54,099 nucleotides of DNA from a virus (Duplodnaviria > Caudoviricetes), in IMG/VR virus record IMGVR_UViG_3300037502_000458, positions 1-54,099 of that record; one strand, written 5' to 3'. The notes beneath the pieces were generated by a model. The model searched no databases, was not told the DNA's origin, and was given only the letters and a program-made list of their open reading frames with translations. A program made the translations under genes and the position numbers. Positions 1 to 54,099 of this stretch are shown in pieces. Every line of letters starts with the position of its first letter. Within the stretch, counting starts at the first letter, position 1.

Positions 1-63
1 CGCCGCTTCTACCGGGCGCTTTCGTCCGTTGATGAACCCAAGGATTCGTTCTTTTGATGCCAT
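1..63 (-). CDS. 5' part of a putative winged-HTH protein running off the window start (MASKERILGFINGRKRPVEAA...)
   Basis: Read manually: ATG at 61-63, open to base 1; in frame with the open frame at 53893-54099. Confidence 0.6.
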   Translation of the reverse strand, partial: MASKERILGFINGRKRPVEAA

Positions 64-173
64 TCGATTGCCTTCATACATACGTTGAAAACTGTCTCAA
101 AGAGACTGGGGAACGCTTCCATCGTGATGCCCTCCTCGTACAAGAGCCTCACTATTTCGCCTTTCATGTCCAT
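9..173 (-). CDS. hypothetical protein (54 aa, MDMKGEIVRLLYEEG...)
   Basis: Read manually; start overlaps the end of the Cro-like gene, consistent with operon coupling. Confidence 0.5.
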   Translation of the reverse strand: MDMKGEIVRLLYEEGITMEAFPSLFETVFNVCMKAIEWHQKNESLGSSTDESAR

Positions 174-364
174 AGATCTGGCCTCAAGTCTTTCCTCGTT
201 ACACCTCCCTCAGTCTGATGCTCGATCTCTACTGCCAGCTCCGCACTGGGAACCCTCCGCTTCGAGATCAACAACCCCATCCAAGTCCTCGTGATACCCA
301 ACTTCCTAGCTAACTCAGCCTTGGAACCTCGGGGCTTGCCTTCAAAGTAACTGTTCAGATCCAT
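164..364 (-). CDS. Cro/YdaS-like HTH transcriptional regulator
   Basis: KAELARKLGITRTWMGLL helix-turn-helix and C-terminal VTRKDLRPDLW typical of YdaS/Cro; AGGAGG SD upstream of ATG at 364. Confidence 0.85.
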   Translation of the reverse strand: MDLNSYFEGKPRGSKAELARKLGITRTWMGLLISKRRVPSAELAVEIEHQTEGGVTRKDLRPDLWT

Positions 365-374
365 GATTACCTCC

Positions 375-430
375 TGTACTTCTATGTTACACGATCTGTC
401 TTGCAATGCAAGCACAATGTATGTTAGAGT
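375..430. promoter_or_regulatory. divergent promoter/operator region
   Basis: Palindrome CTTGCA-A-TGCAAG (400-412) gives back-to-back -35-like hexamers; rightward TAGAGT -10; operator-like TGTACT-TCTAT-GTTACA at 375-391. Confidence 0.6.
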
Positions 431-463
431 TTCATTTCCCTCATGTTGAGGGGTTAGAAAGGA

Positions 464-649
464 GTGTTCATGGATGACTTTGTGTACATACCGTCAGCGA
501 AAACCGACGTAGGCAAGAGGATCCGAGAGGAATGGCAGCGGTTAGGTCAACTACCCCCGGACAAGGATCCGCGAGTCTTAGAGAACCGTAGAAAGGCATG
601 GGAATATGGACAGAATGGACCAAGCAGCGTTCCATCAAATGATGCTTGA
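464..649 (+). CDS. hypothetical protein
   Basis: First ORF of the rightward operon, AAGGAG SD. Confidence 0.55.
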   Translation: MFMDDFVYIPSAKTDVGKRIREEWQRLGQLPPDKDPRVLENRRKAWEYGQNGPSSVPSNDA

Positions 650-776
650 ACGTCTTAAAGAACTTGAAGAGGCTGTGGAACGAGCAGAGAAGGGCGAAGC
701 CACAGAACAAGATTGGATACGAATCCGTTATGAATGCGGTTTAGGAGCTAAGAATGCTGATCGCAAGAGCAAGTGA
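606..776 (+). CDS. hypothetical protein (56 aa, MDRMDQAAFHQMMLERL...)
   Basis: Read manually; fills the gap between neighbours with overlaps. Confidence 0.55.
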   Translation: MDRMDQAAFHQMMLERLKELEEAVERAEKGEATEQDWIRIRYECGLGAKNADRKSK

Positions 777-1356
777 AGGAAAGAGCTTTACCCCCGTACC
801 TTCGGGATCCCATTTGGCAAGGTGCTACCGAATCATTGATCTTGGAACTCAGAAAACGGAATGGGCTGGGCAGGTCAAGCTCCTTCAGAAAGTCATGTTC
901 CAGTTTGAAGTTCACTCGGAAGATGACGAAGGTAATCCTCTGGTTACTTCAAAAGGGGAACCCATGTCCATCTCAAAGAACTACACCTTGTCCTTGGGAG
1001 ACAAATCCCAACTCAGGGCCGATCTGGAGGCTTGGAGAAGCAAGGAGTTCACAAGGGACGAGCTGAAGGGCTTTGAGCTGAAGAACGTACTAGGTGCGTG
1101 GTGTATGTTGACCGTTACCCGAGCTACCGGGAAAGACGGTAAGGATTACACCAACATCTCCGGTATCTCTCCGGTTCCCAAAGCTATGAAGGCTTCTCTC
1201 CCGGAACCCCACAACGAGGTTGGCATCTTCTCAATTTCCGATCCTGACATGGAGATGTTTGACACCTTCTCCGACCGGATCAAACAGAGAATCATGGACA
1301 CCCCCGAGTGGAAGTCCCGCAATACAACCGAAGACGATTCATCAATCCCTTTTTGA
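754..1356 (+). CDS. SSB-like phage replication protein (NGO0469-like family)
   Basis: ARCYRIIDLGTQ N-terminal motif; acidic C-terminal tail EDDSSIPF like SSB tails; close to the exonuclease. Confidence 0.7.
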   Translation: MLIARASEGKSFTPVPSGSHLARCYRIIDLGTQKTEWAGQVKLLQKVMFQFEVHSEDDEGNPLVTSKGEPMSISKNYTLSLGDKSQLRADLEAWRSKEFTRDELKGFELKNVLGAWCMLTVTRATGKDGKDYTNISGISPVPKAMKASLPEPHNEVGIFSISDPDMEMFDTFSDRIKQRIMDTPEWKSRNTTEDDSSIPF

Positions 1357-1364
1357 GACACATC

Positions 1365-1505
1365 ATGTACACCACTATCATCATCCCTCTGGCTGAACTT
1401 CCGACCGTCCTTCGTGCTCTCAACGCACAAAAACCTGTGGAAGTTAAGGTAGCCCCAAAGCCTCCAGTCAAACGGGGCCGTGGCCGTCCTCCCAAAGCCA
1501 AGTGA
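1365..1505 (+). CDS. small basic protein with AT-hook-like motif
   Basis: C-terminal KRGRGRPPK; ATG at 1365. Confidence 0.55.
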   Translation: MYTTIIIPLAELPTVLRALNAQKPVEVKVAPKPPVKRGRGRPPKAK

Positions 1506-1699
1506 CACAAATCGAGTTGTACGACGAATCCGGGAGGGTTGGGATACTGACCTTCTCGGATGATCGTTTGTCGTTCCAAGGAGCCCCTGATGAGGCTGCA
1601 AGGGCGTTCTTTGAAGCCTTCAATCAGGTCTTCTCCTCAGAACTACAGCAAGCGTATATAACCGGCTGGAACGACGCCTTGAAGGAGAAGGTTAATTGA
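1502..1699 (+). CDS. hypothetical protein
   Basis: 4-bp overlaps with both neighbours. Confidence 0.6.
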   Translation: MTQIELYDESGRVGILTFSDDRLSFQGAPDEAARAFFEAFNQVFSSELQQAYITGWNDALKEKVN

Positions 1700-2451
1700 T
1701 AACGACTCAATTGATTGCTAAAGGCTTTACTACCTCTGAACACTGGTACACCCGAGACGGGGAACCTGCCTATACCGTTAAAGGGTCTACAGGAGAACGT
1801 CCTACGACCCTCAGAGACGCTAGAAAGCTAAATCTGGTTCCTAGTGTCACCTCAATCATTAACGTCGCTGCAAAACCCGGTTTAGAGAAGTGGAAGCAAC
1901 AACAGCTACTCCTTGCAGCTTTGACCCTTCCCAAGATCAATAGTGAATCCGAGGATGAGTACATCGACCGGATCATTCGTGACTCGAAAGAACAAGGGAA
2001 AGCCGCAGCGGATGCCGGGACCGAGATCCACGCCTCCATTGAGAGCTTCTACCAAGGCAAACCCAGTTCCTCCCCCTATGTTAAAGGGGCTACAAACCTC
2101 ATCCTTGAGACGTTTGGACCCCAATCTTGGATAGCGGAAAGATCGTTTTCTCATGAAATCGGTTTTGGAGGGAAGTGCGATCTTCATTGTCCTACTGTTG
2201 TCTTAGACGTAAAGACAAAAGAGTTTGAGGACCCCAAAGATGTCCAAGTCTATGAAGAACACATCATGCAACTCGCGGCGTATCGCGTTGGCCTTGGACT
2301 TCCTGAAGCCCGATGCGCCAACATCTTTGTATCCCGCTCATATCCGGGTGTTGTTACAGTCATTGAACACACCGAGGAAGACATCAAAAAAGGCTGGGAA
2401 ATGTTCACCTGCCTCCTGAAGTATTGGCAACTATCTAAAGGGTATCAATGA
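1696..2451 (+). CDS. PD-(D/E)XK exonuclease
   Basis: PSVTSII, GTEIH, GGKCDL, VLDVKTK, QLAAY motifs. Confidence 0.85.
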   Translation: MITTQLIAKGFTTSEHWYTRDGEPAYTVKGSTGERPTTLRDARKLNLVPSVTSIINVAAKPGLEKWKQQQLLLAALTLPKINSESEDEYIDRIIRDSKEQGKAAADAGTEIHASIESFYQGKPSSSPYVKGATNLILETFGPQSWIAERSFSHEIGFGGKCDLHCPTVVLDVKTKEFEDPKDVQVYEEHIMQLAAYRVGLGLPEARCANIFVSRSYPGVVTVIEHTEEDIKKGWEMFTCLLKYWQLSKGYQ

Positions 2452-2660
2452 AACCTGTTAAAGCCTTCAAAACAGAAGACGGAACTCTGTTTGAAGATCT
2501 CAGCGCAGCAGAAAGGCATCAAGCCTTCCTCGATAACCGTTCCGAGATTGAAGAGTTCCTCTCCAGCGATCTCAACCCCTATAAAGCAGCAGCACATCGG
2601 GGGATCGCTCGCATGACCGTCATCAACTGGTCCCTGTGGAGAACCAAAAATGACCGATGA
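2448..2660 (+). CDS. hypothetical protein
   Basis: ATGA-coupled ORF. Confidence 0.65.
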   Translation: MKPVKAFKTEDGTLFEDLSAAERHQAFLDNRSEIEEFLSSDLNPYKAAAHRGIARMTVINWSLWRTKNDR

Positions 2661-2859
2661 CATGATCAAACAGGTGTTCTTCTATTGCGAGAACAAAGGC
2701 GGTCTCATCGCAGACGGCGTAGATATTCTGGAGTTTGCAAGGAAGATCGAAGCCGTTCTAACCCCTACGATTCAACTTCAAGAACACCACCGCTGTGTAA
2801 AGATCGTCTCTGATCTCAACAAAGAAGTCGGTAAGAAGTTGGCTACCCTAAGACCTTAA
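2650..2859 (+). CDS. hypothetical protein
   Basis: Last rightward ORF; stop overlaps the convergent gene's stop (TTAA). Confidence 0.65.
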   Translation: MTDDMIKQVFFYCENKGGLIADGVDILEFARKIEAVLTPTIQLQEHHRCVKIVSDLNKEVGKKLATLRP

Positions 2860-3818
2860 GGGGTCATTGGCGGCATTCCGGTAAACGGCTCTGGCCTTTG
2901 AGGCTGTCTAACTGCTGGTTCTTTTGGAAGGTTTTGATAAACAAAAGGCAGAGCAGACAAAGCCATACCCGGAATAGTCGTCCTTGGAACCAGAGACAAC
3001 GCCCCACCAAGAACACCCAAGCCTGACGTAGCAATCTTTCCTAAGTCTCGGTCTTCAGGCGGCAGATCCATCTGCTGACGGATGTCGGCTATATCCACCC
3101 CAGCAGCACCCAGAGTCACCGGAGGTGCAACGTACCTACCTACGGTTTGCAGACCTCGGGTGATGGGTTGCATCATCCCTTCAAACGTCCTTGTAACCTG
3201 CTCCAATCCTGATCTGGCAGGTTTGGTTACACCGATCTCTCCTTGGGGACTCCTAGGTCCAAGGTATTGCCCCGGCTCAGTTCTGGGAGCCAAAACTCCC
3301 GAGGGCGTAGAAGTAAGCCCCGGAGCTTGAGTGAGAGGAGCTTTAGGTTCAAGACCCAGCCTCTTAGCTATTTCTTCTGCTTCCTTTGCTCTGGCCGCTT
3401 GCTGGGCGGTTTCTACGTTAAACCCCTGCATCCTAGCTCGGCCAGTTGCACCTTCTTCCGTAGTTCCTTGAAGAATCCTCTGAGCGTTTTGGTTCAGTTG
3501 AAACGGAGTTACTCCTGCTTGCCTTTGAGCAAACAACCTCCCTTCCTCTTTAGCCCTTCCAAGGTTCCTAGCGGCAGACATAGCGCCTTTACCAGCAAGT
3601 TGGGCACCTGACATCGCGGCCCCTGCCCCGGCTCCATAAAGACCGTATTCAATCCTCTCGGCTCGTTTAGATGCTTCTGATTGACTCGTATCAGGCTCTA
3701 CCGCCTCAAACCGATTTTGTTCCCGAGAAGGAAGGCGAGAGATGGCTTCTTGCATCTCTTCCTTCGACATCCCATCTGGAAACTCTACGGGGCCATAACC
3801 CTCTACGTTAACGATCAT
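2856..3818 (-). CDS. putative internal virion/ejection protein
   Basis: End of structural operon; N-terminal VEFPDGMSKEEM motif, Gly/Ala-rich hydrophobic segments. Confidence 0.55.
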   Translation of the reverse strand: MIVNVEGYGPVEFPDGMSKEEMQEAISRLPSREQNRFEAVEPDTSQSEASKRAERIEYGLYGAGAGAAMSGAQLAGKGAMSAARNLGRAKEEGRLFAQRQAGVTPFQLNQNAQRILQGTTEEGATGRARMQGFNVETAQQAARAKEAEEIAKRLGLEPKAPLTQAPGLTSTPSGVLAPRTEPGQYLGPRSPQGEIGVTKPARSGLEQVTRTFEGMMQPITRGLQTVGRYVAPPVTLGAAGVDIADIRQQMDLPPEDRDLGKIATSGLGVLGGALSLVPRTTIPGMALSALPFVYQNLPKEPAVRQPQRPEPFTGMPPMTP

Positions 3819-3821
3819 GGC

Positions 3822-5594
3822 TTACTCCCAAGTCTTTGTCTGAGGGTTGTACCGAGGAATACCAGAAGCCCGTGGAACCAAACGATTGCCATTGGCTATC
3901 TTAGAAAGATCCTCGTCATATTGTCTGAGCCTGTTTTTGTACCAATCGGATCTCTTGAACTCTCTGATCCCTTGATTGGATTCTTCAAACTTTGCAGCAA
4001 TGTCTTTGTCAAACTGACCACGCAGGGTGATCATGTCTGCCTTCATCCTCATAGAACCCGGAACATCTTCAGGATTGATTCCTGCTCGTCCAAAGAGTTG
4101 TTGCTCGTAGTTAGATACCGCACCCTTGGTATATTGAGACATCATGATCTGTGATTCAGTCATGAGTTGTAATGCCAATTGGAACCGAGCTTGTTGTTCA
4201 GGGTTCAAACGAAGATTCCGAACAATCGTTTGAAACTCAGGAATGCCAACAGCAAACCTTCCTCCCGGACCCGTTACACCAACACCCTGCTCAACCAATC
4301 TGGCAACCAAGGAACGAACTTCGTTGTTGCTAAAGATACCGAACATATCCTTAGCATCAGGAGCGTCTGCGTATTGCCTGAAAATCATCGCACGACTCAT
4401 ATTAGGTGTCGCACGATCTGAATTGTCCAATACCTCTCGACGTTTCTCATTCTCGTACCTTGCGCGATCCTCTGCTGTCAGGTTCGCTACCCTTTGATCA
4501 GTCTCTTGCTGTTGTTTGCTAGGAACGCCCAAAGTAGTCGGTTGAACAGGTTGGCCATCAGGAGCGGTGCCACCAGCCTCGCCTGCCTTGGATGTACCAA
4601 GATACGGCGCAACAACTTGCATGGCTTGCGGGCTATTCCGACCAAACTTCGCTGCGGCCTCGTCATATCTGGCTGCAAGATCCTTCGGAAGCGATTGGTT
4701 ACCCATACCCGGAATGAACCGATCCACAGTATCAGGGCTGACTTGTCGCTCTGCCAGTGCCTTTGCGCCAGCTTCTTTGCCTGCCAGTTCAGCAGGACTG
4801 GGAAGACCTTTAACCCAAGCCTCTACAGCAGCTTTCCCTTCCATAGCTACAGCACGAGGAACGCTCATTTCACCTTGGCTGGTGGCAATCTTTACCGTAT
4901 CCCCAGTGTCATAGAAGTACAGCCTTCCAGTTGCTGAATCATAGACACGGTTGTCTCGGAACTGATACCGATCCTTGTTGAATTGCCGAGCCTTATCCAT
5001 CGCCTCGGATACAGGACGGCCCTCCAACATGGATTGCAACAAGAATCCACGCTCACTCAGCATGGTTCCTGTAGGCTGGGAAATCTGAATGAACTTTACG
5101 TTCGGTCCAGTCATCCCCGGAGGGGGGATGTCAGGATTCTCAACCCGAGCAAACTCCGCTTGAGGGGTTCCTTCTTGCGGTCTCGTTGCGGGTGCACTAG
5201 GGGCACCACTAGGAGCACCGCTAGGAGGGGCACTAGGAGGCTGACCACCAAGAAGATTTTGGTACATCTTCTCCCGCTGACGCATCTGAGCGAGAGACAA
5301 ACCCCTCTCAGCCAATCCTAGTTGAGCCTGAGCGATCTCTTGCCCTCTCTTTTCTTCTAGTTCCTCTGCGGCCCTCATCTTTCCAGCAGCAGTACCCAGA
5401 CCCTCAAAGAACGATCCAGTCCTTCCGGGAGTCAATAGACCCTCTGCCAAAGCCAATAGCTGAGGATCGAACATCCGGTTTTTACGACCCTCTAGGGACT
5501 CTGTAAGCCTCGTTAAAGCCTCTTGATAGGTTTGATTAGCTTTTAGAGTCTCTGGGTCTGTACCAGCAACGTATGTAAGCGGAGCAGTAGCCAT
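3822..5594 (-). CDS. putative internal virion/ejection protein
   Basis: Position; helical; TKGAVSNYEQQLF motif of the kind seen in podophage ejection proteins. Confidence 0.6.
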   Translation of the reverse strand: MATAPLTYVAGTDPETLKANQTYQEALTRLTESLEGRKNRMFDPQLLALAEGLLTPGRTGSFFEGLGTAAGKMRAAEELEEKRGQEIAQAQLGLAERGLSLAQMRQREKMYQNLLGGQPPSAPPSGAPSGAPSAPATRPQEGTPQAEFARVENPDIPPPGMTGPNVKFIQISQPTGTMLSERGFLLQSMLEGRPVSEAMDKARQFNKDRYQFRDNRVYDSATGRLYFYDTGDTVKIATSQGEMSVPRAVAMEGKAAVEAWVKGLPSPAELAGKEAGAKALAERQVSPDTVDRFIPGMGNQSLPKDLAARYDEAAAKFGRNSPQAMQVVAPYLGTSKAGEAGGTAPDGQPVQPTTLGVPSKQQQETDQRVANLTAEDRARYENEKRREVLDNSDRATPNMSRAMIFRQYADAPDAKDMFGIFSNNEVRSLVARLVEQGVGVTGPGGRFAVGIPEFQTIVRNLRLNPEQQARFQLALQLMTESQIMMSQYTKGAVSNYEQQLFGRAGINPEDVPGSMRMKADMITLRGQFDKDIAAKFEESNQGIREFKRSDWYKNRLRQYDEDLSKIANGNRLVPRASGIPRYNPQTKTWE

Positions 5595-5596
5595 GA

Positions 5597-6655
5597 TTAG
5601 CCCTCACCACCAGCAGTATTCACATCGCTGTATTCAGCCCCGTAATCAATAGGAACTTCTCGGCCTTGTTCGTTGTAGTAAGCAACCGCTCTAGGATCAA
5701 AGTACAGGTTTTGACCAGAGGAGTCTCTACCAGCATATTGAGCAGGATTCACAGTGAAGGTCCGTCCCTCGCCACCACCAAAGACTGACCCCGCAATCCT
5801 TCTCAAAGCCGTATCAAGCGGACTTCCTGCTCTGGTGGCTCCCAACATGGACATAATCCCCGTCACAGCACTGAGAGGAGATACTCCGTACTGCCCTGCT
5901 TGTCCCGGACCAACGAAGCCGGTGGTTTCACTCAAGGGTACTTGGAAGCCTCTTAGAAGGGCCTGTGCTTGCGTTGCGGTTTTAAGAGGAGCATCTCTCA
6001 AAGCCTGTTGATAGGTCTGCATTGCAGTACCCTGATCCATCAAGGCTTTCGATTCTCCTAAACCCAGTTCTTGTGCAGTCTTAGCGATTCCCGCTTGAGC
6101 TTTAGCTGCTTCGGTCTCCAAGCCCATTTCTTTCAGAGCAGCATCCAAAGCGCCTTTATAGCCCTCAGAAAGTGCTCCGTACTGCTGTCCTGTCAAAGTC
6201 CTAGCAGACTCGGCCAAACCTTGTCCCAAGGCTCCTGCGTACCTTTGCGACCCCAATTGACCGGCACCTACCATCCCTCCCCGTAGAGCAGGAAGGAGGT
6301 TTCTTTGAATGTTCTGTTCCGAAAGCCTTGCCATCTCCTGAACCACGTTCTGTGTGTACGGGTTCATGAAGGACTGGATCTTCTCAGGAGTAATACCAGC
6401 AGCAGCAGAAGCCGCAGTTTCTCCGGCAGCAGCCAATCCCGGTCGATAGGAAGCAGCAGCCCCCGGCGTCATCTGATACGCCTGCATCTGCAACGGATCT
6501 AACCCGGCAATCATCTGCTCGGGGGTTCTCCCCATCGCAGTGGTTCCAGCCGAAGCCAGACCCGTTAGATAGTCCGTATAGTATTGAGGCGCTTCCTGAG
6601 CCTTCGTCGTTGTAGTTTTAATATCGGGAAGCGGAGAACCTGCGGTAATACTCAT
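5597..6655 (-). CDS. putative DNA pilot/ejection protein
   Basis: Ala/Gly/Gln-rich, FMNPYTQNVV and GQLGSQR motifs, hydrophobic C-terminal helix. Confidence 0.65.
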   Translation of the reverse strand: MSITAGSPLPDIKTTTTKAQEAPQYYTDYLTGLASAGTTAMGRTPEQMIAGLDPLQMQAYQMTPGAAASYRPGLAAAGETAASAAAGITPEKIQSFMNPYTQNVVQEMARLSEQNIQRNLLPALRGGMVGAGQLGSQRYAGALGQGLAESARTLTGQQYGALSEGYKGALDAALKEMGLETEAAKAQAGIAKTAQELGLGESKALMDQGTAMQTYQQALRDAPLKTATQAQALLRGFQVPLSETTGFVGPGQAGQYGVSPLSAVTGIMSMLGATRAGSPLDTALRRIAGSVFGGGEGRTFTVNPAQYAGRDSSGQNLYFDPRAVAYYNEQGREVPIDYGAEYSDVNTAGGEG

Positions 6656-9600
6656 TACGACCTCCTGCGAGCCATAGACAAATACTCCAGCGGAGACTTG
6701 CTAGGCGGGGGAATCTTCTTTAACGAACCACTGCGCTTGTGAGAACGAATCTCCTCACGCATCTTGTCCAACAACTTGGCTCCGGCTCGGTTGGAACCAT
6801 TACCTAAAGCAGCTACCGTTTCTGCGTCAAAGACGTACTCTCCGTCAGCCAACATCGCCGGGATGTCGTCCGATTGACCATCTCCGGGACCCTCTACATA
6901 GGATCCTTTTCGGAAATCAATTCTTGGTTTCCCGGCATAGTGGACTACCGAAAGCCCACCACCTTTCATTAAAGGCGTCATCAGACCCCCTGAAGCGGCC
7001 ATCTGATCCTCTTCTTGTAAACCAAGAATGTCAGATACCTCTGAGGGTTGCCCGTAGGTGAAATAGTTCATGGCTGACGGTGCTTCCTGTTTGGGTTCTT
7101 CTTTTGGCTCTTGTAACGCAAAGAAAGCCGCCAGAGGACTCTCGAATTCTACTTTAGAACCCTCTCCGGTTTGAAGGGCTTGCAAGGGAGACACAGGCTG
7201 TTGAATCCCTGAATCTGCTAAAGCAGCAGCCCCAAGACCCGCAGCGGCGATTCCTGCGCCTGTCTGGAGAAGATTTTGCCTTCTGCCCATATCCAGACGC
7301 AGTTGTGCAGCCCTTGCCTCTTCATCGGCCTTTTTCTTGTCTTCTTCTTCTTTCTTTAGACGATCCGCTTCCTGTTGCTCAAACAATTGATAAATACCGG
7401 AAGCAGGACGAGATTCATCCTGCGGGGTATTCGGATCATCCTTAATGCTGGGAGTTCCTAACTGAGTTGTAATCGCAGTAGAAACATCCGTGGGGGTTGC
7501 ATAAGCAGGAAGGTTACTAATCGCCGTATTGACGATGTTTTGTACGTCTGCCGTGGAAATACCGGGGTTGTCCCGTATCACACGGGAAACAATCCCCTCA
7601 ACATCTTGAGTGCTTAAACTCGCGGGGAACTTAATCCCAGAGATAGCGTCAGAAAGATTTTTTGCTGTTACAAAGTCTTTGGTCGCAGTCGATACGATAG
7701 TTGATATATCTGTCGCAGTCGGAGCAGTGGGAAGTTTACCAACCGCCTCGTTAACGATTGTTGTAACGTCTGTCGCACTTAATCCGGGGCGTGTAGCGAT
7801 AACATCTGTGACGATGCGTTTTACGTCTGCTTCTGAAAGACCCGCAGGAATAACGACACTGTTTGCAATCCTCGTGATGTCTGCATCGGATAGGCCCATA
7901 TTAGTTCCCCCTGCAACTAACGTATCGTTTCCGCCTCCGGAAACTAACGTATCGTTCCCGCCGCCAGACACCAACGTATCGTTGCCAGTTCCCGCAACTA
8001 GAGTGTCGTTTCCACCTCCGGCAACCAATGTATCGTTTCCACCCCCAGCCGTAAGGGTGTCATTACCGCCACCAGAAACTAAGGTGTCGTTGCCACCACC
8101 AGATACTAGGGTGTCGCCTCCGGCAACTAAAGTGTCGTTGCCTCCACCTGCCTTTAAGGTGTCGTTGCCTCCACCAGCAACTACAGTATCGCCGCCAGTC
8201 GTGCTTTGAGATGTGCTAATGACTGGGTTTAAGGCAGCGCCACCTTCCAAAGCATCTATGTCTGCCTGATCTACTTTTCCGTCTTTGTTCAGATCGTATC
8301 GGGCATCAAACGCAGAAGATCCTGAAGCGATCTTTGAGGCTTCTATAGCGTTGGCGTTTTGCAGTGCCGCCGGTCTGGTTGCAGTTGCATCAGTAACGGG
8401 ACCAGTGGCGGTGGATCCCGTGGAGGTCGATCCTGTAGCGGTTGATTCTTTAGCGGTCGATTCCTTGGCGGTTGCATCAGCGGCAGGCCCAGTGGCGGTT
8501 GCACCTCCTGTTTGTGTGCCGCCTGTTAAATCCGTGGCAGAAGCACCTCCCGTTGAGGTTGCAGCATCGGTGCTTGGCGAAGTAGCGATTAGTTTCGACG
8601 CATCTAACTGAGCAGGTCCTTGAGTGGCCTTGGTATCACTATCAGCAAGAACCTTTCTCGCTAGATCAGCAGCCACCTGTTGTGCGTCAGGAGAAGGCTT
8701 AACTTCTACAACTTCCGGCTTCGCTTCAGGCGGGGCGGCTGGAGGAACCGTCGTAGAAACTCCCGCAGGTTTAACTTCAGGGACTGGTGTCGCGGCGGCG
8801 TTTCTATCCGCCTCAATGATCTTGGGGATCAGCTCAGTAGATTCTTCAGGAGTTAGATCAACAATAACTTTAGTTTCGTTGTCCATGACCCTCTGACGGC
8901 CATCGGAGAAGGCAAACAACGTAAACCCGTTGTTCATGTCATAGGTGTTGACCCCTTGATCTATAGCAATCAAAGAGAAAACAGGAAGCCCTGATGTTTG
9001 ACCCGACCCGGCTCCCATAAACGGCCTTCCTCCCTCTTCTGGAGGCGTTGCAGACTCACCTATCGCAACACCCGCAGCAACCTCTCCACCGGGGCGTTCT
9101 GATGTACCGTCTCCAACAGAGGTTCTATTCGCTAACAAGGTAGTACGGAAGTCAGCGTTCCTGCTTTGTTCGGCTACCAGCGTTTCTTCAATAACGTCAT
9201 CAGAGATTCCTGCCGCCCTCATTCGATCTACGATGTTCTGTAGACCCTCTAATTCAGCAGGAAGCCAAATCTGTGTTGCTCCGGGCTGTAAAGCATTTCT
9301 AAAACGCCCATAAGGATCTCCCAAGGTGGGAGCCGATACATCGCTTACAACGCCAGAACCTGCTAACTCCCCGATACTCGTTCCTACGCCAGACCCCGGA
9401 TACAAGATTTCTTCATTGGACGCAACAGGCTCTTGCCTTGTAATAACGGGCGAAGTTTCTGTAGGGACCGATTCAATGGTAGGAGGAGCAAATTGCTCCT
9501 GCGGTACGGTAACGGGGAACTCGTATATCGGCCTTGGGAACCCTTGATAACCCATCGCTTCCGGGTCTGCTGGGAAGGACAGGTTGTCTCTGATTATTGC

Positions 9601-11364
9601 GGGGCTAACGTCTCCTGCGGGAGATACCTGCGTTGGCCCTATGAACGACGAGTAAGTCGGCTGAATAACGTCTGCCGGAGCAGGCAACCCTCCTGTGACT
9701 TGACCAAAGTCCTCGGGTTGAGCAGCAGGTGTTCCTCCGGTGAACTCATCTGCACCTACCGGAGCTAAAGGAGTAGGTTGTCTGACAGCCGCCGTCAGCT
9801 CACGATTGGCATTAGTGATAGCAGCATCAATCAACGACTTGTCTAGAGGCTTTCCAGTTAACTGCGACGATAACGTCGTAACAACCAGATCTTTCTGACC
9901 TTGCGAAAGTTGCGGGAACTTCTTTCCGTCAACTTCTATCTTGTTGGCACCGTAAGTAATTGCACCTTGCAAAGCAGCATTGGTCAGTTTTGCCGAAAGA
10001 TCCCCTTGGGTATTTAAGGCAGCGTTAATAGAGTCTGCAACCGCTGCTTTGATTTGCGGGTCTTTGATCTCATCAAAACCGGGGACTTGAGCCGAGGCAA
10101 GATTAAACATCCCTCCTACCGTGGCATTTCCAATCGCTTTCTCTACATCTTCCCCCATCACAGCAGCACGAGCACCAGCCGCACCGATGTTGGCTAGGAA
10201 GTTCTGACCCGCAGCAGACTCAAAGATCCCAGAGGCTGCGTTAGCCAGTTCACCAGCTACCGCTGCGCCAATGCCAGTTCCTAAAGCCGCCAGAGCACCT
10301 TTCTTAACATCCCCTGTCAAACCTGCGGTCAGAATCCCCGCTCCAAGACCGGCAGCGACAGAGGCAGGAAGCGTTACCCCTATTGATCCAGCGACAAAGT
10401 TTCCAATCGCTGCCCCGACCCCCGGAATCGCTAGGGAGGCAATTGCTACAAAGGGAGCTATGTCAGCAAGATCAAAGTCGCTTGAGGAGTGCCCTTGCGT
10501 GAAAAAAACCGGAAGGCCGTCTTGCGAAAACGCAAGATTAAATGTTGTGTTGCCTTTACCTCCGTATGTACCGCTCCACACATACCCAGAATCAGCGGCA
10601 TCCCCGGTATCTGCGTACTGGTGTTCCGAGTTTGTAGATGACAACGGCTTATAAACACCATTACCAGTAAGAGGTCTTAACGGGTCATCTACTACTTTTT
10701 TAAGCTCTGTTAAGTAGTTGTTCCCATAATACTGTTTGTATTGGTTTAGGTTGTCCTCCCCAATTACAACAGGAATGGTTCTGACAACATTTCCGTTTTC
10801 ATCAAATATCTTCTTTGGGACAATCTGATCTATAGACTTTACGCCACGGTTCAACAAATCCGCAGCAAGAAACTTACTAAAAGCATCTATGCCACCATAA
10901 GCCCCAATCGCTCCACCTTGGTAATACTTCGATGTATCAAGGTTGCTTCTTTGACCGCTTATTTGGTTTGTAAGATTGTCTAGGTAAACCTTTCTGTAAC
11001 TCTTGCCGTTTACACTTTCAAACGCCTGCGGAATCTCTCCGGCTGTATTCAAAAACCATTGCGTGTTGACTTGGTTCCCATTTTTGTCAACCAAGGGTGT
11101 TGCGGCAAACTTATAAAACTGCAACTTGGCCGCTAAGTTTTCTTCATTCGGAAACAGGTCTTTCAACAACCCGTCCCGAGCCGCCCAGTAAGCGTTATTA
11201 AAAATCGGAAGAAATAACTCGTCTTCAATGTCATATACACCGTTGCCGGTTACATCGGTGTAGTTTCTAGGGTTCAGAGAAGCTGGCGGTACAACAGCAG
11301 GACTGCCGTATCCCTTTCTCCAGTCGTCATAGTCCTGTCTGGTGGGGCCGTAAATAAGATCCAT
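6655..11364 (-). CDS. large putative ejection protein with RTX-type Ca2+-binding repeats
   Basis: 1569 aa; Gly/Ala hydrophobic helices, DLNKDGKVDQADI loop, GGGNDTLVA repeats, C-terminal GPGDGQSDDIPAMLADGEYVFDA domain. Confidence 0.65.
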   Translation of the reverse strand: MDLIYGPTRQDYDDWRKGYGSPAVVPPASLNPRNYTDVTGNGVYDIEDELFLPIFNNAYWAARDGLLKDLFPNEENLAAKLQFYKFAATPLVDKNGNQVNTQWFLNTAGEIPQAFESVNGKSYRKVYLDNLTNQISGQRSNLDTSKYYQGGAIGAYGGIDAFSKFLAADLLNRGVKSIDQIVPKKIFDENGNVVRTIPVVIGEDNLNQYKQYYGNNYLTELKKVVDDPLRPLTGNGVYKPLSSTNSEHQYADTGDAADSGYVWSGTYGGKGNTTFNLAFSQDGLPVFFTQGHSSSDFDLADIAPFVAIASLAIPGVGAAIGNFVAGSIGVTLPASVAAGLGAGILTAGLTGDVKKGALAALGTGIGAAVAGELANAASGIFESAAGQNFLANIGAAGARAAVMGEDVEKAIGNATVGGMFNLASAQVPGFDEIKDPQIKAAVADSINAALNTQGDLSAKLTNAALQGAITYGANKIEVDGKKFPQLSQGQKDLVVTTLSSQLTGKPLDKSLIDAAITNANRELTAAVRQPTPLAPVGADEFTGGTPAAQPEDFGQVTGGLPAPADVIQPTYSSFIGPTQVSPAGDVSPAIIRDNLSFPADPEAMGYQGFPRPIYEFPVTVPQEQFAPPTIESVPTETSPVITRQEPVASNEEILYPGSGVGTSIGELAGSGVVSDVSAPTLGDPYGRFRNALQPGATQIWLPAELEGLQNIVDRMRAAGISDDVIEETLVAEQSRNADFRTTLLANRTSVGDGTSERPGGEVAAGVAIGESATPPEEGGRPFMGAGSGQTSGLPVFSLIAIDQGVNTYDMNNGFTLFAFSDGRQRVMDNETKVIVDLTPEESTELIPKIIEADRNAAATPVPEVKPAGVSTTVPPAAPPEAKPEVVEVKPSPDAQQVAADLARKVLADSDTKATQGPAQLDASKLIATSPSTDAATSTGGASATDLTGGTQTGGATATGPAADATAKESTAKESTATGSTSTGSTATGPVTDATATRPAALQNANAIEASKIASGSSAFDARYDLNKDGKVDQADIDALEGGAALNPVISTSQSTTGGDTVVAGGGNDTLKAGGGNDTLVAGGDTLVSGGGNDTLVSGGGNDTLTAGGGNDTLVAGGGNDTLVAGTGNDTLVSGGGNDTLVSGGGNDTLVAGGTNMGLSDADITRIANSVVIPAGLSEADVKRIVTDVIATRPGLSATDVTTIVNEAVGKLPTAPTATDISTIVSTATKDFVTAKNLSDAISGIKFPASLSTQDVEGIVSRVIRDNPGISTADVQNIVNTAISNLPAYATPTDVSTAITTQLGTPSIKDDPNTPQDESRPASGIYQLFEQQEADRLKKEEEDKKKADEEARAAQLRLDMGRRQNLLQTGAGIAAAGLGAAALADSGIQQPVSPLQALQTGEGSKVEFESPLAAFFALQEPKEEPKQEAPSAMNYFTYGQPSEVSDILGLQEEDQMAASGGLMTPLMKGGGLSVVHYAGKPRIDFRKGSYVEGPGDGQSDDIPAMLADGEYVFDAETVAALGNGSNRAGAKLLDKMREEIRSHKRSGSLKKIPPPSKSPLEYLSMARRRS
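7905..8197 (-). repeat. 27-bp-period tandem repeat encoding RTX-like nonapeptides
   Basis: Nine G[GT]GNDTLx[AS] units plus two shortened GGDT units; synonymous positions diverged. Confidence 0.9.
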
Positions 11365-11365
11365 G

Positions 11366-11620
11366 TTACGTCCTTGGATTCACTGCTGACAGAAGAGCAG
11401 CAGCCCAATCAAACCAATCATTGAAGTCATCCGTCTGAGGAATGGCCTCATTCGCAAAGACATCAATAGCTTTCAAAGCATTACCCCAGAGCTTCCAATC
11501 TGTTTGTTCTGTAGGGATCTCCAGTTGTTGTGCAGAATACTGCTCAACCATCAAAGATGCCCACGACTCAAACGTATGGAATCTAGGATCGTAAACAAGA
11601 GGTGATTGGGTACTAGGCAT
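11366..11620 (-). CDS. hypothetical virion-module protein
   Basis: Trp-rich 84-aa ORF coupled to the nozzle gene. Confidence 0.7.
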   Translation of the reverse strand: MPSTQSPLVYDPRFHTFESWASLMVEQYSAQQLEIPTEQTDWKLWGNALKAIDVFANEAIPQTDDFNDWFDWAAALLSAVNPRT

Positions 11621-13857
11621 TAGTAACCCCGGACATCACCAAAGTCAGCATTGAGAATGACTTTGCCTAACTGGTAATCCCCGCCAGCGACGTTTGATAC
11701 GAACTTGAGTCTCAGTTCCCTTCGCTGCTCTTTCATATCAATCTTGTTCGTATTCGCATCAAACGTATAAGGACCCGTCGTGGAATCGTCACTCTGAGCA
11801 TAAGGTCTACCAGTGATATACAACTCCATGTCACCTTCTAACAAGAAGTCAGGCTCTACCCTCTCTAACCTGACCCACTTATTCATACCTTCCATGGCAG
11901 GTTGAGAAGGTCCTCCCGCTACCCATCCCAAGTCACTGGTCTCAAAATAACTTTCAATTGCTGACACATTCTGACCGTCAATCGCATCCGTACCAATCTC
12001 ATGTTGGTACATCTGAATGCGATTCGGAGGCAGAGAAAACGTCAAAGAGACACTTCCAGTTCCAGTTGCTGCTTGGGACATTTCTATGGCTTGTGCATAG
12101 ATAGCACTCACAGGGATTGCGAACCCAGCTCCTACCCCGCTGTTCCCAAGGTCTGCATCATCCGCAGATAGCACATCTCCTACCTGATACGCAGCACCCC
12201 TCAGAACAATCGAGACAGTGGTTACAGCGCCTCCTAAAACACCGATGTTGGCCGTAGCATTGGCTCCAGAACCTCCCGTTAGGGGAACGTCCGTATACGA
12301 CCCATCTACATAGCCAGAACCGCCTGTAATCGCTCCCAGCGTCTTTATGTTGGAACTGGTAATCGCAACAACAGAGGTCCCCGCAGGGATGTTAGAACCC
12401 GATATAACCTGCCTCAGAGCCACCTGAGTGTTATAGGTATCTAGGAATAGAAACTCGGATCCACTGTTCACTGTGAACATGGCCGAAAATATCGCCGTTT
12501 CAGGTAAGGTCTCCCAAGATGCCATCACGGGGTAAGCAAAGACTTGAGAGAAGTATCCCGCTGATCTACGGGCACCGATAGCTTGTCCTGCGTCATACCA
12601 AGTCTGTTCCCGGACGTTATAGATGATAGCGTCCGTGCACTCCGTAGCATTCCCTCTTGGATAAAACCACCAGATCTCCCCAAAACGGGGAACTTTGGTC
12701 GCCCAAACCTTCTGTCTCTGACTGTAGTTGAGATTGTCAAAGAACCAGTTTTGGTTCATTGCGTTAGGAATCTCTTTAACCGTCCCGTTATATAGAAGGA
12801 ACCTATCTACCCCGCACCAGTAATAGATACCGTCATACTCAATGACACTCTGAGACGACATGATCGAGGACTGGCTGGAGATAATGTCATACCTCCAGAA
12901 CGTAGGAACAGCAAAGTTAGCCGTACCCGGAACACCTAAGTTTGTAGGTGCATAAGAGACCCGTATAAGGCTGTCAAGGCTCCAAAAGAGTCCCGAGGGA
13001 GAGTTAGACCCACCCCGTACCGGAAGCCCTTGTACGATCTTCCCCGTAGCTACGTTTACAGAGTTCGCATCACTGGAAACCCAGTCATTTGTATTCCCTG
13101 CTGAACAGTTCCTAATGAGACCGTTGTTCCCAAATACAAAGAGGTACGGGTGTAACGATACAACTCCTCCAGAAACAGATACGTTGTTGTTGAACGTAGC
13201 CGTAACAGTCGCTGAAGCCGTAGCATTATTGGACATCGTTACAGTGGTTCCAACTACCGAAACTACTGTCGTATTCGCAGGGATACCCGCTCCGGTAATC
13301 GTCTGCCCCGCTCCGATCAGAGTATTGGATACCGCCAAAGTTAGAGTAGGACTCAGGTTTGTAGTCGTTACAGAATCGGTAAAGACTCCAATCTGGGACA
13401 TGCTCGTGCCAGTAATGTTCCCAATAAGGACTGGAGTATCGTTATCTGAGTCTATGGCTTGAAGATTTTGACCCGGATGGGCAACGATAGCTTGATACCC
13501 ATTCCCGCCTACGTCATAGATCCCATCAAACTGCCACATATTCAACGGAGAGGCCGTAAAGTTAGATAGGGAAAACTCACCTATACCCGCTCCGACTCCG
13601 TTGTCATCAATGGTCAGGACTTCTAATCCGTTGTCATACCCAGAAAAGATCGACGTAAAAGCGTTCTGAGCGTTGACCCAAATGCCCCTCGAAGGCCCAA
13701 ACAACTGATCCGAGATGACTCGATACCCTCGGATCTTGCGGGGACGACCTCTTTGAAACCTTACCCAACGACCATCGTTATAGAAGATCTTGTCAAAGAC
13801 CGTTCCATCCCTTTGAATACCGGGCTTGGTATCTAACGCAAAAACTTTCTGCGTCAT
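11620..13857 (-). CDS. tail nozzle / tail tubular protein B-like
   Basis: 745 aa, beta-rich; GRWVRFQRGRPRKI start, FGEIWWFYP, IIYNVREQTWY; position before ejection genes. Confidence 0.7.
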   Translation of the reverse strand: MTQKVFALDTKPGIQRDGTVFDKIFYNDGRWVRFQRGRPRKIRGYRVISDQLFGPSRGIWVNAQNAFTSIFSGYDNGLEVLTIDDNGVGAGIGEFSLSNFTASPLNMWQFDGIYDVGGNGYQAIVAHPGQNLQAIDSDNDTPVLIGNITGTSMSQIGVFTDSVTTTNLSPTLTLAVSNTLIGAGQTITGAGIPANTTVVSVVGTTVTMSNNATASATVTATFNNNVSVSGGVVSLHPYLFVFGNNGLIRNCSAGNTNDWVSSDANSVNVATGKIVQGLPVRGGSNSPSGLFWSLDSLIRVSYAPTNLGVPGTANFAVPTFWRYDIISSQSSIMSSQSVIEYDGIYYWCGVDRFLLYNGTVKEIPNAMNQNWFFDNLNYSQRQKVWATKVPRFGEIWWFYPRGNATECTDAIIYNVREQTWYDAGQAIGARRSAGYFSQVFAYPVMASWETLPETAIFSAMFTVNSGSEFLFLDTYNTQVALRQVISGSNIPAGTSVVAITSSNIKTLGAITGGSGYVDGSYTDVPLTGGSGANATANIGVLGGAVTTVSIVLRGAAYQVGDVLSADDADLGNSGVGAGFAIPVSAIYAQAIEMSQAATGTGSVSLTFSLPPNRIQMYQHEIGTDAIDGQNVSAIESYFETSDLGWVAGGPSQPAMEGMNKWVRLERVEPDFLLEGDMELYITGRPYAQSDDSTTGPYTFDANTNKIDMKEQRRELRLKFVSNVAGGDYQLGKVILNADFGDVRGY

Positions 13858-15098
13858 GTGAACAACCCACCCGAAATGCCAGTCGTAAAGGTGCCGTTAC
13901 CAGTAATAGTAAGGCCCGTGGCAGTCAATCCTGATCTTTTAACACCTAGAATCGAAATGCCAAACTCTCCAGAACCGGGTCTGTAGATACCTGTACTGGT
14001 TTCGGTAGCAAAGTTCAACGCAGGAGCAGCTACCGTCCCATCTACCAAAGATACGTTAGAAGCACCCGCTGCAATCGTTGAAGCATTGAAAAGGTTTACT
14101 GAGTCACACAATAGAATGATCTGTTGGCCCGCAGGAACAGTAGCTACCGCACCCCCCGGAACGCCCGTTTGGAAGGTAATCTGATAGTTAGATACCCCGC
14201 CGTCCGTCTGGTTCGTGATGTAGTAGACCTGAATCGTCTCAGGTAGATTGACAGTGACGTTACCCGTAAGAGTCCCGGTGTACTTCTGTACCACATTGGA
14301 CGCCTCACTAGCGGACAGCGTATAAGTCCCGGTCGCCACCGCTTTGGTCAACTGCGTAAAGTTGAACTGGGTTGATCTTCCTAAACCTACGGTGAACCAC
14401 GCAGACCCTGAACTGACAATCATCGCGGAATCAGCAGGCTGCATCACCAAAGACGCAGCAGCATTGATCTGATTGCCCCCAGAAGGGCTTACGGTAAGCG
14501 TCCCAGATCCACCGTTCCTTACTAAGAAGAACCAGTCATCCCCAACAGAAGATGCCGTAGGGAGAGTCAAAGTCCCAGAACCACCCGTCCAGATGTACGT
14601 CGAGGCTCTATCAGCATCTACAGCCGTATAGCTAGAAGAGAAGGTGTTGACCGTATGCGATTGGTTTAAGGTCGAGGCAATCGCCTTCAGACCATATCCC
14701 GCTAGGGTCGCTGCATCAGCATTAGATGTTCCAACACCGAAAGCAATCAGCCCCCAAGTCCCTGCCGCTGTCCCGTTAGCAGTGATGTAGACGTACTTCG
14801 CTTCACCCGCAGCAATCGTGGTGATCGTCGTACCAGAGTTGGTTGCCAACGTAAAGGTGTTAGAACCTACGTTCCTTACCAGCGAATCTTCACCGACACT
14901 CGCTTGATTCGCAGGAGGCATCCTCAGTGTCAAACTACCTGAAGTAGCCGTGACATCCATGATCCTCGCTACATAATCGTCCGTAGCATTCCCGTTTACA
15001 GGCCATGCAAGGGTCGTATTGGCAGCTAAGGTGACGCTCCGATAGGAGACATCAGTCGGGACAATTACGTCCCCCGGAAAGACGTTTACAAAGCTCAT
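13854..15098 (-). CDS. tail structural protein
   Basis: Thr/Gly/Ala-rich beta composition; DGTVAAPALNF...TGIYRPG fibre-like motif. Confidence 0.65.
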   Translation of the reverse strand: MSFVNVFPGDVIVPTDVSYRSVTLAANTTLAWPVNGNATDDYVARIMDVTATSGSLTLRMPPANQASVGEDSLVRNVGSNTFTLATNSGTTITTIAAGEAKYVYITANGTAAGTWGLIAFGVGTSNADAATLAGYGLKAIASTLNQSHTVNTFSSSYTAVDADRASTYIWTGGSGTLTLPTASSVGDDWFFLVRNGGSGTLTVSPSGGNQINAAASLVMQPADSAMIVSSGSAWFTVGLGRSTQFNFTQLTKAVATGTYTLSASEASNVVQKYTGTLTGNVTVNLPETIQVYYITNQTDGGVSNYQITFQTGVPGGAVATVPAGQQIILLCDSVNLFNASTIAAGASNVSLVDGTVAAPALNFATETSTGIYRPGSGEFGISILGVKRSGLTATGLTITGNGTFTTGISGGLFT

Positions 15099-15724
15099 GA
15101 ATCCCTCACAACGGCTTGACGATCACCAATCCGGGCGACATCCTCAGTCTTTAACACTTCCATGATGGCTTGATACTGCTGTTGCCACATCGGAATCCGT
15201 TCGTCGTTCTTAAGAAACGGCATGGCTTGCAGCAAAGACCCATACAACAACGCCTGCGGAGCGTACTGGGTAAACCAATTGGTTTGGTTTGACGAATCTA
15301 GAGGCTGGATTCTTTCGTAGTACAGAACCTCATACGCATAGTCGTCCGCAGGAGTCGGTGCAACCAACCAGTGATCATAGTTGTAGTCGCAGTAATACTC
15401 AGGAACGTCCGTTTCCGTAGGATCCGGCCAGAACTCCCTGAGATATTCGTACTTCCTCAATAGGATCGGACGCCTTTCCCCCGCTACGGTAACGTTCATT
15501 GAAACCGTCTTTCTCCACCTAGCAGGCTTTTGAATGACTGGTTGGTCAGAAACCATGTTGGATGACACCACAACGAGGTTTCCGAGAAACTTGATTTCGG
15601 AAGCAATGACTTGTTCAGCCAGTCCGATAAAGGTAGGAATCTTACTGAGCGTAGCTTGGTCTGTACGCTCCAGATAGCTTTCGATGTCAGCTACCAAGTT
15701 GTTGTAGGTCATTACATAAGACAT
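15095..15724 (-). CDS. head-tail adaptor / tail tubular protein A-like
   Basis: IPTFIGLAE, VAPTPADDY, APQALLYGSLLQA motifs; ~210 aa. Confidence 0.75.
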   Translation of the reverse strand: MSYVMTYNNLVADIESYLERTDQATLSKIPTFIGLAEQVIASEIKFLGNLVVVSSNMVSDQPVIQKPARWRKTVSMNVTVAGERRPILLRKYEYLREFWPDPTETDVPEYYCDYNYDHWLVAPTPADDYAYEVLYYERIQPLDSSNQTNWFTQYAPQALLYGSLLQAMPFLKNDERIPMWQQQYQAIMEVLKTEDVARIGDRQAVVRDS

Positions 15725-16116
15725 CACCACACCTTCTTTTTAATAGACTCGGGTTGCGGGACGTACTGTTGACCTCGCCGCATCCCCTCACGCTTGGCTC
15801 GCGTCGTTGCGGCGTATTCAGAAGCGGTTAGCTTCTCTCGTGCCTGCCGGGGGAGATACCGCTCACCCGTAGCTTCTTTCCCTTGCGTAGAGGGCTTTCC
15901 AGACCGTGTTCCCCAGTCTTCCCTCGTCCACTTTGATAGCGAATTATCCGCTGTCTTAGGCCCTTTGTAACCCCCTCCAGAAGACTTGTACTTCTGAGTG
16001 GCTAACTGAGCCTTCCTCGCTGACCACTGACCCGGTTTACCGCCCTTCCCCGAAGCCTTCACCTGAGAAACTATCCGCTTCCACTTTGAAGGATCAGTCT
16101 TGGCGGCAGGGGTCAT
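15724..16116 (-). CDS. basic hypothetical protein
   Basis: GGKPGQWSARKAQL, SLSKWTREDW, TGERYLP; type seen in many aquatic phages. Confidence 0.7.
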   Translation of the reverse strand: MTPAAKTDPSKWKRIVSQVKASGKGGKPGQWSARKAQLATQKYKSSGGGYKGPKTADNSLSKWTREDWGTRSGKPSTQGKEATGERYLPRQAREKLTASEYAATTRAKREGMRRGQQYVPQPESIKKKVW

Positions 16117-16334
16117 TTGTCAGCCTTGTTGTCCAGTTTGTTGAAGATCTGCTTACAGATGTCCTTCAGTTCATCTATGTCACGGTGATAGTCCTCTTTT
16201 GAAACATAGGTCTTAGGCATCTCCCGAACGTCAGCATCAAGCCTTTCTATGGCTTTGGTGATGTTGTTTAAGACCCAGCCGCCAAAGAAGGCGGCGATCC
16301 CCACCACTACATTGAAGATCGCCTGTGTGTCCAT
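16113..16334 (-). CDS. small membrane protein (TM plus coiled coil), possible lysis accessory
   Basis: N-terminal hydrophobic helix then heptad-like region. Confidence 0.65.
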   Translation of the reverse strand: MDTQAIFNVVVGIAAFFGGWVLNNITKAIERLDADVREMPKTYVSKEDYHRDIDELKDICKQIFNKLDNKADK

Positions 16335-16486
16335 TAATCCCTCGGTTGTTCCGGTTTTGCCGCCTCTTGTGCGACTTGCTGAATCCCGGCAATCAGGTTA
16401 GCCACCTCAACATACGGACGAGATCCGAGGTACTGAAGGATAGCGTTTACCAATTGAACCGGAACGTTGATAGCTTCTTTGTCCAT
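16334..16486 (-). CDS. hypothetical protein (50 aa, MDKEAINVPVQLVNAILQYLGSRPYVEV...)
   Basis: Read manually; AGGAG SD; stop overlaps next ATG. Confidence 0.7.
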   Translation of the reverse strand: MDKEAINVPVQLVNAILQYLGSRPYVEVANLIAGIQQVAQEAAKPEQPRD

Positions 16487-16542
16487 GTGTATCTCCTAGG
16501 GTTGCAAAGCAAATGCTTTGTACTGCTATTTTGCCTTTGTTG

Positions 16543-17082
16543 TTAAACCCGAGCAAGGCTAGTAGCTAGCGTAGCAACCTCGTTTACTCGTCTTGTCCAA
16601 CCATTCTTGTAGGTCTCCCAGTTCTTCAGAGACTCCATGTACTCCAGCCTTTCTTTACTGAAAGTCTTGATCAGATCATCTTGATCCGCCGCCCTTACAG
16701 CAGCCAAAGTCTTAGGGCCTATAGCACCGTCAGGAGTGGTTCCTACAGCCTTCTGGAGCGTCATAGCAGCCCTTCCGGGGCCTGAGTTGACCCCCATGTC
16801 AAAGACCATGTAATCAATCCCATAAGGAAGGTCATCGCCCTTGATGCTGGCCCAATATTCCTTCCTGTAGAAAGGCTCCACAATCTCTCGGGTCAAAGCC
16901 TTCATGTCTTCATGGGTGACTTTGTGGCCTACATAAGCCTCCCAAGCCTTTTGAGTTACACCTAAATTCGTACACCCCGGACGACCGTCAGGAAGATGAT
17001 TGCCGGGATCACGGGGGTCATCCGTGAAGCCCCCTTCATGCTCCATCAACTGATCGTAGGCTCTAGACCAAGTGTCTTTCAT
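16543..17082 (-). CDS. endolysin, glycoside hydrolase family 108 with C-terminal peptidoglycan-binding domain
   Basis: HEGGFTDDPRDPG, TNLGVT, FDMGVNSGPGRA, DGAIGPKT, GWTRRV. Confidence 0.9.
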   Translation of the reverse strand: MKDTWSRAYDQLMEHEGGFTDDPRDPGNHLPDGRPGCTNLGVTQKAWEAYVGHKVTHEDMKALTREIVEPFYRKEYWASIKGDDLPYGIDYMVFDMGVNSGPGRAAMTLQKAVGTTPDGAIGPKTLAAVRAADQDDLIKTFSKERLEYMESLKNWETYKNGWTRRVNEVATLATSLARV

Positions 17083-17564
17083 TTCTTAGCCTCAATCACT
17101 TCTTGTTTGGCTTTAGATCCTGCACTGGAACCTAGAAAGAAATTCAGGATCGTAGCTACTACAGTCCCTAATAAGAAGCCAAGAATCGTATCGGCAAACC
17201 TGACGTTGGTTTCTGGGATGTTTGTAAAGGTAATGAGGAAGATGTACACCACTGCCATGATGGACCAAAATGTTGCTAGGTACATCACGAACCGCTTAGA
17301 GAACTTGTCTTCCTGATTTAGCGCGGCAACCTGCATCGCCCGGGCATCAGCAGTATTCTTATTAGCTTGCTCCACCATGAACTCTTCATGCTTCATGGCA
17401 GATTCACGCAGAGCCTTAATGTCTGTCTCGGACATATCAGGCTTTAGCTCAATCCCCGTCTTCTCCTGAACGTAATCTAAGCCCTTATCTACAACCGCCT
17501 GAGCTACTTTAGGCAGGTTGTTTTGTATAAGCGTAGAAACGATTCCTGCAACGATAGGAAGCAT
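17079..17564 (-). CDS. putative holin
   Basis: Two C-terminal TM helices ending FFLGSS; adjacent to endolysin. Confidence 0.65.
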   Translation of the reverse strand: MLPIVAGIVSTLIQNNLPKVAQAVVDKGLDYVQEKTGIELKPDMSETDIKALRESAMKHEEFMVEQANKNTADARAMQVAALNQEDKFSKRFVMYLATFWSIMAVVYIFLITFTNIPETNVRFADTILGFLLGTVVATILNFFLGSSAGSKAKQEVIEAKK

Positions 17565-18023
17565 TCATTTCTCCGTCGTGATTACGTCTTCGCCCTTGGT
17601 GACTGTCACTCTTCCTTCTGTGACATCTACCTTCATCGGCGGCTCTTTCCGGTCGAGTTTGTCCAACCGCTCAATGAGAGACTTGATCACCTCAAACTCC
17701 GGCCTCTCCTGCTTTGGATTAGCCCCGGCGATACCGTTTAGCATGGCTATAAGAGCTGTTAAGGCAGCCGAGACTAGACCGATGACAGCGGCGATCTTGG
17801 ACTCTTCTAACAAGAGGCTAGCCCCCACCCCGACCACAACGATCAGGGTAATGTAGAAGAGTCCATGCTTGCCAATCGCTTTCCCGGCGACTTCCTTAGC
17901 CGCAGACTCTGCTTCCAGCCGTTGTAACTCGGCCTTGGCTTGAGCCTTCAGCATACGGATTTCGTGCCTCACCGGGATATTTCCGCGAGCGTAAGCATCA
18001 GCGTCATCAGCCATATTAGGCAC
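17565..18023 (-). CDS. membrane protein (2 TM)
   Basis: Two hydrophobic helices; in lysis cluster. Confidence 0.65.
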   Translation of the reverse strand: MPNMADDADAYARGNIPVRHEIRMLKAQAKAELQRLEAESAAKEVAGKAIGKHGLFYITLIVVVGVGASLLLEESKIAAVIGLVSAALTALIAMLNGIAGANPKQERPEFEVIKSLIERLDKLDRKEPPMKVDVTEGRVTVTKGEDVITTEK

Positions 18024-18342
18024 TTACCCACGGCGGTGCGAGTGAAACCGTTACAGGGTGCTTTTGGAGTTCCAGTTGGGCTTCAACTGCGGCTTCCGTG
18101 GCCGCACGATCAACTCCGTTCGCCCAGATCCATCCCAACACTTCGTTCTGCGTTAACTGATCAAACGGGACAAAGCTAGCCGGGTTCGGGCCGGGAACCG
18201 AGCAGGTGGAGTAGACAGAGGCAGAGTAGGTCTTGTCACCATCTACTTCGGTCTTGGAAACGCGCCAGTGGCATTGATAGACCACATCGCTCAATCCATC
18301 TTCTTGGACTTTGCAATCTAAGTTGGTTACTCGCCAATCCAT
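18016..18342 (-). CDS. tail-fibre-associated protein
   Basis: Directly follows fibre gene; FVPFDQLTQNEVLGWIW...PPW pattern. Confidence 0.65.
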   Translation of the reverse strand: MDWRVTNLDCKVQEDGLSDVVYQCHWRVSKTEVDGDKTYSASVYSTCSVPGPNPASFVPFDQLTQNEVLGWIWANGVDRAATEAAVEAQLELQKHPVTVSLAPPWVSA

Positions 18343-18344
18343 GA

Positions 18345-21300
18345 TTAAGCTCCTTTTGATTCAAGTACGGCGATTTTCGCCTCTAGGGTTTCAATACGGG
18401 CCATTGCTTCTTGCAGGGCGACAGCGGCTTTCATCAGCAGCACAGAGGTTTTGACTGACTTCGTGGTCGTGCCAAGGTCGTTGCCTTCAGCGTCGCGGTC
18501 TTGATGTTCATCTACCAGACCGGGAGAGGTAAGCTCGACTTCCTGCGCCACCACACCCAACTGGACAAGACCAGATGGATCGTCTTTCATCTTGAACTTG
18601 CGGAAGCGCAGAGCCTTGATGTCTGACCATTGTGAACCTGCGTCCACAATATCGGTTTTCATCTTAGCGTCAGAAATTGTTCCGTAAGAGCCGTTGGTGT
18701 TGGTTACATTACCAGAGTCGGCCACTAAGAAACGAGCCGCTCCGCCACCAATGTTGTAATACTGAATTGCGTTAAATGTTCCGTTTGTAGTGTTTCTTGA
18801 AACGTAAATTGACAATGCTGAGCTTGTATAAGAAGCATTAGTCGCTTGAACAATTACCGCATCGTTATTGGATGTGTTTTTAAGTTCGTGATATGCGCCT
18901 GTGCTGTTGTTATAACTCCCATCATCACTCGCCTTAAAGTACCCACCGCTGGTGATACGGGCGCGTTCGGTGCCGTCTTTCGTCCAAATCAAATTTCCGG
19001 ACGAGTCTACAGAGTTGTAGTAAGTAGCAACACTTGTGTACCGCAATCCGAGTTGGTTGCCAGAAGCATTTTCAAGAATTGCTCTTGCTCCGACCGCGTT
19101 ACTCGTTCCGCCAACCAACAAATTCCCATCGCTGGTGATACGGGCGCGTTCGGCATTCCCCCCTGCGGCAAAAATCAATGCTGATTCAGCACGAATACCA
19201 AAATTTCCTGCTCCCGCGCCGGTAACGATTCCTGCGCCATTCCCTATATAGCCTGAAACTGTTGTGGTGTTGTAATAGTAAGTTGTAAATAGAGACACGC
19301 TGTCAGTTGCAACGAATCGTGCGGGTTCATTTGTCGCTTTTACATGCAATCGCGCACCGGGGTTTGTTTCCCCCACCCCCAAATTCCCACTAGCATCCAG
19401 CGTCATGCTGTCTGCAAAGCCGTAGTTTCGCGCTTGGAAAATTAAGTTGGCAGTGTTGTTATCTGCGTTCAGTCGGCTGACAATTCTTGAGCCTGAGTAA
19501 CCGCCGCTTGAGTTGGTAATCTGAAACTGCAACCCTGCGCCGTAAGACGATGCGTATGCGCCAGTAGTGGTTACGCCAACTGTTACAACATTTTGGTCGC
19601 CAGTGTTAGTTGCGCCAGTGTTATATATCAGACCGCTTTGTCCAACAACATCAAGTCTTCTCGCTGGCGAAGTCGTCCCAATCCCGAGGTTGCCAGCGAT
19701 GTAGTTGTTCGCGCCGCCTTTAATGTATATGCCCCAGTTGGCGTTTGTCGTGGGACTGTTGATTCCGTAGAAGCTGTAAATGTCGTCAACATAGATGCCG
19801 TATTTTGTCAGCGCATAGGTATTGCCTGTTGCGTTTGTGCCGTCAAATGGCGCGGCAACGTAAAGTCCGTAACCAATTTGATTGCTACCACTGTTGGATG
19901 TCTTGTCAATAATTCTGAGGCCAAAACCTCCACCACCCCAGACGCCACCATTGGTGTTTGCTCCAACAGTAATAGTTGCGACAGATGAGTCATTTGGGTC
20001 GTTGGGGATAGATGCCACAAGAGCACCGACCGTTGGAGTGCCAACTGCTGAAAGTTTTGCAGTAGGCGCATTCGTCCCAATCCCAACATTCCCCGCAGAA
20101 GTCGTCACCAGCGTATCTACAGGCGTAGAGCCGTTAAAACTGATTGCCTGTGTAGATCCTGCTGTACCAGCACCTACTATGTTTAGTGTGCCGGTAGAGG
20201 TGATACGGGCGCGTTCAACAACACCCGTAGCTTGTGCGTTTGTTCCAAATGCTAAATAGCCGTCATAGTTTCCGGCTGTGCCGTTTGCTTTGCGGCCAAC
20301 AATTGAAGCATACTGGGCAATTTGCGTACTGTTGTAAAAGCCTCCTAGACTAATACCACCACCCAAGTCAATCGCCGCAGATGTGTCTGTGCTAAATGCT
20401 TGTATGGTTTGGTAGTTGCCCATAGTCGTACTTGCGGCACGGGCATCAATTCTTGATAAAGCACTAGTCGTCCCCACCCCCAAATTCCCACTAGCATCCA
20501 GCGTCATCGCCGACGCCGGAGCGCTACCACTAAACTGCACCGCATCCGTGCTGCCAGCAGTTCCTGCGCCCTTTACTCGGAATGTGCCATCGGAGGAGAT
20601 GCGGGCGCGTTCGGCGTTATTAGTACCAAAAATTAACGGATGATTAGTGGGTGTATAAATCCAACCAGTTGTAGCATCTGCATACATTTCAACTGCCGCC
20701 GCACCAGTTGCCACAACTCTAGAATTTGCAGTTCCAGAACCTTCTACTTGCAGTTTGGTTGAAGGCGAACTCGTCCCAATCCCAACCCGATCCGTAGATG
20801 CATCCGCAAAGATCAAGTTTGCGTCCGTATCGCCTTCAACTCGGAAGTCAACATTCGCCCCGTTTTCGTTGAATACAGCACCGCCGTTCGCAGTCAGGGC
20901 CGTAGAAATCGTAACCGCCCCGGTAGAGTCCGTCAGGACAATAGCGGCCGTACCATCCTTGGCCTTGATGTTCGTGACTTCTAGGTTTGTCAGATCAAGC
21001 GTTGTGACGTTAACGGTTCCATTGAAGGTTGTGGTCGTTCCGTTGCTAGATCCAATCGTGATTGTCGTTGTAGAACCGCTTACTCCACCTGTGCCGATGT
21101 TGATCGTCTTGGTGGTGGCGTTCTCCGTCGCACCTGAACCGATGTTTAGGGTATGAGCCTTCGTTGATTGGTCGAGGGTGATATTTCCAGTCTGAGAAGC
21201 TCCACCTACGGTAAAGGTTCCCGAGGTCTGAGACGTTCCCAGAGCAATGTTTTGGGTCGTAGCCGAGAACGTTACAGCATCAGAAGCCGTCAGAGTCGTT

Positions 21301-21911
21301 ATCGATAGACCAGAACTCCATTGCGGAGCCGATCCGGTAGAGGTAACAACTTGATTCGCCGTTCCGATGGACAGGAACGTCGTTGCTCCTGCTCCAGACT
21401 GATAAGGAACAGATCCAGCAGCACCACCAGCAAGATTCGTTGCAGTATTAACAGAGATCGCACTGGGAGCCGCCCACCCCGGAATACTTCCGTTGGACGT
21501 AAGAATATAAGTATTCAGTCCAATACCTAGTTTCGCCAGAGTATTGGAACCACTAGCGTAAAGAAGATCGCCGGTCGTCCACGAACTCTGTGCTGTACCA
21601 CCGAATGTGGCACCCAGAGCATTCGTCAGATTCAGCGTATTAATGGTTGCAGTGGTTCCGTTGAACGTAAAGTTCGCAGAACCTGCAAGAACACCTGCGT
21701 TGTTATATTGAACCTGCGTCGTAGAACCACCAATGGTTCCCGTTGCTTTGGTCGCTATGACCTGTACCGTTCCAGTGTTGTCCTTATAGAACAACTTGCC
21801 ATCAGTAATGTTGATAGCAAGCTCACCATCTAACAAATTGGTATTGACTGGAACCGCAGTCGTGGTAGTCGAATGGTAGAGCTGTATAGGAGTTGCGTTG
21901 GTCGCGGCCAT
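18345..21911 (-). CDS. tail fibre with C-terminal intramolecular chaperone (peptidase S74)
   Basis: DGELAINITDGKLFYKD N-terminus; GNVGIGT/ERARITS repeats; SDAKMKTDI...GVVAQEVE and coiled-coil end. Confidence 0.9.
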   Translation of the reverse strand: MAATNATPIQLYHSTTTTAVPVNTNLLDGELAINITDGKLFYKDNTGTVQVIATKATGTIGGSTTQVQYNNAGVLAGSANFTFNGTTATINTLNLTNALGATFGGTAQSSWTTGDLLYASGSNTLAKLGIGLNTYILTSNGSIPGWAAPSAISVNTATNLAGGAAGSVPYQSGAGATTFLSIGTANQVVTSTGSAPQWSSGLSITTLTASDAVTFSATTQNIALGTSQTSGTFTVGGASQTGNITLDQSTKAHTLNIGSGATENATTKTINIGTGGVSGSTTTITIGSSNGTTTTFNGTVNVTTLDLTNLEVTNIKAKDGTAAIVLTDSTGAVTISTALTANGGAVFNENGANVDFRVEGDTDANLIFADASTDRVGIGTSSPSTKLQVEGSGTANSRVVATGAAAVEMYADATTGWIYTPTNHPLIFGTNNAERARISSDGTFRVKGAGTAGSTDAVQFSGSAPASAMTLDASGNLGVGTTSALSRIDARAASTTMGNYQTIQAFSTDTSAAIDLGGGISLGGFYNSTQIAQYASIVGRKANGTAGNYDGYLAFGTNAQATGVVERARITSTGTLNIVGAGTAGSTQAISFNGSTPVDTLVTTSAGNVGIGTNAPTAKLSAVGTPTVGALVASIPNDPNDSSVATITVGANTNGGVWGGGGFGLRIIDKTSNSGSNQIGYGLYVAAPFDGTNATGNTYALTKYGIYVDDIYSFYGINSPTTNANWGIYIKGGANNYIAGNLGIGTTSPARRLDVVGQSGLIYNTGATNTGDQNVVTVGVTTTGAYASSYGAGLQFQITNSSGGYSGSRIVSRLNADNNTANLIFQARNYGFADSMTLDASGNLGVGETNPGARLHVKATNEPARFVATDSVSLFTTYYYNTTTVSGYIGNGAGIVTGAGAGNFGIRAESALIFAAGGNAERARITSDGNLLVGGTSNAVGARAILENASGNQLGLRYTSVATYYNSVDSSGNLIWTKDGTERARITSGGYFKASDDGSYNNSTGAYHELKNTSNNDAVIVQATNASYTSSALSIYVSRNTTNGTFNAIQYYNIGGGAARFLVADSGNVTNTNGSYGTISDAKMKTDIVDAGSQWSDIKALRFRKFKMKDDPSGLVQLGVVAQEVELTSPGLVDEHQDRDAEGNDLGTTTKSVKTSVLLMKAAVALQEAMARIETLEAKIAVLESKGA

Positions 21912-21920
21912 GTTTCTTCC

Positions 21921-24215
21921 TTAGAACGTTCCGCCAGAGATTCCACCCCACTCAGGAATGGTCGCACCGGCTTTCAAAACGTACCCTTGTTGTCCCTTTG
22001 TTAACTTGCTCAATGCTGTTGTCGTTGAGGCATACAAAATGTCCCCAACAGCATAACTGGTCTGCCCTGTGCCCCCGGTTATAGCAGTTACCGGGCTTGT
22101 CAGACTGAACTGCGTCCCTGAGAGCGTCAAACCAGTCCCAGCAGAATAAACCTGAGAAGATGAAAACTGTGTAAACGTTAAGTTAGTTGTGCCGATGATC
22201 AAGGGATTTGCGGTCGTTAAGACATACGACTCGCCTGCACCTGTACTTCCTTCTTGAACAAAGAAGTAATCCCCCTGACCCAAGCCTGTAGTGCTGTCAG
22301 GTCTAAAGGTGTCTGTATCCGTTGATCTCGTCAAAACCCAGTTTGTACCACCCGGATCCGGCGTTCCTACCGTCGTAACTGTATAAACACCATTCTCATA
22401 AGCGTTCGTCTGGTTATATACCAAGACTCTGTTAGTGACAGAAAGATTTACTCCATCAATCTGTAACGCCGCTTTAGTGCCTGCATTCGTTAGCGTCGCA
22501 CCAACACCTGCGTTTACCGTTCCTGAAATCGTCAACCCCGTACCGTCGGTCAGGGTCGTGATCTCTGGGCCGTTGTAGCTCAAGGAAAGAGTAACTTGAT
22601 TACCGGCAGGAACTGAGAACACATAGTACGCAGTGCCTGATGTAATCCCATTAGCAGTGGATGTAAAGACGATCTGGTCATTTACAGACAGACTCGGAGA
22701 CGTACTGAAGGTCAGGGTTTTATTACCGCTGATCGTTGTTACCGTTACCCCCGTTCCTCCGGGGGTATAGGTGGCATTCAAAGCAGTTGGAGTTTCTACT
22801 CTTACAGGAGTATGAATGTCAATCCCTGTAGATACAGCGTCGTCTACATACTGCTTTGTGGCTAACTGTAACGCACTTGTAGGAGGCTGAGTAACCGCTA
22901 CCGAGGTCAACCCACCCAACGTTAGAGAACTTGCCCCCAGAGAGATTGATGTCGTCCCAATCGTGACCGCACTGTTCTGAAGGGATGAATTCGGGATGTT
23001 GGACAAAGATAGAGCGTTAGAGCTTCCCAGAGCTACAGAAGCCGATCCCGAGATGCCACCAGAATAAGTAAACGAAATGGAAGAGTTCGTCAGCGAACCA
23101 TTCCCGATGTTTGACAACGTATTCGTTGAGCCACTAATTGACTTGTTAGTCAGTGTTTGTGACCCAGTAAGCGTAGCTACAGTCGAATCTATAGCTATCG
23201 TGACAGGGCTGGATCCGTTGTAACTTGTCCCCGATAATCCCGTTCCAATCGTTAGCGCATTCGGGTTGACAGCCGTTACCGTTACTGACCCGCCAAGGCT
23301 TACAGACAACCCGTTGATCGTAATCGAACTATTAGTGAGGCTTGCGTTAGCAATGTTTGACAGTGTGTTGTTAGAACCGCTGATAGTCTTGTTCGTAAGA
23401 ATCTGAGAACCCGTCAGCGTTACTACCGTCGAATCTATAGAGATAGTCCCTGTTGTAGTAATAGGCCCACCAGTAAGCCCCGTGCCCGTATTTATTAGGG
23501 TTACCGCGCCAAGAGGAAGGCTAGACCACGAACCATCTTCATAAACCTCAAAAGCGTTCAGATCGGTGTTGTACCTCAACCAACCGTCTTGTCCTGCCGG
23601 TCGTTGTGCTGTTGTTCCTTGCGGAACCCTAATACCAGCATTTCCGGGGATTACAGGGTTGTTAGCTATCGCAAAAACAGGATCTGCTAAACCTGTAGGA
23701 TTCGTAATCGTAATCTGATCGGTCGTGCCGTATAACGTCCTTGCGTTAACAGAACCCCCGCCAATTGAGAGCATCCCTGTAGAAGCAAGATTAGCAAGAC
23801 TTAAAACAGTCCCAGTCAGCTCTAACAACGGATTCCCAGCGACACCGTTTCCGTTCGTTATGTTTAAGCCAGAACCTACCGTGAACGTTCTCGCAACTAC
23901 GGTGCTGGAATCCGTCTTAGCAATAATGCCCGTCAGAGCGACTTCCAGACTCCCAGAGGCTCCGTTTAGGGTCAGTCTGTAATACGACTGCGCTCCGTTG
24001 TCCTGAAGCCCTAGACCTGTTCCTGTTGATAGATACCTGCTCTGAGGAAGGGTAGGTTCCTGAACAATCGTCAGAAAGGTCTGCTGAAGATTCGGGGCGT
24101 TAGCTATCGCTCCCGTGGTGGTTTGCCGAGTCTGCCCACCTTGGACAATTGCTACCGATTCCGTCCCGTTTAATGGCGTAGCCTGCGGGAGTTGTGTAAT
24201 CGTGACATTCGGCAT
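21921..24215 (-). CDS. tail fibre / tail structural protein
   Basis: GTTAQRP..LRYNTD, QTLTNK repeats, ATKQYVD, RVLVYNQT..ENGVY motifs. Confidence 0.8.
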   Translation of the reverse strand: MPNVTITQLPQATPLNGTESVAIVQGGQTRQTTTGAIANAPNLQQTFLTIVQEPTLPQSRYLSTGTGLGLQDNGAQSYYRLTLNGASGSLEVALTGIIAKTDSSTVVARTFTVGSGLNITNGNGVAGNPLLELTGTVLSLANLASTGMLSIGGGSVNARTLYGTTDQITITNPTGLADPVFAIANNPVIPGNAGIRVPQGTTAQRPAGQDGWLRYNTDLNAFEVYEDGSWSSLPLGAVTLINTGTGLTGGPITTTGTISIDSTVVTLTGSQILTNKTISGSNNTLSNIANASLTNSSITINGLSVSLGGSVTVTAVNPNALTIGTGLSGTSYNGSSPVTIAIDSTVATLTGSQTLTNKSISGSTNTLSNIGNGSLTNSSISFTYSGGISGSASVALGSSNALSLSNIPNSSLQNSAVTIGTTSISLGASSLTLGGLTSVAVTQPPTSALQLATKQYVDDAVSTGIDIHTPVRVETPTALNATYTPGGTGVTVTTISGNKTLTFSTSPSLSVNDQIVFTSTANGITSGTAYYVFSVPAGNQVTLSLSYNGPEITTLTDGTGLTISGTVNAGVGATLTNAGTKAALQIDGVNLSVTNRVLVYNQTNAYENGVYTVTTVGTPDPGGTNWVLTRSTDTDTFRPDSTTGLGQGDYFFVQEGSTGAGESYVLTTANPLIIGTTNLTFTQFSSSQVYSAGTGLTLSGTQFSLTSPVTAITGGTGQTSYAVGDILYASTTTALSKLTKGQQGYVLKAGATIPEWGGISGGTF

Positions 24216-24216
24216 T

Positions 24217-24558
24217 TTATGGCTGCGTGTTCAAACCATCGACGTTACCATCATCCTCGGGGGTCTGAGAACCTTCTTGTGTGGAGATCACATATCCTCC
24301 ATACCCCGTGGTGATTAGATTGTTCGGATCCACCGCTACACTGACATCCGGTCTTGGGAACCTAATCGTGATCCTCTCAGTCTTTCTAGCGGGAAGTCTG
24401 TAAGGATCAAAATCATCTGCACACCCCTGATCACATACCTGCAAACCCGGAAAGTTCGGGTCTGGTCTCATCACCGCGTGGGGTCTCTTGGCCTTGCAAC
24501 GATCACAAATTGCGATTGCAATGTCAGAGTACCCAAGCGTGTCAAGAAACTTAGGCAT
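24217..24558 (-). CDS. Cys-motif hypothetical protein
   Basis: ICDRC...VCDQGCADDFDP...RFPRPD. Confidence 0.7.
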   Translation of the reverse strand: MPKFLDTLGYSDIAIAICDRCKAKRPHAVMRPDPNFPGLQVCDQGCADDFDPYRLPARKTERITIRFPRPDVSVAVDPNNLITTGYGGYVISTQEGSQTPEDDGNVDGLNTQP

Positions 24559-24560
24559 GG

Positions 24561-25634
24561 TCAGCGGGTATATACCGAAATATTCGGCGCAAGCATCACA
24601 GGCGACTTGTCGCGCTCTTCATTCTCCGCAAGAGTCAGATACTTTTCTGCTTGGCCTTCAAGATACTGCGCCCTAGCAAGATCAACCCCCGGCAGTTCTA
24701 GAGCCATCTGGTGAGCCAGCATATTCTGAATTGCCAGATACCACCTTTGAGGGATTTCTAGCTCTCCTGACAAGGCTCCAACGTCCATGATTTGTCTGGA
24801 GTACCAAACAGTCATCTGAATAAATGGGTCAGAAGGAACCGGCCACAAGGTGATCTCTGCCTGTGGGATCGTCCTGTTGAACCAATACTGATACGGCTGG
24901 TTTGCAGTGAAGTTCTTGTTCGGCAAACTGGTGTAATCGTCCCGATTCAACCTAGCCATCGGGATTTCGGTTGAGTTGTTACCGAAAAACAGTTCCCTGA
25001 CACTGATCGTACCCCCTCCGGTCATCCTCATACGGTAATACTGCACCGTTTGACCGGGTTCAATGTCATGCCAGATCCATTCGTTGTTTACCCAAACCTC
25101 TGCACCGGGGTCATACAACGTATTCCAAGTAATTCCATCTGCGGAATACTCGTAAATGACCGAAAACGTGCCCGAAACACCCGGCAAAACACCAATAGAA
25201 CCTAAATAAACAGGGTTGTCAGTCCCGTAATCTACTGCAATGTTGCCGTTTGGCGCAGTTTGAGTGCAAAGTGTGTCAATGTTGCCGTCAAAAGCGTTCT
25301 CTACGACACCTCCGGCGCTACTGGTGTACCCCCCAGTGTCGTTAGGAGTCGGTCTGTTCATCTGCCGGTACATTACATTCAGTACGTCGTTACCTCCAAC
25401 TGGAAGTTTGTAGACATACTGATCGGCTTTCAGACCGTAAACCTTCTTCTCAATGGCCCAATACTGGATGCCAATGTTGATCAGGTTAGACAAAAGAAAA
25501 AACAGACTCTCTTTTGCACTGAGAATCTGTTCTGAGGTCAACTCTTCAGCCAACTTCCCACAACGCCTAGCGCCATGATCTATTAGCTTCTGAGTGCTAA
25601 TGACGGTTGTGCCGACTGTTCCTGAGTAGGACAT
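24561..25634 (-). CDS. head-tail adaptor-like protein with inserted beta-sandwich domain
   Basis: Adaptor-like ends (RLNRDDYTSLPNK, LWPVP, IPQRW); central NAFDGN...YSADGITW...YYRMR discoidin-like insert. Confidence 0.65.
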   Translation of the reverse strand: MSYSGTVGTTVISTQKLIDHGARRCGKLAEELTSEQILSAKESLFFLLSNLINIGIQYWAIEKKVYGLKADQYVYKLPVGGNDVLNVMYRQMNRPTPNDTGGYTSSAGGVVENAFDGNIDTLCTQTAPNGNIAVDYGTDNPVYLGSIGVLPGVSGTFSVIYEYSADGITWNTLYDPGAEVWVNNEWIWHDIEPGQTVQYYRMRMTGGGTISVRELFFGNNSTEIPMARLNRDDYTSLPNKNFTANQPYQYWFNRTIPQAEITLWPVPSDPFIQMTVWYSRQIMDVGALSGELEIPQRWYLAIQNMLAHQMALELPGVDLARAQYLEGQAEKYLTLAENEERDKSPVMLAPNISVYTR

Positions 25635-25637
25635 AGA

Positions 25638-26045
25638 TCACCAATTCGGGCAGTTCCACCGTTTCATCGAGGCTCTTGCTCTTGAACCCTTTTCACTGGC
25701 ACGAGCAATAGGACCCATTCTGGCACAAAACGAGTCTCTTCGCTTCCCACCTTCAGGCTGTGGAGGCTTCAGATTCGACCCGGTTTCTCGGTTGTACTTC
25801 TCGCGCCCCTTAGCCGTCAAACCTGCACCTTGCGAAGCCGGGAGCTTCTCTCCCCTGCCAATCGCCAAACTTGGACCGCCATCTTTCATGCGATCAGGAA
25901 GTTTTCCGTAACCCTTCTTGCCTACGTTTGACTCAGTGAACTCTTTGGCGACCGAGGGTTTAATCCCTACCTTCTTTGCAAAGGCGGGGTTGTTCTCCGC
26001 AGCCTTCATCAACCTGAATTGCGCCTTTGTCTTGGCGGGCATCAC
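25638..26045 (-). CDS. basic hypothetical protein
   Basis: GAGLTAKGR, RRDSFCARM, RWNC; one MKDGG motif. Confidence 0.7.
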   Translation of the reverse strand: MMPAKTKAQFRLMKAAENNPAFAKKVGIKPSVAKEFTESNVGKKGYGKLPDRMKDGGPSLAIGRGEKLPASQGAGLTAKGREKYNRETGSNLKPPQPEGGKRRDSFCARMGPIARASEKGSRARASMKRWNCPNW

Positions 26046-26827
26046 ACTTCACCATTATTCTTGATGTAAATACCCTCAAATGACGCTGTAACGTAAAAAC
26101 TGGACCCGTTTAATGCAATTGCTCTGGCTTCAATGTCACTCTTCTCGGGGATCGCCAAAGGAATCTCCCAGTCATACCGGAACGCTTCGGATGCCACAGT
26201 TACATCCGCAACATTTCGGAACACACCATTCAGCGGCCTGAAGAAAAATGACCCCAAAATAGTATGCGTGGTGTTATTGGATGACGCCGAAAACGTCCCG
26301 CCATATACATATAACGTATACCCCGCAGGGACCGTCCAAAGCGCCATTTGCGTCTGGTTAGCACCCAGCGTGATTACCGCATAAACCGTCGCAGGAACAC
26401 CGGCTGTTACTACCCCCGTCCCCACATACACCGTACCCGCCGCCGTACCACCAGAACCTGCCGTTGCAACATATGCACGAAATACTCGCAGATAAGAATT
26501 GACCGTATTGACCGCAGTCTGCCCGTTCAACTCTACGGTTTCGCTGATTTCGTTATAACTTGCATCTAAGCCCGAAACAACTACAGTCCTAGCCCCAGTC
26601 CCAGACGACGCATCATCTGTGCTGGAACTTGATACTTTCATCACCGTCGCCGCAGCAGGATACGCATACGCCCCGCCTTGACTCCAAATCGTCTCAGACG
26701 TTCCGTTGATGTCAGAATTTACGCCAAACTTGAATACAGTCTTATGCCCCTGTATCTGCGTCCGAGATACTTGAAGCTCAAAAGGCTCAAACCTGCCCTG
26801 CCGCGTGATTGAAGATATTGTGCTCAT
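26042..26827 (-). CDS. putative structural protein
   Basis: VSSSSTDD..GTGARTV..GLD, TVPAGYT, IPEKSDIE; located in virion module. Confidence 0.65.
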   Translation of the reverse strand: MSTISSITRQGRFEPFELQVSRTQIQGHKTVFKFGVNSDINGTSETIWSQGGAYAYPAAATVMKVSSSSTDDASSGTGARTVVVSGLDASYNEISETVELNGQTAVNTVNSYLRVFRAYVATAGSGGTAAGTVYVGTGVVTAGVPATVYAVITLGANQTQMALWTVPAGYTLYVYGGTFSASSNNTTHTILGSFFFRPLNGVFRNVADVTVASEAFRYDWEIPLAIPEKSDIEARAIALNGSSFYVTASFEGIYIKNNGEV

Positions 26828-26842
26828 GTCTGTCCTTAAATG

Positions 26843-26866
26843 AGACAGGGGCCGAAGCCCCCGTCT
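26843..26866 (-). terminator. hairpin with UUCG loop (terminator or processing site)
   Basis: AGACGGGGGC-TTCG-GCCCCTGTCT right after the stop; weak U tail. Confidence 0.55.
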
Positions 26867-27943
26867 TTAGCACACTTTGCCGCCGCGCTTCTTGGAAACC
26901 GTTACAGATTCTTTCGTCTCGGTCACAGTTTTAGGCTTCGTAAAATACTCCTTACCCTTCTGGTATAGCTCTTTCACTATACCAAGAGGATTCAGAGCAT
27001 CCTCGACGCCTCGACGCGCTTCTGCGGCTGTTGCTTGAGGATCTTTAACAGTCAGACGGTCTTGCTTGATTTGTTCGGCAGTAGAACCGCCGTCCTTCAT
27101 GCGACCGTACTTGCTGTAGACCTCATTACTATAAGCCTTCGCTTCCCGCATCGCAGTTGCATTCTCCGCTTTGTTCGCCCTTAGTAGACGAGCCTCAGCA
27201 GGAGTTACAGAGCCACCTTTTTTGAAAGTGCCTGACAACTGAGTAATGCTTACAGGAGCAGAGGGCTTCTTGCGGCCTTGGGGCATCGCTACAGGGGCAC
27301 CGCTATCAACAACTCCCCCCGTAGCGTAGGCTTTTTTTGCCATGCCACCTTTCTTGTAACCGCCAGCGTTAGCCTTGGCAACACCACCAGTCTTATAGCC
27401 ACCCGCATTGCCCATCTTCACCCCACCCGTTTTCGCGGGCGAATGATCAGGCTTTGCAGTGTCCATCTTGGTGTTGCGGTACTTGCCGCCTTGACCTTCC
27501 GTGTTAATGATGCCGCCGTCTTTATAACCGCCTTGGCCCATCACTACACCACCCGTTTTCAGACCCTTGTGAGCCTTACTAGCGGGCTTATCAGCGTGCT
27601 CTTTGAGGGCTTTCTCAGTCTTTGCCATCTTCATCATTTCTGACTTGTGCATAGACTTTGATTCGCCACCCTCTTTCATCATGCGACCCGCCATACCTAC
27701 CGGAGCAGCCGGAGCCGCAGCAGCAGGCATAGCCATCATCGCACGACGACGAGCAGCCATAGAAGGACGCCGAGGAGCCATGGCCGGAGCCATTCCACCA
27801 CGAGCAGGCATTGCAGGTTCTGCTGTGGTGGTCCCCATGCCGGGCATACCACCGGCTTGCATCTTCTTGACCTTGCCGCCCTTTTTGAGTTTTAGCTCAA
27901 TAGAAGGCTCGGTGGTCATCATCTTAACCATCGGCTTGAACAT
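26867..27943 (-). CDS. basic low-complexity protein with ~12 x-K-x-G-G motifs (putative internal head protein)
   Basis: K/M/G/A-rich; LKKGG, MKEGG, LKTGG, YKDGG, YKTGG, YKKGG, YATGG, FKKGG, MKDGG, KKRGG. Confidence 0.7.
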   Translation of the reverse strand: MFKPMVKMMTTEPSIELKLKKGGKVKKMQAGGMPGMGTTTAEPAMPARGGMAPAMAPRRPSMAARRRAMMAMPAAAAPAAPVGMAGRMMKEGGESKSMHKSEMMKMAKTEKALKEHADKPASKAHKGLKTGGVVMGQGGYKDGGIINTEGQGGKYRNTKMDTAKPDHSPAKTGGVKMGNAGGYKTGGVAKANAGGYKKGGMAKKAYATGGVVDSGAPVAMPQGRKKPSAPVSITQLSGTFKKGGSVTPAEARLLRANKAENATAMREAKAYSNEVYSKYGRMKDGGSTAEQIKQDRLTVKDPQATAAEARRGVEDALNPLGIVKELYQKGKEYFTKPKTVTETKESVTVSKKRGGKVC

Positions 27944-27958
27944 TTCTCGCTCCTTAAA

Positions 27959-27974
27959 CGGGGGTTTCCCCCCG
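27959..27974 (-). terminator. GC hairpin with GAAA loop
   Basis: CGGGGG-GAAA-CCCCCG-TTT in the intergenic gap. Confidence 0.5.
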
Positions 27975-27980
27975 AGTCAG

Positions 27981-29012
27981 TTAGGACGGATTCACGCCGA
28001 TACCACCGGCGCTAGCAGACGGCGCAGGCATATCGACATAAATCTGACCAAGCGACGAAGCATCGGAGCCGAACTCGGTAATGCCGACCATCATCGAATT
28101 CTTGATTACAACTTGACCACCAGCCGATGCCGCCAGAGTAGCCAGCGCCGAAAGAGTAGTCGAGGTCGAACCAATATTGTTGATGAAGGAGCAGCCCTTG
28201 AACAGCGCATACCGATCCATACCCGAAGCAGCACCGACCTTGATACCAATCGGAGTCGCCGCAGACGCTTGGAACGGAAGTGTGCAGTCAATGAACGAGT
28301 TACGAGCCGTGCCGCCAGCAAACTCAATGGTTGCATTCGCCGCACTGCGAGCTACGGTGTCACCACCAAGCGTGCAGTTCATGAACGTATGCTCACCACC
28401 ACCATTAAGTTTCAGCGTCCGAGCGTTTGCACCAGCGGCAGAAGCTGCATCAGCCATGCCGTAGATGTTTACGTTGCTGTAAGCATTGCGAGAACCAGAA
28501 TCAGTCCAAGCAATCATGCTGGCCGATCCCGTGGAGAACCCACAGAACACGGACAGATTGGCAAAGTAACACCCAGATGCAGTCACGTTAATGAACGCAT
28601 CACTGTTAAAGGTCGTTGCAGTGTAAGTGCCGGTCGGAGGAGCAATACGAGCACGCTGGGCTACAGCCGTCGGAGCGCAAACACCAATCAAATGAGTGGC
28701 GTTCTTGTTCCAGTTCAAAGTACCCGTGGTAGCAGCCGAGTTGATGGACTGAGCCAGCGCGGTACTAAGACGGGCAGAACCCGCAGAAGTACCATCACCA
28801 ACCAGCACAACAACGTCGTTGTTACCAGCAGTACACTTTGCCAGAGCACCGTAAAGAGTTTTCAGAGGCAGTTCAGGCGTACCGTCGTTACCATCAGCAC
28901 CATTCACCGGATCTACAAAATAGTAGTTACCCGTGAACGGAAGTCCACCAATGGTTCCCAGAACCGGCACCCCGAAACTAGTAATCCCATTCGGGAAATT
29001 AGTCAGGGACAT
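27981..29012 (-). CDS. capsid decoration/fibre protein, pectin-lyase-like beta-helix
   Basis: TNFPNGITSFG N-terminus; YFVDPVNGADGNDG..PLKTL; FxxC repeats; follows capsid gene. Confidence 0.65.
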   Translation of the reverse strand: MSLTNFPNGITSFGVPVLGTIGGLPFTGNYYFVDPVNGADGNDGTPELPLKTLYGALAKCTAGNNDVVVLVGDGTSAGSARLSTALAQSINSAATTGTLNWNKNATHLIGVCAPTAVAQRARIAPPTGTYTATTFNSDAFINVTASGCYFANLSVFCGFSTGSASMIAWTDSGSRNAYSNVNIYGMADAASAAGANARTLKLNGGGEHTFMNCTLGGDTVARSAANATIEFAGGTARNSFIDCTLPFQASAATPIGIKVGAASGMDRYALFKGCSFINNIGSTSTTLSALATLAASAGGQVVIKNSMMVGITEFGSDASSLGQIYVDMPAPSASAGGIGVNPS

Positions 29013-29106
29013 TTGATTCTCCTAAAGATTCGTGTGGGCATAAGCAATCACCAGCGGGGAACCCGTTTACATCCTTTGGGTTTACTAACCCCCGCTGATG
29101 GTTACG

Positions 29107-30021
29107 TCATGCACCCGGAGTGCCGTAAAGTGCCCTTGGGTCGGTGAAGCCCACATCATAGCGTTCCGTCGCCTTGTAACGCATGGTGTCGGTTTCAAAG
29201 TCACCTTCCATGGTTTTCTCAAGGCGGCGGCGCATGAGGAGTTTCATGCCTTCGGGCGCATCGGTCTGGACCCACCATGCGGTCGGGGAGGTCAGACGCG
29301 ACAGAACGGCAGCACCTTCATCAAGCAGACCAATCGACTTGATGGGGTTGATGTCGTTGTTAGCGTTACCCGAACGCAGGACGGACTTCAGGAGAACCTC
29401 GGCTTGGAAGACGTTGCCGGGAGCCACAACCAACTGACGGGGCACCAGACGAATCTTCTTGCCGTTGTTGTCTACCGCCTGACGGATCTGGATCAGCATC
29501 TGTTCCAGCGAAGTCTGCGAGAGAACCGCAGCAGTCGTCAGAAGATTGCTGAACGTGCCGTTGACGATAGGATGAGCGTTACTGTTCAGCGAAACGCCGT
29601 CACCGCCCGGATAGGACGAGTTGAAGGCGCGGTTCAGAACGTTGGCGCTCAGCGTCTCTTTGGTCTCAATCAGCGATTGAGCCAAGTGACGGGCGTAAAC
29701 CTGACCGATACGGATATGGTCGCCGTCCTCAACAAGCACTTTCGTCAGAGCGAAGGCCAGACCATAGACCTTGTAGACGTAACGCTTGAGGAACAGCACT
29801 CCACCCTGCTGATAGGTCACTGGGGTGCCATCAGGAAGCTGCGGAGCCGCGCCAAAACCGTACAGAACGGGTTCTTCGTGGTAGTTACGGGGGATACCTT
29901 CCTGCTCGCGGAACACTCGGCTCCACTCATCAGTGCGCTGATCGTATACACCATCAAAGCACTCGTTCAGGATAGGTTCGACAATTGACCGAAAATCGGT
30001 ACTACGCATCGGGGCTGCCAT
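29107..30021 (-). CDS. major capsid protein (Mu gpT-like family)
   Basis: YGLAFALT, GGDGVSL...HP, PRQLVV, DFETDTMRYKATERYDVGFTDPRALYG. Confidence 0.9.
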   Translation of the reverse strand: MAAPMRSTDFRSIVEPILNECFDGVYDQRTDEWSRVFREQEGIPRNYHEEPVLYGFGAAPQLPDGTPVTYQQGGVLFLKRYVYKVYGLAFALTKVLVEDGDHIRIGQVYARHLAQSLIETKETLSANVLNRAFNSSYPGGDGVSLNSNAHPIVNGTFSNLLTTAAVLSQTSLEQMLIQIRQAVDNNGKKIRLVPRQLVVAPGNVFQAEVLLKSVLRSGNANNDINPIKSIGLLDEGAAVLSRLTSPTAWWVQTDAPEGMKLLMRRRLEKTMEGDFETDTMRYKATERYDVGFTDPRALYGTPGA

Positions 30022-30034
30022 GATCTAGCCCTCC

Positions 30035-30658
30035 TTATACGGCAATCGGCGTGTAATTCGTGCCGGAGACACGAACTTGGCCGTATTGATGTTGAGAGAT
30101 CTTGGCGCGAACGATAACGTAAGCGTCACCCCAGTCATTATCAGGATACGGCGCAATATCAACAATCCGCATCTGAGCTTCACCGTTTGCACCAACAAGA
30201 CTGATGCTCAGGGTGGCTTGGCTAAGACCCGTGGTCGTCGATCCGTCCGTGGTGTTGCTCAGATCCGCCTCATCACCAACCGAGGTCTGAAGCAGAGTGC
30301 CATCAGCCTGAATCTCATAAACAATGTTCGGATCATCGTAAAAGTACGCGACAACCGAACCAACCTGAAAACTTTCGTTAGCAGGCCAATAGTTTGAAAC
30401 ACGACGCCGACCCGTGGCATCCGTCCACTCGACACCCGCAAAGGCACCAAGGAACGCTTCGCCAGCAGCAGCGACAACGATGTAACCGCCCGTGTCCATC
30501 TTGATGGGCTGACCCTTCAGGATGGTAGTGGCATAACCCGCCGAGACGTTTCCGCTCGTCGAGACCGCTTGAATTCCGTTAGCAAGAGCCTGAGCACGAT
30601 CCAGACCACTGGGGTGAAATGCAGGCCGCAAGCCGAACGGAGCACTAGTAGCAGACAT
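30035..30658 (-). CDS. minor capsid/decoration protein
   Basis: APFGLRP, GAFAGVEW, DDPNIVYEIQ; immediately upstream of MCP. Confidence 0.7.
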   Translation of the reverse strand: MSATSAPFGLRPAFHPSGLDRAQALANGIQAVSTSGNVSAGYATTILKGQPIKMDTGGYIVVAAAGEAFLGAFAGVEWTDATGRRRVSNYWPANESFQVGSVVAYFYDDPNIVYEIQADGTLLQTSVGDEADLSNTTDGSTTTGLSQATLSISLVGANGEAQMRIVDIAPYPDNDWGDAYVIVRAKISQHQYGQVRVSGTNYTPIAV

Positions 30659-30670
30659 AGTTAACTCCTG

Positions 30671-31204
30671 TTAGCCCGTAAATACGGGAGTTTTGACTGG
30701 TTCATCCAGCATTCCAAAGCCTTCACCCTCAACCTGCCCGAGAGACCTGCCTCGGCTGTCTCGACCCTGAGCCTGCTCTGCTTGATACCGAACCTTCTCG
30801 GACTCTTGCATCGGCAACTCATGGTGCATATGCAACATAACGTCCTGATACACATCCATAGGGATCTTGTACAAGACCATTTCGTTACACGAGACAAAAC
30901 CAGTGTTCTCGCCAGCCTTTACACGGTAATTTTCAAATCCGGGTAACTCATCCGCTTTCACAGGTACATACCCGAGTCGCATCCGTTTATCAATGCTGTC
31001 GTATCCATTGGTGGTTGAAAGCCAGCACAAATGCCATCCCGGAATATCCGGGGTCTTTGGAAGTGCTGATTGGGTCCACTCATCGCTCCACATCTTGCGA
31101 CGTTCCTGCGTGGAATGGAGAGAATCGTCTGAACGGGTTACGTCCTCGATTGCGCGAGTTTCGCGTCCGCCAGCGTTTAGAGACTTCTTTAAGCGTGAAT
31201 CCAT
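30671..31204 (-). CDS. conserved head-module protein
   Basis: PGWHLCW...RLGYVPV...LYKIP motif between scaffold and capsid. Confidence 0.7.
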   Translation of the reverse strand: MDSRLKKSLNAGGRETRAIEDVTRSDDSLHSTQERRKMWSDEWTQSALPKTPDIPGWHLCWLSTTNGYDSIDKRMRLGYVPVKADELPGFENYRVKAGENTGFVSCNEMVLYKIPMDVYQDVMLHMHHELPMQESEKVRYQAEQAQGRDSRGRSLGQVEGEGFGMLDEPVKTPVFTG

Positions 31205-31208
31205 GAAT

Positions 31209-32135
31209 TTAGCTCCTTCGTGCTTCTTGGGCGTATCGTTTAATCATCTTGGCGCGTTTGTCGGGATCTTCCCAAAAACCCGCATCTTTCATCGCTCGGA
31301 CCTGCTCGGGACTCAATACAAACTGATTCCCTCCTCGCGGTGCTGATTCACGACCCGATCCAGTTACTACACTTCTGGGCTTCCTCCTTGGTTCGTCATA
31401 TTGATTGTACCTATGCGGTAGCCGTTTCTGCAAGCGATTATCTAATTCATCCCAATATTCTTCCGTACTGGGATCCCAGCCTTCCTTGTGAAGTTTCTGG
31501 TCAATAATCTTTGCAATCTGACTATCCTCGTCGTTTCCAGTCGGGTCATACCAAGAGTTGTTTTCCATCCACTGGTTTGCATGACGCATCAGTTGTGGAT
31601 TAACCGCCCCGGTTTCTTGAGTCTGCGACTTTGCCGCCTGCTCTTTAGCCCGCTTCAACGCCTCTACACGACCACGGGTCTCATACCAAAGCTCTTGAGC
31701 CTTAGCCATCTCCGCGCCGTTAGAACGATTCCCCGCATCACTGAGTTTTGCCATCGCATACTGAAGACGCAATTCCTCATCTTCAATTGCTTTGTCCAAC
31801 CTAGCTAAATCAGAACTGTGCGTCTTCTTCTCTACTACCGCTAGACGCTCCATCAACTCCTGATTCTGCCTCTGTAGAAGCTCTAAACGACGATCCTTCT
31901 CTTCGTTTGTCTTCTTGATCAAATCCTTCTTGGCCCTGCGTCTGGCTCGCCTAGCGGCCCGTACAGCCTCTGTATCGTCAGGATGATCTTCGTCATCCAC
32001 TTCACCCCCTTCTGCCTTCTCAATAGGGGCGTCCTCTTCTTCTTTTGGAACCAAATCATCAGGAAGTTCTACAACGGCTGAACCGTCAGTCTCTTCCTTG
32101 ATGTTTAGCTCGTCCTTTACTTTAGGATCGTTCAT
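31209..32135 (-). CDS. putative scaffolding protein
   Basis: Acidic N-terminus, long coiled coil, C-terminal VLSPEQVRAMK; position. Confidence 0.7.
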   Translation of the reverse strand: MNDPKVKDELNIKEETDGSAVVELPDDLVPKEEEDAPIEKAEGGEVDDEDHPDDTEAVRAARRARRRAKKDLIKKTNEEKDRRLELLQRQNQELMERLAVVEKKTHSSDLARLDKAIEDEELRLQYAMAKLSDAGNRSNGAEMAKAQELWYETRGRVEALKRAKEQAAKSQTQETGAVNPQLMRHANQWMENNSWYDPTGNDEDSQIAKIIDQKLHKEGWDPSTEEYWDELDNRLQKRLPHRYNQYDEPRRKPRSVVTGSGRESAPRGGNQFVLSPEQVRAMKDAGFWEDPDKRAKMIKRYAQEARRS

Positions 32136-32557
32136 ACAAATGCTTTCATGGCTAGAGGATCAGTCGTCACTTTTGCAATGACCTCGTGATCGTTAAAGAT
32201 GGCAAATAGACTGGGTTCGTCGTCGCCCTCAATAGGGACCTCCCACCTGTCACCGCCCCATTTGGGTACACGGATAAAGTCTCCCGGATTGCACCAAGAG
32301 CCTTCAGGCCAAGATTGCATGGTGTCTCGATGCTTAAAAGCCAACGGACCCACAGCAATAACCTTAGCCACCATGTTTTGCCACTTTTCTGCCTCTTTCG
32401 TCTCGGATACCAGAATCAGTCCACTTTGAGACTTCTTCTTGGTTCGCCGCAGTTGTACGAGAATCCTTCCACCTAGCGGAGTAGCACCGGGATCGACACT
32501 CGGGAATGCCCAAGCAAGTTCAGCTTCGTTAGAAGCTACCGGCTCATTCATGTTCAT
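32132..32557 (-). CDS. GroES/Cpn10-like co-chaperonin
   Basis: PLGGRILV, SGLIL, KVIAVGP, GDFI, FNDHEVIA match the Cpn10 pattern. Confidence 0.85.
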   Translation of the reverse strand: MNMNEPVASNEAELAWAFPSVDPGATPLGGRILVQLRRTKKKSQSGLILVSETKEAEKWQNMVAKVIAVGPLAFKHRDTMQSWPEGSWCNPGDFIRVPKWGGDRWEVPIEGDDEPSLFAIFNDHEVIAKVTTDPLAMKAFV

Positions 32558-32729
32558 CTTCGTCTCTTAAAAGGTTATTGAGAATATCAAGGCTGTCTTG
32601 TAATCCTTGATATGTTCCGACCATACGTTGATAAGCCTCCCATGTCTGCGCTTTTCCCATCGCAAGGGCCAGAGATATTTCACTCTGTGAGGCTTTGATC
32701 CCGTTGATCAGATCGTTTACCGTCTTCAT
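32544..32729 (-). CDS. hypothetical protein
   Basis: YQRMVGTYQGL motif, between portal and GroES-like gene. Confidence 0.7.
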   Translation of the reverse strand: MKTVNDLINGIKASQSEISLALAMGKAQTWEAYQRMVGTYQGLQDSLDILNNLLRDEDEHE

Positions 32730-32851
32730 TTCTTGTCTTTTTTCTCTTCTCCTTTAGGTTGATACGACTGACCATTCAGCGGAACACCCATAGCAATACG
32801 CTTATGCTGCGGGACGTTGACGCTTTTCTGCTCTTGATCTGAAGTTGCCAT
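32726..32851 (-). CDS. hypothetical protein (41 aa, MATSDQEQKSVNVPQHKRIAMG...)
   Basis: Read manually; AGGAG SD; ATGA overlap. Confidence 0.6.
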   Translation of the reverse strand: MATSDQEQKSVNVPQHKRIAMGVPLNGQSYQPKGEEKKDKK

Positions 32852-32860
32852 CACTTACTC

Positions 32861-35383
32861 CTATTGGATTGTGTAATCAATAATTGTTTTATCTTGATCT
32901 AGTTTCAACCTAGCAGCGTCTCTTGTCAATCTGGCGGTTTCTATACGCTCCTTGGTTTCCTGATCTCCAACTGCAATCGCCATTCTCAACTGCAAGTCTT
33001 CCATCTCCATCTGCTGTTTCTGTTGTAGCTCCAGCATCTGAAGTTCAAGTTTCTGCTGCATCTCCTGCCCTTTAAGCTGGAGTTCTGCCTTGTCACGTTC
33101 CGTCCTTCTTTGAGTCTCAGCCATGCTCGTCTGTAGCAGAACCTGTCCGTCAGGCGTCAAATCAGGCTTCGGCTTGAACTGCTGCGCTTGCTGAACCATC
33201 TGTTGAATGATCGGCATGATCCCTTGCAGGGTCTCCTGAGCATCCATGTCAACGTGCTGAGAAGCCGCCCCAAACATTTTGTCTACAGGCTTGGGATCGG
33301 TGATTAGCTCGTAATCCTCCAACTTCTTGCCCAAAGACTGATGGATGTAACCTTCCATTCTGTTTAGATACCACAGCGCAATATGCTGTTTGATGTGCTC
33401 CATCGCTTTCGGAAGGAAGCTCGGAGCAATCAAAGGATTCCCGCCCAACACCGGGTTCTTTGCATAGTCCAAATGGGCCTGAATATGCCCCAGATGGTCC
33501 TGTTCGGGATAAGCAAAGGCAGACTGCCCAATACTCATCGCTACGTTCTCGTTGGCAGGATCCTGCTTCTGAGGTCCCGGCATATCCGTCATCAGTTCGT
33601 TGATCGCCGGTACTTTCAGTTGCTTCAAGAAGCGTGATATGACCACTCTTCGATTAAAGAGGTCCGGGTTCTTCTCTGCGATTGACATGACCGCTTGAGA
33701 TTGGGCCATTCGCTGAGTTTCAGAGAAGATGTGAGGATCACTGACAGGAACAACGTCCGATACTTTTGCAAAGTCTTCTCTCTTGATGTCTAAATCAACC
33801 ATATCGTCGGATCTGGACATATCCTCCAAATACCAACGGTTGATCCTCTGAAGAATCTTCAGAACCCTCGTCTGACTCTTGTGAAGCCTCGCGTGAATGC
33901 TCGAAAAGACCGCCGCTCCCTGCTCAATCAGAGCCTGTGTCGTCCCTACAGGAGCGTTTGCAGTCACATCTGCGATCTTTTCCTCTGCCGTCGTTACTAC
34001 ACCCTTGGCAGCGGTCGTCAGGAACCCCAAAAGTTGAAACAAAACCGGACTCGGGGGGTTAAATGGCATCGGCATCGCAATCTTGCGAATGTCATCTACC
34101 CCCGGAGCTGCTTCCAACTCGGCTACTTGGGTTACTTCAACCTGCTGAGACTGCCCCGATAGCTTCGCTCCCTTCAACTTCAGCATCGTTGCTGCGTTGT
34201 TGATGTGGGCAGAGTCCAAAAGTGCCCTCAGAGAGCCTGTAAGGGCCGCAGAAAGCCCTCCAATCAGGTGCGGAAGGCCAATAGCGTAAGCACCACGCCA
34301 CGGAATGAACTTAAACTCGACAATCCAATCGAGTTTCGTCATCGTTTCCTCGCCTTCCTCCCAATTTCGGTACAAACCGACGACTTCCGTCTCCAGTTCG
34401 TCAATCATGAGGATGTAAGGCGCTAACTCTCCCTTCGTATAGCTATCACTTTCCAGTTCCAACCATGTGTAAACGTGGTAAACACGCCGTACACCGTCTT
34501 CATTGTCGTTATCTGACCTTCCCTCTACCTTGTCATTGGCCTTTTGAGGGCCTGTAGGTTCAGGAGACATCGTTGCACGAATGAAAGACGTATCCCGATA
34601 CAAGCCAGAACGAATTCGTTGCTTGTATTCGTAGTTGGAAATGTCGTGAACCTCTGTTACCCGCTGACTCGTGTAGAAGTTCGTCGCCGCAAACGGCAGA
34701 ATCACGTTGTCAATCGGCAGAAACTCCGCACAAGGTCTCTTTTGACGCTCGTCATACCAGAGTTTTAGGTACTGACTACCTCCAAGGGGCAGTTGAGTGA
34801 GCATCTGCTCCAACTCATCCGAGAACTCGGGGATCTGTTCGGTCAACTGCCAGTTCATGAAGTCGCGTTTACGCTCCGCAACCTCTGTTTTTTCCTTGGA
34901 AGTCTCACCCAGAATCTTGGTCCGGGTCGGGCCATCAGGCGGAAACAGTTCTTTAATGGCCCTTGAAGCGAAATCTACGCACCCTTCAGCCATTACAGGG
35001 TGTACGACTTTAGATGCACCGTTAAACGAAGCCCCTCCGGGAGCGTCATTCCCCAATCCGGTCCTTCGGATCCCCTCTTCGTACTGCTTGTCCCGCTGTT
35101 TCCTTGCGTCTTTGTCCTTCTCGATCAGCTCGATGTACCGCAGAGCAAAGGACGCAATCTCAAATGAGTCGGCAGATTCAGCCAGATTCTCATAGAAGTC
35201 AGGGTTCTCTATCGGACCTTCGGGGAGAGTGACAACAGCAGAGCCATCAGGAAGCTCTTCGATCTCAGATTCAGAGAGATTAATATCCAACTCTGGTTCT
35301 GGTTCCTGCCGGAGCAGATCGCCTTGAGCAAGACCCGGAACACTTCTTCCATAGTCCTGCTCGATGGGGAATTCGGTTGCCAT
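32861..35383 (-). CDS. portal protein
   Basis: 840 aa; VHPVMAE, ELFPPDGP, DFMNWQL, APVGTTQAL, PVSDP; Gln-rich C-terminal coiled coil. Confidence 0.9.
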   Translation of the reverse strand: MATEFPIEQDYGRSVPGLAQGDLLRQEPEPELDINLSESEIEELPDGSAVVTLPEGPIENPDFYENLAESADSFEIASFALRYIELIEKDKDARKQRDKQYEEGIRRTGLGNDAPGGASFNGASKVVHPVMAEGCVDFASRAIKELFPPDGPTRTKILGETSKEKTEVAERKRDFMNWQLTEQIPEFSDELEQMLTQLPLGGSQYLKLWYDERQKRPCAEFLPIDNVILPFAATNFYTSQRVTEVHDISNYEYKQRIRSGLYRDTSFIRATMSPEPTGPQKANDKVEGRSDNDNEDGVRRVYHVYTWLELESDSYTKGELAPYILMIDELETEVVGLYRNWEEGEETMTKLDWIVEFKFIPWRGAYAIGLPHLIGGLSAALTGSLRALLDSAHINNAATMLKLKGAKLSGQSQQVEVTQVAELEAAPGVDDIRKIAMPMPFNPPSPVLFQLLGFLTTAAKGVVTTAEEKIADVTANAPVGTTQALIEQGAAVFSSIHARLHKSQTRVLKILQRINRWYLEDMSRSDDMVDLDIKREDFAKVSDVVPVSDPHIFSETQRMAQSQAVMSIAEKNPDLFNRRVVISRFLKQLKVPAINELMTDMPGPQKQDPANENVAMSIGQSAFAYPEQDHLGHIQAHLDYAKNPVLGGNPLIAPSFLPKAMEHIKQHIALWYLNRMEGYIHQSLGKKLEDYELITDPKPVDKMFGAASQHVDMDAQETLQGIMPIIQQMVQQAQQFKPKPDLTPDGQVLLQTSMAETQRRTERDKAELQLKGQEMQQKLELQMLELQQKQQMEMEDLQLRMAIAVGDQETKERIETARLTRDAARLKLDQDKTIIDYTIQ

Positions 35384-35384
35384 C

Positions 35385-38300
35385 TTATTTCCTGTTCACG
35401 GCGGCAAGGCCACCTTTCTTTTTGCCAGTAAGTCGCTTCATGGCCTCTTCGTACATCTTAATCTCATCAACGTACTGAGGGTCCACTTTCTGCCTTGCGC
35501 CTACCGACTTGAGCATATTAAACGGATCAACTTTCTTCGCCAGTTCAGGATGTTCTCTAAACCATTGAGAAAAATCTGGGAAAGCTAGTTCGTAAGGGAT
35601 TGGGTACTTTGATCTACCCATCAATTGACCGGGTATGTCGTATTCATAAGTTGGATGCCGAGACAGCGTAAGCTCGCCTTGCGGCCTCATCTGACCAACT
35701 GAGTATCCCGTAACCCCTGTCTCCAAATTCCTTAGCCCCGGCTCAGTAATCGCGGTTTGAACTATGCTTCCTTGAAACGGGAATCCCACCGCTTTGGCAG
35801 TAGTTGGCTTTTCCAGAACTTCAGAAATGCGCTTCCGAAGATTTGGGTTCATCTGGGCTTGCAACAACAAATCGATGGGGTCCTCAAATCCAACAAACTG
35901 CGGGTACTTGTTTGCCTTGTCACCCTCTCGCACCATCTTGTTCAAGATTTCCATCTTGTCGGCTGGCAACTTGTCCGGCTTGAGCACAGAAATCAAAGCA
36001 TCTAGATTGTGCATGGCATAACGAGAACTCTCAGGCGACATCTTCATGTATTGCCCAAGAATCTTGTCAGTCTGATACTTCTCTGCCATCTCATCAACCA
36101 GATTCTTAATGCCTTGAGCCGCACCTTTGCTTGACGCCCAATAGCTTTCAGGCTGAGCAGTCCCATAACTAGGCCCGCCATACAACTCAACAGGAGTTTC
36201 AGGCGTTACGTCACCAACCTGCATCAGACGTTTGCCAGCCCTCGTAGGCTCATACAAAGAACCCGGAGACTTGACTTGCCCCATCGTGGGGTCTCCCGGA
36301 ACTCCTACAATTACCGATCCTAGTTGCTTCTCGTAGTCAACCGTAGGAAGCGGCTTATCCTCAATCGTGCTCTCCACGATCATCGGAGTGCGCTGTTCCA
36401 TTTCGTAAACAGCACGAGACTTGCCTTCAGGATTTACAGAGAAAGCAGGATCAGGTCTCACAAACCCCGGCTGCGTTTGCTCGGCGATTCGTTGAGCAAT
36501 ACTTTCAATCTCTTGCTTTGATCGCGGAGCAGCACGACCAGCAGCAGCGGCCTCCTCTGCGTATTTGCTCTTAGCCGCCCTAGCAGCAGCAGGAAGGTTC
36601 TTCAATCCGGCCAACCCTCCCTTAGCCATCTGCACTTCATTGGCTAACTTCAGGGCTTGCATGAATGCCTTGTCTTCTGGCATTCCTTGTTCGATCAGTC
36701 TGGCTTTGATGGTGTCGGCGTTAGATACCAACCCACCTTCTGCTTTTTTAACCACTCCCAGTTTGTCTAAAAGTTCATCACCTTCTTCTGCTTGTATCTT
36801 TTCCCACCGCCGTTTCAACTGATTAAACGGCGTTGGCCCAACAGTTTCAAACTCTTGTTCCGTAATATAGCGATCTTTTGATGACAAATTTTGAGATCTA
36901 AGCCAATTTCTAAAATCCCCATCAATGTTTCGGTCAGTCAAAATGTCAATCATTCCAGCATTTCGTATATCACCAATACCAATCCATTCTTGGCTCTTTA
37001 CGAAGTCTTGAACGAAAGGCAAGTAATCTTCTTTAGGCGCTTGGTTGCCCTTGCCTTTGATTTGAATAATCTGCGAAGGAGCCTCTCCAAATCGACCAAC
37101 TAACTCCTTCTGTAAGGCCTGATTATAAACTTCATGATCTTCTGATTTATAAGGAGGCTTTAAGCCTAGTCTTGTTTCAATATCTCGACCTAATTGCAAA
37201 TATTCTTCTTTGGGCATTTTTGCGCGAATAGTATTCCAATCCCATTGACTGGGCCTCACCTCAATCGTTACATGAGGCTCACCCTTTGAATCTCTGAGAG
37301 AAAAGATTTGCGTGTTGCCTTCCAGCACATCTGGGCAGTAGCTCCCAACACAGTGCCCCATCGTCTTGCCTTCATAAGACAACGCTTCTTCCGTCTTCTT
37401 CGCGTCAGTCTTATTGTGCAGTTCTAGCCACTTGTAGCCCTCTGGATAGTCTTTAACAACCGGCAACCCCTCCTGCTGCTGTATCGCGGCTCTAGCGGCT
37501 TCCTTGGCCTTCTCTTGGTCGTATTCGTAAGTCCGCCTGACCGCTTGCTCAATTGAAACTTTGTTTAACTGTTCTGGACGGATACGGCCCGTTTGCAAGT
37601 CTTCACGGAGAACGTCAACAACGTGATCAAATCCCAAGTCGCCATACGTCGTAGTGTAAAGAGGAGTGTTTGGATCAAGTTTCATTACCCAAGGATTTTT
37701 TTGAGCTAAATCCAAGTTGATCCTATCCATCATCCCATGACTTTTCCACCACTCGTTTTGCAAAGTTTCATACTCGTTGTCTTGAAGTATGATGGCTTTG
37801 TCACCTATCGGGGTTTTTTGATTCAAAACCTCCATTTCTTTATCGCTGTAAATACCGCTGTTCCTTAGCTTTTCATCAAACCTTCTAGCAATTTCCGATT
37901 GCTTATCTTTGAATCTGCGTTCTGCTTCTTGGGCAAACGGCAAAGATTCTATTGTCCGCTGAATGTCGCCAGCAGTTCGTGATGCAATCGCCTCATCTGA
38001 CAGGTTTTCCCACCTTTTGGCTAAGTCTGATTGTCCCATGCCACTAGCGGGAAACCCAGCCATGTGTCGTTGCACCCTTGTTGACTTTTCTGGAACAAGA
38101 GCCTCTTCTGCCAAATCTGTTTTATGAGTAACACCTTCTTCTGCCAACTTTCTTACCGGGTCTTCCGGCGTACCCATTTCTTTCTTGACATAATTGACAA
38201 GATTCCGGTCAATCCAATTGTCTAACGCAGCTCGCTGCCTTTCTTGACCCAACATCCGCTCAACCGTTTGGCGGCTTTCAGGAGTAAGCGTTGGATCTTT

Positions 38301-38966
38301 CAATAACTCTTCGTGTCTAGGAATTCGTTGAGCAGGCGTTTCTCCAGCAATCGTTTCCGACTTTAAGGGCTTTACCGATTGCTCAACTGTTCTTTCAATC
38401 CAGTTGCCGCCTTTTCCCTTAACAACCTGACTGGCGGTGTTCTGCGTCATCCCCTGAAGGATCTCAGCAGGCAACCCACCCTTTTCCATCGTGCTGTAGA
38501 CCTGCTTCTCGACAGCCTTCTCTAGACGGCCCCCGGCGGCCTGTAAAGCCCTCTGAGCCATGGCATTAACGTCTGCCGCCTTTGCACCTGCTTGAGCCAT
38601 TGCAGGACCCGCTAGGATGTTTGCAGGGGAGGTGAAGGCTGTAGGCTGCATCGGGAAGGCTTGCCCTATGGTTCCTAATGCTTCAGCGGCGGTGTCAAAG
38701 TATCGTTTGCCCGCTTCCGTTTCTGGGATACGAAATCTCTTGGCTTGGAACTCCGGTCCCATCTTGCCCATGAACTGGGCAGGAACACCGTGTACCAACG
38801 CACCAAAAAGAGAAAGACCTGCATCCGCAAGTCCTTTGGCTTTATCTAGCTTCGTCTCGTCAGGACGAAAGATGGATCGAACATCACCGCCAAGAATAGG
38901 TTCTTCAACCGGAGGGATGTCTGATAAGGGTTGGGTCATTGGCAGACCCCCGAGGATTCTTTCCAT
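35385..38966 (-). CDS. large multidomain protein with PcfJ-like domain
   Basis: EGKTMGHCVGSY...IFSLRD..GEPHVTIEV...IIQIKGKGN; modules separated by AEGG/AKGG motifs; AGGAGG SD. Confidence 0.7.
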   Translation of the reverse strand: MERILGGLPMTQPLSDIPPVEEPILGGDVRSIFRPDETKLDKAKGLADAGLSLFGALVHGVPAQFMGKMGPEFQAKRFRIPETEAGKRYFDTAAEALGTIGQAFPMQPTAFTSPANILAGPAMAQAGAKAADVNAMAQRALQAAGGRLEKAVEKQVYSTMEKGGLPAEILQGMTQNTASQVVKGKGGNWIERTVEQSVKPLKSETIAGETPAQRIPRHEELLKDPTLTPESRQTVERMLGQERQRAALDNWIDRNLVNYVKKEMGTPEDPVRKLAEEGVTHKTDLAEEALVPEKSTRVQRHMAGFPASGMGQSDLAKRWENLSDEAIASRTAGDIQRTIESLPFAQEAERRFKDKQSEIARRFDEKLRNSGIYSDKEMEVLNQKTPIGDKAIILQDNEYETLQNEWWKSHGMMDRINLDLAQKNPWVMKLDPNTPLYTTTYGDLGFDHVVDVLREDLQTGRIRPEQLNKVSIEQAVRRTYEYDQEKAKEAARAAIQQQEGLPVVKDYPEGYKWLELHNKTDAKKTEEALSYEGKTMGHCVGSYCPDVLEGNTQIFSLRDSKGEPHVTIEVRPSQWDWNTIRAKMPKEEYLQLGRDIETRLGLKPPYKSEDHEVYNQALQKELVGRFGEAPSQIIQIKGKGNQAPKEDYLPFVQDFVKSQEWIGIGDIRNAGMIDILTDRNIDGDFRNWLRSQNLSSKDRYITEQEFETVGPTPFNQLKRRWEKIQAEEGDELLDKLGVVKKAEGGLVSNADTIKARLIEQGMPEDKAFMQALKLANEVQMAKGGLAGLKNLPAAARAAKSKYAEEAAAAGRAAPRSKQEIESIAQRIAEQTQPGFVRPDPAFSVNPEGKSRAVYEMEQRTPMIVESTIEDKPLPTVDYEKQLGSVIVGVPGDPTMGQVKSPGSLYEPTRAGKRLMQVGDVTPETPVELYGGPSYGTAQPESYWASSKGAAQGIKNLVDEMAEKYQTDKILGQYMKMSPESSRYAMHNLDALISVLKPDKLPADKMEILNKMVREGDKANKYPQFVGFEDPIDLLLQAQMNPNLRKRISEVLEKPTTAKAVGFPFQGSIVQTAITEPGLRNLETGVTGYSVGQMRPQGELTLSRHPTYEYDIPGQLMGRSKYPIPYELAFPDFSQWFREHPELAKKVDPFNMLKSVGARQKVDPQYVDEIKMYEEAMKRLTGKKKGGLAAVNRK

Positions 38967-38999
38967 ACTTCCTCCTTACCCTGTGAATGATATACGGTA

Positions 39000-39191
39000 T
39001 TACTCTCTATTCCTAGTGAATACGTTAGTACACATTACACAAACACGCCTCCCATCTAACTCGGACAAGATCCGCTTTTTACCCGGCCACATTCCCCCGG
39101 TACTAAGCAGACGACAAAATGTATCTTCACCTGTCCAAATGTGAGCCGCAGTGCTTTTTTTCTTTGGATTGTAGTAGTAGTAAGTTGTCAT
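39000..39191 (-). CDS. small His/Cys protein, possible Zn-binding (63 aa, MTTYYYYNP...)
   Basis: AHIW..DTFC...VCVMC; ATG at 39191 preferred over the longer ORF call. Confidence 0.55.
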   Translation of the reverse strand: MTTYYYYNPKKKSTAAHIWTGEDTFCRLLSTGGMWPGKKRILSELDGRRVCVMCTNVFTRNRE

Positions 39192-39492
39192 TGGTACGCC
39201 AATCTTTGGGTTATAGCTCGCCTTGGGTGGATGGCCGTTTCTTTTCCAAAAAGAAGGGCTTATCTCACCTCTCCCAAACCCATCATCCTGTGAAAGGTTC
39301 CAGAGCACCCATGAGGCTGCGATTCGTTCGGGTCCGCTTCTAACTACCACCCTTTGAGCGGCTCGCCTTTCTCAGTTCCTCGCAGACAGACTGAACGGCT
39401 TGATTGTTCGTACCAAAAGCCGGTGTACCCTCACGTGTTCGCCCATTCAGGCGCAGACTTTTACGTGCGTGTCACGAGTTCCGGCGCACCAA
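39191..39492 (-). ncRNA. unassigned ~300-nt highly structured RNA
   Basis: 12-bp closing helix TTGGTGCGCCGG/TTGGCGTACCAA, at least six internal helices, possible GGGTGG/CCACCC pseudoknot. Confidence 0.6.
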
Positions 39493-39498
39493 AACAAA

Positions 39499-39643
39499 AA
39501 CCCTTAGGTCGGAAACGGGCTAAGGGCTTGGTTTGCCGCTGTACAGGTGGTCAGAACACCATTCTGTACGCTTTGACTAAGCCCGCCCCCTACCTAAGGG
39601 TTCGGATTCGCAGTTCTGTGCTCTATCGGATTACCAGCCCGAC
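39499..39643 (-). ncRNA. C4-like antisense RNA with upstream target hairpin
   Basis: Long stem AACCCTTAGGT..CGGGCT / TAGCCCG..ACCTAAGGGTT plus U-tract; GTTCTG and ACCAAGCCC complementary to upstream CAGAAC and GGGCTGGT. Confidence 0.65.
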
Positions 39644-39653
39644 AGTGATTAGA

Positions 39654-39681
39654 ATTCTATCCACCTGATTATCTCTGTCAA
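39654..39681 (-). promoter_or_regulatory. sigma70 promoter
   Basis: TTGACA-16 nt-TAGAAT just downstream of the terL stop. Confidence 0.7.
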
Positions 39682-39695
39682 TACGCAACATTAAG

Positions 39696-41123
39696 TTAGA
39701 TTGAGTATGGATTCTCTCGGGTTCTTCCAGAGTCAACATAATCCTCTTCATCCCAATCGTCTCGGGGGGGAGGATCGATCTCTAGCCAACCAGAGTCTCT
39801 GAGATACCTCAAGGCTTGCGTACAAGAATCGACATAATCGTCCCTCGTTGACTCAGGAAACGAACAGATCTGGCTGACAAACCCTTCCGCCCAGTCTTTG
39901 ACGTAGCCCCTTCTTCTGTCGCTCTCAGGAATCCATACCCGCCCTCTGGCAATAATGTTGGAGACGATGTTCAGCCTCTGCATCTTGTCAGCCTTACCGG
40001 GGTTATATGCCCTGACAGGAAGGTGTGCCCTCTGTAAGTCTTGAATCAACGAGATCCCCGCGCTCTTGTCTTCTACGAGGATCAGATCTACCCGCTTCTT
40101 ATCCTTCCCTTCACCGAAGATCGTCTCGTACTCCTCTATGACTTTAGGACGCAGATCGGGGTACTGAAGGTGCTCATTCCAGCAATCGATCACCATTACG
40201 CTCATCGGGCCATCTAAGGGCTTGAACACCCCAAAGGTGATGCTGGCAGTAGGGTCGTTGTGAGTCTTCTCTGTATTGGCACAGTCGTAGGATTGGACGA
40301 TGTACTCAAACCGTGGAAACTCTTTACCAGCAGGCCACAACTTGAACATCTCGCGTTTAACGATTCCCCCTTCTTCCGGGTCTATGATCTCTGCATGAAT
40401 CTCCTGACGGCCAATCGTCGTCCCTTCGTATTGAAGGATCTGACGCTTGAAGTTCTCAGATAGATTGTTGATGTTGGCATACGTTGAGGCTCGGGAGATG
40501 ACAACATCCTCCCCCTCGCGAGATACCAACTCGATAATCAGGTCCTTAGGTTTAGGTGTTGTAGTGCAGATGATCTTGGTACGCTTTCCAAGACGCACAG
40601 ACAGCATGATCTGATCCCAAGCCTCTTGGATGTAATCCCAAGCCGCCAACTCGTCACATAAGGCTCCATGCCACTGAGGGCCACGGAAACGCTCTGGCTC
40701 GCTGGCAGGAATGCCTTTAATAAGGCTTCCATTGACCAATCTAAGCTCGTGAAGGGCCTTGTTATAGTCGGCTATCAGAATCTGCGGGATGACGCTCAGA
40801 AGGCCGCTATCGCCCTCAAAGACCGTTCCTCGAATATCAGAACTGGTTGGAGCCGCTACGAGCCACCGGGTCTTAGGTTCAGTCCAAGCCCACCAACCTA
40901 ACTGCTCCGACCCCATTTTCGATTTCCCAGCTCCCCTGCCCCCAAGTGCCAGCCAAATAGACCACCAATCTCCCGGAGGAAGAATCTGATGCTTATGAGC
41001 TGTAGACAACCAATTAGCCCTCCATGCGAAGGCTGCTTGATCCTCTGGAGACAGTAGTTCGAACTTCCTTCGTGTCTCCGGGTCTTTCAATAGATCAAGG
41101 ATGTCATCCACGTTGAAACGCAC
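39696..41123 (-). CDS. terL: terminase large subunit
   Basis: Walker A GGRGAGKS, Walker B ALCDELAAW, TTTPKP, nuclease motifs SYD, VEDKSAG, DDYVDS. Confidence 0.95.
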   Translation of the reverse strand: MRFNVDDILDLLKDPETRRKFELLSPEDQAAFAWRANWLSTAHKHQILPPGDWWSIWLALGGRGAGKSKMGSEQLGWWAWTEPKTRWLVAAPTSSDIRGTVFEGDSGLLSVIPQILIADYNKALHELRLVNGSLIKGIPASEPERFRGPQWHGALCDELAAWDYIQEAWDQIMLSVRLGKRTKIICTTTPKPKDLIIELVSREGEDVVISRASTYANINNLSENFKRQILQYEGTTIGRQEIHAEIIDPEEGGIVKREMFKLWPAGKEFPRFEYIVQSYDCANTEKTHNDPTASITFGVFKPLDGPMSVMVIDCWNEHLQYPDLRPKVIEEYETIFGEGKDKKRVDLILVEDKSAGISLIQDLQRAHLPVRAYNPGKADKMQRLNIVSNIIARGRVWIPESDRRRGYVKDWAEGFVSQICSFPESTRDDYVDSCTQALRYLRDSGWLEIDPPPRDDWDEEDYVDSGRTRENPYSI

Positions 41124-41523
41124 TCATCGGGATCAAGATACAAGGCTCGATGTCTTGCGGGTCGTTCCTGTCGGATCTGCCACCTAAGACTAGTTTCTTC
41201 GACCGCCCTTTCGTCCACCAGATCCCGTCAGTCAGCTTCACGATAAGAATGAGGGGGATGTTCATGGAGTCAGCAAAAGTTCCCCCAATGACCCACTTGT
41301 GAGCGGAGATCATGTATCCGCCCATCTGATCTATTTGGGAGTAGCTGTAATTCCGACACTTGATCTCTGCAAGAGCAACGATGTCCGCACCTTTGGTGAG
41401 GCAGTAATCGACGTTGTGCTTGATGGGGAGCTTGTCGAAGTGACACTTCCACCTTTTGGACATCTCAAGAGCCACGGCAGATTCGTTCTGGAGATCTTGG
41501 GAGGACTCATACAAGGGCCTCAT
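41104..41523 (-). CDS. PD-(D/E)XK-family nuclease
   Basis: VDY...AEIKCR motif; C-terminal GGRSDRNDPQDIEP. Confidence 0.7.
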   Translation of the reverse strand: MRPLYESSQDLQNESAVALEMSKRWKCHFDKLPIKHNVDYCLTKGADIVALAEIKCRNYSYSQIDQMGGYMISAHKWVIGGTFADSMNIPLILIVKLTDGIWWTKGRSKKLVLGGRSDRNDPQDIEPCILIPMSAFQRG

Positions 41524-41828
41524 ATCTTCTTACAAGGCCACAGTGTCCGTAGGAGGTTCGTAATCAAGCTATCAGCCGAGTAATGTCTATTGGCAGGGTT
41601 CCTAGTCAGGTGACCCTTAACAAGGTCTCTGACCTGCCCTGTAGTGATATTAGCGGGGGGGCAGTGATTTACACCCTCTCCTGTGTCTGATACTCCCACT
41701 ACATACCCCAAGGCCATAGATCGATCTACGATGCTGTCTGCATCCATCTTCGCCAAAAGATCATTGCCGGTGAAGAACTCAGCGTGAGCGGTAGAACATA
41801 CTAACAACAACGCAATTGCCAGTCTCAT
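41520..41828 (-). CDS. Rap1a/Tai-family exported protein
   Basis: Signal peptide (AHA), TGNDLL, GYVVGVSD, CPP..T.GQ..D.V, WPC. Confidence 0.75.
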   Translation of the reverse strand: MRLAIALLLVCSTAHAEFFTGNDLLAKMDADSIVDRSMALGYVVGVSDTGEGVNHCPPANITTGQVRDLVKGHLTRNPANRHYSADSLITNLLRTLWPCKKI

Positions 41829-42466
41829 GCCGCCACCTTGTAATCGTGGAACACAGTTCCTTTACTGGGATCTCCCACCTTGCACGCCTTGACCCAGACC
41901 TTGCCCTTCGGCAGCGACCTCCAGTGCCCTCTGCGGTCATGCGCCCTCGGAGAAGCGTGAGTACCGCTACCTTCTCCCTTCTGTCGGGGTTTGACCTCCA
42001 CCGTCGTCCATGAATACTGAGGAGGCTTTCCCTGAGCGATCTTACGTCTGGAGGTGAAGGAGTCCTTCGCTTGCATCCTGAAAGCCGTCTGTGGGGCTTC
42101 TAAACGAGTCAGAAGGGTATCTAGTAGCGCCAGTGCTGCTCTGGCTGCTTGTTTCTGCTTGTCATCCGTATAGATGATCTTCAGATTGCCTTCGTGCTCG
42201 CAGTACGCAAACGGAGCTATCTGAAGCATCTTTGGGGTCAACCAGAACCCTGCTACCGCTACGTTGTCTGATCTAAAGGAGGCTCGGATACAGAACTTGT
42301 CTGGCCCCGCAATCCCTACGAGGATGATGTCATCGAAAGGGAGGTGGAGCAGCCGTTCGGGATCGTTCTCCCAGTCGATGTGAGAACCTACGCTCCCAAT
42401 ATCAAACCAGTGAGACTTTTCTGGATGATCAATAACCCTCGACAACTCTCTGACCAGCGGAGTCAT
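41825..42466 (-). CDS. hypothetical protein
   Basis: C-terminal SPRAHDRRGHWR...VWVKACKVG motif common in phages. Confidence 0.7.
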   Translation of the reverse strand: MTPLVRELSRVIDHPEKSHWFDIGSVGSHIDWENDPERLLHLPFDDIILVGIAGPDKFCIRASFRSDNVAVAGFWLTPKMLQIAPFAYCEHEGNLKIIYTDDKQKQAARAALALLDTLLTRLEAPQTAFRMQAKDSFTSRRKIAQGKPPQYSWTTVEVKPRQKGEGSGTHASPRAHDRRGHWRSLPKGKVWVKACKVGDPSKGTVFHDYKVAA

Positions 42467-42639
42467 CGCTCGTACTCCACCAATACCTCAGAATGCGTCT
42501 GGATCTTCTCCGCTAACGCCTTCGCAAGAATCTTCAGGAACCTTACTTCGTCTTCCAGTGCCTCAACTCGATTGCTAAGTTCCGTGAACTTTTTTGCATC
42601 GTGCATCTGCTGAAAGCCTTCTACGATTCCTGATCTCAT
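42463..42639 (-). CDS. small coiled-coil hypothetical protein (58 aa)
   Basis: Read manually; overlaps the terS stop and next start. Confidence 0.6.
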   Translation of the reverse strand: MRSGIVEGFQQMHDAKKFTELSNRVEALEDEVRFLKILAKALAEKIQTHSEVLVEYER

Positions 42640-43172
42640 CACTCCTCCAGTTGTCTACGGGTTTCCAAGTTCGTCAATACAGCATCAAATAGCTGTCGGG
42701 ACTCTATTTTGATAGGAGCACCGTCTTCAGCACCTGTCAAAGCTACACGGTCTCCGTACCTCTTGGGATTCCATTTGGCGAGCATCTTCAAGGTGATCTC
42801 AGCTCGGGCTTTAACTAACTGCACATAGCCCGGATCAATCTTGTTACCCCCTTCGGACATAATCCGCTCAGGCTCGTCGTACATCTCAAGGTATGCACGT
42901 TCGGCCATAGCGTCTTGACCGACCTCTCTAGCACGCGCGATTGCTCCCGAAAGACCTGTACCGGCCTCTCCGGCAGCATCATCCTTAGCCATCCATTCAT
43001 AGATTTTTTGCCATGCAGGCATATGGGGATCACGGCAGATCTGGCGTAAAGGTTCGCCATTACTAAGGCGTTCGCAGATCTCTGCTGCTAGCTCTGGAGT
43101 GTATTTAGAAGCTCTTCCAGTGCCTTTTGGTGCTAAGCCTACAGGTTTCGGGTTTTCTGCCTTTTTCGGCAT
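42639..43172 (-). CDS. terS: terminase small subunit (Sf6-like)
   Basis: GRASKYTPELAAEICERLSNGEPLRQIC..MP...EW, PKRYGD; GGAG SD supports ATG at 43172. Confidence 0.85.
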   Translation of the reverse strand: MPKKAENPKPVGLAPKGTGRASKYTPELAAEICERLSNGEPLRQICRDPHMPAWQKIYEWMAKDDAAGEAGTGLSGAIARAREVGQDAMAERAYLEMYDEPERIMSEGGNKIDPGYVQLVKARAEITLKMLAKWNPKRYGDRVALTGAEDGAPIKIESRQLFDAVLTNLETRRQLEE

Positions 43173-43184
43173 ATTCATCTCCGT

Positions 43185-43522
43185 TAATGGTTGTTGGTGG
43201 CATCCCAACAGCGTCGAGCCACTGAGTCGAACAGTAGCCCCACCACTAGCCCGTGAACGCCTTGTGCTTGGTTGCACAGCCACCAACACGGAAGGATCTT
43301 CCTTTTGTACACCTGATCGTGGCTGGCCATGTCACAGCCCTTTGGACTCGATCTGATGCTGGGCGTCCCCCAGAAGATCCATGCGTGTTGCTCCCCGTCT
43401 TTCCGGGGTGTCAGCCGGGTCACGCCTCGGAGGAGACACTACTCAGCGCCCCGGTTGCAGGTGTTCATCCACCTCCTGCTGGGAGCAGGTCTGGGGAGAA
43501 GCAAGCCACCAGAACCAGCAGG
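43185..43522 (-). ncRNA. structured leader / sRNA cluster upstream of terS
   Basis: Series of helices: CCTGCTGG/CCAGCAGG, CCGGG/CCCGG, CCCCG-GAAAGA-CGGGG, CAACACG..GGATCTTC/GAAGATCC..CGTGTTG, TGTTGGTGGC/GCCACCAACA; TACAAT -10 at 43526-43531. Confidence 0.6.
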
Positions 43523-43546
43523 ATCATTGTACCTACCGCTAGTAGC

Positions 43547-43726
43547 TTATCCACGACCTAACTCCACTTTGAACTGCTTTACGATCTGCGAATCCGTTTC
43601 TCCGGCTGCATGACGGATGTCACCCAACAACAACCTTGCTTCCCTGTATCGCTTTGCTAGAAGGGCCTCTTCGACCCTTTTTAGACGGTCTTTCATCTCT
43701 AAGAGACCTTCAACGTAATCAACCAC
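43547..43726 (-). CDS. hypothetical protein (59 aa, MVDYVEGLLEMKDRL...)
   Basis: Read manually; GTG start overlapping upstream stop, GAGGTG SD. Confidence 0.55.
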   Translation of the reverse strand: MVDYVEGLLEMKDRLKRVEEALLAKRYREARLLLGDIRHAAGETDSQIVKQFKVELGRG

Positions 43727-43961
43727 ACATCACCTCGATTTCGTTCTCGATACGGTCGATCTCTTTCTGCGTCAGCTTCTTTGAAAGCCAATCCGCTTTG
43801 TATCCCTTGCGATCCAAGACTTCCCAATCGCACTCAGTGTAACCCCAGTAGTCTAGGTCACTGTGTCCCCTGTAAGTTGCCGGGGCCTTCATGTAGTGAA
43901 CAACCCCGATCTGAGCTGGGATTCCTGCAATCGTTGTGTCGAATGTGACTTTGTACATCAT
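43719..43961 (-). CDS. hypothetical protein
   Basis: First ORF after a strong promoter; AAGGA SD. Confidence 0.7.
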   Translation of the reverse strand: MMYKVTFDTTIAGIPAQIGVVHYMKAPATYRGHSDLDYWGYTECDWEVLDRKGYKADWLSKKLTQKEIDRIENEIEVMCG

Positions 43962-44012
43962 CTATCCTTTCGCTATGCAGTCTATCGCTGTGTAGTCTAT
44001 CGCTGTTAATGG

Positions 44013-44045
44013 TGCAATCTTAGGTTACATCAAAAGGATTGTCAA
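44013..44045 (-). promoter_or_regulatory. sigma70 promoter with overlapping operator-like site
   Basis: TTGACA-17-TAAGAT; TGCAAT-CTTAG-GTTACA at 44013-44029. Confidence 0.75.
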
Positions 44046-44245
44046 GCACTTTTTTGTGCGGGTTGTGACGCAAGCCTGATCCCCTCTTTGACTGCTTCAT
44101 AATAGCCACGATGGATGCTTTTGTGCCCCGGACCTAGCAGAACGTACCTCTCATCCTCGTCAGGGCGTACCTCCCAGATGGCCTGTGCCTTGATCCGGGC
44201 ATACACCCCCTCCCGTTGATAAGTCTCCTCGACTCGCGGCTTCAT
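44042..44245 (-). CDS. hypothetical protein
   Basis: Coupled ORF. Confidence 0.6.
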   Translation of the reverse strand: MKPRVEETYQREGVYARIKAQAIWEVRPDEDERYVLLGPGHKSIHRGYYEAVKEGIRLASQPAQKSA

Positions 44246-44415
44246 AAATGATCCTTGATGGTTTTGATGAAGGCTTGCGCTTTAACTACGTCGTAGTAGC
44301 TAACCTTGACGTTAACGTCGCCTTCCCTGATGGCGGCGAACAACGCATCCAGAACTGCGCCTACCTCTTCCAACCCTTCCAGCTTCCATTGCTTGAGTGC
44401 GTCGATCTTTTCCAT
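44242..44415 (-). CDS. hypothetical protein (57 aa, MEKIDALKQWKLEG...)
   Basis: Read manually; ATGA overlap with next gene. Confidence 0.6.
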   Translation of the reverse strand: MEKIDALKQWKLEGLEEVGAVLDALFAAIREGDVNVKVSYYDVVKAQAFIKTIKDHL

Positions 44416-44420
44416 GATGG

Positions 44421-44729
44421 TTACTCGAAGTAGGTTGTGATGAAACGGGCAGAGTCAAAGATGCTCTGAAGGTGCGGGTCGATCTCCTCCACTGAGGTTT
44501 TCTCAAAGGCCAGAGACACCTCTTTCAGGATGTCTTGGAGTACAGAGAGCATTACAGGAGCCACGGCGATCAACTTGGCGTTTGCTGCGATCTCTTCTTC
44601 AGACCGCTTCAAGTGACCCTGCTGAAAGTTGTCCGGGTAACAACTGCAAATGTCTGCGGCCTTCTCATGCTCGACCATTCCGCCCACTGCAACCCACGGT
44701 CCAGTTGTGATCTTCATGTTCATCTCCAA
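44421..44729 (-). CDS. hypothetical protein
   Basis: TTGPW...ANAKLIAVAPVML, a common phage early-gene motif. Confidence 0.7.
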   Translation of the reverse strand: MEMNMKITTGPWVAVGGMVEHEKAADICSCYPDNFQQGHLKRSEEEIAANAKLIAVAPVMLSVLQDILKEVSLAFEKTSVEEIDPHLQSIFDSARFITTYFE

Positions 44730-44750
44730 GAGGGGGTTGCCCCCCGTTTG

Positions 44751-45032
44751 TTAGCGGCTGGTGACTTTGACAGAGAAGACCGCAGTGGTCTTAGTGTTGG
44801 CAGCAATCAGATCGGCAGGGATGTTCATGACCTTGGAGATCGCCTTCCAGTCAACCGTAGAACGATTGGACTCAACGTAGGTGGCTTTGAACAGCTCGCC
44901 CTCGAAGACCTTCTCACCAGAGAGGCTTGCCTGATCTTTCAGGGAGTCTTTGATCGCATCGGCCTGAGCCTGAAGCTCGGCAATCTGAGCAAGGAGGGAA
45001 CCGAGGGCATCGATGTTGGTCAGAGTCTTCAT
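44751..45032 (-). CDS. hypothetical protein
   Basis: IDALGSL coiled coil, STVDWKAI; first ORF after promoter, AAGGA SD. Confidence 0.7.
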   Translation of the reverse strand: MKTLTNIDALGSLLAQIAELQAQADAIKDSLKDQASLSGEKVFEGELFKATYVESNRSTVDWKAISKVMNIPADLIAANTKTTAVFSVKVTSR

Positions 45033-45074
45033 TTCGCTATCCTTCGCTGTTGGACACTCAACTGAGTGCATGGG

Positions 45075-45107
45075 TGTAACTCTACGTTAGACATCTACCC
45101 CGGTCAA
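45075..45107 (-). promoter_or_regulatory. sigma70 promoter with overlapping operator-like site
   Basis: TTGACC-17-TAGAGT; TGTAAC-TCTAC-GTTAGA at 45075-45091. Confidence 0.75.
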
Positions 45108-45236
45108 GCCAGATGTTCCAGAATTTACAACTTTTACACTTTTCAGGATTTTGGGGCTTTAGAGCGTTTGCGATTTAAAAACACAGAACCTTCCAACCAA
45201 TGCGTTTTAACGCCTTCTAGGTGCCTTTCCGTGGCC

Positions 45237-45524
45237 CTAGGGGGCATTCCCGAGCAACTGCCTAACCTCAGTCAGCAAATCTGCTTCCGTGAACCCCCAG
45301 TGCTTCACGAATCCCTTGGTTCCCAAACCATGAACTCCGGTGTTGCCACGGTGATGTTCGGGGCAGAGCGGTAAGACATAGTAGTTGCTGGCCCTCTTGC
45401 CCATGCCTGTACCGGAGCGGGGGTGGTGCAGTTCTGCTGGAGTTCCGATATAGCCCATCCTCCGGCAGACGATGCAGCCAAGTTCTGCTACCCGGCTCAT
45501 GTGACGCTTCTCGTCTTTGGTCAA
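45237..45524 (-). CDS. Ref-like (recombination enhancement) HNH-type nuclease
   Basis: LGCIVC...AELHH...LPLCPEHHRG..GVH. Confidence 0.8.
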   Translation of the reverse strand: MTKDEKRHMSRVAELGCIVCRRMGYIGTPAELHHPRSGTGMGKRASNYYVLPLCPEHHRGNTGVHGLGTKGFVKHWGFTEADLLTEVRQLLGNAP

Positions 45525-46189
45525 AACAACATCTCCTGACCTGCTTTCACCGCCCATCGGTTAATAGGATTCTTCCCGTTAACTCTCTTGGCAAGGCACC
45601 CGGCGCAATAAGGCTTGATGGCATGGTTCACCGCTACGTTTGTGCTGTCGGCACTTGCAAGCGGCCAACCGTCTTGTCCGAGCATCCTCAGACCATGCAC
45701 CCAAGGAAGCCTGCCAAACGTGCTCAGAGCATTGAACGCCTCATCCATACGTCTGGCCCACCGATCACTACCAACCTGCCAGTAATCGCCAGCTGATCCA
45801 AAACAGACCCTTCCCCAGTCGTCACATAGCTCCAGAAGATAGTCAATCGACAGACCTAGATGCCAAACCGGAATGCCCAATGACTTTGGGAAAGGCCAAG
45901 TCTTAACCATCTTCCGCTGCTGCTCTACAGGGCCATCAATCACATCAGGCACTACCGCCCAGTGCGGAGGATTCAATAACGGATCCACCCATTCATAAAA
46001 GCCTTCCAAATCAAATGGGACACCTCTGGTCTTGCAACTAAAGGCTCCATTGTCAAACATGATGCTTTGTCCGATCTCCAAACACCGGCTTAGAGAATCG
46101 GGTCGAGCATAACTCACACAGAAGTGCTGACCAACCATTGACTCTAACGCCGACTTTGGGGTGATTGGCGTACCGTGATAGTGAATCAT
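45521..46189 (-). CDS. TGT/DpdA-like transglycosylase-fold protein
   Basis: MFDNGAFS, VPDVI, IPVWH, VCFGS, VHGLR, SADST in TGT-family order. Confidence 0.6.
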   Translation of the reverse strand: MIHYHGTPITPKSALESMVGQHFCVSYARPDSLSRCLEIGQSIMFDNGAFSCKTRGVPFDLEGFYEWVDPLLNPPHWAVVPDVIDGPVEQQRKMVKTWPFPKSLGIPVWHLGLSIDYLLELCDDWGRVCFGSAGDYWQVGSDRWARRMDEAFNALSTFGRLPWVHGLRMLGQDGWPLASADSTNVAVNHAIKPYCAGCLAKRVNGKNPINRWAVKAGQEMLF

Positions 46190-46650
46190 TTTCTAAATAT
46201 CCACGACCACATCAATCCGCCAATCGTTTTTGCCGCAAATTGCAACAACACAATTACAGGCATTAACGATCCAAACGCTATGGTTGGGAACACAATTGAA
46301 TCCACTAATGCGCCTGATGCGTTGCTAGCATTAGATTTGATCATCCAAGGTTTGTGCCTTAAATAGTGATACACCAAGGCATCAACCACTCCGGCTATAA
46401 CAAACGCCGCTACCGAAGCAATAGCAATCTTTCCCGAAGCAGGATTCAAAATAAAAGATATCAACCCAGCACTAGCAATCAACCCAAACATTCGTAGCCA
46501 AACTTTGTCTTGCCACCTTTCGTGAAGTTTGTCTCGGATCACCAAATCCAACCCTATCAAAAAGAAAGCATTGATTGGACTGAACCACGGACCTAACCAA
46601 GCAACCAAGAGATTTGCCGCCACCAAAGCGGAGATATATGCGATAACCAT
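46186..46650 (-). CDS. VUT/YhhQ-family queuosine-precursor transporter
   Basis: Multi-TM; AANL, LVIRDKLHE, IAIASVAAF, SNASGALVDSIVFPTIAFG, QFAAK. Confidence 0.8.
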   Translation of the reverse strand: MVIAYISALVAANLLVAWLGPWFSPINAFFLIGLDLVIRDKLHERWQDKVWLRMFGLIASAGLISFILNPASGKIAIASVAAFVIAGVVDALVYHYLRHKPWMIKSNASNASGALVDSIVFPTIAFGSLMPVIVLLQFAAKTIGGLMWSWIFRK

Positions 46651-46659
46651 TGTTTTCTC

Positions 46660-46989
46660 CTAAAGAGTTACAGACACCTGTGATCTGGCGGTAGCTTGTT
46701 CTGTTCTCCAGACATCCACTCTCATCCTTGCGGCCTCTAAGAGCCACTTCAACTCTTCTTCCTGTTTTGTGGCTTCTTTGATTCCTTTCAGGATCTCAAG
46801 GTAGTCAGGGTCGCTGTAGGCTTCTCGCTCTTGAGCGTTCACCGCTTCATAACCTCTGGCTAAAGCATCTTTCATCAACAACGCTTTCTTCGATTTACGG
46901 AACTCTTCAAGATATAGCCTGTTAGCTTTAGCTTGTGCGTACTTCACCGAGTTTTGAATGATGTAGTCAATCGCTTTGTGCGGGTCCAT
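46660..46989 (-). CDS. conserved coiled-coil hypothetical protein
   Basis: YAQAKA..LEEFRKSKKA...QEREAY...DVWRT. Confidence 0.75.
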   Translation of the reverse strand: MDPHKAIDYIIQNSVKYAQAKANRLYLEEFRKSKKALLMKDALARGYEAVNAQEREAYSDPDYLEILKGIKEATKQEEELKWLLEAARMRVDVWRTEQATARSQVSVTL

Positions 46990-47338
46990 TTTGTTCCTCG
47001 ATATAAACTTTCAAATAGCCCCCAATGTAATCACCCCAATAGATTCTCAAATCCTGAATCTGAGAATCATCTCCCCAAACTCCTGCTTTCGTTAATGAAT
47101 CCAAAGTACCTTTCAAAAGATTATCTAAGTCTCTCTTTCTCTTATCAGGACGATAAGCAATAATCGTAACAATTAAAGGTTTTGATAAGTTTCTAGCTAC
47201 GTTCTGAATCAAAACCTGTTCCTGAACCGCTTTGTGATACTCCCTCCCCTTCGCACTTAAAATCCAACGGTTCTTGAAGATCCTCCACATACTTCCTACT
47301 GATGGAGGCCAAGGTAAGGTTATTTCTAAACGGTTCAT
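46967..47338 (-). CDS. rusA: RusA-family Holliday junction resolvase
   Basis: LPWPPS, PDKRKRDLDNLLK..LDSL, DDSQI. Confidence 0.9.
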   Translation of the reverse strand: MNRLEITLPWPPSVGSMWRIFKNRWILSAKGREYHKAVQEQVLIQNVARNLSKPLIVTIIAYRPDKRKRDLDNLLKGTLDSLTKAGVWGDDSQIQDLRIYWGDYIGGYLKVYIEEQNGPAQSD

Positions 47339-47541
47339 TCAGTTCTCCAATCCCCGCCTTCTGCTCTGTTTCCTAACTTCCATTGCCGAACTACGTCCCT
47401 CTCCAGTATTGAGTTCGGGTGATTCTTGTTCCACAGTTTCATCCATTCGTGCGCCCCTGTTCTGTCTTCTATTCTCTTCTTTATAACCCAGCGTACTAGA
47501 CACTGGTGCCTAAACTCGTCAGGACCTTCCCCTTCCTTCAA
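47335..47541 (-). CDS. hypothetical protein
   Basis: RHQCLVRW...QWKLGNR; ATGA-coupled. Confidence 0.7.
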   Translation of the reverse strand: MKEGEGPDEFRHQCLVRWVIKKRIEDRTGAHEWMKLWNKNHPNSILERDVVRQWKLGNRAEGGDWRTE

Positions 47542-48539
47542 AACTCTCCCCCGTCATCAAAAGCCATGGGAACACCGTTGTATGAATCAATGAACTGCTG
47601 AGAATCTTTGTGATACCAAAGAAAGAACCAGTCCTCTGATTCCCCGTTCCTTTGTTTCTCGCACATCAACATCGCATCACAGTCTTCAGGATTAACATCT
47701 TTCCCAGATTGAATGGCGTGTTCTTTCTTTTTGTTCCGCCACATCATCAGAACATTGTCTACCTGATCTGCTATAGCTCCGGTTCCTTTTATGTCGTTCT
47801 TGTTAGGTTGAACTTCTTCGCTTTGAAGTTTTCGGATGTGATGAACCAAATGAACATGAACGTTGTGGTCTCTGGCTACCGCAGTAATCTCATCCACAAA
47901 AGACTTCTGGGCGTTGTAATCATCTTCACCCGGAACACACTTCATCAACGAATCAATGAAAATATGTTGAACCTTCAATTCAACCGCGCAGTATCTAGCC
48001 ATAGCAATAACTTGATGGCTGGACGTTGTTCCTTGTTGATCGTATAAAAACAATCGTGAATCACAGAACCCTTCAAACCGATTCGCAAGACCAGTGATCA
48101 TGGTTTCTTTGTTTGCAAAGAACGGATTCTCGATGTTCTTACCTGAGAACTGTCGCAACATACGATAGATCGTTCTTTTGGGCTTCATCTCGAAACTGGC
48201 AATACAAACCGCTTGGTCTTGTTTAATCAACCCTAAAGCGATCTGTCCAGTTATCAAAGACTTTCCACCTCCGTTTGATCCAGCGTACAAAGTAACTTCA
48301 CCCGGACGGAATCGAAATGAGTTCTTTGAAACCTGCCACGGCATCGTTTGGTTGATCTCTACCCTTTGGGGGTCCTGAATCTCCTTTCGGATTTCATCAA
48401 GGTACAAACTGGCTTCGTGAACCTTGTGAGTAACGTCCGTAGCTTTGAGGTACTTTTCTACGTCAATCTCTTCAGACCTCAGTAAACGGATCTTCCGCTC
48501 TCTGTCTACAAGTTCTGCTCGGGCTTGAATGTCAAACAT
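47538..48539 (-). CDS. SF4 (DnaB-like) replicative helicase
   Basis: FRPGEVT, Walker A GSNGGGKS, SFEM, IFIDSL, LVHHIRK, IKGTGAI, KQRNG. Confidence 0.9.
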   Translation of the reverse strand: MFDIQARAELVDRERKIRLLRSEEIDVEKYLKATDVTHKVHEASLYLDEIRKEIQDPQRVEINQTMPWQVSKNSFRFRPGEVTLYAGSNGGGKSLITGQIALGLIKQDQAVCIASFEMKPKRTIYRMLRQFSGKNIENPFFANKETMITGLANRFEGFCDSRLFLYDQQGTTSSHQVIAMARYCAVELKVQHIFIDSLMKCVPGEDDYNAQKSFVDEITAVARDHNVHVHLVHHIRKLQSEEVQPNKNDIKGTGAIADQVDNVLMMWRNKKKEHAIQSGKDVNPEDCDAMLMCEKQRNGESEDWFFLWYHKDSQQFIDSYNGVPMAFDDGGEF

Positions 48540-48939
48540 ATCTGGTCGCCTCATCAATCCGCTCATATGCCAATCTCATCCGCTCTCGGTCACTCTCCGA
48601 AGGGTTTTTACCTTCCGCTATGTCAAGGGCTACGATCTGGACAACTAGAGCCTCGAAAGCAATGATCTTCAAAAGGTCTGAGGAGTAGAAGGGACGCTTC
48701 AACGACGGTTTGGAGGTTTCTACGCCTTCTGTTGGGGGGAACAAATCCCCGAGGCTCATCCCAACAGATTCGACGATCTGGTGAACGTCACACCCCGCGA
48801 AGCAGTGGAGGAGGATCGTCCCATCAGACTCGCGGATCGCCAGCGAGGGCGAGCGGTCGGGGTGGGCGGGGCAGCGGGCCGTGTATGACCCTTTAGAACC
48901 CCTCACTCCTTTAAGACGATCCAGTAGGGTCTCAATCAT
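48532..48939 (-). CDS. primase-type Zn-finger protein (no TOPRIM domain)
   Basis: CPAHPDRSPSL...LHCFAGC. Confidence 0.8.
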   Translation of the reverse strand: MIETLLDRLKGVRGSKGSYTARCPAHPDRSPSLAIRESDGTILLHCFAGCDVHQIVESVGMSLGDLFPPTEGVETSKPSLKRPFYSSDLLKIIAFEALVVQIVALDIAEGKNPSESDRERMRLAYERIDEATRYV

Positions 48940-49631
48940 GATCGACTCCTGTACCAAGGAACCTCCGGTTCGGACTTCTTACCTTCACGTTCCAAGTACC
49001 ACTTGGCGTTAAACCCCTGCCAATTTCTCTCAAGGGCGTAGGAAATTGCTTCCTCAAGACTGATCCCAGCTTCTTCAGCCTGTTTCCTATAACGGTCCAT
49101 CACCGTCACGGTAACAACTGCCTTCTTCTCCTTCCTAGCCTTTAGGAAGTCCTCCCATACCTGTTCCGATACATCTTCAGGTCTTGGGAAGGAGGCTTCT
49201 TTCTTCTTTGGTTCTTGGTTATTGGTTAACGGTTTACGGTTTGCATTAGGGGGTTCATAGGGTGGCGATAGGGGGGCTATACCCTCCCCATGCCCACCCT
49301 TAGCCCACCTTATAGCCGCCCCTTTCTTCCCCCCTTCCCTCATGTCTTGAAACTTAACGATTTCTTCATCGCATCGTTTCATTCTCCAAGAATTGTCAGG
49401 GACACCCCCTCCCCCCTCCTCCTTCTGGAAAAATTCTTCTAGGATGGTGGCGACGGCCTTCGTCTGGTCTCGCAAACGGATCTGTCGAGCCAGATGTTCA
49501 GGGGTTCCCTTGAGGGGTTCTTCGTGGAGGTAGTACAGGTCTATCAACCGCCTGTAGACCAGATCCTCCATGGGCGACAGGTGCGCTGTATGAGCGTAGT
49601 AGTCGCCGATATGAAACATGAACTTATGCAC
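48936..49631 (-). CDS. DUF1376/YdaU-family replication initiator
   Basis: FHIGDY..TAHLSPMEDLVYRRLIDLYY; C-terminal WEDFLKARK...NWQGF; GTG start at 49631. Confidence 0.8.
   Translation of the reverse strand: MHKFMFHIGDYYAHTAHLSPMEDLVYRRLIDLYYLHEEPLKGTPEHLARQIRLRDQTKAVATILEEFFQKEEGGGGVPDNSWRMKRCDEEIVKFQDMREGGKKGAAIRWAKGGHGEGIAPLSPPYEPPNANRKPLTNNQEPKKKEASFPRPEDVSEQVWEDFLKARKEKKAVVTVTVMDRYRKQAEEAGISLEEAISYALERNWQGFNAKWYLEREGKKSEPEVPWYRSRS
49208..49320. repeat. iteron-like repeats, probable replication origin
   Basis: 11-bp repeats ATAGCCCCCCT/ATCGCCACCCT/ATGAACCCCCT facing inverted copies, then AACC-containing 7-mers. Confidence 0.65.
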
Positions 49632-49635
49632 AACA

Positions 49636-49769
49636 CAATCCTCTCTGGCGGACAGCCTCAGGGTGAGAATTCCGAGGCGGGCCACCCCATTGCAGGGCTG
49701 ATGTTCGGGCCTGAGGCCGTCCAACAGAAAGGACTGCTTCAAACCCACCTTACGCGCCTCTCACAGCGC
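49636..49769 (-). ncRNA. C4-like antisense RNA with upstream target sites
   Basis: Stem CAGTCCTTTCTG..GGACGGCCTCAGG / CCTGAGGCTGTCC..CAGAGAGGATTG; GCCCGCC and TCTCAC complementary to upstream GGTGGGT and GTGAGA. Confidence 0.75.
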
Positions 49770-49810
49770 CCCCCAGTTCAGGACGGGAGCATCCTTGCGT
49801 GAATCCTACA

Positions 49811-50128
49811 TCAAGCCTTTGGTGGCCGTCCACCCTTGGCTCCATTTTTTTTGTTCAGAGCCGCCTTCTTGGTCCACTTCTCCAAGTCAATCTGTAGTGC
49901 ATCGTTCACATACCCCTCTGGAGTAGCCCTGAAGTAGTCTCTGAGAACAGGTTCGATACAGTCCCAATCCAAACCTACTTGTTGTTCCAATTCGTAATGA
50001 TCCAGAGTCAGAGGACCTTCCCTCATGTAATACAAATCAATCATTCTTCTAAAAGCCAGATCCTCTGCGTCAGGTAACTCTTTAGTAGTTTGGAGATACT
50101 CAGCGACGTTGAACTTATACCATTTCAT
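49811..50128 (-). CDS. short DUF1376/YdaU paralogue
   Basis: MKWYKFNVAEY...EDLAFRRMIDLYY...NGAKGGRP. Confidence 0.8.
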   Translation of the reverse strand: MKWYKFNVAEYLQTTKELPDAEDLAFRRMIDLYYMREGPLTLDHYELEQQVGLDWDCIEPVLRDYFRATPEGYVNDALQIDLEKWTKKAALNKKNGAKGGRPPKA

Positions 50129-50390
50129 GAGGTACGTCCCTCCATTCAGCTTCTACATAAACAGTATGTTCATCCTTAATAGTTTCTTTCATCCATTTCT
50201 GTTGGAGAATCTTTTCCAACTTGGTGTTTATAAACTGATGATCGACTTCAACATTCGTCTTTCGGGTGATGAATCGCAGTTCATTGGTTGCTTTCCACAT
50301 AACTTCTTCCTTATATAAAGGTATCCATCCCTTGTGAGATTCAAATCTGATCCGTCCACTGAAGGGATGGTAGTAAAGAAACGGTTTCAC
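50115..50390 (-). CDS. hypothetical protein
   Basis: Coupled ORF; LRF...ILQQKW...EWRDVP. Confidence 0.6.
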   Translation of the reverse strand: MKPFLYYHPFSGRIRFESHKGWIPLYKEEVMWKATNELRFITRKTNVEVDHQFINTKLEKILQQKWMKETIKDEHTVYVEAEWRDVPHEMV

Positions 50391-50605
50391 GGGTTTCCAT
50401 CAGAGACAGAACCATTGATTCCTCGGGACCACAGCATCATGACTTCAGGCTTGGCTCCCATGGCAATCAATTCTAGTTCCGAGTATCGGTCTTTAACTTT
50501 GGGATAACCGGGACCTACATAAATGTTGTGATTTCTATAGTGAGGAAGGAAAGTTACTTCATTCAACCGATAGACTTTGGTTTGAAACTTTTCTGCCATT
50601 TCCAT
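50387..50605 (-). CDS. hypothetical protein
   Basis: Coupled ORF. Confidence 0.65.
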   Translation of the reverse strand: MEMAEKFQTKVYRLNEVTFLPHYRNHNIYVGPGYPKVKDRYSELELIAMGAKPEVMMLWSRGINGSVSDGNP

Positions 50606-50606
50606 G

Positions 50607-50864
50607 TTAGTTCCTTTGTGATGGGATTCGATTCAAGATTGCTTCAGATGCGTCTTTCAGAGAAGTACCTTCAGGAAGGTTTGAAACAACTTCTGCACAA
50701 GCCTGTCGTTCAATCATTACCGCCTTCCTACTCGTTTCTATAGCTATCGCCATGATCTCTGCTTTGGCCTGAGCTAAGGATTCATCAAACTCCTTTTGTG
50801 TGTACAGAGTTTGTCCAGTTCCTCCTAGCAAGAATCGCTTTTGAAAGTCCGACAGTTCAACCAT
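50607..50864 (-). CDS. hypothetical protein (ERxACA motif)
   Basis: AAGGAG SD; ERQACA. Confidence 0.7.
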   Translation of the reverse strand: MVELSDFQKRFLLGGTGQTLYTQKEFDESLAQAKAEIMAIAIETSRKAVMIERQACAEVVSNLPEGTSLKDASEAILNRIPSQRN

Positions 50865-51099
50865 GGTTCTTCTCCTTTAGTTTCGCCTCTGCCCAACGTG
50901 CGCCGAGGATAAAGTCTCGGTTCCCAAACTCATGATCTGGAAGTTCGTCGAAGTTCAGCCCGACCCACATACGTTTAGCTTCGGTTTCGGCTCCAGCGGC
51001 AAAAGCGGTTTCCATGTCGTACTTCGTAAACATAGGTTCATCGCCAAGGTCACCGTCGCGATATGCTTTAGGTAACCACTCCCAAAAGTCTTCAACCAT
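50857..51099 (-). CDS. hypothetical protein (WVGL...KLKEKN family)
   Basis: C-terminal motif shared with neighbours. Confidence 0.7.
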   Translation of the reverse strand: MVEDFWEWLPKAYRDGDLGDEPMFTKYDMETAFAAGAETEAKRMWVGLNFDELPDHEFGNRDFILGARWAEAKLKEKNHG

Positions 51100-51532
51100 C
51101 GTTCTTCTCCTTTAGCTTTTCTTCGATGGCGCGTTCATACCCCCAGTCGCCTGATATGCACTCACCGAATTGGTTGTGGTGTTGTACATAGATCGCGTTA
51201 ATCTCCTCATCCGTCAGCCCGGCCCATTTCCTTTTGATTCCTGCCAAATCCAAATCTAGCCGCATCAGGCCATCAAGAATCTCTTGATCTTCGGGTGCCC
51301 AGTGCTCTGGATATGCTTGCTTGACGGTATCGATGAAGTCCCACGCGCGGCGCAGTAGTTCGACCTTATTACTAGGAGGTGCATTTTTTGGAAAAGCCCC
51401 GCGTTTTTGTACTTCTTCCATCAATTGTTTGTAGGTCATTTCTATCCATTCACCCGGCTTTGGGCACTTGCAGGTGCTTGCCGTTCCAAGCTTCCAGCGT
51501 TCGCCGCAGGCATTACACTGACCGTAGAACAT
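51092..51532 (-). CDS. hypothetical protein (N-terminal CxxC; WAGLTDEE...KLKEKN)
   Basis: Shared C-terminal motif; AAGGAG SD. Confidence 0.7.
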   Translation of the reverse strand: MFYGQCNACGERWKLGTASTCKCPKPGEWIEMTYKQLMEEVQKRGAFPKNAPPSNKVELLRRAWDFIDTVKQAYPEHWAPEDQEILDGLMRLDLDLAGIKRKWAGLTDEEINAIYVQHHNQFGECISGDWGYERAIEEKLKEKNDG

Positions 51533-52304
51533 CGTTCTTCTCCTTTAGCTTTGCTTCAAGGTAGCGAGCAAACTGTTGACACCAATCGTCCGGGTCGGTG
51601 TTCCAGTCGTTTGGGGTTTCGTACTCGACATGGCAAAACCCCTCATGTACCTCCTCATCCGTCAGCCCGACCCATTGGCGCGGCGCTGCTTTCGGCTTGT
51701 ATTCAAACATCGCCTTGTCCCACTCGTTTCGCCACCGCATAACTCGTTCCATAACGCGGTCACGATCCAAGCGATCATCGTCGTCAACCTCCATGCAGGT
51801 TAGTTCAGCGGTCAGTTTCATGGCTGCGGTATTGACGGCTTTCAATACGCCTTGAGTGATTGCCGCTTGCGCTTCAACATTCGCGCAAAGTGTGGCTACG
51901 TCGTGCAGCCGCTGTTCCGTCCGTTTAAGTTCAGCTCTCAGCCGTTGCTGCTCATCCAGCATTTCAGCGAATTTTTCGTCGTATGCTTTTACCGTGTCCC
52001 AGTCAGGCTTGAATTCATTGATTGATTGTGGTGCGGTGTACAGCGGCGTTCCGATTGGCGGTACATAGCTGATGTAGTCAACCTCGCCACGCTCATTCAG
52101 AACTTCGCCTACCGGCTCCTGCTTCCCTGCCTGCTCGATGGCAGCGCGGAGTGCATCAAACGCTTCGTGCCATCGTTGCTGAATAGGGCATGGCTCTCCG
52201 ATTTCGTGGCGATCTTTCTTTTGGTGATGCGCCGCTTCGCAAATCAAATCAGCCCCAATCAATCCCATGACCTCCAGCGCCTGCTTCATGACCGCGATGC
52301 TCAT
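51513..52304 (-). CDS. hypothetical protein (QEPV..PLYTAP; WVGLTDEE...KLKEKN)
   Basis: Mosaic phage accessory motifs. Confidence 0.7.
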   Translation of the reverse strand: MSIAVMKQALEVMGLIGADLICEAAHHQKKDRHEIGEPCPIQQRWHEAFDALRAAIEQAGKQEPVGEVLNERGEVDYISYVPPIGTPLYTAPQSINEFKPDWDTVKAYDEKFAEMLDEQQRLRAELKRTEQRLHDVATLCANVEAQAAITQGVLKAVNTAAMKLTAELTCMEVDDDDRLDRDRVMERVMRWRNEWDKAMFEYKPKAAPRQWVGLTDEEVHEGFCHVEYETPNDWNTDPDDWCQQFARYLEAKLKEKNDVLRSV

Positions 52305-52528
52305 GGCGCGTACCCATCCGAAATGACTTTTGCTTTGGCTTCTTCTATCGCGCCAATCAACATCAGCCGATCAGGCACCATAGACGTTTTGATTTTGAAC
52401 TGACCGCGATCTTTCCAGAACGACAGAATAATCACCGTGTCTGGGCTCTCTTCCATCACCTCTTGTAGCGCCTCTTGTGCGGCTTCTTTGTACTGGTTGG
52501 GAATGTCTACGGGTTTGATGTTAGCCAT
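52301..52528 (-). CDS. hypothetical protein
   Basis: ATGA-coupled ORF. Confidence 0.6.
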   Translation of the reverse strand: MANIKPVDIPNQYKEAAQEALQEVMEESPDTVIILSFWKDRGQFKIKTSMVPDRLMLIGAIEEAKAKVISDGYAP

Positions 52529-52529
52529 G

Positions 52530-52610
52530 TCACATACCCCCAATTCGATGGCCTACAAAAAAACACATCACCCCAATCAGGGTGACAGTCGCCCAATGTA
52601 GTTCAACCAT
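52530..52610 (-). CDS. 26-aa hydrophobic peptide (MVELHWATVTLIGVMCFFVGHRIGGM)
   Basis: Read manually; GGAG SD; same ATGGTTGA junction as two other genes. Confidence 0.5.
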   Translation of the reverse strand: MVELHWATVTLIGVMCFFVGHRIGGM

Positions 52611-52830
52611 GATTTTTCTCCCGCCACTTAAATCCTAGAATCCAACTCATCATCTTGCGATGGAACCAATTAGGCCGACTATATGCCGCAAACATGGTGG
52701 CGTAGGCCTCTTCTTGGCACGGCAATACCCAGTATCCACGAATCGGCGGTGGAGCTTTGATTGCATACGCGCCATCTGCGATATACAGCTTGTTTGTTTC
52801 TATGTTCTGGAAGTTGAACTCGCTGGTCAT
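52603..52830 (-). CDS. hypothetical protein
   Basis: RPNWFHRKMM..LGFKW motif; GAGGT SD. Confidence 0.65.
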   Translation of the reverse strand: MTSEFNFQNIETNKLYIADGAYAIKAPPPIRGYWVLPCQEEAYATMFAAYSRPNWFHRKMMSWILGFKWREKNHG

Positions 52831-52831
52831 C

Positions 52832-53200
52832 TCACACCTCAACCCGTTCTGTGATTTCAATAATCCGCGCTTGTAGACGGACGACATGACCATTCAGCGA
52901 TTGCAATCCGTTGAACAACGCAGATGAACCGAAGGGTTGCTTCTGAATTCCGGGGGCTTGTTCTTGTGGCGCAGGAGGAACCTCTTGCAGAACAGGAGAA
53001 AGTTTTGATTCAAGCTGGAAGATGTGATCCTGCAATACCGCAAGCTGTTTATCCAAGATGTTCATCTGTACAACTATAGGCGGGTCTTGTTTGGTCTTTT
53101 CAGCGTATGCAGTTCCGATACTTGCCTTTGATTCGTTCATCTCTTTCTCCTGTTTCATTCTGGCTGACCACTGTTCGTATTCGTGCATTGACATGCTCAT
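52832..53200 (-). CDS. coiled-coil hypothetical protein
   Basis: Coupled ORF. Confidence 0.65.
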   Translation of the reverse strand: MSMSMHEYEQWSARMKQEKEMNESKASIGTAYAEKTKQDPPIVVQMNILDKQLAVLQDHIFQLESKLSPVLQEVPPAPQEQAPGIQKQPFGSSALFNGLQSLNGHVVRLQARIIEITERVEV

Positions 53201-53484
53201 CTTTCACCTCGGGATCGGATGGCGGCGGTAGCTTCTAGGTATGTCTTGGCGTTGAACGCAATTTGAGCGCACGCCTCTCGTTCGGCCTTGACCGCCTCCC
53301 GCACCGCTACACACGCAGGACGCTGGCACTCAGCGTGGCAGGTGTGAATGCCGTCGTAGGACAGATGCTGTGCGACAAGTGCGGCGAAGCGTTCGGCAAA
53401 GTAAACAAACTCCTCGCTGGGCCTGTAGTTGAACTGAATTCCTTCAGCCTCTCGCGCCATGCGGATGATGTCGTCTCGGTTCAT
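53197..53484 (-). CDS. hypothetical protein (MNRDDIIRMAREA...EREACA...AIRSRG family)
   Basis: Recurrent phage accessory motif. Confidence 0.75.
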   Translation of the reverse strand: MNRDDIIRMAREAEGIQFNYRPSEEFVYFAERFAALVAQHLSYDGIHTCHAECQRPACVAVREAVKAEREACAQIAFNAKTYLEATAAIRSRGER

Positions 53485-53732
53485 TTCTCACCTCGTGTTT
53501 TTAAGATTTCTTGCAACTCGCTCGCCAGATCCCAACGGCCTTGAACGTACTGACTGACCGATCCGACGCGAGTGAGACGAACAATCTCTTGATTGAGCAC
53601 TTTCCTCTCGGACTGCTGACCCATTTCGTATGCCTCCCGCCAGAACTTCTCTAATCCTTGTGCGTTAAAGCACCAACCAGCGATCATTGATCCGTACTTC
53701 TCAGCGCGATTGAGGATTTCGTCTCGGGTCAT
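53481..53732 (-). CDS. hypothetical protein (MTRDEILNRAEK...)
   Basis: Similar start and end to the neighbouring gene. Confidence 0.6.
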   Translation of the reverse strand: MTRDEILNRAEKYGSMIAGWCFNAQGLEKFWREAYEMGQQSERKVLNQEIVRLTRVGSVSQYVQGRWDLASELQEILKTRGEK

Positions 53733-53883
53733 TTCTGAATCCTGATAGTTTTCTTGCTCTGGATCGGGCCGCTGGACGTAACACCTTCTTGTACTTCCAT
53801 GGCACCAGATACAAATAGTTTTCAATAACAACCGTTAGGTCATCTATCAACTCTTGCACAATCTTCTGTTCAGGAGTCACCAC
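53701..53883 (-). CDS. hypothetical protein
   Basis: GAGGA SD; fits operon. Confidence 0.5.
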   Translation of the reverse strand: MVTPEQKIVQELIDDLTVVIENYLYLVPWKYKKVLRPAARSRARKLSGFRNDPRRNPQSR

Positions 53884-53892
53884 AACCCATCC

Positions 53893-54099
53893 TCAATCGT
53901 CATAACCTCGGATGTGCGGGTACGAGTTTTGGACAGGTCTTTGGATGACAGGACTGGGTGGTCGTGAGACAGAAGAACTTTCGGGAACGGCCACTGGAGT
54001 TTGGGTGATGCGCTCCCAGTAAACGTGCTTGGACTTCTTTGTCTTTCTGACTTTCCCTTCTTCATGGAGCCTCCTAAGATGATCGGTCGCTGTATGGAC
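53893..54099 (-). CDS. 3' part of putative winged-HTH protein (...VHTATDHLRRLHEEGKVRKTK...QNSYPHIRGYDD)
   Basis: Open frame from the window end; recognition helix plus wing pattern LRRLHEEGKV..K...VYW. Confidence 0.6.
   Translation of the reverse strand, partial: VHTATDHLRRLHEEGKVRKTKKSKHVYWERITQTPVAVPESSSVSRPPSPVIQRPVQNSYPHIRGYDD

Follow-up and report, generated by a model that had tools for sequence, protein, structure and literature searches.

What does this phage genome encode on its minus strand, in the interval from the large terminase gene to the gene for a 1193-aa protein, and what might the encoded element do? The window, by which we mean the whole 54,099-nt stretch that was analyzed (IMG/VR record IMGVR_UViG_3300037502_000458), was previously examined from its sequence alone. 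That preliminary description proposed a self-contained unit at this place, made of a promoter, a short RNA with a complementary "target" loop and a terminator, and then a large structured non-coding RNA. All the features that it listed are present on the minus strand where it placed them, and the comparisons reported below support the unit as a whole. The layout is a sigma-70-type promoter followed by module 1 (about 150 nt, 39650-39495) and module 2 (39495-39219), and all features given below lie on the same minus strand. A hypervariable loop pair, a pseudoknot joining 39385-39380 to 39322-39317, the modularity of the cassette and a small downstream gene were all absent from the preliminary description. 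The genome order is lambdoid, with an O-like initiator, a DnaB-like helicase, RusA, and then the small and large terminase genes. The neighbors of the cassette, which it had been suggested to record, are the terminase, a PcfJ-like protein and the portal. The terminase reading frame is intact and matches relatives over residues 1-475.

Promoter, fold and terminator of module 1

The promoter TTGACA-16-TAGAAT (39654..39681) agrees with the consensus at 11 of 12 positions, and a promoter scan found no other promoter-like site within 38500-40200 of the window. Its position and score are kept in relatives. A score of at least 9/12 was obtained for 41 of 56 upstream regions versus 10 of 420 control windows, and the end of the -10 hexamer is separated by 17 nt from an invariant UGGU in 38 of the 56 distinct upstream regions. 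The first hairpin would have its base at the transcription start, predicted at about 39650-39646. A search for RNA runs containing the stretch returned none; the four runs compared with it were DNA contigs.

Module 1 (39495..39650) is a structured RNA with a predicted intrinsic terminator at its end, as indicated by a covariance model, covariation and folding. The covariance model R1 scores the window copy at 117.7 bits (E 6e-26). In the alignment of 58 distinct sequences 97.2% of the cells pair and compensatory changes are observed in 27 of 39 pairs, a result reached by 0 of 500 shuffles. The predicted fold of 39493-39695 has a z of -4.71, with 0 of 200 shuffles equally good. Homologs with compensatory changes, which the preliminary description had named as the check to make, were found for both modules. 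Exact-pattern matches in human-gut contigs (L133, L137, L139, L151, L153, L158, L162, L164) have neither the hairpins nor the terminator and are unmatched by R1; they were treated as chance or unrelated matches and left out of all counts.

Module 1 comprises two 5′ hairpins and a long hairpin. Hairpin H1 (39623..39645) shows compensatory changes in 7/7 pairs, and its loop carries the invariant UGGU (39636-39633). Hairpin Hk (39610..39621), with a 3-bp stem changed in a compensatory manner at 3/3 pairs and a 6-nt loop CAGAAC (39618-39613), is the "target hairpin" of the preliminary description. The long hairpin (39499..39602; helices 3-9 from fold and covariation) harbors a three-way junction and adopts an identical minimum-energy fold in 7/7 representatives. 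Its apical loop GUUCUG (39557-39552) is the partner of the Hk loop. It also contains the invariant segments GUCAAAGC at 39577-39570 and GCGGCAAACCAAGCC at 39539-39525, the latter including a mini-hairpin GGC-AAACCAA-GCC whose invariant loop ACCA is complementary to the UGGU of H1. As UGGU and ACCA are invariant in 56/56 sequences, covariation is uninformative on their loop-loop pairing.

The base of the long hairpin is the terminator stem. This predicted stem, AACCCUUAGGU/ACCUAAGGGUU, is G+C-rich and directly followed by the U tract U5-G-U4 (39491..39500), the arrangement of an intrinsic terminator. The stem is kept with compensatory changes among the 58 sequences, and a run of at least 4 T follows it in all 58 distinct aligned sequences. 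A simple terminator scanner missed it because its loop far exceeds the limit of 8 set in that program. The same hairpin (39602-39499, with U5-G-U4) had been called a C4-like stem with U-tract; the stem and tract stand, whereas membership of the C4 family does not, with no C4-type model matching at E up to 10 and an RNA of about twice the size of C4 and of another architecture.

The invariant unpaired nucleotides of module 1 are concentrated around the three-way junction of the terminator hairpin, where they could form a ligand pocket that sets terminator strength. Loop-loop docking can pre-organize such a junction in riboswitches. That module 1 or 2 is a riboswitch seems improbable to us nonetheless, as no riboswitch family matched, a hypervariable tertiary pair is unlike riboswitch pockets, the cargo consists of variable RNAs and unrelated small genes with no consistent metabolic or transport set, and an unrelated second class of leader occupies the same position.

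The tertiary pair in question is that between the Hk and apical loops. In 49 of 56 sequences the Hk 6-mer is an exact complement of the apical loop, versus 230 of 3080 mismatched pairings, and 39 distinct 6-mers occur among these 56. The 6-mer differs at 33% of sites where the remainder of module 1 differs by less than 2%; its evolution is thus much faster than that of the remaining RNA, which fits the expectation for a specificity determinant. The pair was scored sequence by sequence. Columns of the model-fitted alignment gave 34-53 of 58 paired, because the loop columns are unaligned there. Both partners sit on one molecule, and the sequence cannot tell intramolecular from intermolecular pairing. 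The two loops may form no more than an internal tertiary contact, whose fast change would then be unusual. A search for a second, downstream target of the variable 6-mer returned 4 matches in 34,159 nt, which is below the control rate, at no fixed place, and no second copy lies within 900 nt. Thus, the C4-type scheme of a loop directed against a ribosome site does not apply to the 6-mer.

Sequence conservation runs on beyond the U tract. A semi-conserved segment past the terminator, UUUUGGUGCGCCGG (39481..39494), could base-pair with the invariant junction segment of module 1: at least 6 nt complementary to GCGGCAAACCAAGCC are found past the terminator in 27 of 38 distinct sequences versus 13% of control windows. 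The complementarity is short, imperfect and partly U-rich, and in minimum-energy folds of the extended transcript the alternative pairings vary between relatives.

Module 2 and the small gene that follows it

Module 2, here of "type B", is a structured RNA of about 280 nt (39219..39495) that begins within a few bases of the U tract and lacks a separate promoter-like site in the window. Alignment A3 includes 14 module 2 sequences in about 6 lineages. Within it 94.2% of the cells pair, and 28 of 43 pairs, pseudoknots included, show compensatory changes; 0 of 500 shuffles reach this covariation, and slid controls gave 28-46%. Taken alone, the 302-nt part is thermodynamically unremarkable (z = -1.38, 8 of 100 shuffles equally good). 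The aligned helices are 39453-39449/39444-39440, 39394-39391/39375-39372, 39367-39360/39337-39330 and 39305-39296/39280-39271. Pseudoknot 1, between 39385-39380 and 39322-39317, is 100% paired with 3 of its 6 pairs changed on both sides. Pseudoknot 2, GGGUGG (39352-39347) with CCACCC (39230-39225), had been anticipated in the preliminary description; it is conserved, with one G-C to A-U switch among the lineages observed by eye.

Several inner helices proposed from the window (CGCCU/GGGCG, UCAG/CUGA, GCCGC/GCGGAC and the GAACC/GGUUU arm) are found again in relatives, where they show compensatory changes. The CGGC/GCCG and CACGU/ACGUG helices were supported by eye only, because MAFFT shifts register at these places. 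The UUCUUUU-UGG-AAAAGAA hairpin is present in the window but sits in a window-specific insertion. A 12-bp helix had been proposed to close the RNA end to end. It is present in the window (39492-39481/39202-39191), with its 5′ strand (39481-39492) within the UUUUGGUGCGCCGG segment and its 3′ strand UUGGCGUACCAA at 39191..39202, but it is window-specific: among the 9 relatives tested only 2 reach even 8 pairs, none at the matching place. Nor does the RNA end at 39191 as had been suggested; its conserved part stops near 39219, and 39191 is the A of the start codon of the small gene, on which the 3′ strand of the helix ends. If formed, the helix would mask the start region of this gene.

Could module 2 be what is left of a catalytic RNA, or be related to one, with RNase P, a group I intron and domain I of a group II intron as examples? 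It is large, pseudoknot-rich and modular, and a few of its short motifs look similar to motifs of these RNAs. A resemblance to T-box motifs was also noticed, with no Rfam match. A gene of about 90 aa lies within or ahead of its first hairpin in four loci (L138, L093, L078 and L080), as in intron loops. A catalytic ancestry is very improbable all the same. No intron, RNase P or ribozyme model matched three representatives at E up to 10, or 16 loci at the gathering score. The GUGCG start, previously read as an echo of group II introns, is not conserved, relatives having GUGCU, AUGCG, GAGCC or GUGAG there. No domain V-like hairpin was noticed, no reverse transcriptase was found among the neighboring genes scanned, and no host gene is interrupted, the terminase frame being complete to residue 475.

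The small gene (39000..39191) is real. It has 63 codons and a Cys-rich product, a homolog with 40% identity occupies the same place in L001, L002, L003 and L005, and 9 of 11 strain differences fall on third codon positions. Its product has no Pfam or PHROGs match. The frame is open from a GTG at 39350, and the two strain differences within 39350-39192, at 39312 and 39282, are both third positions of that frame, which might therefore encode a longer, 116-aa form of the protein (39350..39000) overlapping the RNA of about 300 nt. We give this form almost no credence. Between the window and its type B relatives there are 6-10 indels of a length not divisible by three, and no common open frame is shared, so that codon-level conservation of an overlapping frame, which would have spoken against the RNA, was not found. 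The columns of this frame show compensatory base-pair changes, the alignment places an in-frame stop 8 codons ahead of the ATG in the L002 homolog, and the 116-aa product has no family match.

Distribution and modularity of the cassette

Module 1 is found in 8 strong and 1 weak of 80 close-relative loci, whose terminases are 74-80% identical. It occurs as a single copy per genome in the window and in 5/5 long contigs. An exact-pattern scan of one genome per species gave one match, on a 3.2-kb contig. The phages that carry the cassette are thus not common prophages, which argues against a role in lysogenic immunity of the C4 kind.

The cassette occupies two alternative sites, and the terminase genes beside it belong to two different families. 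Many relatives have it 0.5-1.3 kb upstream of the small terminase gene. In the window it lies after the large terminase gene and remote from replication genes, and the site after the hairpin CCCCGGAAAGACGGGG, used in L008, L030 and L090, is empty. tRNA genes are located just upstream of the cassette in L049 and L111. Roles as a packaging RNA or a replication primer, both raised in the preliminary description, are unlikely given this patchy occurrence, the two sites and the distance from replication genes.

The place upstream of the small terminase gene is where a late promoter is expected. The late leader of lambda, with pR', 6S RNA and tR', has a constitutive promoter from which a short, terminated leader RNA is made, ahead of the late genes, and the cassette resembles it in its strong constitutive-type promoter, its early terminator followed by late genes and the lambdoid order of the genome. 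Module 1 might then be the mere leader of a late promoter-terminator pair, with a phage protein antiterminator that is loaded at the promoter and takes polymerase past the terminator to the late genes, and with an RNA structure that is incidental or stabilizing. We consider this unlikely. In the window the cassette follows the large terminase gene and is therefore not the late promoter of this phage, and the terminase genes have no such element upstream. No Q-type antiterminator was recognized among the 27 window proteins scanned, several of which are without a family. Moreover, the cassette is accessory and its structure is conserved at the RNA level, with elaborate covarying tertiary pairs in two leader classes that would be unexpected of an incidental leader.

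The second leader class emerged from the distribution of module 2. We found 102 module 2-type RNAs (types A, B and C), 77 of them with a module 1 on their own strand no more than 1.2 kb away. Eighteen of the remainder were inspected by eye, and 16 directly follow a second, unrelated leader composed of promoter, hairpin and terminator. The other two have the gene of about 90 aa ahead of module 2, and one of them, L078, has a second-class leader further upstream. The 5′ hairpin loop of this class is complementary, over 6-9 nt, to the interior of the terminator hairpin in 22/22 sequences. The downstream cargo varies and comprises structured RNAs as well as small genes that are unrelated. Several such structured RNAs are interchangeable, module 2 being one of them, and in relatives without module 1 it follows a second, unrelated leader class of the same plan. 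The proposal that the gated output is an RNA fits these observations, as module 2-type RNAs sit downstream of a terminator-ended leader.

Known RNAs and a possible mode of action

We searched for known RNAs related to the cassette. In Rfam 15 the window had no match at the gathering score, and the 16 related loci had none besides 2 tRNAs. With E relaxed to 10, only chance-level matches were obtained for 38900-39800 (a frameshift site, a human lncRNA and microRNAs), with one microRNA match in L083 and none in L084. No match to 38950-39720 was found by blastn among 50,697 cultured-phage records. As had been suggested, neither module has an Rfam family. No such RNA is described in the literature surveyed, part of it available as excerpts; module 1 may already be present, with no function assigned, among the 8,495 IMG/VR candidates (unnamed, 29-151 nt) in the supplements of PMC10690425.

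Two phage regulators offer the closest logic. According to the available text of PMC5320573, C4 of P1/P7 is an RNA of about 77 nt with three stem-loops, released by RNase P; the loops pair with a site farther downstream, at the ribosome-binding region, and variable loops give specificity. Like C4, as portrayed there, module 1 is a phage RNA from the same transcript as its presumed target, has its complementary site on the same strand, ahead of the effector (49/56, 39 distinct 6-mers), and carries small loop differences that separate related phages. Unlike C4 in that account, it has about 150 nt, two 5′ hairpins and a three-way-junction hairpin, its own promoter and terminator, and a 6-mer without a downstream target. 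The promoter lies directly ahead of the first hairpin, so RNase P processing of the 5′ end is not required. Cassette phages also differ in not having been found as prophages (one match in a scan of one genome per species).

IsrK of Gifsy-1, as far as the accessible part of PMC4825925 describes it, is a short terminated form that acts on its own read-through form. The likeness lies in one promoter that yields a short terminated RNA and a read-through form in a lambdoid phage. The IsrK short form pairs in trans with the read-through and alters expression, which module 1 may do as well. The read-through of IsrK is a messenger for small genes, whereas here a large structured RNA comes first, and a hypervariable internal loop pair is not reported for IsrK in that part of PMC4825925. 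IsrK has no sequence or model match to module 1.

The cassette also recalls the CI RNA of satellite phage P4 in some respects. This immunity RNA is located in the leader that it controls, acts on transcription termination, and is flanked on its transcript by complementary sites on either side. In contrast, the cassette has no downstream copy of the variable site and shows no sign of a lysogenic setting.

A different possibility is that modules 1 and 2 are stable stand-alone RNAs without a regulatory role, for example parts of an RNA-only or RNA-protein assembly, in which the loops would join dimers or rings and the 6-mer would keep apart the assemblies of co-infecting phages. The hypervariable, non-palindromic complementary loop pair would suit this, as would a 5′ terminal hairpin and a 3′ terminator hairpin for a stable RNA, a location beside terminase genes of two different families, and the tRNA genes upstream in L049 and L111, which are typical of phage RNA gene clusters. 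The packaging RNA of phi29 has two non-palindromic complementary loops that covary among related phages, lies near packaging functions, and assembles by joining molecules head to tail through these loops. Phages of the phi29 type are without a classical terminase, whereas the window phage has a small and a large one, and most close relatives are without module 1. The phi29 RNA did not match 38900-39800 at E up to 10 among the Rfam families, which should include its model. GOLLD, ROOL and OLE are large, elaborately folded RNAs without known function, as are the cassette RNAs, and are linked to phages, lake water and neighboring tRNA genes. They form homo-oligomers through RNA-RNA contacts, as stated in the accessible part of PMC12286853. 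No Rfam match connects the cassette with GOLLD, ROOL or OLE, and module 2 is smaller (about 230-280 nt) and follows a terminator-ended leader. Because most close relatives do without module 1, which has 8 strong and 1 weak matches in 80 loci, and because it uses two sites, it cannot be an essential packaging part, and conservation and complementarity cross the terminator into module 2, which a free-standing RNA would not need. We thus regard such an assembly as rather unlikely.

We tentatively prefer, with limited confidence, to view the locus as a mobile accessory RNA cassette of freshwater lambdoid-like phages, placed beside terminase genes, in which module 1 would be an attenuator and riboregulator similar to C4/CI and IsrK. 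By analogy with C4 and IsrK, the best reading is that the terminated short RNA gates, and probably acts on, its own read-through transcript. The constitutive sigma-70-type promoter would drive module 1, whose 5′ hairpins would dock onto the three-way-junction hairpin via two loop-loop contacts. Most transcripts would stop at the intrinsic terminator, giving an abundant short RNA, while polymerases that read through would produce a long form with the pseudoknotted module 2, then the small gene and downstream late genes. The short form might act in trans on nascent or read-through transcripts of its own promoter, with a regulatory outcome, both via the hypervariable 6-nt loop pair and via pairing of the invariant junction segment with the segment past the terminator. 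The 6-nt pair would then serve as a phage-specific address that blocks cross-talk between co-infecting relatives.

A bolder version, conceivable to us although we do not expect it, is that the short RNA is self-addressed. Its loops would be unable to close intramolecularly and would instead link RNA copies of the same phage or its own nascent transcripts. This would provide RNA-only recognition of self and non-self between competing phages, invented twice, as two unrelated leader classes of the same design, and coupled to exchangeable large structured RNAs.

Phage non-coding RNAs of proven structure are few, and this cassette adds two covariation-supported RNAs outside Rfam. GOLLD and ROOL, also large RNAs of unknown function, recently proved to be surprising molecular assemblies, according to the accessible part of that work. 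Assembled from exchangeable parts, the cassette occurs widely among freshwater phages. Its loop pair, with perfect complementarity and fast change, makes RNA-based specificity among related phages directly testable. Should the short form govern its own read-through, the cassettes would represent compact, orthogonal, natural terminator switches, with 39 addresses among 56 sequences, and such a set would be useful for synthetic gene control.

Genomic setting and relatives of the cassette

The window, estimated to be 96% complete at 54,099 bases of an IMG/VR virus record, carries nearly all of its genes on the minus strand in a lambdoid order. In this order, an O-like initiator, a DnaB-like helicase and RusA are listed ahead of the small (42639-43289) and large (39696-41123) terminases, a PcfJ-like protein of 1193 aa (35385-38966, minus strand) and then the portal. 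The RNA cassette is housed in the 729-base gap between the large terminase and PcfJ-like protein genes. The PcfJ-like domain is short within its protein, versions of which in relatives span ~1000 to 1700 aa. Between the terminase genes, 41520-41828 (minus strand) codes for an immunity protein domain of Rap1a type (Pfam PF18602, E 8e-18). The gene at 45521-46189 (minus strand) matches a phage queuine tRNA-ribosyltransferase family (PHROG 887, E 4e-43), a hint that DNA or tRNA carries a 7-deazaguanine modification.

All the features listed in the preliminary description are present in the window sequence, including the promoter TTGACA-16-TAGAAT at 39681-39654, the sole promoter-like site within 38500-40200. 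The fold of 39695-39493 has a z of -4.71, with none of 200 shuffles as good. The proposed 302-nt closed RNA (39492-39191) has a z of -1.38 and is equalled by 8 of 100 shuffles, so that comparison with relatives was needed to test its reality. Comparison with Rfam 15 at gathering score gives no family match for the window or either module, and across the cassette region only chance-level matches appear at E up to 10. Nothing similar to this region was found in cultured phage genomes, and literature searches yielded no description of such an RNA. A 2023 catalogue (PMC10690425) lists 8,495 candidate RNAs without names, 29-151 nt long and drawn from IMG/VR; module 1 or parts of it may be among them.

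A search with the large terminase yielded 80 loci at 74-80% identity. Likeness to the gap at the DNA level was seen only in five of the related loci (L001-L005) and is limited to the first ~220 and last ~50 bases. A pattern of two invariant motifs from the first part of the gap matched 43 viral, 40 metagenome and 1 genome contig(s). Eight metagenome loci from human gut (L133, L137, L139, L151, L153, L158, L162 and L164) were left out because they have the pattern alone in common, the rest of the RNA being missing, and do not match the covariance model; here the pattern match is probably due to chance. In these contigs, the 23 specified bases lie within an otherwise unrelated conserved element beside a tRNA-like region. 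A scan of 185,579 species, each represented by one genome, matched the pattern only once, which makes a role in lysogenic immunity unlikely.

Module 1 and its variable loop pair

Relatives with compensatory changes were found for both RNAs. Module 1 (39650-39495, minus strand) was aligned with MAFFT (56 distinct sequences) and by model fitting (78 sequences, 58 distinct), and both alignments yield one architecture. Hairpin H1 forms the extreme 5' end. Next comes a small hairpin, Hk, with six loop nucleotides on a stem of 3 bp. The long hairpin opens into a three-way junction bearing an upper hairpin and a mini-hairpin (GGC-AAACCAA-GCC), and is immediately followed by a U tract. In the fitted alignment, which was built on the structure and thus favours it, 97.2% of cells are paired and 27 of 39 pairs show two-sided changes; none of 500 shuffles reaches the real value and slid controls pair at 24-49%. 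The plain MAFFT alignment analyzed with RNAalifold gives compensatory changes in 18 of 30 pairs, and the minimum-energy folds of all seven representatives are identical. Upstream, 41 of 56 distinct regions reach a promoter score of at least 9 out of 12, a level seen in just 10 of 420 control windows. The -10 hexamer ends 17 nt upstream of the invariant UGGU in 38 of the 56 and 16-19 nt upstream of it in 48. Judged from these sequences, the promoter is kept in function and place across relatives, and its conserved spacing indicates that the RNA should start at the base of H1. Two relatives have tRNA genes shortly upstream of module 1 (L049:7590-7663 and L111:5697-5778).

The Hk loop CAGAAC (39618-39613, minus strand) is complementary to GUUCUG in the long hairpin's apical loop (39557-39552, minus strand). 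Perfect Watson-Crick pairing between the two segments extends over at least 6 nt in 49 of 56 sequences, with five others reaching 5 nt and two no more than 4 nt, whereas segments from different sequences reach 6 nt in only 230 of 3080 combinations. The Hk 6-mer exists in 39 distinct forms among the 56. In 28 pairs of sequences less than 2% apart elsewhere (mean 0.5%), it differs at 33% of sites and is unlike in 61% of pairs, a rate comparison that the collapse of identical sequences biases somewhat, not by two orders of magnitude. In the two 4-nt cases (L102:5578-5727 and L148:750-900), the Hk loop is that of one relative and the apical loop that of a different one; either natural recombination or chimeric assembly may have produced them. 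A second loop-loop contact is possible between UGGU in the H1 loop and ACCA in the mini-hairpin loop, both invariant (56/56) and hence devoid of covariation signal.

Module 2 and the adjoining small gene

The sequence past the terminator varies among relatives, the 39 distinct downstream sequences from viral contigs falling into 10 blastn clusters. The window carries a type B module 2 (39495-39219, minus strand), to which 13 relatives from about six lineages can be aligned. A sequence-only alignment has 94.2% of cells paired and two-sided changes in 28 of 43 pairs. None of 500 shuffles reaches the real value; slid controls pair at 28-46%, over which the nested structure has an advantage since RNAalifold derived it from the same alignment. 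The GGGUGG/CCACCC contact noted in the preliminary description holds in every lineage, and a single switch from G-C to A-U was identified by eye. The 12-bp closing helix of that description is found in this form in the window alone: among nine relatives tested, seven have 5-7 pairs, and two have 8 and 13 pairs elsewhere in the sequence. The UUCUUUU hairpin likewise belongs to a window-specific insertion. A further pseudoknot, absent from the preliminary description (39385-39380 with 39322-39317), is 100% paired, with two-sided changes in three of six pairs.

An overlapping reading frame was also considered. Differences between strains at 39312 and 39282 both lie in third codon positions of the frame open from 39350 to 39000, a counter-signal for coding. 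However, relatives carry 6-10 non-triplet indels with respect to the window and share no common open frame, by which the module 2 region is noncoding. A small gene of 63 codons with a Cys-rich product follows (39191-39000, minus strand; start codon 39191-39189). It lacks a recognisable ribosome-binding site and its protein matches no Pfam or PHROGs family; a 40%-identical homologue lies 3' of module 2 in L001, L002, L003 and L005, not in L004. Near-identical strains from four freshwater or drinking-water DNA runs show 11 differences in its 192 bases, 9 at third codon positions, as compared with just 4 in the 302-base RNA.

Distribution, second leader class and proposed mode of working

Module 1 occurs in 8 of the 80 terminase loci, many of which are incomplete, besides a weak match in L046 (25.6 bits). 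The latter (L046:1948-2096, E 0.001), immediately 3' of the large terminase gene, may be a third, divergent leader. One copy per genome was found in five of five long contigs and in the window. Module 1 sits either just after the large terminase gene, in two different terminase families, or 0.5-1.3 kb upstream of the small terminase gene, always in the orientation of the terminase genes. The latter site is empty in the window and marked by the hairpin CCCCGGAAAGACGGGG (43398-43413, minus strand) ahead of the small terminase gene; this hairpin is directly 5' of the cassette in L008, L030 and L090. The packaging RNA put forward in the preliminary description is, if essential, unlikely because the element is patchy among relatives.

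RNAs of the module 2 type are also found where module 1 is missing (type A, 13 loci; type B, six; type C, two full-length). In 16 of 18 such loci inspected, a different leader stands immediately 5' of module 2; it brings its own promoter-like site along with a 5' hairpin and a long hairpin that ends in a U tract. The other two, L078 and L080, have a ~90-aa gene between leader and module 2, L078 with a second-class leader farther upstream; the same gene separates the two modules in L138 and L093. This conserved gene, without assigned function, sits at the first hairpin of module 2 or within it (L138, ~45-335 nt past module 1; L093; L078:4840-5095; L080). The second leader class comprises 32 loci (e.g. 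L010:7430-7558, L013:6815-6945, L073:2850-2983, L041:5960-6097), and is unrelated to module 1 by sequence while retaining its design. In 22 of 22 testable sequences the loop of its 5' hairpin has a perfect complement of 6-9 nt within the terminator hairpin, the pair occurring in 12 covarying variants such as GUAGGAA/UUCCUAC and GUCGUGU/ACACGAC.

The two RNA families and their linkage are demonstrated, and from them we infer a mode of working. The plan is constant: a promoter, a compact RNA ending in a terminator helix, a conserved post-terminator sequence and a promoterless structured RNA. This argues that the terminator would gate module 2 and whatever follows. The semi-conserved segment directly past the U tract, UUUUGGUGCGCCGG in the window, shares at least 6 nt of complementarity with the junction segment GCGGCAAACCAAGCC, which is invariant; this is the case for 27 of 38 distinct sequences, versus 13% of control windows. 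This complementarity suggests that the short form may pair with the long form, paralleling IsrK of Gifsy-1, whose short form pairs with its long form (PMC4825925).

The loops of C4 from P1 and P7 act as a specificity determinant (PMC5320573), and the fast-changing yet matched loop pair of module 1 resembles them. Unlike C4 loops, which pair with a downstream site at a ribosome-binding region, those of module 1 show no such target: the variable 6-mer occurs downstream 4 times in 34,159 nt (0.12 per kb, versus 0.25 per kb for foreign 6-mers). A loop pair that changes fast and is always matched is as expected for a specificity determinant, and could serve as a phage-specific address. The leading alternative is an RNA that stands alone and assembles. 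Our tentative reading, held at somewhat less than even confidence, is that module 1 would act as both attenuator and riboregulator, with a phage-specific address.
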